In this document: one piece after another, positions 1 through 64,000 of the stretch
How the letters are laid out: the number at the start of each line of letters is the position of its first letter
How positions within the stretch are numbered: the first letter of the stretch is position 1
Assembly (NCBI GenBank): GCA_964234715.1
Contig: OZ174281.1
DNA from: Podarcis melisellensis
Taxonomy: Eukaryota
DNA: 64,000 bases
Reading direction: 5' to 3' (one strand)
Made by a program: the position numbers and the translations under genes
Notes under the pieces: model-generated
Database searches by the model: none
What the model saw: only the letters and a program-made list of their open reading frames with translations
What the model was told of the DNA's origin: nothing

Positions 1-1124
1 CTTTTGAGAGGCACTGGGTTGCCTTTCTTAGAGCTGGCAACAGTAGGAAAGAGAAGAACAGTCTTTGGAGAATAAAGGTTCAGGTTTATGGTTCCTGCTG
101 CCACTAAACAAGAAATAGTACTTGAGGCTAAACATTGCACGTGCTCGCTCACATTAATTCTTGCACGCTCATTCAGCTTGGTGCTCTATTGACCAGATAA
201 TAAGCACAGTTGGAAATATATGTTGCATGGTTGCTGTGTAATGTTTATTTCACCACTGCATTTTTGGAGATATCTGTTTGCTGTCTCTTAACAAGTACTG
301 GGCTTCAGCAGTTATATAACACAAAGTTGAAACATGTAAACCTGGTTTTTCTCTCCCCATAATAAATCCATACATTTACAAATTCATAATTAATATATTA
401 TACAATTAATAAATATTTGGGGAAATTCAACAAATGATAAATTGCAACAAATTCCCATTGAAATCAATAAAACTTGTTAGCTGTGGGTCCTGTCATTTGC
501 AACTAAATATTTCAGGAACTTGCTGTTGAATAAAAACAAAACTGCCTAGACATCAAACATCTTGTGGGGGCGGATATAGAATCTGTACATAACTACTGAA
601 TTACATTTTGTACCTCCTGGCTATAATATAATTCTGGAAGTGGGATTCTTCAGAGCCATGCTAATCTCTTGGGTGCATATTGGATATAATTGTGTGCACA
701 CTTGTGAATCTTACTATTTTATGGCAGTAAAATAGTGAGAGATTCTGGTAATTTTACATTATTAGTGGTTATTAAGTTTGCTTGTGTTTAAGTTCAAATA
801 AGTTTAGAAGGCAAATGAGTAAACACCTTGGTAGATGGGAATTGGGTGGGGGAAGGGGGTTAATATTGGAAAAGGAGGATTGGTTGAAATGAGAAGCGAG
901 GAGCATCAGTTCCCATTGGGTCCCCAGTGGGGCTGTGTGCATGTGGCTCAAATAGACATAGACTGGAATAATTCCAATATGGAATATGGAAACTTTTGCC
1001 CCAAAACAGATTTGAGAAATTGGATTCTTCCAGTTGTTGTATCTTTTGCTGCTGCCAGGCATCCTTACTTTTGCCCCTGCCATATTTTCAAGCTGTGCGT
1101 ATTTCTGAACAGTGACAGTTTTAA

Positions 1125-1442
1125 GACCCCATCTGCGCTATACATTGAAAGCAGTGTCATATAACTTTAAGCAGTTGTGGGTCCCCCCAAAGAATCCTGG
1201 GAACTGTAGCTGGGAATTGTCCTGAGACTCCTGTTCCATTCACAGAGCTACAATTCCCAGAGTTCCCTAGGAAGAGGGATGGACTGTTGAACCATACTGA
1301 GAATTGTCGTTCTGGTGAATAGAGGTCTCTTAACAATTCTCAGCGCTTTTAACAAACTGCAAGTGGCAATGATTTTTTGGAGGAAGCTCTGGCTGTTTAA
1401 AGTGGTATGACACTGCTTTAAATATATAGTGCAGATGGGGTC
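1125..1442. mobile_element. MITE, probably PIF/Harbinger type
   Basis: ~50-bp imperfect TIRs (GACCCCATCTGCGCTATACATTGAAAGCAGTGTCAT / ATGACACTGCTTTAAATATATAGTGCAGATGGGGTC), flanked by TAA and TTA. Confidence 0.75.
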
Positions 1443-1921
1443 TTATGCATCAGCAAGCACGCACAATACATCTACAGAGCCAGAAAAGTTCAGAAATGGG
1501 AAGCAGTGACAGAAGTGAGGCATGGCAGCAGCAAGTCCAGGGCCTCGGGAGAGGGCAGCAGGCCCCTCCCAGAGGCAAACCACAGAACAAGCCATCATGC
1601 ACAGCCTCATTATGAAGCAGAGACTGGGTATAGATGCACTCTCACTCAGAGTAGACAGCATCAGATGACTAAAGATACACCCACACTTCAAAGCCTTGTT
1701 TTATATTTCTGTCTTGATTTGCTTTAAAAAGAGACTGATTCTGCTCTCCACTGAGTGAAGTCCAATACATTGTATAATGTGACTTAATGTTGTTGAAAGG
1801 CTGCAAGGCCTATATTTCCCTCTCTTTTTAGAGGGCATGAGGCTTATTGTGAATTTTTACTAATTGGTTCCCCCCCTCCTGTTTTGTCTCTTCTTCCTCC
1901 TGATGGTCCTGGCATCCCTAG

Positions 1922-2951
1922 GTTTCAAAGGTCAATGGTGTCACTCGAATGTCATCTCCGGGTGCAAACACAGCCAGTGCCAAAAAGATGAGAGAAGTCA
2001 GACCTTCACCGTCCAAAACTGTGAAGTACACTGCAACAGTGACAAAAGGAACTGTCACATACACCAAAGCCAAGAAAGAACTGGTCAAGGAAACCAAACT
2101 AAATCACCACAAGCCCAGTTCACCTGTCAACCATACAATCTCAGGGAAAACGGAAAGTAGCAATGCAAAAACCCGCAAACAGGTGCTATCTCTTGGAGTG
2201 GCCAAGCCCAACAATACCGCTGTTAACGGTGTCAAGGTCAATGGCAAGTTGAACCAAAAGACATGCACTAAGGAGGTAGGGAGGCAGTTGAGGGAGGGGC
2301 TGCGCAATTCAAAAAGGAGACTGGAAGAGGCAAACCACATAGACAAAACACAGTCGCCGACCAAGAAGCTAAAGGGGCCAGTCAGCGTGGCTGAAGCCCC
2401 AAGCAAAAAGGCGCCTGCGGAGAAGCCTTTGCTGAACGGCCACGTGAAGAAGCCTGGAAGTCAGGAAGTGCCACAGAAAAGTCTGGAAAGAAACAGGCCG
2501 AAGAGAGCTGCTGCTGGGAAGAACATGCCAGGGAAACAAGCACATAGCAAAACTGAAAATGCCTCCTGTGAAAATCATTCTACCTCTCAAACCGAGTCCT
2601 TGCACAAGCCACATGACTCAACGGGGAAGCACGAGAAGGTCAGCGTCAAGTCTGGGTGGGCCATGATGGAGGAGATCCCTATCTTCAAGCCTTCCCCAAA
2701 GGAGTTCCATGACCCGTTGATATACATCGAGTCGATCCGTGCTCAGGTTGAGAAGTATGGGATGTGCAGGGTGATCCCTCCTCCCGACTGGAGGCCCGAG
2801 TGCAAGCTGAATGAAGAAATGCGCTTTGTGACGCAAATACAACACATTCACAAGCTGAGCAGGCGCTGGGGGCCCAATGTGCAGCGGCTGGCCTGTATCA
2901 AGAAGCACCTCAAATCTCAGGGCATTACAATGGATGAGCTTCCACTCATAG
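1922..2951 (+). CDS. JARID2: JARID2 large coding exon (exon 7 equivalent), basic/low-complexity region plus JmjN
   Basis: ctag|GTTTCAAAG acceptor; [12 protein letters not shown]...[40 protein letters not shown] (JmjN)...DELPLI; donor G|gtgagt. Confidence 0.97.
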
Positions 2952-4612
2952 GTGAGTCCTTTGTTGTGTTCTGTTCTTTTCCCAATTTATAGCAGGTCCC
3001 TATTTTGAGCATCAGTTCCTTCTCAGATTGACAGGCCTCCTGTGAAAACTGCAGGACACTAGGCTTCATTCATAGCTGATTCATAAGCCAGGTGCGGTGC
3101 AGGTGCATACTGAGCTGTTTCCCTGTTATGCTTCACTTAAACATGTTGATCCTTCTTTGCTGGCTATAGAGAAATGTTGTTTTATTTCTCCTAGAGCAAA
3201 AGAGGCATATCTGCTCATGTTCCAAGGCTACTTCACGTTACGCCTAAAGAAAATGGTGTAGTCATGCTCATTGAAGTGTCCCCAGTCTTCATTACAGTAG
3301 GGTTTCCTGGTGTTTTCCTAGCAAGGTGTGTGTACCAGTGATGCACAGCGGTGCAAACAAGTTAACAATTTGGTTTAATAACTCTCTTCTCCTTAAACAT
3401 TCCTCACACGCCACCCCAATCAACTTTGATTAAGTGATTTCCGTTCGAATATCTAAATCACCAAAATTACAAATTTTCAACAATCTTCAGGCATTTAACA
3501 AATCTTGGATGACAAGCATTGAAGTGGAGTTTGTAGCAAAACGGCAGTTTTGTAAACTTACGCAGCAGGTTTGATTATTTAATTGAATTGGTGGTTTGCT
3601 TTCTGCCATCAGATAGGATGCACATGGTAGTATGTTTTTAAAAGTGGCATACTAGTTGGTGAAACAACAATTCCCTTTAGAATACCCTTTATTCTTTGGA
3701 AGAAGGTCCCTTTTAATCTGTTCTTCCTAAGCAATTTTAAAATTTAATAAATTTGCTAGAGCTCCTGTTACACTTGCAAGCTTTAATCAGTGTGATTGCG
3801 GAGGTCAGTTTTAATTGATGAGGTCAATTTTTAATTGCTAGGGCTGAGAGATGGCTACAGTTGTTTTATTTTTGAAGCTGATTTTCATTCTGGAAATTAA
3901 AAAGAAAATAGTGAAGATGGGTATTTTCTTCCAGGAATAAGAAATAGTGCTTTAAATTAACTGGCAAGTTGTAGTAAAAATAAATTGTAATTTGCAGCCT
4001 TTGACTTCAGTGGAATATAAGCAGCCTAATGATAAGTAGGATTCCAGCCTTTATGATACAACATTTCCTTTAGTAACTCCTTTAGCATATTGATATTTTG
4101 GTTGTATAAAACATTTATTAAAGCTAATCAATAAGATAATTTGTTAAAAGGCAATAGATGATAGTTGATGTGAAACACTTTAGTTGTGAAACTGACCTTG
4201 TGTGTCTGATTAAAACTGTATGCATGTGTATATTTAGCCACACTACAGATGATTTAATGTTAGAAGAATGAGTGAGTCTTGGGCTCACACTTTCTTCATC
4301 CTTCTCTAGCACAGCTATGAGAAGGAGCTTGGGAAGTGTTGCTTCTCTTTTACAGTATCTGTCACTTGATATGTAGTCTGAGACGAGATAAACTGAAGTT
4401 ATTCTTAATTACCGATTCTTGAAACAAGCAAACTTCAAACCATAGTTTGTGAAGCCGGTTTGTTTCTGCTAACAGTGATTAAGATTAACCTTAGTTTGTC
4501 CCAAGTTCTGCTATTAATTTCAGATGGAACTGGAAGCTTCTGATGTTCTGTAAGGGAGCATGTGAGCCCAAGACTTACTGAGCGTGTTCTATATCCAACC
4601 ACTGAGTTAATA

Positions 4613-4967
4613 CAGTGGTGCCTCGCAAGACGAAATTAATCCGTTCCGTGAGGCTCTTCGTCTAGCGGTTTTTTCGTCTTGCGAAGCAAGCCCATTGACA
4701 GCTTAGCGGATTAGCGCTACAGCTGTCAAGCGGCTTCCAGCGATCAGCTGTTAAGCGGCTTATCAGCGGAACAGCTGATAAGCGGCTTAGCGGCTTAAGA
4801 AAAGGGTGAAAAAAGCGAAAAAACCCGCGGGGGGATGCAAGATTTTTTTCGTCTTGCGAAGCAACCCCATAGGGGAATTCGTTTTGCGAAGTGCCTCCAA
4901 AACGGAAAATCCTTTCGTCTAGCGGGTTTTTCGTCTTGTGAGGCGTTCGTCTTGCGGGGCACCACTG
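4613..4967. mobile_element. Tigger/pogo-like (Tc1/mariner superfamily) MITE
   Basis: TA TSD; 22-bp TIR CAGTGGTGCCTCGCAAGACGAA with 1 mismatch; internal repeats of TTCGTCTTGCG; CpG-rich. Confidence 0.9.
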
Positions 4968-5716
4968 TATAAGGATTCTATAGCATTAATATATGAAATG
5001 CTGTGTAAATGCCATTCCTTCTGACAGTTTTTATTTTATCTGGGTTCAAAAGAGGGTTCTTCCCCCCCCTTCCTTGCAAAGTTGAACTCAAAATAAACTT
5101 CCATTCCATATCGTTATGGTTCATATATAGCAAGCATGTTATGAAAGAAATCCAGTCTTACAAAGTAGAGCTGTATTAATAATGTCATGAGTCAAAGAAC
5201 TGCAGTAAATGCCAAATTTAAGAGAATGAGCTCTTTAGTGCTTTTATATACTGAGCAGCCTGACACTGTTTGAAGCTTCCCTCATTGCAAGGACCAATGA
5301 AAACAAATTAAAATCTTGAAATCATTGACAGTGAAATATCAGTTTGCTCATTTCTCTGCTCATTTCACCAAATCTCATAATTGGGTGACGAGAAGAACCA
5401 GCTTTCTTCAATGAGTTCTGAAAGGATGCATAAGTTTTGGATTTTTCAGTGTAAAACTAACAAAAAACCACTGTCAGAAAACAGTTGGCAAAGGCTAGCC
5501 CTGGAAATCGTAAGCACATATGTCAAGTGTTTAAGGCCTCTGTGCATGTAAAGGTTTGCTGAAGATGCCCTTCAGAAGCTGCTTTCAAATGTTTTCCTGG
5601 TTCATGCATTTGCCAAACTGGTGATAGCTTATATATATGGCAGGGCACCAGGCTTGACCAAATGCCCCACGTATAGAATACATTCATATACACCCTAGGA
5701 TGAATTTAATAGCTTA

Positions 5717-6483
5717 CCGTATTTTTCGCCCTATAGGACGCACAGTCCCATAAGGCGCACCTAGGTTTTTTTGGGGGGGGGGAATTAAGGGGAAAAAATA
5801 TTTTCCCCCCAGGCCAGAGCTTCCCCCGACCCCAGCCCCCAGAACAGGCAACTCTCCGCAAGCCGCGGGAGCCCAACGCCGGGCTCCCGCGCCTTACGGA
5901 GAGCTGCGCCAAGCCTGGGTGCACTGAGCTCAGCACGCGCAGGCTTCAGCATGCAGGCAACTCTCCGCAAGCTGCGGGAGCCTGGCGCCGGGCTCCCGCG
6001 CCTTGCGGAGAGCTACCTGAAGCCCTGGCGTGACTGCTCAGTGCGCTGGGGCTTCGGGATAAGAGGCAGCTTTGCGCAAGCCAGGGGAGGGCTCCCGCGG
6101 CTTGCGCACAGCTACCCGAAGCTCCGGCACAACTGCTCAGCGCGCCGGGGCTTCGGGATAAGAGGCAGCTTTGCGCAAGCCAGGGGAGGGCTCCCGCGGC
6201 TTGCACACAGCTACCCGAAGCCCGGGCGAGACTGCTCAGAGCGCCTGGGCTTCAGGGTGCAGGCAGCTCTGCGCAAGCCGGGGGAGCCCGGGGGGAACTC
6301 CCGCGGGCTCCCAAGGCTTGCAGATAGCTTCCTGAAGCCTAGAGAGGGAGAGGGGTCAGTGCGCACCGACCCCTCTCGCTCTCCAGGCTTCAGCAAAAGC
6401 CTTCATTCGCCCCATAGGACGCACATACATTTCCCCTTCATTTTTGGAGGGGGGAAGTGTGTCCTATAGGGCGAAAAATACGG
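5717..6483 (+). mobile_element. Tc2/pogo-like non-autonomous DNA transposon, copy 1, with internal ~100-110-bp hairpin tandem array
   Basis: TA TSD; 27-bp TIR CCGTATTTTTCGCCCTATAGGACGCAC with 1 mismatch; 3' ~170 bp shared with copies 2 and 3. Confidence 0.9.
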
Positions 6484-9242
6484 TAATTGCAGTATAATTG
6501 TACACATGACCTTGATGCTCCACTGCATGTGGTTTCGATGAGCTTGGGAACCAGCCCTTGCAGTAAACACTTGCCTCTAGGTGTGCAACATAGCTTACAA
6601 ACGGGCTGCTTAGCCAACATGCACATACATTGCACTGGATATTTGCAGTAACTTTAAACTGGGGCTTATACTTCAGTTTGTAATTCTAAAGACTGCTTGG
6701 TATGTGTTCCCTGGTACAGAGTTATCTAAGCTGCAGTCTTCATACATATTTCCCAAAGCGACCTTTTCTCCTTAGCCTTTAACCACGTAAAACCTGCAGA
6801 ATTGAAAGGGCAGCTAACAGGCCTTCAGCAGCAATTTATGCAGCATGGTGTCTTCTTTTTGTGTGTGGAAAACTAAAACTCAAAACAATTATTATTTATT
6901 TCATTTTATCTTTTGGCCAAGGGATGCCTTGGCCTTCATTCTCGCCTCAGGCAAGGTGGTGTATCTGTCTGTTTAGGAATCATGACTAGGTAGCAGTACA
7001 GACCTTTTGTGAACTATGATGTTCATCAGATTCCTGTAAAAAGTGCTACCTGTTTTTAGTTAAAACTAGAAGCTCAAGCGTTAGATTGGACATTTGTAGT
7101 TTTCCATCATATCATTTGACTAATGAAATGGTGCTGGAAGGGACTTTCTTTCCGCCTTTTCATACAAAACCTTCAGGAAGGTTTCTCAGATTTTTTCCTA
7201 TAGAATACAGTGATTAGCTAACATGAAATAAACACTTCCATTACTCTTTTTATCCCAGCCTACCTCTGTATAAGATGAAACTTAATAGATAGTGAGGTTT
7301 TAAACAAATTATGGCTGCAATAAATCCTTCACCACCACCTTAAAATGTAAACAAACTTCAAGCAAGATCCATAATAAAATAAAAAAATTCTCACAGCTTT
7401 CCGTGTACTTCATACCTGAGGAACAGTTCTGTATAGCTCCACAGTTTGCATACTGCATTGCTCCCTTTGTTTGGTCTAAATAAAATGCTACTTTGCTGAT
7501 GGCACACCAAATTTCATAAATGTGTGATAGGTTTGTAACCCATGTTTCTTTTTAAAATCCTTTAGCGGTGTCCTAATTAAATATGAGTTGTTAGCTTCAT
7601 CAGTTTATTATCTCAAATACTGTCCTCCTGAGATGTCCTTTAGTTTTCTGTAATCTTTATGGCAGGTAGAAAGCTATGTATTTGTCTACCCCTTGCCAGC
7701 AGATAAATGGGGTTTTATGTAGTGTGTGTGTGTGTGTGCGCTTGTTTTTCTCCTTGGCTCATTCTCCTGGGGGAAAAAAAGCTTTACCATATTGCTGATC
7801 TTGAACATTTTACAACAAGCACAAAATCCGTAGCAGTCGCCTCCTTTTCGTAAGGGTCAGATCTCATAAAATTGCTCAAGAAAAGCTACCAAGCCTCATT
7901 AAACCCAGAGTTGGTTTGGCCCTGTTTTTGTGTTGCCTGAAAGCACTCACTCCTTGACAAAACATGGAACGGCTACTTTCACCTGCAGCAATCACACCAC
8001 TCTCTGTGCCTCTCCTCCCTGCAATGACTTGCCAAAGTTGAAGCATTATTCCATTATCATTTTTTGTCAGTAAGAGATTTTGTCAGCTTTGCAAAGGCAC
8101 TTTGACATCAGATAATGAGCACAAATTAATTACTCCAGGGGTGGGCAGAAGATAGGTCTGCAGGATCTGTTGCTGAATGACTCGCTGTTAAATAGATCAC
8201 CAGCTAAGTAGATCTTGCAAACAATTGACTCCCAAATGTTTAACAATAGCAGCAACAAAATGATGCCTCCCCCACCCCTGGCACCAAAATCCCCTAAACT
8301 ATGCTGCAGAAATTAAGATAGCTTGGAGTAACCAGAAGTGGATTTTTGTGTGGAAGAACTGCAAACTCTTATTTTAGCTGTGGTACTCAAAACAAATTTG
8401 GAGGCTCAGAACTCTTTAATTCTGAGTGTATGTTTTGTACCAAGCTCCTGTTTGTGCATCTTCCAGCACCACTTAAACACAAAATAGAACCCACTAACCT
8501 GCAGTCCACCAACCTATGAATTAACCTTTTGATAAATCTGAGCTTCTGTGGAGGTTTTGGGCTGGTGTTTGCATCACATGGCTGCTTGATAAATGCAGTA
8601 ACTACAGATCGATCTTGGATATTGCATAAATGCTGATCAAGAAACCGTAATATCTTTAGATAGGAAACAGGGGGCACAAAGTACATTCTGTAGAGTGTGT
8701 AGCACAATATTAATAGTTACCACAACAGTGACCTCAAATCCAGTTTGAAGCAGATCTGTGTGGTGCAGTGGGGGCATTAATTTGACTGCAGACGTTTGTA
8801 ATGGCATTTGCACAAAAGAAAGCAATATTCACATGATGGGGGGGGGGAGAGCATCCTATTTGGCACAGTTTGCCATTTAGAAAGATACCCAAAGGCAGTT
8901 GAAACTTGATGCAGGTGGGTGGCAAATCACAAGGCGAGTGCAGTGAATACTACGAAAGCCTAGTGATTTTGCAGTGGCTTAATTTTCTTCCGATTCCCTT
9001 TTTTTAAAGACGGATGGTCCAGAAATAACACTGACATCTGATTTTCTATATTGAGGGGCTTTATTCTTCATTCGTTTGCACAGATGAGTTTTCAGTCTTG
9101 CTCCTATTTACAGTCCAAAGTGATGCAGCCACTTCCACAATACGTAGGCCTGGATTGTATACTGTCTGCTGTCAGTTTTCCTAACCATGTTTTTCCTTCC
9201 CCCTGTATGTCCTCCTTTCCCTTCCACTTCACTGACACCCAG

Positions 9243-9739
9243 GAGGATGTGAGCTGGATTTGGCCTGCTTTTTCCAACTGATCAACGAAATGGGGGGCAT
9301 GCAGCAAGTGACTGACCTCAAGAAATGGAACAAGCTGGCAGACCTGCTGCGGATCCCCAAAACTGCACAGGACAGGTTAGCAAAGCTGCAGGAGGCGTAC
9401 TGCCAGTACTTGCTCTCCTATGACTCCCTCTCTGCCGAGGAGCACAAGAGACTGGAGAAGGAAGTCCTCTTTGAAAAGGAGGTCCTAGAAAAGAGGAAAG
9501 GCCCCCTGGAGGTACATTCGGAGAACAACTATGAATTCCAGTCTCTCCCCCGGTATGAGCCCAAAAACGGACTCATCAATGGCGTGGTTCATAAAAACGG
9601 CTTCCGGAACAAGGCGAAGGAAGTCGAAGTCCCACAGAAAACGGGCCGGCGGCGACTCTTCTCTCAGGAAAAAGAGACCGTGAAGGAAGAGGAGGAAGAC
9701 AAAGGCGTTCTCAGTGACCTCCACAAGTGTGTATATAAG
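9243..9739 (+). CDS. JARID2: JARID2 exon 8 equivalent, ARID domain
   Basis: cccag|GAGGATGT; [39 protein letters not shown]...HKCVYK; donor AAG|gtaagc. Confidence 0.97.
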
Positions 9740-10289
9740 GTAAGCAGAAGCCTTGCCGTTGGCCCTGCTTAGAACGTGCAACTCGAAATGCAAGCAGTAT
9801 TTTTGTCCGCAGTTGCCAGCTCTGATTTAGTGCAAACAGTGGTTTGGAAGGCTTATTCCTCCTGACGCTGAGCACATCCATTTGCAGAGGAATGTTGACT
9901 CCCCCACTCAATTTGATTTGGCAGCCTCCCCACTATTAAGCAGGAGCTGGCAACCGCTGCTTGCTGTGTAATTGTTAGTGAGGTTGGATTTAGTGAGTGA
10001 GGCTGAGCTGCTAAGAGAGAAAGAAATATGGTGTTTATTACGCTGGTGCCTGTGCCCGGCACATACTGCTTTTTCCATCACTGCTCTTTCTCTTCTCGCT
10101 GCAAAACAGGAATCAGGTGCTGCCTGAAATTGGCAACTTCTGGTGCCTCTGTGCAGAGGCTGTCAGTCTTCAAGAATGGAGGCCTATCTATTCATTCCTG
10201 TGCCAGATTCTGTTTACTTCTATATTAACCGCATTTGTATTCCTGCCTTTTTTGCTCAAGAGGTCTGGGCAAAGGATTAATTTACTTTA

Positions 10290-10432
10290 TCTTCTCTACA
10301 ACCCTGGGAGTGAGGTGAGCCTGTGTGGCTGTGACTTGTGCAAGGCCACCTAGCGAGTTTAATGTCTGAGTGGGGAATGGGCTTGGCTTTCCCGTGTCCA
10401 AACACAACACTCCAGCCACAACACCACACTGT
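10290..10432 (-). mobile_element. Old tRNA-derived SINE fragment (Squam3/MIR-like)
   Basis: Reverse strand reads cagtgtggtgttgtggctggagtgttg...ccccactcagac...gtggccttgcacaagtcacag...cctcactcccagggttgtag, resembling squamate CORE-type SINEs. Confidence 0.5.
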
Positions 10433-13400
10433 AGGCTCTTGACATTCGCCTGCCTATGATCAGCTCAAGCAGTCTAATTTCCAGGGCTTGCAATAGCGAG
10501 CAATGGAGTTAACAATTGCGAGAGTTCAGACCTTGGAAGAATCTGCCCCCTCACCCCATGACAGCTTTATAAACGTAAATACCAGGTTAAAATATACACT
10601 CAATTACCACTTGGAATGTATTCATTATGATTTAATGTCATTTGATAGCTCTTGCTGTAATATGTTTATCCGTGAAACAAATTGGCCTGTTGCTCTTCTC
10701 AACACCTTCTTCCTGACACCCTGCAGTCGGTCAGGCCTAGAAATTGGCTGGGTCATTGGACGCCCTCACCCCACCACCTGCGACCTGACAGTCCTCATGA
10801 CTGGCAGCTGCATTTCACAGGACTAGAGTGTGTGGAATAAGTCAGCAGAGGTTATGGCTACTTAACTAAGCCTATGCTTCCTCTTACAGAATCATTTATC
10901 GCCACTGAATATTCATGCAACACCTTTATTATACCAAGGGATGTTACAGGAGTGTTCCCAAGTCTATAAAAAATTACATCGTGAAAGTAAAAGTACTGTA
11001 AGAATGAACACAATGAGCAAGGCCCTTTTATCAAATTTGTACAGTAAGAGTAGACCCATTAAAATTAATGGACCTAAGTTTGATAAAACCTTAGGTTTGG
11101 GGGAGGTTTTTTATTTGTGAAGCCTTTTCCTTCAGATCTCTTCAGTTCCCTTGTGGATGTCTAATTGAGACTGGGGGTTGTTGTTTTTTAATTGAATTAA
11201 AGCCTTTTAGTCCGCAATCAGTTTGACAGTATAGCTTATATACTTAAGCTATGATCTTCTACTTCTGTTTAAAAGTGCATATTTTTAATGCCAGCCAGAA
11301 GTGCTGCCACTGTCAGCAAATTCCATAGGAAACTAATACTGCAATTGGAGTCAGTCTTTCACTTCTGCTAGAGGTAAAAGAAAATCTGCTCGGTCAAATT
11401 ATTTGTAGTCAGACTACAATAGCTTTGTTTTGTTCTGCTAAACTCATGCAGAAAAAGAGAGAAATGAACTAAATATGTGGTATTAAAAATCCTTTGTACA
11501 TTTACCTGGTAGTAAGTCAGGTATTACTTATGAGTAACCACACAAAATTGCACTGCAAATCATGATCAAGCCATATGCTTGGCTTCCCATGTAAAGAATT
11601 TGTATCGTGTCACAAAATAAAGGGGATTCATTATTCTATCTGGCAATAGGTTGTTTTTTTTAATGGGGGTAGGCTCCCAGTTTTCCTAATTCTCCTAAAG
11701 TCATGGGTTGGATACCAGACTAAGTTAGTTGAGCTTAGGTCACATGAAATAAGTGAGACAGTGTATGCAAAGAATCTGTAACCTGCATATATCAACTAGG
11801 AGAAATGCGAAGTTAAAGTCTCCTATATAGATTCCTCCTGTTGCCCATCACTCCTCTCATAGTTTGCCTTTGGGTTATAGTTGGGATGGGAGTCAAGCAT
11901 CACCCCTTAAGGGACCAGATTTGGACCAGGAGGTTCCAGTTGCTAAGTTATTTAGAGGAAATTCTCCGACAATGACTCCTCCAAACAAACTATGGGCAGT
12001 AAGTCCAAGAACAAACCTTAGTTTCCACCCTGGGTTTTGGAGAGAAACAACCCACGAGGACTGGCTTCCACTTAACGCTAAGCAAAAGCTGTGGTTTGTT
12101 TCCTCCCAACTCAGGGCAGGGTGGAGCATAGTAGAAGCAATTCTTCAGTGTGCCATCGCACATTCCTAACCATGGTTTGTTTCTTACTGTGGCTTAACAT
12201 TACATGTGAACTGGGACGGGTATTTGGGTTTCACTTGGGGAATTCTTTAAATAAGTGTGCAAATGTTTTGAGATGGAATCAAGGAAGAGAAGGAGTATTT
12301 TGCACTGAAACGATGACTATTGCAAATCTCCTCACAATGATGTGTTCTTTTAAACCAAATAGATAAATCAAAGTGAGAAAAAATTCTCCCAAATGAATGT
12401 AATTTCAGACAAAGGCTGGAAAGTGAGAGTTTCCTTGGAGGGTGCTTTATGCCCAGAGGAAAAATTTAAGAACTAATAAATCGGATCAATTATGACTAAT
12501 CTTTTTTATTAAAAAAGTTGAGAAAACTTCTGCCCTGAGGTAGGGTTGCCACCTCTCTCCGATAGTAACCAGTTCTTGATGATAATTTCCTCCTTTATTT
12601 GTCTGGCAAAAAAACCCAAACCCCACAGCAAGCACTCCTTAAATCTAGACAGCTGTTTCTCTGTGCTTGTGAGCAGTCTTTGTAAACCCTGAATTACAGA
12701 CGCAAATTTGATGGCTGTTGAATAGCACTTTTGAAGGATGTTTTTTTTGTTAGACTACCCCAATAAATGGTTCACATGGGCAGTAAAAGAGGAAGGAAAT
12801 TGCTCATTTTATTTACAAGCATGCAGCTCTGACATTTAAGAGTGTCTTAGCTCTCCTCCCCTGATGGGCACTTGTAATAGCTTAATTGCCTTGTGTTCAT
12901 TTCGCATTTTATTTTTTATGGGGCAGTTCAACATTTTTGTGTAGTCAGTGGGCCTGAGCTAAGACTTTGATTGGGGGAAAATATTCGGTAGTGTCTGTTT
13001 TTGCTCTAGGAGAAGGAAGCAGAAAACTACTGAAAGTTTGACTCTGTAGTTTGAACTAATTAACTTAAAACTTTTGCTAACACATGAGCCTTCTCTTTAC
13101 CCCCACAAAGCGTGTTTTCCATCCCCCAACATGCACCATTAACAGGTTGGGGTCTGGGATCCAGCCAAGTGTTGAAAATCAGCGAAAACCTTTATTGCAG
13201 AAGTGCATTGTAACTGAAAGCACCTTAAGTCTTTCTGTTCTCAATGAATTGTGGAAAATATCTGTAATCATCAAAACAAAATAGTGGTCTTCATAGTCAG
13301 AGAGAAAATGAAGATGAATTTTAAGACAAATAGCTAGCTTCCATTTGTGCATGTTAAAGCACTGTGAGACTGCAAGTTTTAATGTTAAGCTCACGGTGTG

Positions 13401-14368
13401 ATTATTACTCCCCTTACTGAATGGAAAACCATACATGATCACTGCACCTTTGCTTGGGGAAAAAGGCACAGTTGAGTTATATTAATGTACTTCTAGTTTA
13501 TGAATTGGAAATGTTTTTTCATGATTCTTTATTGTGTTTGTGTGGGTTTTTAAAAAAAAAATCTGATTGAAATATTTACATTTTAGTATTGTACTGGCCT
13601 ATGACTAAACGCTGATCAACTTTTTCAATTTCGTTTTGGACCTCTGGGGTTAGTCTTTCTTTGGCTACCCAGTTTGAAAGTTCATCTGGTGAAAGATATT
13701 TTATTTTCTAAAATGTCTGAAGTTGTTTCCTACAGCTGATTCCAGCCAGCCTGTGAGCAAGCATCAACACTACTCCCTTTAAAAATAAGTCTAAATTGGC
13801 ATCTCAGTTAGCCGCTGGTCCTTAAAATGAGTCATTCTGATTTCTCTTCCTTCCCTAGGCAGTAGTCTTACATATAGAGGACAACTTTCTCAGGCAACGT
13901 GAAGTTAGAACAGAACGCAGGACAAAATGTATCTGAGCAAGCCCATTTAGAGCATTTACAGTTTCAGTCTGCAGTTAGTGGTGGACAACTTCAGCGTCTC
14001 ATTTTTCTAATCTTAAGCTCAGTTTGCCCCATTTCCACACCAGTTTGTGATTTTCTTTCTAAAGCCAACACTAAAAATGTGCATTTTTGTTCACAATTCT
14101 ACCTCGTATACATATTTTGCAGCAATTCCCCCCATATATTATGCATTTCCCCCACCTTTTTCTTAATAATGTTGTGCCTATTTTTTTATTGGTGCTGCCC
14201 ATGCAATAGATGAGAGAAAATGCAATCTGGAATATTGTTGGTGTAATATCTATATTTCCAGCCACTCATATCTGCTCTTCCTTTATTCATTATTATTTTC
14301 ATTATTACTATTACTAATGATGTAAAACCACAACCACAATTTCTCCCTTTTTATGCTTTGGTTCACAG

Positions 14369-14461
14369 GGAAGGTCTGTTTCTTTAACAACCTTTTACCG
14401 AACAGCAAGAAACATCATGAACATGTGCTTCAGCAAAGAGCCTACGGCAGCTGAAATAGAG
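14369..14461 (+). CDS. JARID2: JARID2 exon 9 equivalent
   Basis: cacag|GGA; [31 protein letters not shown]; GAG|gtgagg; 93 nt, phase 0-0. Confidence 0.95.
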
Positions 14462-14749
14462 GTGAGGGTTCCGTAAATGCAGGGTAGTTCATTCAACTAG
14501 CCACTAGAAGATGATTCCCCCCCCCCCCCGTACACACAAGAGATCCAAACCATTCACAAACGTTCATTTGCCTGGGTGATGTAACATGAGAACTCAGCAG
14601 CCCTGTAACAATTCCCATGATTACAGCAGGTGTGTGTTGTGTTGTGTCGTGTCGTGTCGTGGTGGGGAATTGCTGCTGGGATCCAAGAAGTCAAGGAAGA
14701 AAAAGAGGGCAGCTGCAAGAAGCACACAGAAATGCAGATTTTAAAACGG

Positions 14750-14840
14750 AATTGTGAAACAGTTTATTAGAAAGAAGAACAAGGCTTGCTGAGGAAGAAT
14801 CAGCATGGCTTCTGCCAAAGAAAGTCCTACCTCAAGAACA
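14750..14840 (+). mobile_element. Short CR1 LINE RT fragment
   Basis: ...gaatcagcatggcttctgccaaagaaagtcctacctca resembles the CR1 'NQHGFxKGKSCLTN' segment. Confidence 0.5.
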
Positions 14841-15333
14841 TCAAACGTATAGTCCAAATGCTTCACTGCACTATCTTACCTCATATGTGAACCAGCACTT
14901 TATTCCAAAGGCTTTCTTTTTCATGCGAGGAATAACCATCCTTGGGCACCTGCCAACCCACCACATAAACCAGGCTATCCTAGATACAGCCATTGGTTCA
15001 GTGGCAACAGTTCATAGTATATCCTTAGCAGAAGTTATGCTGGTTGACACAAAGGTATTTTATAAACCATTGCCCCTTTGGAGGACCACGTACTCTCTGA
15101 ATGGACCAAGCAGCAATTTCTAAATGGGTAGTAATATCATTTTTAATAATGCAAGCATTGACACTTATCAGGGCTTAGTAATAACACCAGCTAAGAAATT
15201 ATTATTTGTCGGAAGAGCTATACCAAGCTTGCTTTTGGTGTATTTTGAAATATCAGGCGCCCAGTTTCCAAGGAATGAGAATTTGCCTAGATTAAACTCA
15301 GGGAGATGGAACTGCACTCTCCTCTAATCTTAA

Positions 15334-15477
<144 letters not shown>

Positions 15478-17243
15478 TAATGGGAGTTCCGAGACATGTT
15501 TCCTGTAGTCCATAGAGCACTGGCTCCTCTTAATTTGTTTACTAAGTTGCAGATTTCATCACCATTATTGGGTATAATGTTGTTTCATGCTCAGTGTATT
15601 TGTAGCTGCTTGTGCTACCCCGCTCCAGTTAGCAGCAAAACAGCCAGCTGCAGAATAAAGGTTGTTACTGATAGGTAAGGTGGGGGGTGGACTTTGGCTG
15701 CTAGAATTATGGCTCATTCCAGGTCCAACACGTTTTGGAAAATTCCTTCCTTGGGGGCATATGAGCAGCGTACATTGGAAAAGGGCTAGCAAGGACAAAA
15801 TATATCATTGAAAACTGCCCCAAAGCACCTTCAGCCTTACCAATCATGCTTTTTGACAGCTTTCCATTTTTAGGGGTTGTCTCATTGGTAGAAAGTCTGG
15901 TTTTAATGTCGTTTTGCTAGATACGTTTGCATTAATATATACGTTGATACATTTTTCAGCTTTTCTGTATTCTCTTTTGCAGAATGCACCTTGATAGCTA
16001 TTATTCATTTAATGTGAGATTATGAAATTTTGTGTTTTATTACGTATTGTGTTTTATCATATTCTGTAATTATTATCCCCTTTCCTAGTTATGCTGTTCA
16101 TATATTTATAGTGTCCCCAGAAGGAAGAGTTTTGTGAAATGGTCATGGCTGGAGTAATCCAGAAATGTAGCACTGGGTGTTTCCCTCCCTCTTTTTGCAC
16201 CCTCTGCATTAGCACAAAGGATTTCTAAAACTGTACAATTGCACATTCATTACACCTTTTGCATTTCTTTTTAAGTTCCAAGGGTGAGGATCTTCATAAG
16301 GGGTCAGGCAGTTGCTACAGGATCCTACCATTCCTCCTTTAACTTTTCCGTCCAGTTCCAGTTAGTTGCTTGAAGGAGCCAGAGCATTAACATTTTCCCA
16401 ACCAACCGGTTCAGCATAAGCATCTTAATGGGTTGTGTGAATGCTGCAACCTCTTATTTGGTGGGCAAGGACTTTTTCTGAATCCACACGATGCCTTCTT
16501 TATGCTGTGCACCCAGATGCATGTACGTTTCCCTTAATGTTCACCTTGTCTGTTTCTGAGGGAGCAAGTTAATGACAATGCGTTTAATGAATTAACCACA
16601 ACTTAGTTTGGATGGAAACAGATGGCTAGGAACCATACAGTAGCTGCTAAAATGTGTCAGCTATGATCCCATGGAAAGACGGTCATCAGTCCCTGCCACA
16701 CTTCTTCCCACATAGCTATAAAGGTTTCATTGGATTGGGAGCCAGTCAATTACTGGGTTTTTTGTTTGCTTGCTTTTGCAAGGCACCTAATTGAAACAAT
16801 AACATGGTGTATCTTTGTGAAGCAGCAAAAAAGAAAAAAGAAAAATAAGTAGTTTAATGTTTTCACCGTTTCAATTTATTAATCGTGTTTATAAAATTAC
16901 ATCAATAAATTTAAACAAGAAGTCTCAAGTTCTTGTCAGTCACCAGTACCTTTGCAAGTTTAGCCAGAACACAAAGGCGAGAGCAAGTGTATTGAACAAC
17001 TGTGTCTAGAATGCTGCTTACACATTTGTTAACATAAAGGAAAGAGCTAGAAATTTCATTTTTAAGCAGAATTTTACTTTTAAAACAAAATCTGGAATTG
17101 CAGCAAAGAGGCCTACAGCATTCCTCCTTTGGCTGCAGTCCTACACAACAATGCAGAACCCCTAGCAAGTAGGTAAATAAAACAATGACTAATGTGACAT
17201 TTGATGTTTTCTTATCACAATGTGCACCACTTAATTTGAACAG

Positions 17244-17314
17244 GCATGGGTGGAACCTAACAGTCCTTCCTAATAACACAGGATCCATCCTGCGACATCT
17301 TGGTGCTGTGCCTG
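17244..17314 (+). CDS. JARID2: JARID2 exon 11 equivalent (JmjC start)
   Basis: aacag|G; (R)[23 protein letters not shown]; G|gtaagt. Confidence 0.96.
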
Positions 17315-18439
17315 GTAAGTCCATTTATATTCTCCATGTTTAAGAGACATACTCTGTTGTGGAATTCACACAGAGTGTTGAATAAATCATGTTTTTGCCA
17401 CCTCCCTGGAGCCGAGCATCTCTACCTGCTGTTTAAAAATGAATTAATATTCAGTAAGCTTCCCATCATGGTGGCATTTATAATCCTGTTTGTGTCTCTG
17501 CTGCCCATTGACCCCTCAATCTGTTCAGCACAGATGGACACACTTCTATCCTAGAGAGCCTGAGAAAGGTGTGTTTTGTATCTTAACAAGCCAAACGTAG
17601 CAGTTAAGCTCTGTGTCTTGTATTACTGCATTTTTTAAAAAGGAAAGAAAGAAAGGTGAGAGAGAGACGGAGGGGTACGCATGTAGTGCAGACCATCTCT
17701 ACCTTGGGCCATTTACTTCTCCCAGTTGTTCATCATTATTCACTAGGCTCATGATAATGTTTTAGTGTCAATATGGTGAGCGATCAGCACATGTAACTTC
17801 ATTATTTGCAGTCTCCAGGGAGCAGTGCTGTGCCAATAAATTTGCAGAAATTCCTCTGGTTCTTCATTAAGGCTCTTCAGTGATTTCTACCTGATAATGG
17901 CTGGGGGTTAGATAATCATTTTACAAAGAGCTGAAAGTGACTGCTGTTGCTCACTCATTTCTTGTAAACTCCCCCCCCCCATGATGTCTGGACAAACTGG
18001 TCTGGCAGGATTTTGAAGCATTTTTACATTTTACCTATAAATAGAGATGATAATGAGATACCTATGCTTACCTGCACCATTTTCAACTTTCTGGGGGGAA
18101 ATGTTTTCTGGCTGCAACCAGTGTTCATGAGCCACACTTGTCCAAGCAATTCCCCATTTAGAGCTTGCCCATGTTAATACAAGTGTGCACCCAGAATATT
18201 TGCAGAAAGCAAAATTTATATGCATGTGTGATCGGCAGCATAGTGATGCCGTGAAAAAATAGGAGCTTGGGTGAAAAAATGTATCCGAATAATCAGATGA
18301 AAGACATCTCTTTTGTTAACTATGTAATCTTATTTCTGGTAGAAATCAAAAGATTTAAATTTTCAAGTATCAGCACAAATTACATGTGTGGTTTTCAACA
18401 TACCTTTCCCCTATTAATTGTGTTTTGCTTCTGATCTAA

Positions 18440-18565
<126 letters not shown>

Positions 18566-18886
18566 TAAGTGAATCCCAAGTGAACCTCTTTGCTCTTCTG
18601 CACTGTTGCTTTCAGGAAGTTGCACGTCAGCTTCTATGGTAATCCTGATGCAGTGTCTTACTCTTACTGCCTCAACACCATCGCAGTTCATGGCACCCCA
18701 ACCTGCCCAACTACAACCTTCTTCTATAAATATTGTTTTCCTAAAGATTCTAAAACTCTAAAAAGCCAGAAAATACCAAGTTATGCAGAAAAAGATCAAG
18801 TTGACCCTTGTTCAGCACACGCAACCTAGAAATGTGGCAAAAAATCCATTTGGTGAAAATGCCGTGCAAATAAGCCTCCAAAGTTA

Positions 18887-19239
18887 GGTAAAGGTAAAGG
18901 AACCCCTGACCATTAGATCCAGTCGTGGCCGACTCTGGGGTTGCGGCGCTCATCTTGCTTTACTGGCTGAGGGAGCCAGCGTACAGCTTCCGGGTCATGT
19001 GGCCAGCATGACTAAGTCGCTTCTGGCGAACCAGAGCAGCGCACGGAAACGCTGTTTACCTTCCGGCCGGAGCGGTACCTATTTATCTACTTGCACTTTG
19101 ATGTGCTTTCGAACTGCTAGGTTGGCAGGAGCAGGGACCGAGCAATGGGAGCTCACCCCGTCGCAGGGATTCGAACCGTCGACCTTCTGATCGGCAAGTC
19201 CTAGGCTCTGTGGTTTAACCCACAGCGCCACCCGCGTCC
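18887..19239 (-). mobile_element. Full-length Sauria SINE with target-site duplication
   Basis: On -: tRNA-like head with A box (TGGCGCTGTGG) and B box (GGTTCGAATCC), and an (ACCTTT)n tail; perfect direct repeat CCTCCAAAGTTA at 18875-18886 and 19238-19249. Confidence 0.92.
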
Positions 19240-20550
19240 TCCAAAGTTACTAGGCCGTAAAAAATATTTCCAGCATGCACGCCCTATATGTAATCTCTTG
19301 GATCCAAAAATCCTGTTCAAAGAGTAGAATGTGTTCTCTCGTACTTGGGTAAGGAGGCACCAATCCTGCCCTCCTCCATCTTCTTCCCCTCTGCCAAACT
19401 GGCTTGAGAAGATCAAGAACACCCTAAAGAGCTTTTCAGAGGGTTAAGAGGGGTTCCAGATGCAGTGCAGATTTGTAACATGTGGTATTCCTTATGTGAG
19501 AGGCAGCATTCTTCTGTTGTACCATAAAAACTTACACCTAACTTTTCTAGCCTAAATGGAAAATAAACGTGTTTGGGGGGGAAACCTCCTGTCTCATCAC
19601 TAGGAGGCAGTTCTTTTTCCCCATAGGCAAGGGAGGGAGTGGTAGTTTGTACAAGCCTCAGCTTTAAGATGTACTTCATACATACATTATCTCAGTAATT
19701 ACAAGGATGTTGTATTATTGCTGCAGTGATACAGTTGGAAGGCTGAGTGTGGCTTGCCCAAGTGCGAAGTGCATTCAGGGACGACATGAGATTTGAACCA
19801 GGGGCTACCCAGCTAATGGCTCTTGCCAGCTCAAATAAAAGAGTTTCAAATGTCCTCTGGAAAAAGTCCAAAATGTTGCACAGCTTCAGGAGAGCAGAGG
19901 CCTGCAGTTTGGAGTGGCCACGAAGAGTACTCCTGAATGTGTCTTTGCTATTCAGACATGGTTTACAGATATTTGTCAAAAAGGAGCCTTTGATATTGGG
20001 GCCCCACCACACATTTATCTTTTAGGTTTACATTGGGGGTTTTTTAGCATACCCTTGCAAGTTGGTCATACAAATGATAAAATCCAGTCTTTGGAAATGT
20101 GTGCCACGCAGGTATTCTCTTCCAAAGAGCCAGGATCAGCTACAAATCCCTATCTGTTCTTGGGTGCTTCAGCAGCATGCCCAAGTTTGCTGACTTGGGA
20201 TGTGTGGGACAGCCCTTATTGGTGGTTATGGGATGTTAAAAAGCAGTCAGGTTTCAGCGTTGGTTGTAGTTTCATTAGGTGAGAGCTTCAAAATATTGTG
20301 AGTTCAAACACGGTTCTATTTCTCCTTTTCCTCACCCCCAATATTTGAGAGAAATGGAGTCAGATACATGTAGAGATGGCAAATCCTTTAATGCTCCAAT
20401 CTTTGATAAAATATTCAGTGGTTGTAGCGTCACAATTATTCCTTGCTGTGTTATTTTGAAGTTTGATCTTGTTTTCAAATTTGCAAACTCTTAGTATATT
20501 TTGCACAATCTGCTGCTGCATTCAGGTCCAGGCTTCCTATATGTACCTGA

Positions 20551-20614
20551 GAACAGGCTGCTGGACCAGAGGGGCCTTTGGTCTGATCCAGCAGGGCTCT
20601 TTGTATGTTCTCAT
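20551..20614 (+). mobile_element. CR1-type 3' tail fragment
   Basis: acaggctgctggaccagaggggcctttggtctgatccagcagggctctttgtatgttctcatg resembles the CR1 3'-end stem-loop and tail. Confidence 0.5.
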
Positions 20615-20700
20615 GTTGCTCTCAGCTTTGGTGATGTCAATTTTGGCAGCATGGAATAAATACTCCCTTTGTTTCCCCCTTCTGTGTCAAAAATGAACAG

Positions 20701-20806
20701 GTATTGCATTCCTGCTGCAGAGGAGAAAAAACTTGACAAAGTGGTACACACCCTGCTGCAAGCCAATGGCACTCCAGGGCTGGAAATGCTTGAAAGTAAC
20801 GTCATG
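20701..20806 (+). CDS. JARID2: JARID2 exon 13 equivalent (JmjC)
   Basis: aacag|G; [35 protein letters not shown]; ATG|gtgagt. Confidence 0.96.
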
Positions 20807-21477
20807 GTGAGTTGCTTTATGGTTTGTTACTAGGCAGTTTCTTTCGTGGTGTCATGAACAGCAATACATTTTATTGTGTAAGCCAGGGGTAGATTTCCTT
20901 TCTAGATCCAAGGGCCAAACCTTGGTTAACCATCAGGGAACTGCGTGCCCCTGGTAGATGTCCACACACACTCCTTTCCTGCTGCCAAACGCACAAGGGC
21001 AAACACAGGCACACAGCTCCCCCTCAACTGACCTATGGGTATTAAGGGTGGAGATGGAGGATTATTGTCCAGCTTTGGGGGTTTTTCTTACTGCTGTCAC
21101 TGCTAAAATTGGTAGGAGCTTCCAGCCAGAGTGGAAGCTCAGATTTATTGTTTAAGCAATACTTAGAGGGACTGATGTGGATTCATATGTTCTTAAAGGG
21201 AACCCAGTCCTATATGACACAAGGAGACATGTCTCCCCACCCCAAGGCTCCTTGGTCCTGCTGAGGTTTGTTTCCCTTTAAGCCAAGCTTAAGAGTTGGT
21301 TGGTTTTACGTAGTTGGCAGCAGAAGGATCTGCTCTGGGGTTTGTTTCTGTAGAAGCATTTAGAGATTCAATATGACTTTTGCATGTTCTCCATGGCAAG
21401 TAGTAAGAGCTAAGTAAATGGAGATGCCAAGAAAGCCACCCGCTCTAGATTTCCCCTGCTTCTTTCTCTCTCCCTAG

Positions 21478-21723
<246 letters not shown>

Positions 21724-22291
21724 TAGTGCTGCTTGATGCATTCATTAAAACATTTGGGATATGGGTGGGGTTTTTTCATACATAAAGCATCTAGACTTTG
21801 CCTTTTACCACTCAGAACTTGGGAAATCTCCATTTCAATGAAGGCTGCATGGACTGTGTCACATATAACCATTCATAGGACATGTCCTGACTCAACTGTG
21901 ATGTGCATCAGTAACTCCTTTTATGTATGACTCGTTGGTTGAATTTGTTGCTAGGACAGCAGCAACAGTGCCTACTAGTACCAGTTGGGTTGTGTTTTGC
22001 AGGGGAAAGTCTTGGGGAGGTGAGTTGCACTTTGCATTTACTTGTACTTGTGCCCAGGGCTTGACTGAGAAGTTAAGGGCCGGCAGGAATTGCACACTGA
22101 CACCTGAAGGGCCAATATGAAGTGACTGAGAAGAGATTGCTCAGGAAAATTTTGTGTTTCACACATACACTCTTTTGGTCAGGAAATCTTTGTCCCCAAG
22201 GATGATGCGTTAATGGGGTATGTTCATTTTTCTTTGCAAAACGAGTTATTTCATTGTATGTGTACTAACACTCTGGAATTTGTCGACGCAG

Positions 22292-22422
22292 GAGATGAAG
22301 CAACGACGTATACCCAAGCCATTTTCAATGGAAAAGCTGCTCTATCAGATCGCAACAGCAGAAGCAAAGAAAGAAAATGGGTCTTCTCTTACTACAATAT
22401 CGGCACTTCTAGGAGAGCTCAG
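22292..22422 (+). CDS. JARID2: JARID2 exon 15 equivalent
   Basis: cgcag|GAG; [43 protein letters not shown]; AG|gtagct. Confidence 0.95.
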
Positions 22423-23589
22423 GTAGCTAGAGTCTCTTTTGTTTTATCCTACTTGCTTCCAGAGTAGCTCTCGCGGAAAGTATAGAGAGTGTTGTGAGAC
22501 GTCCAAGAGCATTGCTGGCAGCTGCTGAGCCAGCCAACCTGCTTGAACACTGCCACACATGGGAGAATAAACTTCCATGGATGGTTTGCTGTCAAAGCAC
22601 TAGAGGACAGAGCAAAGTGCTCCATACTACTAGCATTAGGTGATGACTTTTTTCTCACCAAACAAATGAATCCATGTTTCCCAGTGTGCCTAATAATGTC
22701 AAGAGTTTTAAAATCACTGGCTAAGCCAGGAGTTCCTGTGCTTTCGGAAGCAGACAGTGTAATCTGTCTGTAGCATGAGGACAGCTACACACCTTTTCTA
22801 AAGACACTGAAAGACCTGTTTTTAAATGCTCCCCAGCCCCTGTCCAAGGCAGGTTTGAAAAGCAGGGAAAGCTGCCATGTTTCATATGTAATGCTGTTCT
22901 CTTTTATTCTCCTACTATGTAGCACTGCTACCCACAACAAGTGTGAGACAGTCTGGGTAGTGCTGGTCGGTAACACCTCGAATAGATCAAGAGAAAATCT
23001 GATGGCTGGAATCTACAAATTGTATTTAACAAGATTACTGTGTTAATGTGCAAAGAATGGTTAGAGTCTTCTCCACTATATGTCTGCCCTCTAAGTGGAA
23101 GACTTTTGAGGCTCTGCATGGAGCTTCTTCCTTTTTGGAGAGTTGATACGCACTTTTCCCTTTAACAAAGGAAAATTTACAAATATCGAAAGAGCTGGTA
23201 TTTTTACATCCATCCATCCAAGTGGTTCTCAAGCTTGTTCACATTTAGGTTGCTTCTTTTAAGAGGGAGATCTTCCAAAGGATATTTCTCCTTCTAAAGC
23301 CTGATCTTTGCTGCTGGAATAACTATGTTTTTTAACTGCAAATGTCAGCCTACTCTTTCTATTTTTCCTTTGCTTGATATGTGGTACCACCTTTTCCTTT
23401 CCTGAGCTCAGTTCTCATTTACTCACTGCTTTGGTACATGATGTTCCATCTCTCTTCCTGTCTGCTCAATGTTTTGCTCAGTTCCCTTTTAAGTGTCATA
23501 GCAAGTCAAGTCTTGCCAACTGAAGGAGGGCCTACCGTAGGACAATGTTTTTGTCCCACTTCTATCTCCTCCTGTTTCCCTCCTTGGCT

Positions 23590-23972
23590 ATTGGGTATGT
23601 TTAGCCTGGAGAGAAGATTGTTAAGGAGAGACATGGCAGCAGTCTTCAAATTTCTGAAGGGCTGTCATATGGAAGATGAAGAAGGCTTGTTCTCTGCTGT
23701 ATCAGAGGGCAGGACTAGAACCAGTGTGTGGAAATGGTGGTGCAACAGATTTGGGCTAAACATTGGAAGAAACTTTCTAATGTGTAGAGCTGTTCAACAA
23801 AGGAAGAGACTGTTTTGGTAGGTGACGGGCTCTCCTTCACTGAAAGTTTCTAAGCAGAGGCTAGATAGCCATCTGTCAGGGATTCTGGAGTTGCATCCTG
23901 GATTGTTGATCCTGCATTGAGCAGGGTGTTAGACGAGATGACGTTCCAAGTCCCTTCCAACTCAATAATTCT
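23590..23972 (+). mobile_element. CR1 LINE 3' end (5'-truncated)
   Basis: LGMFSLERRLLRRDMAAVFKFLKGCH...GLFS...RTR...RFGLNIGRNFL is a typical CR1 ORF2 C-terminus; it is followed by a CR1 3'UTR ending gtcccttccaactc. Confidence 0.88.
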
Positions 23973-24285
23973 TTTTTTTCTACAGCGAGTGGGGCTGCTT
24001 AAAATGGTGCTTGGTCTCCATAGGTAGTAATATCTCCTGGCAAATCACTTGGCAGCCATGTTTGCCAAATAATTTGATCTGGCCCAAGGTTTTTCTGTAT
24101 CAGATTCTCTGTGTGGAAAACTCCCAATTTGTATACAGTGGTCAGACAAAACCTTAGATGGGATTTAGCCCATCATAGCATGGCAATTGTTATTAAAATC
24201 TCAGGCCTACATTGAAATGTTGCCTGCTGCTTCATGGCGTTCCTGTGAGAGGTTGCTGTTTTCTAATTATTCCTCATGTCCACAG

Positions 24286-24469
24286 GGAGACAGAGCTGAG
24301 GCAGCGGCGGCAGCTGTATGAGGCAGGCCTCCATTCGTCAGCTCGCTATGGGAGCCATGATAGCAGCAGCAGTTCGGGAGTGGATGGGAAGAAAAAGCCT
24401 CGAAAGTGGCAGCTAGAGACGTCTGAGAGGAGGTGTCAGATTTGCCAGCACCTGTGTTACCTATCTATG
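24286..24469 (+). CDS. JARID2: JARID2 exon 16 equivalent (start of C5HC2 zinc finger)
   Basis: cacag|G; [25 protein letters not shown]...[18 protein letters not shown]; ATG|gtatgg. Confidence 0.96.
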
Positions 24470-26276
24470 GTATGGAAAATCCCCAGAAGCTGGGAGTTCT
24501 CACTATGTTCTCTCCCCGCCCCCCGCAAAAAACAAAATCTCAATTACTGCAGTGCTAAAAGGCCAAAATGCATTTGGCCAAAGCAGTGTATGTATTTCAA
24601 TAAAATATAGGTTGAAATCTCTTGTGAAGCACTGCTGTGTAGGAGACTCAGGATAGTTGAAGGTTAAGGAACATTAGTGTTAGTGCTTTTTAAGCAATAT
24701 TGGACTGAAACATAAAACAGGAGAACTAAAAGCTTGATGATTTGTTTTGAAATTTTTATTGTCATTTCATAGTTTTCAAATCTTATTCTGACGCCTGTCA
24801 AGGAACTTGACATGCTCTAGAGAATTTCTGATATGTTCTAGGATGTACCATTCAGTTCAAGTGAGGCCAGCTGTGCTTCATATCATCAGTTCAAAGAGGA
24901 CAACAACTGATGTACAAAATATTCCAGATTCTCCAGCAGTTTGCACATTGCACTGGATGATTGACAGTGGTGGGCAGGGGCTCTGCCAGAGAAGATTCTC
25001 TGGTATTTTCTCATGGGAGAACTCCAGAATTACCTGGAACACCATTTGAAAATTGCTATTGTACTACAGTATGTCAGTTGTAAGCAGAAGCTGGTGATTT
25101 TTCACTTAAAAGAATGTGTGCCTCACTTCAGCTGTCTTCAGATATTCACTTTGGGGCCTGCAGGAACCTGCGGCTTACCTCCACTCCCTCATGAGATCAC
25201 GCATGCCGGCAATATTCCAAATCCAACATGCAGTATGCTGAGTCTGAAGGAGGCCACTTCCACCCCATGTAGGAAGTCCTCTGCACAATGAAGGTGTCTT
25301 CCATCTGATTCAGTCAATCACAAGTCAAATCAAGAGTCATGTCATTGAGGGGGAGGAGCTAGAGCCACACTTTCCACAGGCCCCTTCGCATATTCAGAAT
25401 AAGGGAAGAGGGTTTTCTGGTTTTCAAGATTTGTCAAGGAGGTAGTTCAAACGGTTCAGTAAAAGGGAGCCTATTACTAGAAGAACTTTAGTAATAAACT
25501 ATAAGACTTCTCATTGCAGACTAGCAAGAGGTTGCAGAAAATAGCGCATAAATAGTGAATAAAGCTCTCTTTAGAATTTAGTACCAAAATAATTGGCTTA
25601 TGGGACTAATAAATTAAAATCATGACTGAAAATGCATTTTCCTGACACAGTATAAAAGCTTTTCTGTCATTTCAAGCCCAAGGTAGCACTAGTGCATATA
25701 TGAAGGCCACTTTTGAATGTCAGCGTGGGATAAGCCATTTATGTAGAATTACTCATTTACAAATAGAGTGGTTTTTCTGCACACCACTGCAAACTACCAA
25801 TACATTTTGAAAAGGTCTGCAGTGGCAGAGAAAAAATGTGCCATCAGTGAACCATGCCACATACCCATCTCACCAGATGGTAGCATCTGCCACATGAGCA
25901 GGCCTTGATGTTTACATCATTCCTTAGCCTCTATGGAAGAAAAAGTTCACCTTGGCTCAGTTTTGCTTGGAAGAGCTTAAGAATTGCAAAGTTTAGTTTC
26001 TAATTCTGTTGCTTATTGGGATTTGATTCTAAATAGGTGTGTCCATAAACACTATCAAAGTGATTGAACATATATCAATTAACGGTCTCACCATGATTAT
26101 TACATTTGCCACACCAACAGTAATAATGAGTGGTTTCTACGTTTGAATTTTAAAAGTGAATTCACCCACAGGCTTAACAAACAGGGATCTCAGTTGTGTG
26201 AGACTTCCAGGTTAAGCTTCAATGTAGAGTCAGGCTGTTCAGGAAATACTGATCTGTGAGTTATTAATGCTCTTGA

Positions 26277-26429
<153 letters not shown>

Positions 26430-26566
26430 TAGGTTGGAAAAGTTCGCATTTTTGAAAATTATAATTTGATCTTACAAATAATTTCAGCTATATAGGAAAC
26501 CTGCTTTGGAGTTTCAATTTTATGGGCAGTTTATTCTTGCATTTAAAAGGCGTCCTTAAACATGTA

Positions 26567-27107
26567 CCGTATTTTTCGCCCCATAGGACGCACCTAGTTT
26601 TATGGGGGGTGGAAATAAAGAAAAAAATTATTTAGGCCCGGGGCTGGCGCGAGGGAAGCCCGAGCTTCCCCCGACCCCAGCCCTCAGAACAGCCTGCTAT
26701 CCGCAAGCCTAGGAGCCGCACCGTCTCCCCAGGCTTGCAGAGAGCTCTGTGAAGCCCGAGCTCGCTCTGCAGCGCGCCCCAGGCTTCAGAATGCAGGCAG
26801 CTCTGCGCGACCCTTCGGAGACCGGCTCGGCTTCACGACGGGCTCCGTAGGGTCGTGCAGAGCTGAGCGACGCCCGGGAGCACAGGCAGCTCTGTGCGAC
26901 CCTTTGGAGCCCGTGCGTCTTCGAGCCAGTCTCCCAAGGGTTGCGCAGAGCTTCCTGAAGCCTGGAGAGCGAGAGGGGTCGGTGCGCACCAACCCCTCTC
27001 GCTCTCCAGGCTTCAGCGAAAGCCTGTATTCGCCCCATAGGACGCACACACATTTCCCCTTCATTTTTGGAGGGGGAAAAGTGCATCCTATAGGGCGAAA
27101 AATACGG
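26567..27107 (+). mobile_element. Tc2/pogo-like non-autonomous DNA transposon, copy 2
   Basis: TA TSD; TIR CCGTATTTTTCGCCCCATAGGACGCAC; same 3' palindrome and end as copy 1. Confidence 0.9.
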
Positions 27108-27588
27108 TAGTTTTTGTCCTGTATTCCATCATTATATGAAGACTAGTAGGTATGTAGAAATTTCAATAACGTGGTCTGAAATAGTTATAAATAGCTCCTT
27201 TTTTAAAAAAGCAAAGTAAATGTTAACCATAGACACAAGGTTTAAGTGAGGACTTTTTGTAATTAGCAGAATGCAAATAATCTGTGGTTCAGCATATATG
27301 AATGAGCTCTGGGTTCATGTGTTCTCCCTTATTTCTAATTTAGATTAGTTTGAACAGCATGTCAAATTGCGATTAAACAGGTGGGTTGTTTTTTTAAAAA
27401 GCCAAACTTCATAAAGCACTGATTCAACAAGTTAGTTAGTTAAACAGAATTCTTCTATTCCTCACAGTTGTGCTGGACGATGTGAGAGGAGTGTTATATC
27501 TAGTGCATGGCCATTGTTGGAGCTTATTTGCCACATTCTCTTAAGGCTTCTGCTATCTAAACTCATTTTTCTTTTCCTTCTGAAATAG

Positions 27589-27765
<177 letters not shown>

Positions 27766-27851
27766 TCATGAAGATGCCAACACACACTCTCATTTTTGTC
27801 AATTTTATATATATTTTTTGTAATTATTATATCATAGTTTGGAGTACTTGC

Positions 27852-27984
27852 NNNNNNNNNNNNNNNNNNNNNNNNNNNNNNNNNNNNNNNNNNNNNNNNN
27901 NNNNNNNNNNNNNNNNNNNNNNNNNNNNNNNNNNNNNNNNNNNNNNNNNNNNNNNNNNNNNNNNNNNNNNNNNNNNNNNNNNNN
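27852..27984. other. Assembly gap (133 N)
   Basis: Run of N in the sequence. Confidence 1.
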
Positions 27985-28662
27985 AGCAGGATTTTTTTTT
28001 AACTGCTGTACATTCAGTTTTGAAAGCAGCAAGGGGCTGATGAAATTCATTTGTATTTGTCCCTCTGTCTGAAGCTACAAAGCCTTTTTTCTTTTTTTGG
28101 TAACTGTGAAAAGGCTTTTAAACTCTTTTTTTGATAGGTTGAAGTTTGGCGTTTTATAATTTGTTCTCCAAGTCATGTCAACAGATTTTTTTCTAGAGAG
28201 AAAAGGGATAGGAGACAAAACTTGAAAGAAATTGCTATACTTTTGGCTTGTATTCTGTAACAGGCAGGATGAGTTTTGTACCTTTTAAAATTGGAGAATA
28301 CACACTTTTCTTTGAGAGGTTATGGCAGCTGAAGATGGACTTAGTTTTCTAACTGTAGGCAAAATGGGAGATTTGGAGAAATTGTTCTCTGTTACCAGCA
28401 CTTCACTATGCATCTGTTCGAGGAGGAGAAGAAAGAGAAGAAAAAGACTGCCTGCCTTGAGGAGTCATGTGAGCGAAAACTGTGCCTGATTTCATTAGGA
28501 AATCCATTCTGTTATGTTTTGGTGCTGTTGGCTACTTTATCAAAAACCCTTCAATAGCATCCTTTTAAAATGATTGAAGCCATAAGTGCTTCTTGTCATA
28601 GACGTGCAATCTTTAACATTCCATTTCCATTCCACTGCTGTTTTTCATACCTTTTCACAGTC

Positions 28663-28670
28663 AGCATTAA
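28663..28670 (+). promoter_or_regulatory. miR-155 8mer seed match (AGCATTAA) in the JARID2 3'UTR
   Basis: AGCATTAA is present. JARID2 is an established miR-155 target in mammals. Confidence 0.65.
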
Positions 28671-29056
28671 TTTTGTTTTGAATTTTGTTTTGTTGTTTGA
28701 TCACATTTAGAGCCACTAGCAGATTTGCATATTTCTTTTGAATGTGAAAAATGCATTTGCTCTCATCTTGTCTATTTTTTTCCTTCATGTTGTAACAAAA
28801 AAGAAATCATACCTTTTGTACATAAGCCTGTAAATTGTTTTAAATACTTGAGCCTTTTCTTGGGAGGGTGGGGAAGGGTGACAAAGAGACAAGATGAAGA
28901 AAAGCCTTACGTTTCACTTTCTTCATCGGATGGATTTGGATGCTTACAGGGTTTTTCTTGTAACATTTATAAGTGCTGCTTACATCACTGAACAACAACA
29001 AAAATAATAATGGAGTAGTTGTTGCCCTTTTCCAGTTGTGTGTACAGTATGTGTGG

Positions 29057-29062
29057 AATAAA
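29057..29062 (+). terminator. Proximal polyadenylation signal candidate, JARID2
   Basis: AATAAA with UGUA upstream (tgtacag at 29041) and U/GU-rich sequence downstream. Confidence 0.5.
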
Positions 29063-29436
29063 AAAGGGAAAATGTTTTCACAAACTCTTTTGTTTCATAA
29101 TTGAATTCAAGACCGTAGAGCTACCCATATTGCACTGAGCTTGCCAGTGGTGACTGTCAGGAAAAGTCTTATAAAATACATATTGTCGGTTGTTGCAGAA
29201 GACGAATTGTTTTGGAATATTTAACAATAACATACAGAGTCGAGTGTTTTCCAATGTGGTTGTCCGGTTTTTATGGCCTTGCTGTGTACTTTTTCCTTCT
29301 TGACAGTAAACTTCTGACTATGGCTTACAGTTTGACATTTAATTTATTAGCGCTGCTCTGCTCTCTTTCCTTGTAAGGAAAGACTTCATGTTTATTGCCA
29401 GTTTTGTTTACTTTTCAGGTTTGTAATACAAGGTTT

Positions 29437-29442
29437 AATAAA
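29437..29442 (+). terminator. Distal polyadenylation signal, JARID2
   Basis: AATAAA preceded by TGTA and followed by a U/GU-rich tract (actttttggacactttgtctttctt). Confidence 0.7.
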
Positions 29443-30214
29443 AAAACCACACTTTTTGGACACTTTGTCTTTCTTCTGAAAGAGCAGTAGAGATTAAACT
29501 TCAAAAGTGAGGACCATTCTTGTTAGGAAAGATGCAACACATATAGCAGATATTCCCAACTTTCATTTATAGGTACATTATTCCACCGAACTCAAAGAGA
29601 AATGGGCTTCTGAGACTTATTTCGAGTAGTCAACTATTTGGGAATAGCTGCTCATTTAGAACATGCCCATAATCTCTTACATAGGGATAGCACAAGCATG
29701 TTGGCCTGATGCTGTGTGCTACAGGTAGTAAGTAGAAAGCTTCAACAGTCTTAAAGTTAGAATAGTGCACTTCATCAGTCTTTCGGTATCTATTGTGAAG
29801 TGAACAAAGCAGCATGCTTCTGCATCCCTTATCACAAATGAGGCTTATCCCACTAAATGTAGGACAAAGCAACAACAGGACAGGAGCATGGAATCAAAGT
29901 TCACATACTTTTTCAACTATTCAAGTAGTTGCTGATCTTTTTCTGCTTGTTATTTATAGGTATGTAAAACATCAGTAAGAAAGCATATAGATTTGTTTCT
30001 TACATCTGGAAGGTCACATAATTGGAGGCTATTCTTCTGTCTAAACAACAAACATTTACCAGTCTTTAGCCACAACAATTAAGACATGCACACTGGGACA
30101 ACAAACATGGCTTCTGTGTTATGTTCCTATGGAAGATTTTAAAAGGAACCCTTACAACAACTTGTTCATTGGATAAGCCTTTATATACAAGTTTTACTGT
30201 TCCAAAGCCAACAC

Positions 30215-30220
30215 TTTATT
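30215..30220 (-). terminator. Polyadenylation signal, DTNBP1
   Basis: tttatt on + (AATAAA on -), about 180 nt past the DTNBP1 stop codon. Confidence 0.6.
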
Positions 30221-30401
30221 GCTAATGGTGTGCTTCAAGAAATTTTTAATAAAAATCAGTATTTTCATGACTGTCAAACTCAAGTTTTATATATGGTAAT
30301 ATTTTTCATGATAAGATCGGAGTAACAAAAGCAAGCTCAAAATACTTCTTTACTCACTCATTCATTCCAGGGTCCTAATTCCTTTAGAGCACCATGATAA
30401 C

Positions 30402-30649
30402 TCAATTTGTTTGCGAATCACTCTCATCACTAACATCAGAAGGGCCTTTCATTTCAGTATGTACAGCAACAAGGGCAGTGTCTACTTGCACATCTTCCTC
30501 ATCGGACTGAATCACAGGCGATTCTCCTTCACTGGCATCTTGGCTGGCAGAATCAGTCCAGGCTGAAGTTGAGGAGGACAACTCTCTCAACGCTGACTGG
30601 GTGGGAACTTGAAGACTGATTTCATTTTGACCAGTACTGTTGTCTGATC
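30402..30649 (-). CDS. DTNBP1: DTNBP1 last exon, coding part (acidic/PEST tail)
   Basis: ttttgaag|GA; GSDNSTGQNEISLQVPTQSALRELSSSTSAWTDSASQDASEGESPVIQSDEEDVQVDTAL...SDSQTN, then TGA. Confidence 0.95.
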
Positions 30650-31281
30650 CTTCAAAATAACAAGAGAAGTCAGTGAGCTAGGCTTATTCATTTGTTAGAA
30701 ACCCATTATATTACAACAATTGGGAGACTATATGCTTTCGGTGTTTTGTACAAAATAGCTGAGAGAAAGTAAGAAAGCATTTGAATACGTGCTCCAGAAA
30801 TGGCACTGAGTTTCTCAGGGTGAAAAAAAAAGTGAAGAATAGTTGCATACTAAAGCATAAAAAGCTGTGTGCACCACTCCTTGTAATGCCTGACTAATAA
30901 TCCAGAACAAATGGAGCACATAAACCTCAGTCTAAGACATAAGATGTCAGGAAAGTAGCCACAATACGAATCTCTGTTTTATGAAAGTATCCTTGAACTA
31001 GGACTCTAGTTCAAATTAAGCCTCCAATTTTTTGTGAAATGAAAGATGTGGGCTTCTTGCTGAATCCTGCATCTTAGTGAACCTGGCTGGTGATATGTAT
31101 ATTTGTTCAGAAAACAAATGGGAAATGTGATTGAAATCAACAATTTATGGTAGATCTTTTTTCTTGGTGATTTAAATCACCTAAATTTAATACGTATCCA
31201 TCCTGCTCGAAAACATCAATAAGTACTATTTCTTTTTATGCCAGTGCAACCAGATCAAGAATGCAAGAGTTCATTTTATAC

Positions 31282-31425
31282 CTATCATAGGAGATGACAT
31301 AGTACTGTCCTCTCCTCCTGAATTAAGGAAGACATCTAAGGCTTCTTGGTCAGACATATCCACAAGGTCCATTTGTTCCAACATGTCCACATTTACTTCC
31401 ATAGAAGACATGCTTCCAATCGGCT
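31282..31425 (-). CDS. DTNBP1: DTNBP1 exon 9 equivalent
   Basis: ggcag|AG; [48 protein letters not shown]; G|gtataa. Confidence 0.97.
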
Positions 31426-32410
31426 CTGCCATAAGAAAAAAGTAAACAAGTAAACTTGAAAATCTAACCCATATATGATCACTTTTGGAGAAAACTATGG
31501 CATGAATTAAGCATACTGGAATATAACATTTATGGTTAGTGAATAGGCATCCTTTTACCTTTATTTTTTAAAAAAAAAATACTTGCACTGGATTTACAGC
31601 TTTATTTTCTGAAATTCATGTAATGGAACTACTTCGGACTTCATACCCAAACTCAGGATGATGCAACTTACTTTTTAAAAAAGATTTTATCATTATGAGA
31701 CAGGTAAGTAAAACTAATCATAACTGCCATTACAAGAAGCTAACATCCCAATCTCAAACTGCTATTAAGAGGTGGCTTAATTTCTCCAGAATTAACCCGG
31801 AGACAAACAGAATGTGCTAAGTTGTGATAGAAGCCCCAGAAGTTTCAGGCATTGTAAAAGTCCTTTGTACATGTGTAGGAAATCCTACTGTGACAATGAA
31901 GGTGCTGGAACCAGGGCACTTGAACTGTGGAAGATCAACAGAATCCAGCTGGAAAAGTCTTAAACTATTAAACTTACTTCAGAACCTACAGCTTTCATAC
32001 ATCTATACAGTTGCTATACCACAGGCCTTCGGATTTGGCTGTGTTTTCTTCCATACAATTCATCATTGTGGAGGAAAACAGCAAAACTGCAATCTGTCAC
32101 TTGTTCATGTGGAGCAAGCAACTGCAATATTAGAATTTATCAGCTTTCATCCCACTGGTGCTATGCTATTTCCAGCTGCAGCGCCTCAATCGCAGTCCTG
32201 CATATAGGACAGTCCTTTGCCTGCTGTTACATTCTTAGAAGCTAAGTGGGTCTCATTCTGCTCACTGGTTGAAGAAGAGAATGCTCAAACAAGCAAGCCA
32301 ATATGAACTTATACATGAAAGAACAGGACAGAGATGTACTGAAGGAACTAAAATCCCGCTTCCTATTGGAATCTAGCTTAAAAATTACACAGAACCTTTT
32401 CAGTACTTGC

Positions 32411-32566
32411 CTCGTCTTTCAGTTATTTGCAGATAGCCTGTGGAGAGATACTGTTCCATGTCCTGCTGAAAAGCTTCTTCAAAGAACTTTTGCCGCTCCT
32501 TTAGCTTCATTTGCTGGGTATGCTCCATAGCCAACACCTTCTGTGCATGCTCTGCATCAAGCTCAG
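32411..32566 (-). CDS. DTNBP1: DTNBP1 exon 8 equivalent (GC donor)
   Basis: ctgcag|CT; [52 protein letters not shown]; GAG|gcaagt. Confidence 0.96.
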
Positions 32567-33949
32567 CTGCAGTAGAGAAATATACATTAAGCCTGAAAGA
32601 TTCTCATTTCAGTGTTTTCAGAAGCATTTATGTTTTATGCATCCTGCTTCCCAAGGAAGTAAACTCTGCAAAAAAACTAAACCCAGTTGACAACTCATTC
32701 TTAAAGTTATTTCCTTAGGCATTTAAGACTAGTATTTTTTTCCATTAAAAAGAAATACTGAAGAGCACTTGCTTGGCGAGGAGCTTCTGAAGAATACAAA
32801 TGCGCATCCCAATATATTATCTGTCTGTGGCTGTAAGGCAAATGAGTTAAGGACTTCAGAAATTAGGGACAAGCCATTTTGTAGAAAGAGTAAAACTGAG
32901 AAGTAAACACACTCTTCTTTGCCATTGTGTTATATAAGCCAGTAGTGTCTATTATTTTACGTAGACTAAAAACCACAGAGCTTGTCCCATGTAATGAGCA
33001 AATGTTAGTTCTGCTATGATGCAGAAAGGCAATTCTATTGTAATAATAGGCCAGGAGCTATTACTAAGTATAGAAATCTATTTATTTGCCCCTAATATTG
33101 CCTGGCAGTTTTGAATTTTAATGGCAACATCCATTTTCTTCTATCCCCGAAATAGACATAGCAGCTAAGCAACAAATGGAGTTTATGTAATATTTTACCA
33201 AGCCTCTCTCCACTCCCAGTTAGCCTTTTATGTTTAAATTGATAAAGAAGGTTGCTGTCAACTTTGCAAGTCTGTTGTTGTAATCGATTCTATAGATTGG
33301 TGCCTATGGCATTTATAGATACATTCTTTCCGAAGTGTGTTATGAGGACACAAAGTTCACTTGTGTATTCCCCCAATGTGATCTTTGGAATGTTTTGATT
33401 GTTTTATATTGGTTTGTTTTAATGTTTCATCTATAATAAAATATTTTTTAAAAAGCAACTGCTAAAGTGTCAACAGTATCCTAAAATGTAATATACAAAG
33501 CCTACACAAGCAGTATGTGGGATTTACCTGACTTTACCATTTCAAAAACATTTAAAATGATATTGTGCCATTTACATACATATAACGTAATTATAAAAGT
33601 TGCACAACTAAAACAGTATAATAATCATGAGTTGCAAATACCACCAATCAACCAACAAAACCTGCTGCTCACTAACTGAGCAGCCTATGCACAGCCACCA
33701 CATTTCACAACTACATGAGTAGGAAAGAAATAGTTACATGAAATACTTCATTACTGCAATTTTCTCTCACTGTTTTGTCACCAGATACACCTTTGCCTTG
33801 TCTTGGTGTCAAGGAACTCTGACAAAATTTTCTGGTTTGGTTTTTAGAGTCAGCTTTTTCTTAGCTAATTCTCTGTGGCACACTCATTCAACTTATTCAT
33901 GTTATATTGCAACACAGCCAGAAATATATGTAGGCTCAGATGGCATATA

Positions 33950-35010
33950 CTGCCTCACTGACACTCCTTTGAATAGCACCAGATAATTGTTCATGGACTA
34001 ACATTATCAAATGGCACTGGGGAAGACAACTACTTTCCACCAATTTTCCAAGGACAGGCTTTCAGCTAATTAGCCTGCAATTTTCAGGATCCTCTGATGA
34101 ACCATTTTAAAAACTTGGTGTTAACACTGGTCACTTTCCAGTCCTCCGGTATGGAGGTTTATACTGGGGAGAAGTTACATATTTCCATTAGAATATCAGC
34201 AATTTCACAGCCGAGAACTCTCAGGACGATGCCATCCGGAATCAGTTATTATCAGTTTTTATTTTATCTATTAGGCCTAGAATGTCATATTTCATCAATA
34301 TTTTGCCTCAATTCTTCAGACTACCTTCCTTCACAGGTTAGTGCAGGAATGCAAATAATTTGTTCAGCTTCTCTGCGATTTCCTACTTTAGCACACCTTT
34401 GACCCCCTTTCTCATTCAAGGGTCCAAGCCTCCCTAGACTATCTCCTGTTACCAATATATTTAAAGATTTTTTTGTTGTTGGCCTTAGCGTTCTCCTCAA
34501 ATTCTTTTCTAGTGTCCTGTATTGTCTGCTTTTGCCAAGGTTTGTTCTTCTCATTTGGGCATTTTTTGAGGGAAGCCTTTTTCTAAGAGCTTCCTTGAAA
34601 GTGAATCATGCTGCTATCCTGGTGCCTCTGGAGGTACATTCCAATATATAGCATGAATAAGTCTAACCAGTCAGTTCTCTATGTTCTTTGCGTATTAAAT
34701 CTTTTCTATAGGTTAAAATGAAAAGTGTCAAGCTGAATCGGTATTGCCTAATATTGTCTCCATTAATTTTCTTCCAATATCCTTCTGCACAGAGGTATGT
34801 CTACCACATACGGCAGAGATCTCATTTTAAAAAATGTTTCCAGCAAATAAAAATGCAGTTACTGGTTTTACTCATGGTTACTAAAGTAACATACCATCTA
34901 GTTGCCATTATATATCAATTTCCCATTCTGTTGACAAATATTCCAAAAGCTCCTACTTGGATATTATCTCCTACATCTTACGCCTATCTAATCTTCAAGT
35001 CTGCAGCTTA
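33950..35010 (-). mobile_element. Degraded CR1 LINE ORF2 fragment
   Basis: Minus-strand reads resemble CR1 ORF2 segments (GPLNEKG, EIAEKLNKLF, PDGI, EIADILMEICN, IPEDWKVTSV, LGKLVE) with frameshifts and stops. Confidence 0.7.
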
Positions 35011-37778
35011 TTCCATTTCACACTCCATTTTTAATAGAATTGTGCACATTTTAGACAGTAACAGTGAAATCCTGTATATGCCTAGTCAGAAGCAAGTCCC
35101 ATTGAGTTCCATGGGGTTTATTTCCAAGTAAGTGTGCAAAGGACTGCAGCCTCTGGGTGAATTCCAACTGTGGCCACCACTGGTGTAACAGAACTTCCTA
35201 TGCTCCCCTCTGCAGCCACCCCACCATGCACCAAAGCCTGCTCCAAAGACTTGGAAGACTCTTCAGGGTAAATTGTGGGAGGGGAGGGAATGGAGAGGAG
35301 AAATATTGTTGTATGAGCAGAAGTCCACTCCTGTAATGTTGAATATCACTCTAAATGGTTTTTTCATATTACCACTGTTTCCCATACTGTGTCTTTTTTT
35401 CAAATGATTAAGAAAATCATCTGATATAAGAACTCTACGTTTAAAGTACTTAAATTATTGTAAGATATTTTACCAAATGCATTTTTACCCTGCTCTTCAG
35501 CCAAAAATGTTCCCAGAGCTACTTACAGAACAATAAAAATCAAAAAGGTCCCTGTACTCAGGCATATAATCTAACAGACAGAACACAAAAAAGGGGGAAA
35601 GATGAGGGAGGAAGCAGCAAACCCAGCACCAGTTCTTAACACAACAGAGTTCTTATGTAATGACCAACGTGGATAGGAACTGCATAGCTGCAAGAAGAGC
35701 CAAAAGGATATGCTCTCTTAGCACTGCCGATGAAAGCTCACATCTATTTTTAATTTCATTACAACTTAGCACTCTCTTGTATATTATTAGATATTTATAT
35801 CTGTTTGTATCTCTCTGCCAATGATATCTAACTGAGCTTGTTTTTAATGGTGAGTGACACAGTTTCAGTTAAACAGACAAAATTAAGAATCTGGACAATT
35901 GCCGCCATTAGTTGTCTGACAGAAGAGAAGACCAAGAAAGCATAATGCTAGAAAGCAACCACACAAGAATTAGCAGCCAAGCAAAAGGATCATCCCAACC
36001 CAATTTCCCCTGATTCTCTGAATATTTAAAATAAAATAGGACACGCTGTAGCAGATGCATTATTGCTTTTCAGTAGTTAATCCCATTTTTTCATCTGTAC
36101 AGAGGTGAAACAGTTCTGATTTTTTAAGTGCACCATGATCTTTCTTCTATAGAATTTCCTTTACACACAGAGAGTGGACTTGTCACTGTCCCGTGATTTG
36201 ATCCTACTATAAATAGGAATGCGTTTGCAATAGCAGGGTACTGATCAGGCAGAAAAGATCCATGCAAGTGTGTGCATTAAGAACCAGACAGGAACTTGAT
36301 TCCTCATTGATTAAGCTTTCCCTGACCAGTAAGAATGGGCTGTTTTGTGTGTCTGAATTCCTGAAGGTATTGTGGTGTTTTTAATATGCTTTCATACTTC
36401 AGTTTTATGTTATATTTTTCTTTTAACAATATGGTATATTTTATATTGTACACCACCTAGGTTTTTTTAAAAAAATAAGCACTTTATAAACACTTTTAAA
36501 CAAGCAAATAGAGAAAACAAAACTCCACACAATTACTCTCACTTATGTAGTTGCCTAATTCAATAATTCAGGTGACTGAGAAATGGGCTTATACCACAAC
36601 CTCAATAGTGAGTAGGCTGAGCAAGCTGTGTGTTATGACAAACTTGTTGTATACTTAGAAGAGACAACTTGAACATATTGAGCATCACATGAAGCAGCTG
36701 CCATCTCACAACTACAGTTACAACCTTGGGAAATGTTTTAACACCTAGCAGGTTTCTTTGATGCATAACGATCTACACTGCCCATCCAAAATTGACTGTT
36801 CAATCATTTTAAGTACAGAAAAATAAACTATGCAGCATACATATTTAAATCATGACTGGGCTGTTTGTTCTGCTCTAGAAATGCACATTAGCAGTTGGGC
36901 TGAACTCCTGCTGATTCAGGGAATCATTTTCATACAAAACTGAACTGTTCTGTTCTGTGGCAAGTTGCAATGAAGCAAAAATATCTTGATTAAGTGAGCA
37001 GGTATTGGTGGTACAGCAATTGAAACAGCACAGGCAGCTATACACATTTAAAAAAGACTAATGTGTAAGAATGTCATTAAGGCCTTTTGCCCCAAAGCAC
37101 AATGAACTGCTTGCTTGTTTGGTGGTGGAAGGTAAAGACAAGTTGATTATTTAGCTGAAGCTGTACAAGTAATAAATGCAAGTATGCTGTCAAAATATTA
37201 GTGCAGGTATGAACAAACAATTCTCCAAGACTTGTTAATATCTGGCAGTATAATGCCAACTGTAAAACATTATGAAAGAGCATTCAACTTCAATCTCACT
37301 TCATTTGTTTATGACATCTGTATGCCACCCCTTAATATAAAGTTCTCTCAGTGGTTTCATTCTCATGCCTTTTCATGGAGAAAGTCATCAATCATTAGAA
37401 AGATAATAAGAACAAGACCAACGGATACTCTGTTCCAGCACTGCCTAGACAGTATGTTAGGCAGTTGTCTCTTTTGAAGCAAACCATCTTCTGTCAACCA
37501 GCAATCAGGTACAATTAATGTCCCTAAGGTCAGTGCTGCCAGGCTGCAATCTGGCAATCTTACTCAGCAGGCAATCACACTCAATTTCCTCTTCCATGTA
37601 TATTTAAAGAAAGCTTTCCTCCTTAACAAATTTTACTCTCTCCGACATGAAAATAGTTGCTCATTCCCATTCTCCAAGCAAGCAATTTCATCCAAACACA
37701 ACTTCTCTGTGTGAGTTCTCTCAACATGTCACTATAACCTTTATTAAGCTTATCTGGGGACAATGGAAGGTCCTGCAA

Positions 37779-37930
37779 CATGGGCATAGCCAAGGGGGGT
37801 AGGGGAGCAGCTGCACCCCCAGATCAAGTAACTCAATCAAAATACTTAACTAATTGACCAATAATGTCAGTTCTGCTCCCCTAATGAAGTCCAGCCACCC
37901 CCCTAAAAAAAAGACCTGGCTATGCCCAAG
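37779..37930. mobile_element. hAT-type MITE (152 bp)
   Basis: 14-bp TIR CATGGGCATAGCCA / TGGCTATGCCCAAG; 8-bp TSD TCCTGCAA / TCCTCCAA. Confidence 0.82.
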
Positions 37931-38129
37931 TCCTCCAACTTAGTACCGTATTTTTCGCACGATTGGACGCACCGGACCATAGGACGCGCCTAGTTTTTTT
38001 GGGGGGGGAATAAAGGAAAAAAAATTCCCCTTTATTTCCCCCCCAAAAGCAGGTCAGGGAAACCGAACCAGGTCGAGGAACAGCGGGATAGTGGCGCTGC
38101 GCCTCCCTGCTGTCCCCCGAGCTTGTGGG

Positions 38130-38690
38130 GCTGGCTGATGTCTGCCTAGCGCGGGGGGGGCGCTCTGCTTCAGGGCGCCCCACCCGCCGGGCGGCAGGCT
38201 GCTATCCGCAGCTTGGGGAGCCTTGCGGGGAACTGCTGCAGGGCTCCCCACGCTGCGGATGTATGCCTGGCGTGAGGGGCGCTCTGCTTTAGGGCGCCCC
38301 ACCTGCCGGGCGGCAGGCTGCTATCCGCAGCTTGGGGAGCCTTGCGGGGAACTCCTGCAAGGCTCTCCACGCAGCGGATGTGTTCCTGAAGCGCCGGGCG
38401 CTCTGCTTTCAGGGCGCCCGACACTCCGGGAAGCAGGCTGCTATCCGCAGCTTGGGGAGCCTTGCGGGGAACTGCTGCAGGGCTCCCCAAGCTGCGGATG
38501 TATGCCTGGCGCGAGGGGCGCTCTGCTTCAGGGCGCCCCACCCGCCGGGCAGCAGGCTGCTATCCGCAGCGTGGGGAGCCTTGCGGGGAGCTCCTGCAAG
38601 GGTCCCCACGCTGCGGGTGTGTTCCCGAAGCGCCGGGAGCTCTGCTTTCAGGGCGCCCGACGCTCCGGGAAGCAGGCTGCTATCCGCAGC
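38130..38690. repeat. GC-rich tandem array, alternating 119/120-bp units (239-bp dimer)
   Basis: Anchor GCTGCTATCCGCAGC at 38198, 38317, 38437, 38556 and 38676. Confidence 0.9.
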
Positions 38691-38790
38691 CTAGACACGG
38701 CTAGCGGAGCGCTAATCCCGAAGCTTGGGGCGTGCGGAGCTCAGCGCGCCCCAAGCTTCTGGGCACCAGCAAGGTCTCCGCTAGCCATCG

Positions 38791-39170
38791 CGGGGCTCTC
38801 CCAGGGCTAGCGGAGACCTTGCCGGCACCCAGAAGCTTGGGGCGCGCTGAGCTCCGCACGCCCCAAGCTTCGGGATTAGCGCAGTGGTCCGCTAGCCCTG
38901 GGAGAGCCGTGCGACGTCGCGGGGCTCTCCCAGGGCTAGCGGAGACCTTGCCGGCACCCAGAAGCTTGGGGCGCGCTGAGCTCCGCACGCCCCAAGCTTC
39001 TGGATTAGCGCAGTGGTCCGCTAGCCCTGGGAGAGCCGCGCGACGTCGCGGGGCTCTCCCAGGGCTAGCGGAGACCTTGCCGGCACCCAGAAGCTTGGGG
39101 CGCGCTGAGCTCCGCACGCCCCAAGCTTCGGGATTAATGCAGCGCTCCGCTAGCGGTGGGAGAGCTGGGT
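38791..39170. repeat. GC-rich tandem array, 129-bp unit, about 3 copies
   Basis: Anchor CGGGGCTCTCCCAGGGCTAGCGG at 38791, 38920 and 39049. Confidence 0.92.
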
Positions 39171-40425
39171 CTCCCACTCCTAGCGGATAGCTTCCTGAAG
39201 CCTGGAGAGCGAGAGGGGTCGGTGCGCACCGACCCCTCTCGCTCTCCAGGCTTCAGCGAAAGCCTGCATTCGCTCCATAGGACGCACACACATTTTCCCT
39301 TGCTTTTTAGGAGGGAAAAAGTGCGTCCTATGGTGCGAAAAATACGGTATATAGGGAAATTCCTTGCACACAGACTGTAAACCTTACTAATTGAACTTCT
39401 ATGTAGCATCAATGGGCTACATCAGTTTAAGTCAGGAGGCAGATGAAATTTACCTGCTTCAAACTCCAAACATTGTTTGAATGAGAATTATAGAGTTTTT
39501 AGCGGGAATCATCCAAAATAATTACAACATGATAGCACTGAACCATACCCAACCAAAAACACTAATATTTATAGCCAACCTATTTCTTGAACACAACACA
39601 CAAAACACAAAGTTCAAACTCAAAATTGCTTTTCAACACAACACAGCTTTTCCCATGAAACTAACTGTAACAAAATAGCAAGCACTATTTCCACCTGAAA
39701 GCAGTCACGACTCACAACACATCTGTGAAACTTACCCTCTGTAACATTACTGTTCAAGATATGAAACAAAAACAATGCAATTGCAAAGAAGTTCTCCTTG
39801 TAGTAAACATACTACTTTTAGGTAGTTCCCTACACACCTATTTACTTACCTATACTAATAGCATCAAAATGTTTTACGTTGCTGCAGACCACCAGTGAGC
39901 ACCAGGGAGAATCAACACCACCAGTGAGCACATCTAGATACTTTACTTTGCTTTGTAAAAGCAGCTGGAGGAAGCCCATCATTCCAAATGCACTACCGGA
40001 AATATTACTATGTCAAGTGGAAACAAAGCAGTCAAGAACTAAAGACACTAAAAAAATGTAGAAAGTGCAAGGATCAAAAAAAGCATCTAGGGAAAGATAT
40101 TAAATTCAATACATTTAACTTTAAAGTATCAAAGCTCATATGTACTTTAGATATACTGGTAGGTTAATAATCCAGTGCTATATTTAAAATCTGAGACATT
40201 TCCATGAATTCTGTCTTTGTTTTTGCAGGATGGGGACAAAAAAAACCACATAACTTTAAAGTCGCAGCTGGTCTACAAATTTATGTTTCAGCAGCTGCTC
40301 TCTGCTCCCAATGACCTCACGGATATTTTGTATTGTTCATCCAAATGACAAAAGGAAAACCTGCAGTTCCTAGAATTTGAGACTTCCTTCCCCCACATTA
40401 AAATATATCTTCTATTTTATTGAAC

Positions 40426-40434
<9 letters not shown>

Positions 40435-40486
<52 letters not shown>
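40435..40486. repeat. (AT)26 microsatellite
   Basis: Perfect dinucleotide run. Confidence 0.97.
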
Positions 40487-40492
<6 letters not shown>

Positions 40493-41854
40493 TATACAAC
40501 TAAAGGCTCTGTGGTAAATGTAGACGGGCCCCAATCTTCTAGGCTTCGGCATCAAAACACTTTGACAGGTGTTATGGTGTCAGTTAGAGGGAGTGGGCAG
40601 AACACAAGGGAACAACTTCAGTCAGAATTACTCACAGGACATCTCCCACTTGATTTTTTTTCTAGTTGGTTGTAATTCTGCACAGGAATAGATATGAACT
40701 GAACTTGGCCACTGGTTCATAGGATTGGAATCAAACTGTTGCTGAGTTCTTGAAATGGGGGGTGGGGGCTTTTTCATAAATGTTTTGAAGAAACATTGTA
40801 TTGTGTTAAATGTCTTTATCATACTGGTTCATGTGGGATAACCAGCCCTATATAACGAACATGCTTAATTCTAATTAATGCATAAAGGGTTTAATACCAG
40901 TAAACTGTCCTGTCAAGCTTAGCTAAGTCAATTCAATCAAGCCTATTATTGTTCTTCTCCAATCTACCTGGGAGGTTCAGCGTGTGAAGAGGTTTGAGCT
41001 GGTTGCTCAAGCTCAACCGCATGGCTCTCACAATCCGCTCCTGAGTTCCTATAAACAATAATTTAAGAACTTTCACCATTTTGGAACTAAACTAAGTTTT
41101 ATTGCCTGTGGAACTTTTCTGAATGCTGGATTGAAAAGCACATGAATCAGACCTTTGGAGAGTTTGTAATTAAACCATTATTATCTTCCCAGACATGGTA
41201 TTCCTCTATGCTAGGGACAGAAGGAAACTTTGGAAAGCAACATTTTAAGGGGACATTTTGGAACTCACTTGGAGGGGCATAGTTTAAAGGTCTAACCACC
41301 CTATATTTCCATGCTGTTGCATATTCTGTGACTTTAAATCTTTAAATTCATATGTTCATACATTAAGCAAAGACTCTGGAACAAGCAGAATGGTACACTT
41401 GCAACCCTAAAGATGACAGGATCTAATGCTACTACCTCAGTGGATTTGACTATGTGGAAAATCATCAACTGACAACGGCCTCTTTCTTGGGCCAGTTTGC
41501 TCCCAGTCAGCTGCACAGTAACTGCAATGATTTTCTGTTTCCTATCTATTTATTTAAAAAATTTCAACAGTTTTTAACAACTGCATTTTCTCCCTAAGTC
41601 TCTCCCAGGTCCTATTGTTGAGGTACAAATTTAATTACTGTGATGCATTACAACCTCCCCAGAGCTTTCAAAATGATTTTGTACATGTCTTTCCATCACT
41701 TCCTCTAGTGCTGCTACTGCCACCACCACCAATGAAAATCTACAAAATCCCAAGTTTTTGAATATACTTTTCTAAAAAGAAGCAAAAAGACTCTTGGCAG
41801 AGCTGTCATTAAAGCCATTTAAGTCTGCAATAATGTTTCACTATCCTTAAAGTG

Positions 41855-41946
41855 TCGCGGCCATTAAAGTGAGATGAGCTCTGCAACCCCAGAGTCGTCT
41901 GCGACTGAACTGAATGGTCAGGGGTCCCTTTACCTTTAAACTTTAA
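41855..41946 (+). mobile_element. Sauria SINE 3' fragment
   Basis: gagatgagctctgcaaccccagagtcg...aatggtcaggggtccctttaccttta matches the 3' end of the 18887-19239 copy. Confidence 0.8.
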
Positions 41947-44588
41947 ACTACATCAGTTATTCAACAACAAAAAGTACATAAATTATCTATTTGCCAACAT
42001 ATTGCTTTCTGGAATGATGTTTTTGAACTAGATAGCATTTGAACTAGATAGCCTTAGCTGAGGCAAGAACACACACACAAATTCTAAGCTGCATCTGTAC
42101 ACCTATTTTGCCTTAGGGTATACAGTGTACCATGTGTCATAGCATAAAGAAGCCACAATCACAGCTGCTTCTTAGCAGTGATCTAAACTCTTTCCACATT
42201 TCTTATTGACCTCTATCTAGAGAACTATGTCCAGTTCTATGCCCCCACTTTTCTCAGAATCATCTAGATTAAATGGATTTTGTAAATACTGATATCATGA
42301 GCATTGGTATTTTCCTCCATTGATGATTCATTGTTATTTATCATTTCAAGAGTTTGTAGACTGCAAGCACTTTGGGCTGCAATTGATAACTGACCACACA
42401 AATGGCAAAGAAAACAAAAATATAGTGGATTAAGAGTTCAGGTGTAAGTTTCTCTCTGACTGCATGGAAAACAGAGATAAAGCAGAAGATAGGCTACATC
42501 TTAGTCACTCCCCTGTAAAAGGCATCAACTTGCAAAAGAATCAGCCAGCCATGAGATTTCAAAGCTTTACCTACTGACTCATAACAAACACATTCATCTA
42601 GCTACTATTCAGCAGCACTCCATTCTGTCAAAGAACTGCAAGTTCTTTCCTAATCAATACAAACAAGCCTTGCACAATCTTGTTAAGATGGGGTTTTCTC
42701 CACAGTCCATTTGAAAAGATGATCTGTCTGTAAAATCTGTAAAGAATAGTCATTAAAGTCAACTAAAAATGTCAACCTACACTTTCCAAGTCCGCATTTA
42801 TAAGCTATCTTACTGTGAGAAGTGTTACTGTGAAACAAACCTGTGTCCTAAGCAGTGTCTGTTAAATGTGAGTTAGTAAGATTTTAGCTGTCTTCCACAT
42901 GCTTCTCATTCCCCTTCTTTTTCCCTTCTGTTAAAATACCTTAATACATAAATTCCCTTCAGCATTTAGGGAACCTCTAGTGAACTGGGCTACAACCCCA
43001 AGCACTCTTATTAGGAAGCAAGCTCAATAAACATATTTTGGATGTTGCTGTTGACCATTCCTCTGACATCCCCTTCAGTCACAGTCATAACAGACAACAA
43101 AGAATACCCTTTAGTATTCTTATGTTGTAGTAGTTTAACTTAAGGCAATGAATACATCCATGCAAGTGGCTATGCTGAAGAGGCACCCCTCTACCCTAGC
43201 TTTTGACATCTGAGATATGTTTTCTCAGGACCCACCCTATTCATGTGACTGCAATTTGTTTTAACTCTTTTTATTATTGAATTTTAAATTGTTGTAACCT
43301 GCTCTGGGACCTGCTGATGAAAAGGAGACAATAAACTGAATCATAATCACCATCCTATAAAGAAAGGATGGAAGTGACTCACATTGTGTTAGTTGCAGAT
43401 TAATTTTTGAGGCTCTTTGGTTCTATTAAAATTAATTTCTAGTCAGGTTGCAGAAAGAAATTAGAGTATGTGTTCACAAAACTCAAGTAATCATTTGGAA
43501 GATCAAATTTACTCATTTTCACGAATTCATTATGTTTCACTAATTTTAAGAGTCTGATGTTAAGTTTTCACATTTATGGCTAATGATTCCATAGCACTCA
43601 TCACAGAATACTCATTTACAATACAAGTGATGTCAACTCCATGAAATGAAATGAAATTTAACCATGGCCCTCTGGGTCAAGGTGTATTAACAACACAACC
43701 TCCTGTTCTTAACAATTTGTACATTCCTACTGTCACCCTCATCAGGCAGATGAGAGAAATAAGAACCCATTTCTGAAGAACAACACTAGGATTTACTATC
43801 AGTAATGGGACAGAATACACTTTTTTAAATGACACACTTTAGAGAAGGATTAAAGCAAGCTATTATTAACAGAAATATAATTTGAATTAACAAAAAGCTT
43901 TCCAGAGAAACCAGAACTAAAGAAACATAAAAGATGTATAGGTGATGATCTGTCAACATAATAAAGATTCTATTTGAGAAACTTACTTTCCTATTTCAGT
44001 TAAACCTCACCTGGTTATCTGCATCCAATTCACTTATTGTAAAACTAGCATTTCAGTTCTTTAGAATAACATAATAATATGATGTACACAGCTACATTTG
44101 TATTTATAATTAATTTCCCCAGATAAACAATTCTAGCAATTATTCTCAAGAGTAGAACTCATTTCTTCCATCACAGCTCAAATGAGGTGACCTACAGAGC
44201 ACACCGTAAGCTACGTCTGGTCTCCAAGCCTTTTCATGGGAGTCGGGACTCAGGAGAACTAATTTGATACTAGAGCTTTTTAAAGATAAAGTACTATGAA
44301 TGTTGAGATTTTCATATATGTGTTATATTCTTAACTGATAACAAAAAAACAAAGAGGATGCACAACAAAACTGTTCAATGTAATGAAACTAAAAATACAG
44401 TATATTAATACATTTATAGTAATTGGAGATTTTCAAAGTCACATAAAAATTGTCAAAAGAGCATACTTTTGCTCAAGCAACAAGGACCACCAGCCTTCTA
44501 CAGCAGATTGTGGGAGTACACAGGAAGTGCAAAGGTGAGGAAGGGGAAGTCCCATTCCCTAAGTGAAGTCCGTTCCACTCATGGAAAT

Positions 44589-44790
44589 CCCATCAGATGT
44601 CAAGGAAATAAGCAACTATCTGACTTTTAGAAGACATCTGAAGGCAGCCCTGTTTAGGGAAGTTTTTAATGTTTGACCTTTTATTGTTTTTAATATCCTT
44701 TTGGAAGCCGCCCAGAGTGGCTGGGAACGCCTGACTAAATGGGTGGGGTATAAGTAATAAATTATTATTATTATTATTATTATTATTATT
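44589..44790 (+). mobile_element. L2-clade LINE 3' end with (ATT)n tail
   Basis: Homologous to 54952-55130 (ccatcagatgtc...gaaggcagccctgtttagggaa...gtggctggg), ending in about ten ATT repeats. Confidence 0.85.
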
Positions 44791-47700
44791 GACAAAACTG
44801 GATGTCCAAATGGAAATTAATATTAACTTCAATTTTATCAAGCATTACACAAAAGGAATTATGACAACTTTGGCAGTGTGTATCTCAAATGATTCCGAAG
44901 CACACAGTTTTCTTACTATACAAAATTGAGCAGTATTCACAACTTAAATAGTTATACTTGTTCTAAAGCTAATAGGCTAGAATTCTCAATCCTCTGTCTT
45001 GCATTTTTGTTAGATACTTTGTTACCCTAACAAGGCGGCTTCAAGCCAGGTGGTAAACCATATAGAACACAGCCAAAATTTAATAAAATTACACAGAAGG
45101 CTATCACCCCTCTATCTATGTGCTTATGCATGGTGAAGAAGAGAAGGCAACTGAACTGGCTACTTAGATCAGTTACTGAAATGAAGTTGAACTAGTGAAT
45201 AAAATATGTCCTTATTATGCTGGATTTCACTAGTCAAAGATTACCGCTCCGAGCAAGGTAGTCTGTTTAACTTCAAGAATGGCTCTGCATATATCACACC
45301 TGTCTGGAGTTACAGTAATGTGTTTCTAGAAGGCACAGACCAGGTTTCAACATCTGGAAGCAGACCATTAAGAAAAAAGTAATTACCGAAATTACCATGA
45401 AGGAAGACATCTTTTTTAACAATGATAAACTTGAAAACCACTGAGGAAACCATGGTAGTTCTGAAACTATTGTGAGTGGGAGGAGAAAACATACTAGGAA
45501 CTGTGGGAACTGCCGTAACGCCATGCTGGGGGGGCAGATAGGAGGAATGAGGTCAGGACATATTAAGTGTCTGCTAATGAGTGTACTTTGTTGTGAAAGG
45601 AACTGGCAGTTGATGGTTATGATGGTTGTGCTATCAGTTTCCCCTCTGGAGCCATGAGACCTCTCAAAAACCAAGTTGGGAGATAAGTGGGTGTGGAAAT
45701 TCTGAAAGCTGAGAATATCTGCTGCACAATGAACTTGTAAGCAATACCTACCCTTGTTTCATCTTTGCAGTCTAGTCAAATATTTACAGGTTAGTTTTGT
45801 CAATGCATTAGTTAAGCTATTTGATTCTGCCTTCAATAGCTCACCCTTAAGGCTATATGAAAGCTCTCTGTAGGGAATCATCTTGATACAGAAATTAGCT
45901 TTGACAGGACTATATTTGATACTTCAACTGTCATGCCACATTTCAAATCAAAAGGAAGTCACAAGGTACTGTAGGATTTACATTATATCAAATAGACTCT
46001 GCCTTAAGAGTTCCGAAACAAATAGCCCTTACTTTAAGCAAGTATTTCCTTTTGAAGGACCATTTCATGTCCAAAAAAAGAGACAGCAATTTCAAACATT
46101 GTAAGTTCCCTTGTTTGGGAAGCATTGACCTGGAAGTTTTTGTTCTTCTTAGCTAAATGCCAACAGTTCTTAAATTTTCAGATAGTTGAGTGTTTTTCTT
46201 TTTTACAGAACTAGCGCCTTCAGTCTTTCTGAAAAGCAGTAAGATAACGTGAATGGCTTGTATCAAACTAAGTTTGACTCAGTGTAAAACTACCAAAATT
46301 AATAAACCCAAGTTAGTCACATTCATTAATTTCAATGGGTGGGGTTCACCTAAACAGTCCTGTTAGAAGTCCTACACAAGGATTTCAACTTGCACAATGG
46401 GTTTCCCCCTATTCTCACCCTCCTCCTCCCAAAGCTGCCTGAGCAGGTCGGAAGAATCCCCAGAACAGTGTGCAGGGAGAGGAGAGGTGAGATCATTCTA
46501 TCTGGCAAGCTGCAATGCTTGCAACAGATTGAAAAACTGAAAATTGCAACGTTGAATAGGTCTGCTCTAAGGAAGACCACCACTGGATACATCCCAATCA
46601 CCCAGTTATCTTGATAAAATTACATTATTTTATGTAACTTCTCTTGTAAAATAATAAGTAGGCTTGAGCTAATGTTCTAGTTGCAGAGAGCAAGGTATTT
46701 TCTACTTGAGTCAAGCAGATAAAAGCAGACCCAGACTTAGTCTGAGCAGTCTTCATAATTATTTATTTTGCATTTAATGCATTACTCTTATATGGAATGT
46801 ATTCATTTGAAACTTAACTTGTCAGTGCATCTCTTTCAACCTTAGGTTGAGGCTGGTAGGGGGAAAGACCACAGAGATCTCAAGTGTAGGGCTGGGCAAG
46901 GTACTACTCCCAGACAGGGAAACTAGGGCTTTCTTCTTGTATCAAATACAAAAATGAGCATCCAGCAACAAAGCTGGCTGTCAGGCACTTTGGAAACACT
47001 GAAAAGGGGACTTTGAAAGGTAGGCAAGGCAATGCACCTATCTAAAATCATAATGATGTCAGATGACTCACAAGTGAGTTATCCAAAAGGTTTGTCTGCA
47101 GGGGTGGGGACAGTTAAGAATCTGACCTGCTGAGCCAAAAAGATTCCCCATCCCTGCTAATAAAGTAATGTGGCAACCCATCTAAAACCAAAAACACACC
47201 ACCCAACACCACCAGGGAAAAACATTTAGTCCAACATACTCCCTACTGTGCTTGTCTTCTACTGGTAGGAAGATTACACATGAGCACATGCGTGTTCAAA
47301 ACATTATGACACAGTGGCCTATTAAAATGGCAATCCCAGAGCTGAGAGAGTTCCAGGAATGATCAGATCTATAGTCAATCAGGGCTCAAGACAAGGTAAA
47401 CAGGAGTGAGATAGACTGAACCGGAAGGAAAGCTGTCCAGAGACCTCTATTGTGAGCTGTTGAACAGCCAACTCACCCCCTTCCTACTTACCAGATGCAC
47501 TTGGGGAAGCCTCCTATTGAGAGACCCCTGCTTTCCTTAAAGCCAGGCAAGCATTTCTCATCCATTATCTGTCTCACACCAGGTCTGCCTCTGTCTTAGC
47601 TCCTGGGGGCTACAGGGAAGAGGGAGAAGCTCGATCCATGGTGTGGTGTAGGGAATTAGACTGATGAGTTAGACTGCTTAACAGATTCTTCAAGGCATTC

Positions 47701-47834
47701 CATGAGGACAAAATTCCTTGGACAAAATGCCTTCAGTGTCTAGGTCAGACTAACTCTTGACAATATGTTTACATACACCAACTCTAGTCTGACTCATGTT
47801 TTACTTTCATTCAGGATCCATACAATACTTCCTT

Positions 47835-47964
47835 GCAGCCCTGTTTAGGGAAGTTTTTAACATTTGGTGTTTTGTTGCTTTTTTACATATTCTGTTGGGA
47901 GCCGCCCAGAGTTGCTGGAGAAACCCGGGGAGATGGGCAGGGTATAAATAATAATTATTATTAT
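47835..47964 (+). mobile_element. L2-clade LINE 3' end (short)
   Basis: gcagccctgtttagggaagtttttaa...gccgcccagag...gggtataaataataattattattat; same family as 44589 and 54680. Confidence 0.8.
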
Positions 47965-49294
47965 TTCTGTATCAGGTTACGAATCACTCACTTCTACTTC
48001 AAAGCTATTTGCATCTGTTCACTATTTCAGATGCACTGTAGGAAACAATCCCTTATGTTAAATCTTCCAGCAAGTTTTATATTAAGCTTTCAGCCTCCAT
48101 TTATAGTGGATTCTACATAAGCATTTCCAAGTCTAGACTAAAATCAAAGTTCTAATGCGAACACATCCCAAGCACTCAGAATACTCAGCTTTATTTATCT
48201 CTCTGATGTATGACCATCTATTCTCTAATCATCCAGCTCTAAGCATATGGAAACAAGCTGTTCTATAAACCATTTGCGGGCAGAGGTCTAAGAGAGTTTG
48301 ACTCTCTGTATCAACTTTCATTTTAAAGTAACATCTTTTGTATCTTGCTTATTGATATCAACATGGCCCTTCCATGTTACTAGGGTCTAATTTGGATTTT
48401 GACCTACTGAGGCTGCTTTCTGGGCCAGATTCAACCAAGTTGTTGCCCTAGCAGAAGCCAGAAAATAAGCCCCCCTGAACCCTCCCCAAATGTGTTCACT
48501 CTTAGTTTCTTCCTACCTTCAGTCAGATATCCACCAAGCACTTCAAAACCAAACTAAGAATTCAAAGTTAGTTGTAAAAGCCACATAAGTTCATTTATAT
48601 TATTGTTATCAAGCACTCGGAACACTCAAACTTGACTGCTCAATCTATTGTTTAAACCCACACTATCATCTATATTGTTGCATGAGAGTATGGATATAGA
48701 TCACTCATGAAGATTAGCATAAACAACTCGAGTGCTAGAATATTGTCTGGCTAGCTCAAGTAATAGTCAGCTTTTCATAAGAACATCTAAATGTACTGAT
48801 TTTCAGTACAAATATGTGCTGGAACGAAACCTTCACTGTGATTATCTGTGCTGCCAATCTCTTTCAGATTATCATTGCTTTATTCACCACCATCACCACT
48901 TAGGTGCTTTCCCAATGGAGCAATTGACAACAACAAATGTATTTTGTTTCATTATTTAGCCATACATCATGGCACAATCTTATTCTGAAAATTTGCCAGT
49001 TAAGGATCTATAAGATTCAGCAGAAGACTTGCTATATTGGTAGAATACCAGGTATGATACTGCCATGACAGATTCACCCATTTATCCGGCATCTTCCACC
49101 AGTATAATATCTAAAGCAGAACACATGCTGTATCCTATATACATTCCAACAGTGGAACTTCATATCAGCCCCAGACCAAGTGCCAAGAAATTTCTCTCAT
49201 TGACTTCAATGGGGGGTGTTATTAAAAATTGCAGCCTCTCTACTGAAAACCACCCTACCCATGTCCCACAACAGAGTGTAACATATGGTATAAC

Positions 49295-49773
49295 GGTAAA
49301 GGACCCTGGATGGTTAAGTCCAGTCAAAATCGACTATTGCATGTGGTGCTCATTTCTACTTTCAAGCCAAGGGAGCCACCATTTGTCTGCAGACAGCTTT
49401 CTGGGTCATGTGGCCAGCTTGACTAAACCGCTTCTGGCACACAGGACACTGCGACAGAAGACAGAGCACACGGAAGCATCATTTACCTTCCTGCTGTAGC
49501 AGTACCTATGTATCAGGGAAGTTCCCTGTTCAGGGAAGTTTTTAATGTGTGACATTTTACTGTATTTTTAATCTTTGTTGGAAGCCGCCCAAAGTGGCTG
49601 GGGAAACCCAGCCAGATGGGCGGGGTACAAATAATAAATTATTATTAAATTATTATCATCTTCTCACACGGGTATGCTAGGTTGGCAGGAGCTAGGAAAA
49701 AGCAACGAGAGTTCACCCTATCACACAGATTCAAACTGCTGACCTCACGATCCATAAGCCCACCTGCGTCTCA
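49295..49773 (-). mobile_element. Older Sauria SINE, interrupted by a nested L2-type 3' end
   Basis: Colinear with the 18887-19239 copy (ggtaaaggaccc..., gggtcatgtggccagc..., gctaggttggcaggagc); 16-bp TSD TAACATATGGT(A/G)TAAC at 49279 and 49774. Confidence 0.82.
49515..49657 (+). mobile_element. L2-clade LINE 3' end nested in the Sauria SINE
   Basis: ccctgttcagggaagtttttaatg...gtggctggggaaacccagccagatgggcggggtacaaataataaattattatt. Confidence 0.82.
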
Positions 49774-51963
49774 TAACATATGGTGTAACTCAATGCCAAA
49801 CCACAGCATATCATCACCAATATATTCACCACACACAGGGAGACCACAACTCAAGGTAACAGGGCATGCTACATACTGCTACATTTCTCTGGTCCCATGC
49901 CAGGTATATTATCTTTAGAATCCAGATACAAATATCCAACAGCAAACCTCACTCCAACAATGAGGGTGCCAGGATGGAGCACCCCATACAGGTAAGCAAG
50001 AGATCAGGGGCAACCATGACACAATGCAGAATTGTTCCAAATGCTTCCCTTGTCTCCCATCCCTACATCAGCCATACATGAACACTGTGTCTTCCCTGAA
50101 CCGCATTGTTGTTAACAGTAAAATGTACTTTCAGCAGAAAGTAATACTTTCCACATTAAGGTGAAGCACTCATCCCAACACTGCAGGTAAGCTATTAGCA
50201 AAGGCCAAGCACTCAAATTCAACTACTGCTATTGAACCCCATTATCCCTAATGCATTGCAAGAGCACACTCAGACTTCCACTGCAACCCCCAAGGATGAA
50301 AAAGGGGTGTGTACTCACTGCAGGAGGAACACATGAGCACTTGGGTGGTACCACTCTCCCTTGTCTCTTTCTGCCTTTCTACCTATTCTGCATCCAGATT
50401 CAGCTATAATCCAGCTGCTGCCTACTACTCATTACTCTTGGTCTCCTCAGGCTGACTGTTCCGCAGCTACCACTGTAAGCTCCATGGCAGACAGTTTTGC
50501 AACAAGTGAAGATACTCCTAACATGAAGCAGGTATGGGTGGTGCAAAGAACAGGACAAGCACCCTGTTGGAGTGGCATCTTGCCAATCCCAAATGTTTGG
50601 CTTTTCCTTGCAGGATTTACTGAGTTCTACCCCACCCCAGATGCTGATCAATCAGGGCTATAACTGCCACATGTGTTGTTTCCTTATTCCCAGAGACTGA
50701 TAAGGATTGCTTTTCCACACTCTAGCGTGATCTGGCTTCAGCTGACCTCAGGATGGAAATCACAGAGGCTGAGAGTTTGAAGGGTTTAGGAGTGGCCCTT
50801 CACACCTGTTCAGTCAAGGATCCTTTACCATGAGGTTAGAATGCCTCTTAGGATGTACAGCAGGGAATGAAAATAAAAGCAGACAGTGAGCCCTGCACAG
50901 TGCTATCCAGTAGAACCAAGCTATCAGGCAAAATAGCAGGGTATGTAATGGATTGATCACATAGGTTGCCAGGAGTGAGGCAAACGAAAAGGACTGTTGG
51001 CCCATACACAGGCTGAGTTATTGGTACCATGCAGCACTCCTCTGATTAGCTCAGGTGTGCCTGGTATGGAGTAATACTCAGATTGAAACTTGGGTCCCTT
51101 GCATGTAAAATGTGAGCTGTTTCACCCAGCTAGGATTCCTTCTGCATTCCTGGCATCTATGCAGGTGTTGAGGTTGGCAGAAGAGAAGACAAATGGCTCA
51201 TTATGTGCTTGATTGTTGTCAGCTGTTATAGTATATGGTTTCAGGCACTGCTCCATGGTGTTTGCAGCATGACTTCAAGTCCTGAAATCACATTCTCTTT
51301 TGCCTGACATGACTTTAACCAGGCTACATTTGCCCTTTTTTCTGGTGGACCTGAAACTGCCATGTCCTGCTTCCCAGTCCAATATTGTATACAGTGAGCC
51401 TCTGGAGGTTGATGCTGTCAATGCCTTTTGCTGCATGTGCTGACCCCTGGGCTGTGGGGCAAGAGTCTTTGTGTCACCAGATGATATTGAACCTTTATTC
51501 CAGTAGGGCTGCATGTACTCTCTGCCCATATAGCTATGATGGTAACATACTGTGCAAGCTTTCCTTCTTCCATTGAGACTGTATGTTGTGCTCATACAAT
51601 AGTAGGTGTACGACACAAAGGGATTTGAACCCCTGGTCTGTAGGTATGCCTACAGACTGGCAGGGTCATTGCATGCTGTGCCTGGAGCTGATGGAGATGC
51701 AATTGGGGTTGTGCTCCTCTCATGCATTAATTGTCAATGTCTGTACAGGTCAGGAGAGGCCAGCTCACAACAGAATGACTATGTGAAGCTCTACCTTGGG
51801 CCTCCAAAACAAACCCTAGACAGGGGAAGCATGTGGGCATTGTCACTGGAACAGTTTCCCCATGGTAGTGTGATGGGGGCAGTAATCTAACAACATCTGG
51901 GAACTCAGTACTGGAAAAGGCTCTTTTAGACTTCAGAGGCGCTTCAGTGTTTGCTTAACTAAA

Positions 51964-51990
<27 letters not shown>
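51964..51990. repeat. (AC)n microsatellite
   Basis: About 13 AC units. Confidence 0.95.
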
Positions 51991-51994
<4 letters not shown>

Positions 51995-53116
51995 TGCTAA
52001 CATGTAACACAGGACAAAACAAAGCAACGAAAAGACACCGCAAGAAGAGTGAAGACTATAAAGAATAACACACAAAATTCTGAGTGCCAACTTGCAGAAA
52101 TGTGAGTTTATGCCTTTTTTTAAAAAAGCAAGAACTGTAAAATGGAATTCTCACTTTGGATAATAATTTCTGCCATTTTTGAATTAGTACATCATTTATT
52201 TATTTTTAATAGTGGAAATAGAGTAAAGTAATAACATTTTTTTGATAACACTAATCTGGAAACATTGCCCAACTGCATGAAAACATATTCTACACTAGAA
52301 TTTATACCAAGCATATATCTTATAGCAAGCATATAGTTTAATCATGCATAGACTATGTATTTGAAACATTAAAAAATCAAAACTGCATCTTTCATATGAA
52401 ATTTTAGTCAAAACTTTAAAAAAACTAAAAGTGATTTTGATTGTTTCATTCTTCACATATGTGGGGAAATGCTCTTTTAAAAACATGGCTTTGCAATGAC
52501 TGCTTTAAAAGCAAAAAGGAACACATCAGAAACCAACCTCTCATTTAAACATTACTAGCAGAAAAAAAGGTTCTGGATTGGTATACCACTCTTATATCAC
52601 TCTTTTTCTCCAATCTACCAAATATGAAACAACCTGCTTCATGTTAAAGCATGCTTGTACTAAAGGATGCCAGCAGTCAACATTACAGAAATGATTCAAC
52701 AGAAATGGATTCCTGACTACTGTTCCCTAATATCATATTTAATTTTAATGATTTCTTTTTTAAAGAAAGAAGTGTGTACTAGGCAAATTTTATCCAATGC
52801 CTGGCAATGTACATTTCTATGAACTCTTACATAATTACAGACCTAGATCATCATCAGCTTAGATTCACGCCTGCAAAATTTCATTTTATAATCAAGGCAA
52901 AGGAATAACAATGCCTGCTATAAATATGCAGGGATATTTTTTTTCATTTACTCTTCTCAGCTACATAAATAAGATCTCTAGCTATTCCACTATCAGAATA
53001 CACAGTACAAGTCAAGCAAAACAAAAGCTCAAAAAATAGCTTACAAATTACTTTAACTGGCATTTTAATACAATAAGAGCTTTAAAGATGAAAACCATTA
53101 ATAAACTTTCACCTAC

Positions 53117-53159
53117 AAGAATTCTTCCGATTATTCTCAGTGGTTCCTGGAGAAGACAT
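53117..53159 (-). CDS. DTNBP1: Candidate alternative first coding exon of DTNBP1 (short isoform N-terminus MSSPGTTENNRKNS)
   Basis: GCC-ATG Kozak context, 43 nt to CTT|gtaggt donor, phase 1 compatible with exon 8. No expression evidence is available from sequence alone. Confidence 0.6.
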
Positions 53160-54679
53160 GGCAGAGAGAAACAGGCAAGTAAACAGAAGCACAGTGCTGA
53201 TCAAGTGAAACCTCCAATTACTAAGCAGCTCTAGTGATGTACATCTTTCCCGTCGTAAAAGAATGATACTACACATCCATTCCCCCACTCGAGAACTACA
53301 CAGGACAGACCACATCAATTGGTCATTCACATAAAACTGAAACAAACAAGGACAAATTCTTCCACTGTTGCTCCATAAACTGAACATAAGCTGTCAGGAG
53401 ATGTGGTATTCCAGAATGCATGCCTATATCTGGGAGCTACCACATGCCGTTTGAAAAAGGGGTGGTAAGTGGTCATAAGGAATACACTAACAGCTAATAC
53501 TTGATTGTCTAACAAAATGCAATACATTATTCAATTAAGCCACTGATGAACAGATTTCAGTTTAAATAGGAACAGTTTATTTGGCTCTCCCCTCCCAAAA
53601 TTACCAATTATGATTGTGCTTAATAACCCTTCAGAACAGATTATGTACTAGTCTTGCTAGAAATGCATTTTCCCCCTTTTGCATGTGTGTGGTGTGCACA
53701 CACACGTGCATATACAGAGAGAGAGTCTGAACTTGAAATCACTGTGCTAATGTGCGATACACACATCACACAAATTATTCAATCACAGCTTATGATGATT
53801 TGCTCTGTTAAGCCAAATACTCATTAACATTCCTGTGCCTGATAATCTCAACAATGTGAGTTTTCACAATTTAGAAATCCTTTCTCAAGCAAAAAACAAA
53901 AAACTTGATTTAAATGCAAGCATACAGTTAAACCTGTTTGTGCACAGTGGGAGAAAAAAGGGGGGGCAAAGTGTTCTCTCCCAGATTTTAACTGCTCTTT
54001 TTATACCTCATCCAGTTGTACATTCTGAGCTACCCAGTATTATACATGCAACATTGTAATTGTGGGAGCATCATACGTTTACACAGGAGCATTATGTTCC
54101 CTCTTTTTGCACTATTTTAAGGCTGCAATTTGAAGCTAGTTTCATTAACAGAAACATCACCTGCATACCCTCACTCGTCATTATCTGCTCAACAGGCAAC
54201 AGTAAGGAATACACTGCGTATCTCAGTAAAGACATACGGAATAATTCAACATCATGCTATGCCAATCGTTCTGTCAGGGCATGCATTTCTACTTGCCATA
54301 TGGAATAGCACTCCCCCCACCACCACCACCACAGTTCTAGGAGTTCTCCAAACTTCCCACCCCAAAACAATTTCAAGGGGCAAAGAGGGCAAGGGGGAAG
54401 CTCCATTGTGCAAGACACAAAGTTCTTGTTCAAGCTTCTACTGATGTGTCTCACTTGCTGAATCCCTGCCATACAGTATATAACTTGCAAAGTTCAGAAA
54501 AAGGCTAACATTAAAATTGTCATTAAAATTATCCAAGATATCCCTACCTCCCACCACCAACCTAGAAAAAAAACCATTAGAAGTACAGTTGAAGGCTCAT
54601 ATCACTAGAAATGGAGGATATAAAACAGAACTAATCAATTCATACATATCTCAAGGCAATTATATCGGATCTTATAGCC

Positions 54680-55135
54680 ACCGAGACCATATAACACTGG
54701 TCCTGAAAGACCTACATTGGCTCCCAGTATGTTTCAGAGCACAATTCAAAGCGCTGACGCGAACCTTTAAAGCACTAAACGGCCTCAACCCAGTATACCT
54801 GAAGGAGTGTCTCTACCCCCATCGTTCAGCGCACACAGTGAGGTCCAGCACTGAGGGCCTTCTGGCGGTTCCCTCTCTGCGAGAAGTGAGGTTACAGGGA
54901 ACCAGGCAGAGGACCTTCTCAGTAGTGGCACCTGCCCCGTGGAACGCCCTCCCATCAGATGTCAGAGAAATAAACAACTATCCGACTTTTAGAAGACACC
55001 TGAAGGCAGCCCTGTTTAGGGAAACTTTTAATGTTTGAAGTTTTATTCTGTTTTTAATGCTCTGTTTAAATCCGTCCAGTGTGGCTGGGGAAACCCAGCC
55101 CGATATGCAGGGTAGAAATAATAAATTATTATCAC
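54680..55135 (+). mobile_element. L2-clade LINE, 5'-truncated, with ORF2 C-terminus still open
   Basis: RDHITLVLKDLHWLPVCFRAQFK...RTFSVVAPAPWNALP...FRRHLKAALF matches the L2-type 'HITPVL..LHWLP...RAFS...WN.LP' signature; 3'UTR and AAT/ATT tail follow. Confidence 0.9.
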
Positions 55136-56365
55136 CACCATTATCATCATCATCAAGTGTTTCCTCTTACCACAAGCTTTTACTGAGAGTTTTAATTAAC
55201 ATTTTAGTTTATTAATCAGCAGGTGGCAATTTTAATCAGTAAAACACAGGGATTGTGGTTTATTTTGCTCCAACCAGGATCAATAAGCTAAGATCCTTGG
55301 TTCAGATGTAGCACTAAGTCAGGGATAATAATTTGTTCCCTTCCAGCATGAGTAGAATAAAGAGAAGCATGTACAATTCACTAACGTACAGTAAGCCAAT
55401 GATTTATGGCTTACAGTGACATGCAAATGTAGCCAATATATTTGCAGCATGGTTAACAACCTTAATCTAGTCTATTGATGTTTATCCCTGTGCAGTATCA
55501 GTAACACAAACAAATACAGCATCATGTACTTTCCTTGCCAGTATTGTACTTTCTATGGGGGGGGGATGAGTGGCAGCCATGTTGCAAATAAAACCTTTAA
55601 TTATATCCAAGTATTCATAGAAAATGGTTAGGACTTCTCAGATACATCTACTCCCTCACAGACAATTCTGGATCACATCACTATTTAAGACATGTTTCAA
55701 GACCAGTTCTCATCTCCACATGAAACTGTTAGAAAGTATTGAAAACTTTATTACATTTTTTTTCAAAAGATCTGAAGGGGGGGGAGGCAGATTTCAGCTG
55801 GCATTGCCTATTCTACTAAAAATATCTGTAGCTGAAACTCATATTGCAATTTAGAACAAAGAAATAATCAAGTATGCCTTACAGCTGAAATGGAAGTGTC
55901 CACTTGAATACATACATTTGGAAATCACTGACATTTTATGGCAGTCAAAATTAGTTTTTCAATAATTACAATAGTTGCTTCACGGGAGAAATAAAATTAA
56001 CTATTATATGAAACTGGGAAGTCAGAAATATATATTTACTATTCATCATCATTGTAGTTTACAACAGAGCTTCCCAAATACACACAGTTGTACAACTTTA
56101 TTAATATTAACTTTAATTGCTAACCCTTTCTATATCAAATGATCTAAGAGCAAGTTATAATCCATAAAATAACATAAACTACAAAAATCAATAGTCGTAA
56201 ATATAAATTAAATATAAATTAATCCTTGGAATATCGAAAGCAACCAGTTCCTCCAATTTCTATATTGAGTTTTAACATATGCCAGTGACACCATTCTCCT
56301 CTTGTCAGGGACTGGTACATTCAGACAGCAACCAGGACATCCCAGAAGACATGCAAGGCACTGAG

Positions 56366-56615
56366 CAGTCGTACCTCGGAAGCCGGATGGAATCCATTCC
56401 AGAAGTTCATTCGACTTCCAGAATGTACGGAAACCAAGGCGCAGCTTACAATTGGCTGCAGGAACCTCCTGCAGTCAACCAGAAGCTGCGGAACACACAT
56501 TGGATGTTCGGGTTCCAAAGAACGTTTGCAAACCGGAACACTCACTTCCGGGTTTCTGGTGTTCAGGAGCCAAAACGTTCGAGTCACAAGGCGTTCGACT
56601 TCTGAAGTATGACTG
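56366..56615. mobile_element. Tigger-like MITE (diverged)
   Basis: CAGTCGTACCTCGGAAG ... CTTCTGAAGTATGACTG followed by TA; left TSD is mutated. Confidence 0.75.
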
Positions 56616-56689
56616 TACTCTGTACTGATTTTTGTTGCTGACAATTAAATTTTATGCAAACAGCTCAAACAGAGCTGCAGCTAATGGCC

Positions 56690-57000
56690 CCCAAATACTT
56701 GAGTGAATAGCCAGGTCTTAACTTGGTGCCAAAATGAAACCAATCGCAGTGCCAATCAGGCCTCCAAGCGGGCGGGGGAATTCCACAACTGGGGTGTCAT
56801 AACAAATAGGCCATCTCCCACAACTCCACATAATGCCCAGCTTTTAGAGGTGGGATGCAGAAAAAGACCTCATTCCCAATAGACCTCTCTAGGCCGAAGG
56901 GTATAAAGAGAGCACACTCCAGGAAGCATCAAGTTCCGAAGTTCTTTAGAACTTTGATGCCATCACTAACACCTTGAAATCAAACGGAAAACATACCAGG
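56690..57000 (-). mobile_element. Old L2-like LINE fragment
   Basis: Reverse strand resembles the L2 ORF2 end (ttcaaggtgttagtgatg..., cagttgtggaattcccc = LWNS). Confidence 0.45.
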
Positions 57001-57019
57001 TCCTAGGACAAATAATTAA

Positions 57020-58042
57020 ACAGTCAGCCTAGGGGCACTTAGAAAAGGATGCTGTAATTACTAACAGCGAGAATGGCTTTACCAAAAAAAAGTCATTCCA
57101 GACTAATCTTATTTCTTTTTTGTTTGGATGGAGTTACTTGCTTGATGGATTAGGAGAATGCTGTGGCGGTAAAGCATATTGATTTCAAGTAAGGCTTTCA
57201 ACAAAGTCCCCCAAGATATTCTTTTGTAGGAGCTGGTAAAATGTGGGCTAGACAATGTGTACTGCTAGGTGGATTTGTAGCTGGTAGACTGACTGAATAC
57301 AAGACTGCTCACCAATGATTCTCCGTCATTCTGCAGAAAAAGGGGACAAGTGGGGTGCTGCAGGGTTCTGACCTGTGCCCAGTGGTTGTTACAACATCTT
57401 TATCAATGGCTCAAATAAATAGAGGAAATCTGCAGATGGCACCAAGCTGTGAGGGGTTGTTGAGAGAATCTTTATTGCAGTCCAAAGACCCATAGAGTGA
57501 TTTCAGAACAAAATACAGTTAAGATAGCCAGCCACACAAGAGAAACTGAGGCGGTCATTTTGTTTTGTCTTAAGCATGATAATCTTTGTTTCTTATAACT
57601 TCTGAAAGAAACTTTGCCACAGCCAGTGTAATATCATTAGACCTGTCATCCAAAAGATTTAATATGGAAGGCTTCCGATTTTCCTGGGAGATTTGCTAGT
57701 AGGGGTTTAATCAGTTGGTCCCTTGCTCGCTTGTACTGCCCACAATGCAGTAAGATATGCTTCATACAATCGACATCCTGAGAACATAAAGCCTATTCTG
57801 ATAAGGGATGCTTCTCAGTCTACCATTTAGCACTTCCGATAGAAATACATTTAGTCTAGCTTTGGTAAATAAACGCCGATAGGTTGGTACAGACAGGTTC
57901 CTAAGATAATGAGGATATCTGAAAGGCGTACCCATATTGGATTCCTAAGGGGTAGCTAATGCCTCAGAAATAGAATCAGGATTCAATGTGAGCTTAACAA
58001 ATTAAAGAACTGGACTCAAGCTATCAAAATGAATTTCAATAC
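57020..58042 (+). mobile_element. Degraded CR1 RT fragment split by a nested insertion
   Basis: Motifs resembling GFTKKKS.QTNLISF, KAFNKVP, SGVLQGS.L.P, ADGTKL.G, resuming after 57948 with GVAN...RIRIQ..LNKLKNW...KMNFN. Confidence 0.78.
57460..57947 (-). mobile_element. RTE-X-like LINE 3' fragment nested antisense in CR1
   Basis: Minus-strand translation PHYLRNLSVPTYRRLFTKARLNVFLSEVLNGRLRSIPYQNRL...DCMKHILLHCGQYKRARDQLIKPLL (C-terminal zinc-knuckle region); flanked by AGGGGT(T/A)G duplication. Confidence 0.65.
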
Positions 58043-59292
58043 TTAGTCCTGGGATCCTCCAGCACTAACTCCAAGACTACCTTGGTCAGGAGTGAATTCT
58101 AGGCAGCAGGATGGATGGTGCTGCAACAGTATCCCTATTATCTCTTTATAGTTCAACGTGAGGTACAGACACACGTAACCCTTAGCAGAATGGATGTGTC
58201 TCCTCACAAGAAAGATAGACTCGCTGTGGATTCCTGTGACACACACCCTGACTAACCCTCCAATCTGTTTTGAGGCTGAATTGGGTACCCAGGTAGAAAG
58301 AGCTGAGCTGGATCAATTCCATCCAGCCTGTCCATCCAGTTCTGAATAATACATGTCAGGTCAGCCCCCAATGGACAGACCTGACATTTAGCTGCAGCAC
58401 TAGATCAGAGGGCAGGTTGAATGTATAAACACGCTAAATTCTATGCAACAGAAGACAGCTATGATATATGCCACTGACTTTCAAAACTCAAACCTAGAAG
58501 ATTATTTTTTAAACATAGTTTATATTGTTCACTCTATAATGCAAATATTAATAATAGCGCAGAATTATATTTACCTACTCTTTGGCCATCTACTAATGGA
58601 GCCTGAGTTTAAAGCTGTCATGACAAACAAGACATTTTCAATACCAAGCTAAAACAATGTGGCATTTTATATAACGTGCCACTTGTTATCTGTTGAAGTT
58701 AATTGACTGTGTTATGCAATAATAAAATCACCCACTTAGCTAAGCAAAATCACACATTTAGCAATTGCTAACAATTTTTAAAATGGCAGGTTAATATTTT
58801 GTGCCTCACACATTTTTGTCTCAACAAGTTGTGCATCATAAGTGCCCACAACAGCAGGAAACACACTGCCACACTATGGACTAGCAGTCACCCACCATAG
58901 GCATAATGCCCACATGCAACATATGCTTAACAGCATTCAACACCTCAGGCCAGTTGGGAGGATGAAAAGTCTGTACACACCTCCTATATCCCTTTCCAGC
59001 CTCCCCTTTTCACTCAGTCAAGGAGTTCAAACTTCAGGCTCACTGTTTATTAACTTTACTACCAGCATATCAGCACAACAGAGCATTACTTATTTACTTC
59101 AACAAGAAACATATATAGCCAGGAAGACAGAGTAAGACGCTTGTTTGCATTATGGTAGCTAAAGCTGATCTGCAGAACTGGTCTGCCAGAAGTTAAGCAG
59201 TGCAATACAGAAACAAAAGTGAAATAGATATCTTTTGTTACATTTGATTTTGTAAAAGTTGTCCTAAGGGGTAGGGGGAGGATTTGAATTAC

Positions 59293-59315
59293 CTTTGAAG
59301 ATCTCAAGTTCTTTC
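59293..59315 (-). CDS. DTNBP1: DTNBP1 23-nt micro-exon (exon 7 equivalent)
   Basis: ccttccccccttttacag|GAAAGAACTTGAGATCTTCAAAG|gtaatt encodes (R)KELEIFK(A); the phase-1 end matches exon 8. Confidence 0.92.
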
Positions 59316-59427
59316 CTGTAAAAGGGGGGAAGGAAACAAAACAAAATGCATGATCACAAGTTTAGCTGCACAAAACTTTTTGTCAGCAACAGGAAAAGAA
59401 TATAAGGTTGTGTGATTTTTATAAGTA

Positions 59428-59648
59428 CAGTGGTACCTTGGGATGCGAACAGAATCTGTTCCGGAGCCCCGTTCGCATCCTGAAGCGAACGTAACCCGTG
59501 TCCACACATCACGTTTTGGAGCTTCTGCGCATGACATAATTTTCGTGCAGCAAAACCCGGAAGTAAAACGCTCCGTTAATTCCAGGTCGCCACGGAGCAC
59601 AACCTGAAAATGCCTAACCCGAAGCGTATTCATCCCAAGGTATGACTG
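59428..59648. mobile_element. Tigger-like MITE
   Basis: TA TSD; CAGTGGTACCTTGGGATG ... CATCCCAAGGTATGACTG. Confidence 0.85.
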
Positions 59649-61114
59649 TATGTTAAGTATGTAAGACTGCTTCTCATAATCAGGGTATGTAAAACAGCAT
59701 TATTACACACAATAAATTCATCTCAAGTCAATCAACAGTTGATATATTTTATTCCCACTGACTGCAAAAACAGCTTTGAATGAACAGTATAACCAATTAA
59801 TCTGTGCAAGTAATTTGAAATAGTTTAAGTATGTTTATCAAGTTCTAAAAAGTGCTTTCAATTATTGGCATTATCAATTCGGAGACAACGGAAGTCATAT
59901 ATCCAATCATATTAATAAAATAAGTATAAAGACTACTCTAAATGAACTTCAGAGTTGAAGGATTTAGTGTAATTCTACATCTTAGCATTTATTACTCGTA
60001 GAAAATTGTATGCATGATAAAACTGTAACAGAAATTGCTTGGGGGAAAGATGAAGTTCTATAATATAAAGAACGGTAAAATACACAGTATCTTGGAGCCA
60101 AATGTACCTGGATGGCTACATTCAGAGAGATGGAGAAGCAATAGTCTATAAGGGTGCTGATTTCTACAAACATCTACCAAAGAAATCATTCTTCTCAAAC
60201 CAAGATCAATATTAGCAATGCTTAATCAAGGGCACAGTGCTCATTTCTACATAATAAGGTAAACCTTTTCCAGTGCACCCTTTCTGATTAACTGTAAATA
60301 ATTCCAGCCTGCTTCAAGTCAATATATAACATACAACATTCTTTGATAATTCTTTGGTAATCTGGGGAGCACCCATTCTTTCAAGAGAAATCTCAAAGGA
60401 CTTACTGGCAATTAGATTATATAAAAAAAAAGGCTGTGTCTTTCAACAAGCTGGAATTCCTATATTTAGTGCAACACTGAAAACTAGCATATATTGACTC
60501 TGGAGCAATGTCAAATCATGAATGTTGCCAATAGGCACAGCTGGCATTAGCAAATGTCATCTTCAGGGGAATGGTAGTTTTTTAAGCAAGGAAAAAAGGT
60601 TCAAATCAGAAATGAATATTGAATTGAATTTAGCTATGTTGTATATTTAAATTCTTTTGTTTCACATTACAGTTAATATAACAGGACAGAGGAACAGTGA
60701 CAGGTGGTTTGGATTTAGGGGGACTCAGGTTCTAAACCCTGATTATTCACAAAGGAAATGCATTAAGTATCTCTCAACCTAATCATAGTATTGTGGTGAA
60801 GGTTGGATGAAAGTCCAATATAAATCACTCTTAGGTGGGGAATTAGGTCCCTTGAACTCATGTGTGGCTTCAAGGACACTTACTTTCTCCTTGCCTTGAG
60901 CACTTCTGCTAAGGATAGCTTCTCTCCTTTGGGTAACTCACATGGATAATGAACACCAGATAAAGATTATATACTCCTGCTCAGTCACCCTAAACTGGTG
61001 CTGCTACCTTTCAATTTCTTTAAATAACATACATTCTCCTGAGCAGAGGGTGGGCTCTCCTCATGCCCACAGCCTGCTGATTAACAAGGACAAATTTTAA
61101 TCAGTTATGCCACC

Positions 61115-61226
61115 TCAAATTTATTATGGCATAACTTTTTGTACACCACTTCATCATGTGCATGGAATAGCACAAAATTCTCTTTGGTTTTTGCTGCAAC
61201 AGACTAACATGCATACCGCTCTGGAA
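61115..61226. mobile_element. Penelope-like terminal repeat remnant
   Basis: atttattatggcataac...cacttcatc.tgtgcatg and ttttgctgcaacagactaacatg...ctctggaa resemble reptile Penelope pLTR ends (from memory; degraded). Confidence 0.45.
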
Positions 61227-61794
61227 GTGGTGAAACTACAGTTTCCCTGCAATGTTCAAACCTGAAAACTGTGATTTAAGCACACCGTACCAACTAGGAT
61301 TGATCATGGTTCGTATGCCGTACTTGGCAGACTTTGGACTGTAGGGAATGCTTATATCAGTTTCCTAGTGTAGACTTTATAGGGAAACTGTGGTTTAACA
61401 AACCATAAGGTTTTCTTGCAGATGATGCATAAGGAGGTGGTAGCCTGTGAATTTATCCCTGCTAAAAGGGGAAACTAGAGTTTGTTGAGTTGAGAATGTT
61501 ACACCTGAACTGGGTAGGTGAGTCACCTTAGAAAAAAGCCTCATTTGTCTGGTATCTGAATAGGTGCTGCAATGTGGGATAGAAAGCAACTACATATTCC
61601 TCTGTTATAATACAAGCATCTCAAGAAACATTCTAAAAGGGAAGATTTGTGTATACTATATTCTTTCTTGAATGGCAGTTGTTAATAACATTCTGACAAT
61701 AATGTATCCTATTAATTGAGTTCTCTCTCTCAAATTATTAGAACAGAAATTGGTTGGTAAGTCTTTGAGAATAAAAGGCCTTCCTTGTTCTGTA

Positions 61795-62035
61795 CAGTAG
61801 TACCTCGGTTTAAGAACAGCCCTGTTTATGAACTATTTGGTTTACAAACTCCGCAAAACCGGAAGTAGTATCCCAGTTTGCGAACTTTACCTTGGTCTAA
61901 GAACGGAATCCAAACAGTGGAAGGGCACTGGTGGTGGGAGGCCTCATTAGGGAAAGCGCGCCTCGGTTTAAGAACGGTTTCGGTTTAAGAACGGGCTTCC
62001 GGAATGGATTAAGTTTGTAAACCAAGTTACCACTG
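61795..62035. mobile_element. Tigger-like MITE
   Basis: TA TSD; CAGTAGTACCTCGGTTTA ... TAAACCAAGTTACCACTG; internal repeats of CGGTTTAAGAAC. Confidence 0.85.
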
Positions 62036-62039
62036 TATA

Positions 62040-62530
62040 AGTAATTTTTCACTCTGTTATCCTCCAATTTTGTTCATCTGGTTGCATCTTTAGATTTTTT
62101 CCTCCAAAAGAGTTCACCATCTTACTTGGTGTAAATTTAATGCATAATTCCAGCTCTTTTCTTCAAGGGTATAAGCCCTACGATGCAAATCACCTCACTA
62201 ATATGTCTCCAGAGTATGTCAAAATATGTCCTTTAGAAATCAAATAGCTTGGCTGCAATTCTAAATCCAACTGGCCTGCTAATTAAATCAAACCAGACTA
62301 AGTCATGATCACTTGATCCAAGTTTATTCCTAACACCATTTATCTTATCCTCACTATATGTCAGCAGCAAACCAGACACTACCTTTTCTCCCAAGAGGTG
62401 AGTGACAACTTGATGAACCGATTTATCATTTAGCTCACCCAGAAATAGCTGGTTCCTGCCATTGCTAGAAGCATTTATTTTTTCATCTGTACCAAAGAAA
62501 TGGAGTCCACAATTACTATGCAATGCCCTT
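62040..62530 (-). mobile_element. Degraded CR1 ORF2 (endonuclease C-terminal region) fragment
   Basis: ORF 62233-62523 contains 'LLLTYSEDKINGV...LGSSDHDLVWF...FDF', typical of the CR1 APE end. Confidence 0.65.
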
Positions 62531-64000
62531 TACTATGAATCAGAGCAATGTTGACAGAAGATGACTAATAAGGCAGATCAAGTCACTGCAATTAGTAGAA
62601 GACTGAAGGCCTAAAATACCCAAAGTGAAACTTTTTCTAGTACATATTCAGCACAATCTTAAGCATGCTTACTCCATTCCACATTCAATGGGGCATAAGA
62701 CTACAACCTGAATTTGAAAGCCAACTGCAAGCAGATAATTCCTTTCCATGAAGGATTCTGGGACCTCAAGTTTCCATTCTCAGACAAGAAGATATTTAAG
62801 ATGAACATATATTTGCACAGACAGAAGGAATTCACAGTCAATAGCACCAAAAATAAATCTTTAAAATCATAATAAACTCACCGTTTAGTCTTTTTGTAAT
62901 TTTCAAGCTGTAGTACTTGCATATGCTTGTATCTTTCCAATTCACACTGTCCACAGAGGTCTTCAAGATAAAGTAAACGATTTTCCATTTCCTTAAAATT
63001 TGCTTCCAGTTGGACTGTGTAACAAGATATTCAAATATCAAAATAGGCAAACCATTAGGAACATAATTTGTGGTGATTTTAAAGAAAATTTTGCTTATCT
63101 TGGCAAACAAGTGATGTCTCGAAATTAATCACACTGGCAGGGGATACATCCAATGAGGAAAGAAGGTTCTTCTTCCCTCCTTTTCCCTTCCCACCAACAC
63201 TCTCCCTCAATACTGGCCTAGGCTTCACTGACAATCACTACATGAAAGAAGATCCATGTAGAAAAATCTAGTGACTTTATTTGATAAACTTCCTAAGGTG
63301 CAATATCCTATGGAGCACACACAGAAGGACCCAGTAGCCACCCATCACAGGGAGAAATCCCTTTCCACTCCACAACACTGATCAAGATGTTGTACGGAGA
63401 AAGAAGCAACACAGACTATCTGTGTCCACACACACACCAACAGCATTAAACAAAATTTAGTGCTCCGTTATTGCCTGCCCTGCTCACGTGGTTGTGAAAT
63501 ATGATGAGTGATCACAAGCTCTTTACAGCATGTTACAGTTGTATGGTCTATGATGATCATCATTGTTTTTACCAACAATTCACAACTCCTGATTATTGCA
63601 TTGTTTTACTTGCACAACACACACCATGGTTAGGCTGAAAAAAACCACTTCAATAGGTTCCAATGAAATGAAATCCAATCAATTCCAAGCAAATGAAACC
63701 AGTTGGTTAGGTTGTTTTTATTCTTAGTTGCTGGGGGGAGGACACAATATTCATGGAGAGTGCAGTTTGGGGGGGGGTGTTAACCATACAAACCGCAGCT
63801 GCAATCCCCATCACTATCACCCCAAGAAATTAAGCATAAAACTAAAATGATTTTTCCCAAGCCCAATTGTTTTTGGACGGGGTGAATAGAAGCTGGCCTT
63901 TATGTGGTATGTGCTGATGAGTCACACTGTATGCATATAATATATGCAATGGTGCGGGGGGGTACATGCAATATGAATTCTGGCCAAGCGAACTCTTGTT

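What the first reader, a model, noticed from the sequence alone, without database searches (positions are those of the whole stretch)
53117..53400. Candidate hidden alternative first exon in DTNBP1 intron 7 giving a short, coiled-coil-less dysbindin
Seen: on - there is a good Kozak (ctctctGCC ATG, ATG at 53159-53157), then 14 codons MSSPGTTENNRKNS plus 1 nt, and a donor CTT|GTAGGT at 53117/53116. Phase 1 is exactly what exon 8 (32566) needs, giving [30 protein letters not shown]. Total CDS is 43+156+144+248 = 591 nt, or 196 aa plus stop. The flank lacks recognisable repeats and carries FOX-type motifs (GTAAACA at 53179-53185, AAACAAACA near 53340). Knowledge: the N-terminal coiled coil of dysbindin mediates BLOC-1 and dystrobrevin binding, and the paralogues DBNDD1/2 consist of the dysbindin domain only. 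From memory (unverified), DBNDD2 and fish short dysbindins begin with a similar 'MSS/MSG-P-G...R' leader, and short internal-start DTNBP1 transcripts may already be annotated in mammals. Inference: an internal promoter yields a DBNDD-like, BLOC-1-independent isoform, possibly reflecting the ancestral unit from which the DBNDD genes arose.
Basis: partly seen in the sequence, partly recalled or inferred. Interest (0 to 1): 0.8.

Follow-up and report, generated by a model that had tools for sequence, protein, structure and literature searches.

The report
Conserved first exon for short dysbindin
The predicted extra start exon inside the lizard dysbindin gene is real and is shared by fish, birds and mammals. 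It gives a short dysbindin built like the sister protein DBNDD2. Gene-finding pipelines already list this form in other species, but I found no paper that studies it.

Summary
The letters are exactly as described: ATG at 53159(-), 14 codons plus 1 nt, GT at 53116, in phase with exon 8 at 32566.

By sequence alone this is chance level. The same strand holds 50 equal or better ATG/open-frame/phase-1-donor combinations. Comparison with other species settles it:
- A spliced bird cDNA contig joins the homologous exon to exon 8 at the predicted junction.
- Mouse, finch, tarpon and shad loci each carry a 43-nt coding part and a T|GTAGGTG donor (C|GTAGGTG in the finch).
- This region is the only non-repeat block conserved between lizard and mouse intron 7. 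It includes an upstream block (a likely promoter) and a conserved 7-8-codon upstream ORF.
- Turtle DBNDD2 starts with a homologous 43-nt, phase-1 exon, so the unit predates the DTNBP1/DBNDD2 split.

Support from the lizard's own RNA is only indirect: one contig ends exactly at 53117, and no junction reads were obtained.

The exon is real, is new for squamates, and is known from automatic annotation elsewhere. Independence from BLOC-1 is untested. In mouse, the sandy deletion covers this exon.

The parts
53371..53465 (-). Upstream conserved block, a putative core or proximal promoter of the internal transcription unit
   Evidence: Lizard-mouse local alignment scores z=19 against shuffles, while control intron segments score z about 0. 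The block is also present in the finch genome. The bird cDNA contig starts just downstream of it, at the homologue of about 53364. The promoter role is inferred.
53160..53364 (-). 5' untranslated part of the alternative first exon. This is a minimum extent, set by homology to the 5' end of the bird cDNA. Lizard contigs reach further upstream, to 53442, 53571 and 53618.
   Evidence: It is colinear with the 203-nt 5'UTR of bird cDNA L001. Block 53247-53184 is conserved with mouse at z=14. Contigs from runs X1, X3 and X6 cover it.
53221..53244 (-). Conserved upstream ORF (aagATG, MYITRAA, stop), 85 nt before the main ATG
   Evidence: An upstream ATG in the same aagATG context, with an 8-codon ORF, occurs in bird L001 (MHIGEAAC), mouse (MHVRGAAW) and finch, all ending at an aligned TAA (the lizard ORF stops one codon earlier, at TAG). 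Translational control is inferred.
53117..53159 (-). Coding part of the alternative first exon: ATG plus 13 codons plus 1 nt (MSSPGTTENNRKNS, then the first base of Ser15), ending in phase 1
   Evidence: Letters read. The same 43-nt length, phase and leader occur in mouse, bird, tarpon, shad and finch, with synonymous third-position changes. Contig X1 ends exactly at 53117.
53090..53116 (-). Donor GTAGGTG and the conserved first ~27 nt of the downstream intron
   Evidence: GTAGGTG is identical in lizard, mouse, finch, tarpon and shad. GTAGGTG..A.TTTAT is shared by lizard, finch and mouse.
32411..32566 (-). Exon 8 (156 nt), acceptor for the leader exon. It starts the Pfam Dysbindin domain and has a GC donor at 32410-32409.
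   Evidence: Pfam PF04440 matches profile positions 1-48 at E=4.8e-22.
31282..31425 (-). Exon 9 (144 nt)
   Evidence: tblastn with Podarcis dysbindin. Splice sites and frame checked.
30402..30649 (-). Exon 10 coding part (248 nt including the stop)
59293..59315 (-). Mini-exon 7 (23 nt, KELEIFK) of the long isoform. It ends in phase 1 and is bypassed by the short isoform.

Best explanation
The stretch is the lizard orthologue of an ancient alternative first exon of DTNBP1 that lies in intron 7.

Transcription starts at an internal promoter. The conserved block at 53465-53371 sits just upstream of where a bird cDNA begins. The RNA then runs through a 5'UTR of about 200 nt or more that holds a conserved 7-8-codon upstream ORF. 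Translation starts at the ATG at 53159. After 43 coding nt the exon is spliced from the conserved T|GTAGGTG donor (53117|53116) to exon 8 (32566).

The product is a 196-aa protein: a 15-residue Ser-rich leader (MSSPGTTENNRKNSS) followed by the whole Pfam Dysbindin domain and the acidic C-terminal tail. It lacks exons 1-7, which encode the N-terminal region and most of the coiled coil.

This is the same architecture as DBNDD2, whose first coding exon is homologous. The unit of internal promoter, leader exon and dysbindin-domain exons therefore existed before DTNBP1 and DBNDD2 diverged.

**Shown:** the conservation of the exon, its splicing in a bird, its annotation in other species, and its homology to the DBNDD2 leader.

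**Inferred:** use in this lizard, the promoter and upstream-ORF roles, and any function that does not need the coiled coil, such as a DBNDD2/CK1BP-like role.
For: - Leader-bearing short dysbindins are annotated in Phyllostomus, Rousettus, Molossus and Rhinolophus bats, in Macaca, Ovis and Mus (isoform X1, 196 aa), in the finch Chloebia, and in Megalops, Clupea, Denticeps, Sardina, Alosa, Sinocyclocheilus, Oncorhynchus and Silurus.
- Bird cDNA contig L001 (1441 nt) is spliced through exons 8-10. Its junction …AATTCAT|CTGAGCTGG is homologous to 53117|32566, and its 5'UTR is colinear with the window.
- The genomic exons in mouse, finch, tarpon and shad all have 43 nt of CDS, phase 1 and a GTAGGTG donor. 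MSSPG is kept through synonymous third-position changes.
- The exon lies 6,134 nt into intron 7 in the lizard and 6,261 nt in the mouse.
- It is the only non-microsatellite colinear match between lizard and mouse intron 7. Three conserved blocks score z=14-19, against z about 0 for controls.
- The upstream ORF is conserved in lizard, two birds and mouse.
- Contigs of three runs from three studies cover 53166-53331, and one ends exactly at 53117.
- Turtle DBNDD2 has a homologous leader exon of 43 nt in phase 1. The DBNDD2 clade is separate, with 100/99 support.
Against: - No junction read, loose end or transcription-start signal was obtained in this lizard lineage.
- The three contig runs are only guessed to be RNA. 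They were chosen because they hold the stretch, and they also carry sporadic intron pieces at similar depth.
- The one raw RNA run laid no reads at all, so it was no test.
- No lacertid spliced protein fragment was found.
- The donor is weak by consensus score (4.7 bits).
- The lizard has two in-frame upstream ATGs (53315, 53276), absent from bird and mouse, which could change the N-terminus.
- The protein itself has not been demonstrated in any species in what I could read.
Confidence: 0.85

Rival explanations
1. The exon is genuine in other vertebrates but is silent or decaying in this lizard. The sequence would then be conserved only by descent or for another reason.
For: There are no junction reads. 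No squamate protein with this leader is in the collections. Lineage-specific in-frame upstream ATGs are present.
Against: The ATG, frame, 43-nt length, donor, upstream ORF and upstream block are all intact after more than 300 million years of separation from mammals. Contigs of three runs cover the exon, and one ends exactly at the donor base.
Confidence: 0.08
2. The conserved block is mainly a non-coding regulatory element, such as an intronic enhancer or a promoter of a non-coding or nonsense-decay transcript. On this reading the short open frame is carried along and makes no stable protein.
For: The 5'UTR and upstream blocks are at least as conserved as the coding part. Half or more of the differing leader codons are non-synonymous between distant species. 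A conserved upstream ORF could keep translation low.
Against: The ATG, exact 43-nt length, phase and MSSPG/…S residues are kept from teleosts to mammals through synonymous changes. The paralogue DBNDD2 uses the homologous exon as its ordinary first coding exon. The spliced product keeps the full Dysbindin-domain frame.
Confidence: 0.05
3. It is a chance ATG/open-frame/GT combination in an intron.
For: There are 50 equal or better combinations on the same strand, and this one has the weakest donor of them.
Against: None of the comparative evidence is expected by chance.
Confidence: 0.01

Closest known systems
Mouse 'dysbindin isoform X1' (RefSeq model, 196 aa, P0161) and the equivalent short DTNBP1 models of bats, sheep, macaque, finch and teleosts
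   Same: Same gene and same place (about 6.2 kb into intron 7 in the mouse). Same 43-nt coding first exon, GTAGGTG donor, phase 1, 15-residue MSSPG leader and 196-aa length.
   Different: The window is a lizard. No squamate model with this leader turned up in the two protein searches that could have shown one. Squamate short models (Sphaerodactylus, Phrynosoma, Gekko, Varanus) carry unrelated N-termini instead. The lizard has extra in-frame upstream ATGs.
DBNDD2 (dysbindin domain-containing protein 2, also CK1BP or dysbindin-2), for example Mauremys reevesii isoform X1 (P0150)
   Same: It starts with a homologous 15-residue leader (MSGPGAHSQSRRLPS), encoded by a 43-nt, phase-1 first coding exon spliced to the exon-8 homologue. 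The protein is a leader plus the Dysbindin domain, with no coiled coil.
   Different: It is a separate locus and a separate clade with 100/99 support. In DBNDD2 this is the gene's ordinary start, not an alternative internal start. Its donor is GTAAGT, not GTAGGT.
Dysbindin-1C (the N-terminally shortened form recognised in the literature, 270-271 aa)
   Same: It is an N-terminally shorter product of DTNBP1.
   Different: 1C starts at an internal Met (MLSAHWEKK…, as in P0240 and P0400). It keeps the coiled-coil exons 5-7 and has no unique leader. The present form starts at exon 8 and lacks them.
Internal-promoter short isoforms such as dystrophin Dp71 (by analogy only)
   Same: A promoter in an intron, with a unique short first exon spliced in frame to the downstream exons, gives a C-terminal-domain-only protein (PMC7372313 abstract, listed).
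   Different: The gene is unrelated. For DTNBP1 the promoter activity is inferred, not measured.

Membership tests
DTNBP1 short (MSSPG-leader) isoform, as annotated in mouse, bats, sheep and teleosts | The leader exon lies inside intron 7 of DTNBP1, between mini-exon 7 and exon 8 | tested here: met
   Exon 7 is at 59315-59293, the leader at 53159-53117 and exon 8 at 32566. In mouse the leader lies 6,261 nt into intron 7.
DTNBP1 short (MSSPG-leader) isoform, as annotated in mouse, bats, sheep and teleosts | 43-nt coding part starting with ATG and ending in phase 1 at a GTAGGTG donor | tested here: met
DTNBP1 short (MSSPG-leader) isoform, as annotated in mouse, bats, sheep and teleosts | Leader peptide of the form M-S-[ST]-P-G-x-x-[ED]-[NS]-x-x-[KR]-x-x-S | tested here: met
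   MSSPGTTENNRKNS-S compared with MSSPGLQENSQRTPS (mouse), MSSPGAPENTPKNSS (bird) and MSSPGSTDSSKRSSS (tarpon).
DTNBP1 short (MSSPG-leader) isoform, as annotated in mouse, bats, sheep and teleosts | Spliced in RNA to exon 8 | tested here: inconclusive
   Shown in bird cDNA L001. In the lizard lineage there is only a contig ending exactly at 53117 and no joint. The raw RNA run laid no reads.
DTNBP1 short (MSSPG-leader) isoform, as annotated in mouse, bats, sheep and teleosts | Own transcription start (a first exon, not a cassette exon) | tested here: inconclusive
   The bird cDNA 5'UTR is colinear with the genome for 203 nt, holds no exon-7 sequence, and its contig begins with an adapter. No CAGE or 5'RACE data were available.
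Pfam Dysbindin domain (PF04440) proteins | Match to the family profile above the gathering score | tested here: met
   Exon 8 alone scores 79.2 bits against a cut-off of 25 and matches profile positions 1-48 of 145.
DBNDD2 (orthologue membership) | Falls in the DBNDD2 clade, at a locus without the dysbindin N-terminal exons | tested here: not met
   The window carries DTNBP1 exons 6 and 7 and is 95-98% identical to Podarcis dysbindin. The DBNDD2 clade is separate. The window form works like DBNDD2 in architecture but is not DBNDD2.
Dysbindin-1C | Starts at the internal Met of exon 5 and keeps the coiled-coil exons | tested here: not met
   The leader isoform begins at exon 8.

The most novel reading that the evidence does not exclude
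DTNBP1 is two nested genes: the long BLOC-1 subunit, and an ancient DBNDD-type unit with its own promoter, conserved upstream ORF and leader exon. On this reading DBNDD2, and perhaps DBNDD1, are genome-duplication copies that kept only the inner unit. The short dysbindin would then do a DBNDD2/CK1BP-like job that needs no coiled coil and no BLOC-1. That job would be lost in sandy mice, whose deletion covers the exon, but spared in alleles that hit only the upstream exons.
Probability: 0.35. Interest if true: 0.7.

Novelty: new member of a known kind. Interest (0 to 1): 0.5.

Why it matters
The dysbindin literature I could read counts only isoforms 1A, 1B and 1C. It also questions whether DBNDD1 and DBNDD2 are true dysbindin relatives or merely share a domain (PMC3155195, PMC9510119).

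A fourth isoform appears here, with its own conserved promoter-like block and upstream ORF. It is kept from teleosts to mammals, and its unique exon is homologous to the first coding exon of DBNDD2. This shows that DBNDD2 corresponds end to end to this short form, and it gives a concrete, testable product without the coiled coil.

The exon also affects how mouse models are read. It lies 6.26 kb into mouse intron 7. That is inside the sandy deletion, which runs to nt 12,377 of intron 7 (PMC3022736). Sandy mice should therefore lack both forms, while mutations confined to the upstream exons should spare the short one.

For genome annotation, squamate gene models seem to miss this exon and substitute unrelated starts.

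Tried and rejected
- **Sequence statistics alone.** The arrangement is at chance level, so it cannot carry the claim.
- **FOX motifs as a promoter clue.** TGTTTAC is kept in one bird cDNA but is TTTTTAC in finch and CGTTTGC in mouse, and it is absent in fish. The second motif is not conserved. Rejected as evidence.
- **Competing donor 4 nt downstream.** This is simply the conserved +5/+6 GT of GTAGGTG. The bird cDNA uses the first GT, as do all models listed except Fukomys X2, which reads through the donor.
- **Raw RNA run X23.** No reads laid anywhere on the stretch, so it was no test.
- **Look-ups of the short mouse and bat proteins' loci.** These failed because only the longest product per gene is indexed. 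I solved this for mouse through the full-length protein.
- **Exon-8 fragment search.** It found only intron-retained ORFs for the lacertid lineage.
- **PDB.** No solved relative of the exon-8 segment.
- **Rfam.** Nothing near threshold in 52500-54000.
- **Literature.** Searches for an internal promoter or a short dysbindin isoform found nothing specific.
- The spliced model was never joined or searched as one sequence. Exons were handled singly by reference.
- **Logan protein P0157.** It carries the primate-type leader and may be human, so its contigs were not fetched.

Full report
**Observation.** On the minus strand the window reads ctctctgcc ATG at 53159-53157, then 13 more codons (MSSPGTTENNRKNS) and one extra T at 53117, followed by GTAGGTGAAAG. 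Exon 8 begins at 32566 after ctgcag. With the carried-over T it reads Ser, then [15 protein letters not shown]. Exons 8 (32566-32411), 9 (31425-31282) and the coding part of 10 (30649-30402) have the stated sizes and phases, so 43+156+144+248 = 591 nt, or 196 aa. tblastn with a Podarcis dysbindin (95-98% identical, so the window is a lacertid-like lizard) and a motif search place exon 6 at about 63015-62881 and the 23-nt exon 7 at 59315-59293. The candidate therefore lies in intron 7, 6,134 nt from its start.

**Is it more than chance?** Not by itself. The same strand between 32567 and 64000 holds 50 ATG/open-frame/phase-1-GT combinations with a donor score at least as good, 26 of them with a purine at -3, and the candidate's donor (4.7 bits) is the weakest. 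The frame is also open upstream as a 92-aa ORF.

**Comparative protein evidence.** I searched exon 8 alone against 1.84 billion representative proteins. Most short hits were intron read-through ORFs. Two began with a leader like the candidate's: Phyllostomus discolor "dystrobrevin binding protein 1" (MSSPGLSENSQRNAS|ELDAEH) and Silurus meridionalis "dystrobrevin binding protein 1b" (MSSPRSSSSKRNSS|ELD). A word search with the bat protein then found the same 15-residue leader in these models:
- three more bats, Macaca fascicularis and Ovis aries;
- Megalops, Clupea, Denticeps, Sardina, Alosa, Sinocyclocheilus and Oncorhynchus;
- the finch Chloebia gouldiae;
- an unnamed cluster of 21 bird sequences (P0160).

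No squamate protein with this leader appeared. Gecko, Phrynosoma and Varanus short models carry unrelated N-termini.

**DNA evidence.**
- P0160 is encoded on a 1441-nt Logan contig (L001). It is 96% identical to bird dysbindins and is spliced through exons 8-10. An Illumina adapter sits at its 5' end, followed by a 203-nt 5'UTR that is colinear with the window. Its junction …AAGAATTCAT|CTGAGCTGG is exactly homologous to 53117|32566.
- In the tarpon, shad, mouse and finch genomes the exon has the same 43 coding nt and phase 1. The donor is T|GTAGGTG, or C|GTAGGTG in the finch. MSSPG is preserved through synonymous third-position changes.
- In the mouse the ATG lies 6,261 nt into intron 7, close to the lizard's 6,134.
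- A blastn of lizard intron 7 against mouse intron 7 gives, apart from microsatellites, a single colinear match: this exon.

**Non-coding conservation.** Local alignments against shuffled controls show three conserved blocks between lizard and mouse. Neighbouring intron segments used as controls score z about 0.
- An upstream block at 53465-53371 (z=19). The finch genome shares it, and the bird cDNA begins just downstream of it, which fits a promoter.
- A 5'UTR block at 53247-53184 (z=14).
- The coding part plus the donor and the first ~27 nt of the intron (z=16).

An upstream ATG in the context aagATG, 79-85 nt before the main ATG, opens a 7-8-codon ORF in lizard, both birds and mouse. The FOX-like TGTTTAC is not kept in finch, mouse or fish, so I give it no weight.

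**Expression in the lizard lineage.** Fourteen small runs, guessed to be RNA, hold 22-45% of the words of 52900-53600. I laid three of them, from three studies.
- All three cover 53166-53331. One contig spans 53117-53428 and so ends exactly on the predicted last exon base, as expected if the assembly graph branches at a splice site. Others reach 53442, 53571 and 53618.
- The runs were selected for holding this stretch, and they also contain scattered intron pieces at similar depth. No joint or loose end was reported.
- The one raw RNA-seq run laid no reads at all, so it is no test.
- An exon-8 fragment search found no spliced lacertid fragment.

Use of the exon in this species is therefore likely but not shown.

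**Relation to DBNDD2.** Weaker exon-8 hits start with MSSKG…NKRLLS, MSSTG…NKRLAS or MSGPGAHSQSRRLPS. The last is RefSeq "dysbindin domain-containing protein 2 isoform X1" of the turtle Mauremys. Its locus shows a first coding exon of 43 nt ending in phase 1 (CCCT|GTAAGT), 9.4 kb above the exon-8 homologue. In a domain tree the turtle DBNDD2 and the fish leader-bearing "dysbindin-like" proteins form a separate clade with 100/99 support. The leader exon is therefore older than the DTNBP1/DBNDD2 split, and DBNDD2 matches the short DTNBP1 form from end to end. Which lineage lost or gained the upstream exons was not tested.

**Mechanism.**
- Shown: a conserved alternative exon with a start codon and donor, spliced to exon 8 in a bird and modelled in many species.
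- Inferred: an internal promoter drives a transcript whose product is the 15-residue leader plus the entire Pfam Dysbindin domain, and the upstream ORF tunes translation. Exon 8 matches profile positions 1-48 of the domain. The product also keeps the acidic tail and lacks exons 1-7, and with them most of the coiled coil.
- Hypothesis only: independence from BLOC-1 and dystrobrevin, or a CK1-binding role like that reported for DBNDD2/CK1BP (PMC8616157).

**Known or new.** The isoform is present in automatic annotation (RefSeq, Ensembl/UniProt, Bat1K), so the kind is known. The reviews I could read list only dysbindin-1A, 1B and 1C and doubt the kinship of DBNDD1 and DBNDD2 (PMC3155195, PMC9510119). 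Searches for an internal promoter or a short isoform found nothing specific. Two spatial long-read studies report neuron-type-specific Dtnbp1 isoform switching in mouse brain (bioRxiv 10.1101/2025.05.02.651907; PMC13545012). Whether their Dtnbp1-206 is this transcript is unverified. The sandy deletion runs from nt 3,701 of intron 5 to nt 12,377 of intron 7 (PMC3022736). It therefore covers the mouse leader exon and its upstream block, by inference from coordinates.

**Caveats.** P0157, an unnamed protein with the primate-type leader, may be human, so its contigs were not fetched. The N run at 27852-27984 was left alone.

Noticed in passing
window 32409-32410 (-), exon 8 donor: Exon 8 ends with a GC donor (GAG|GCAAGT), not GT. 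Bird proteins that read through it (…ERRGKL, …ERRGKF) show the same GC donor. Intron-retained ORFs around exon 8 are common in public contigs: P0279 is on 46 contigs and P0280 on 33.
   Followed up: partly
window 53221-53244 (-); L001 144-170; L005 55983-56009: A conserved 7-8-codon upstream ORF (aagATG…TAA/TAG) lies 79-85 nt before the leader ATG in lizard, two birds and mouse. Tarpon also has an 8-codon upstream ORF about 105 nt upstream.
   Followed up: partly
window 53276 and 53315 (-): Two lizard-specific upstream ATGs are in frame with the leader ATG, with no stop between. Both have weak context. If used, they would add 39 or 52 residues to the N-terminus.
   Followed up: no
L005 (mouse Dtnbp1) 49802-62178: The published sandy deletion end (nt 12,377 of intron 7) lies beyond the mouse leader exon (nt 6,261-6,303) and its upstream conserved block. 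Sandy mice should therefore lack the short isoform too.
   Followed up: partly
proteins P0165, P0170, P0178, P0223 (Sphaerodactylus, Phrynosoma, Gekko, Varanus): These squamate dysbindin models of about 200 aa start at exon 8 with unrelated N-termini. They are probably mispredicted first exons standing in for the MSSPG leader.
   Followed up: no
window 44753-44790 and 51964-51997 (-): Microsatellite-like repeats in intron 7 give the only other blastn matches to mouse intron 7. They reflect simple sequence, not orthology.
   Followed up: no
protein P0167 (Fukomys damarensis isoform X2): This model reads through the leader donor (…ENSERNPCVGGQ…). It reflects either an annotation artefact or retention of the downstream intron.
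   Followed up: no
window 53272 and 53284: All three laid runs of 'organism A' differ from the window at these two places (C>G and C>T on the + strand). The runs therefore come from a slightly different strain or a close species, not from the assembled individual.
   Followed up: no
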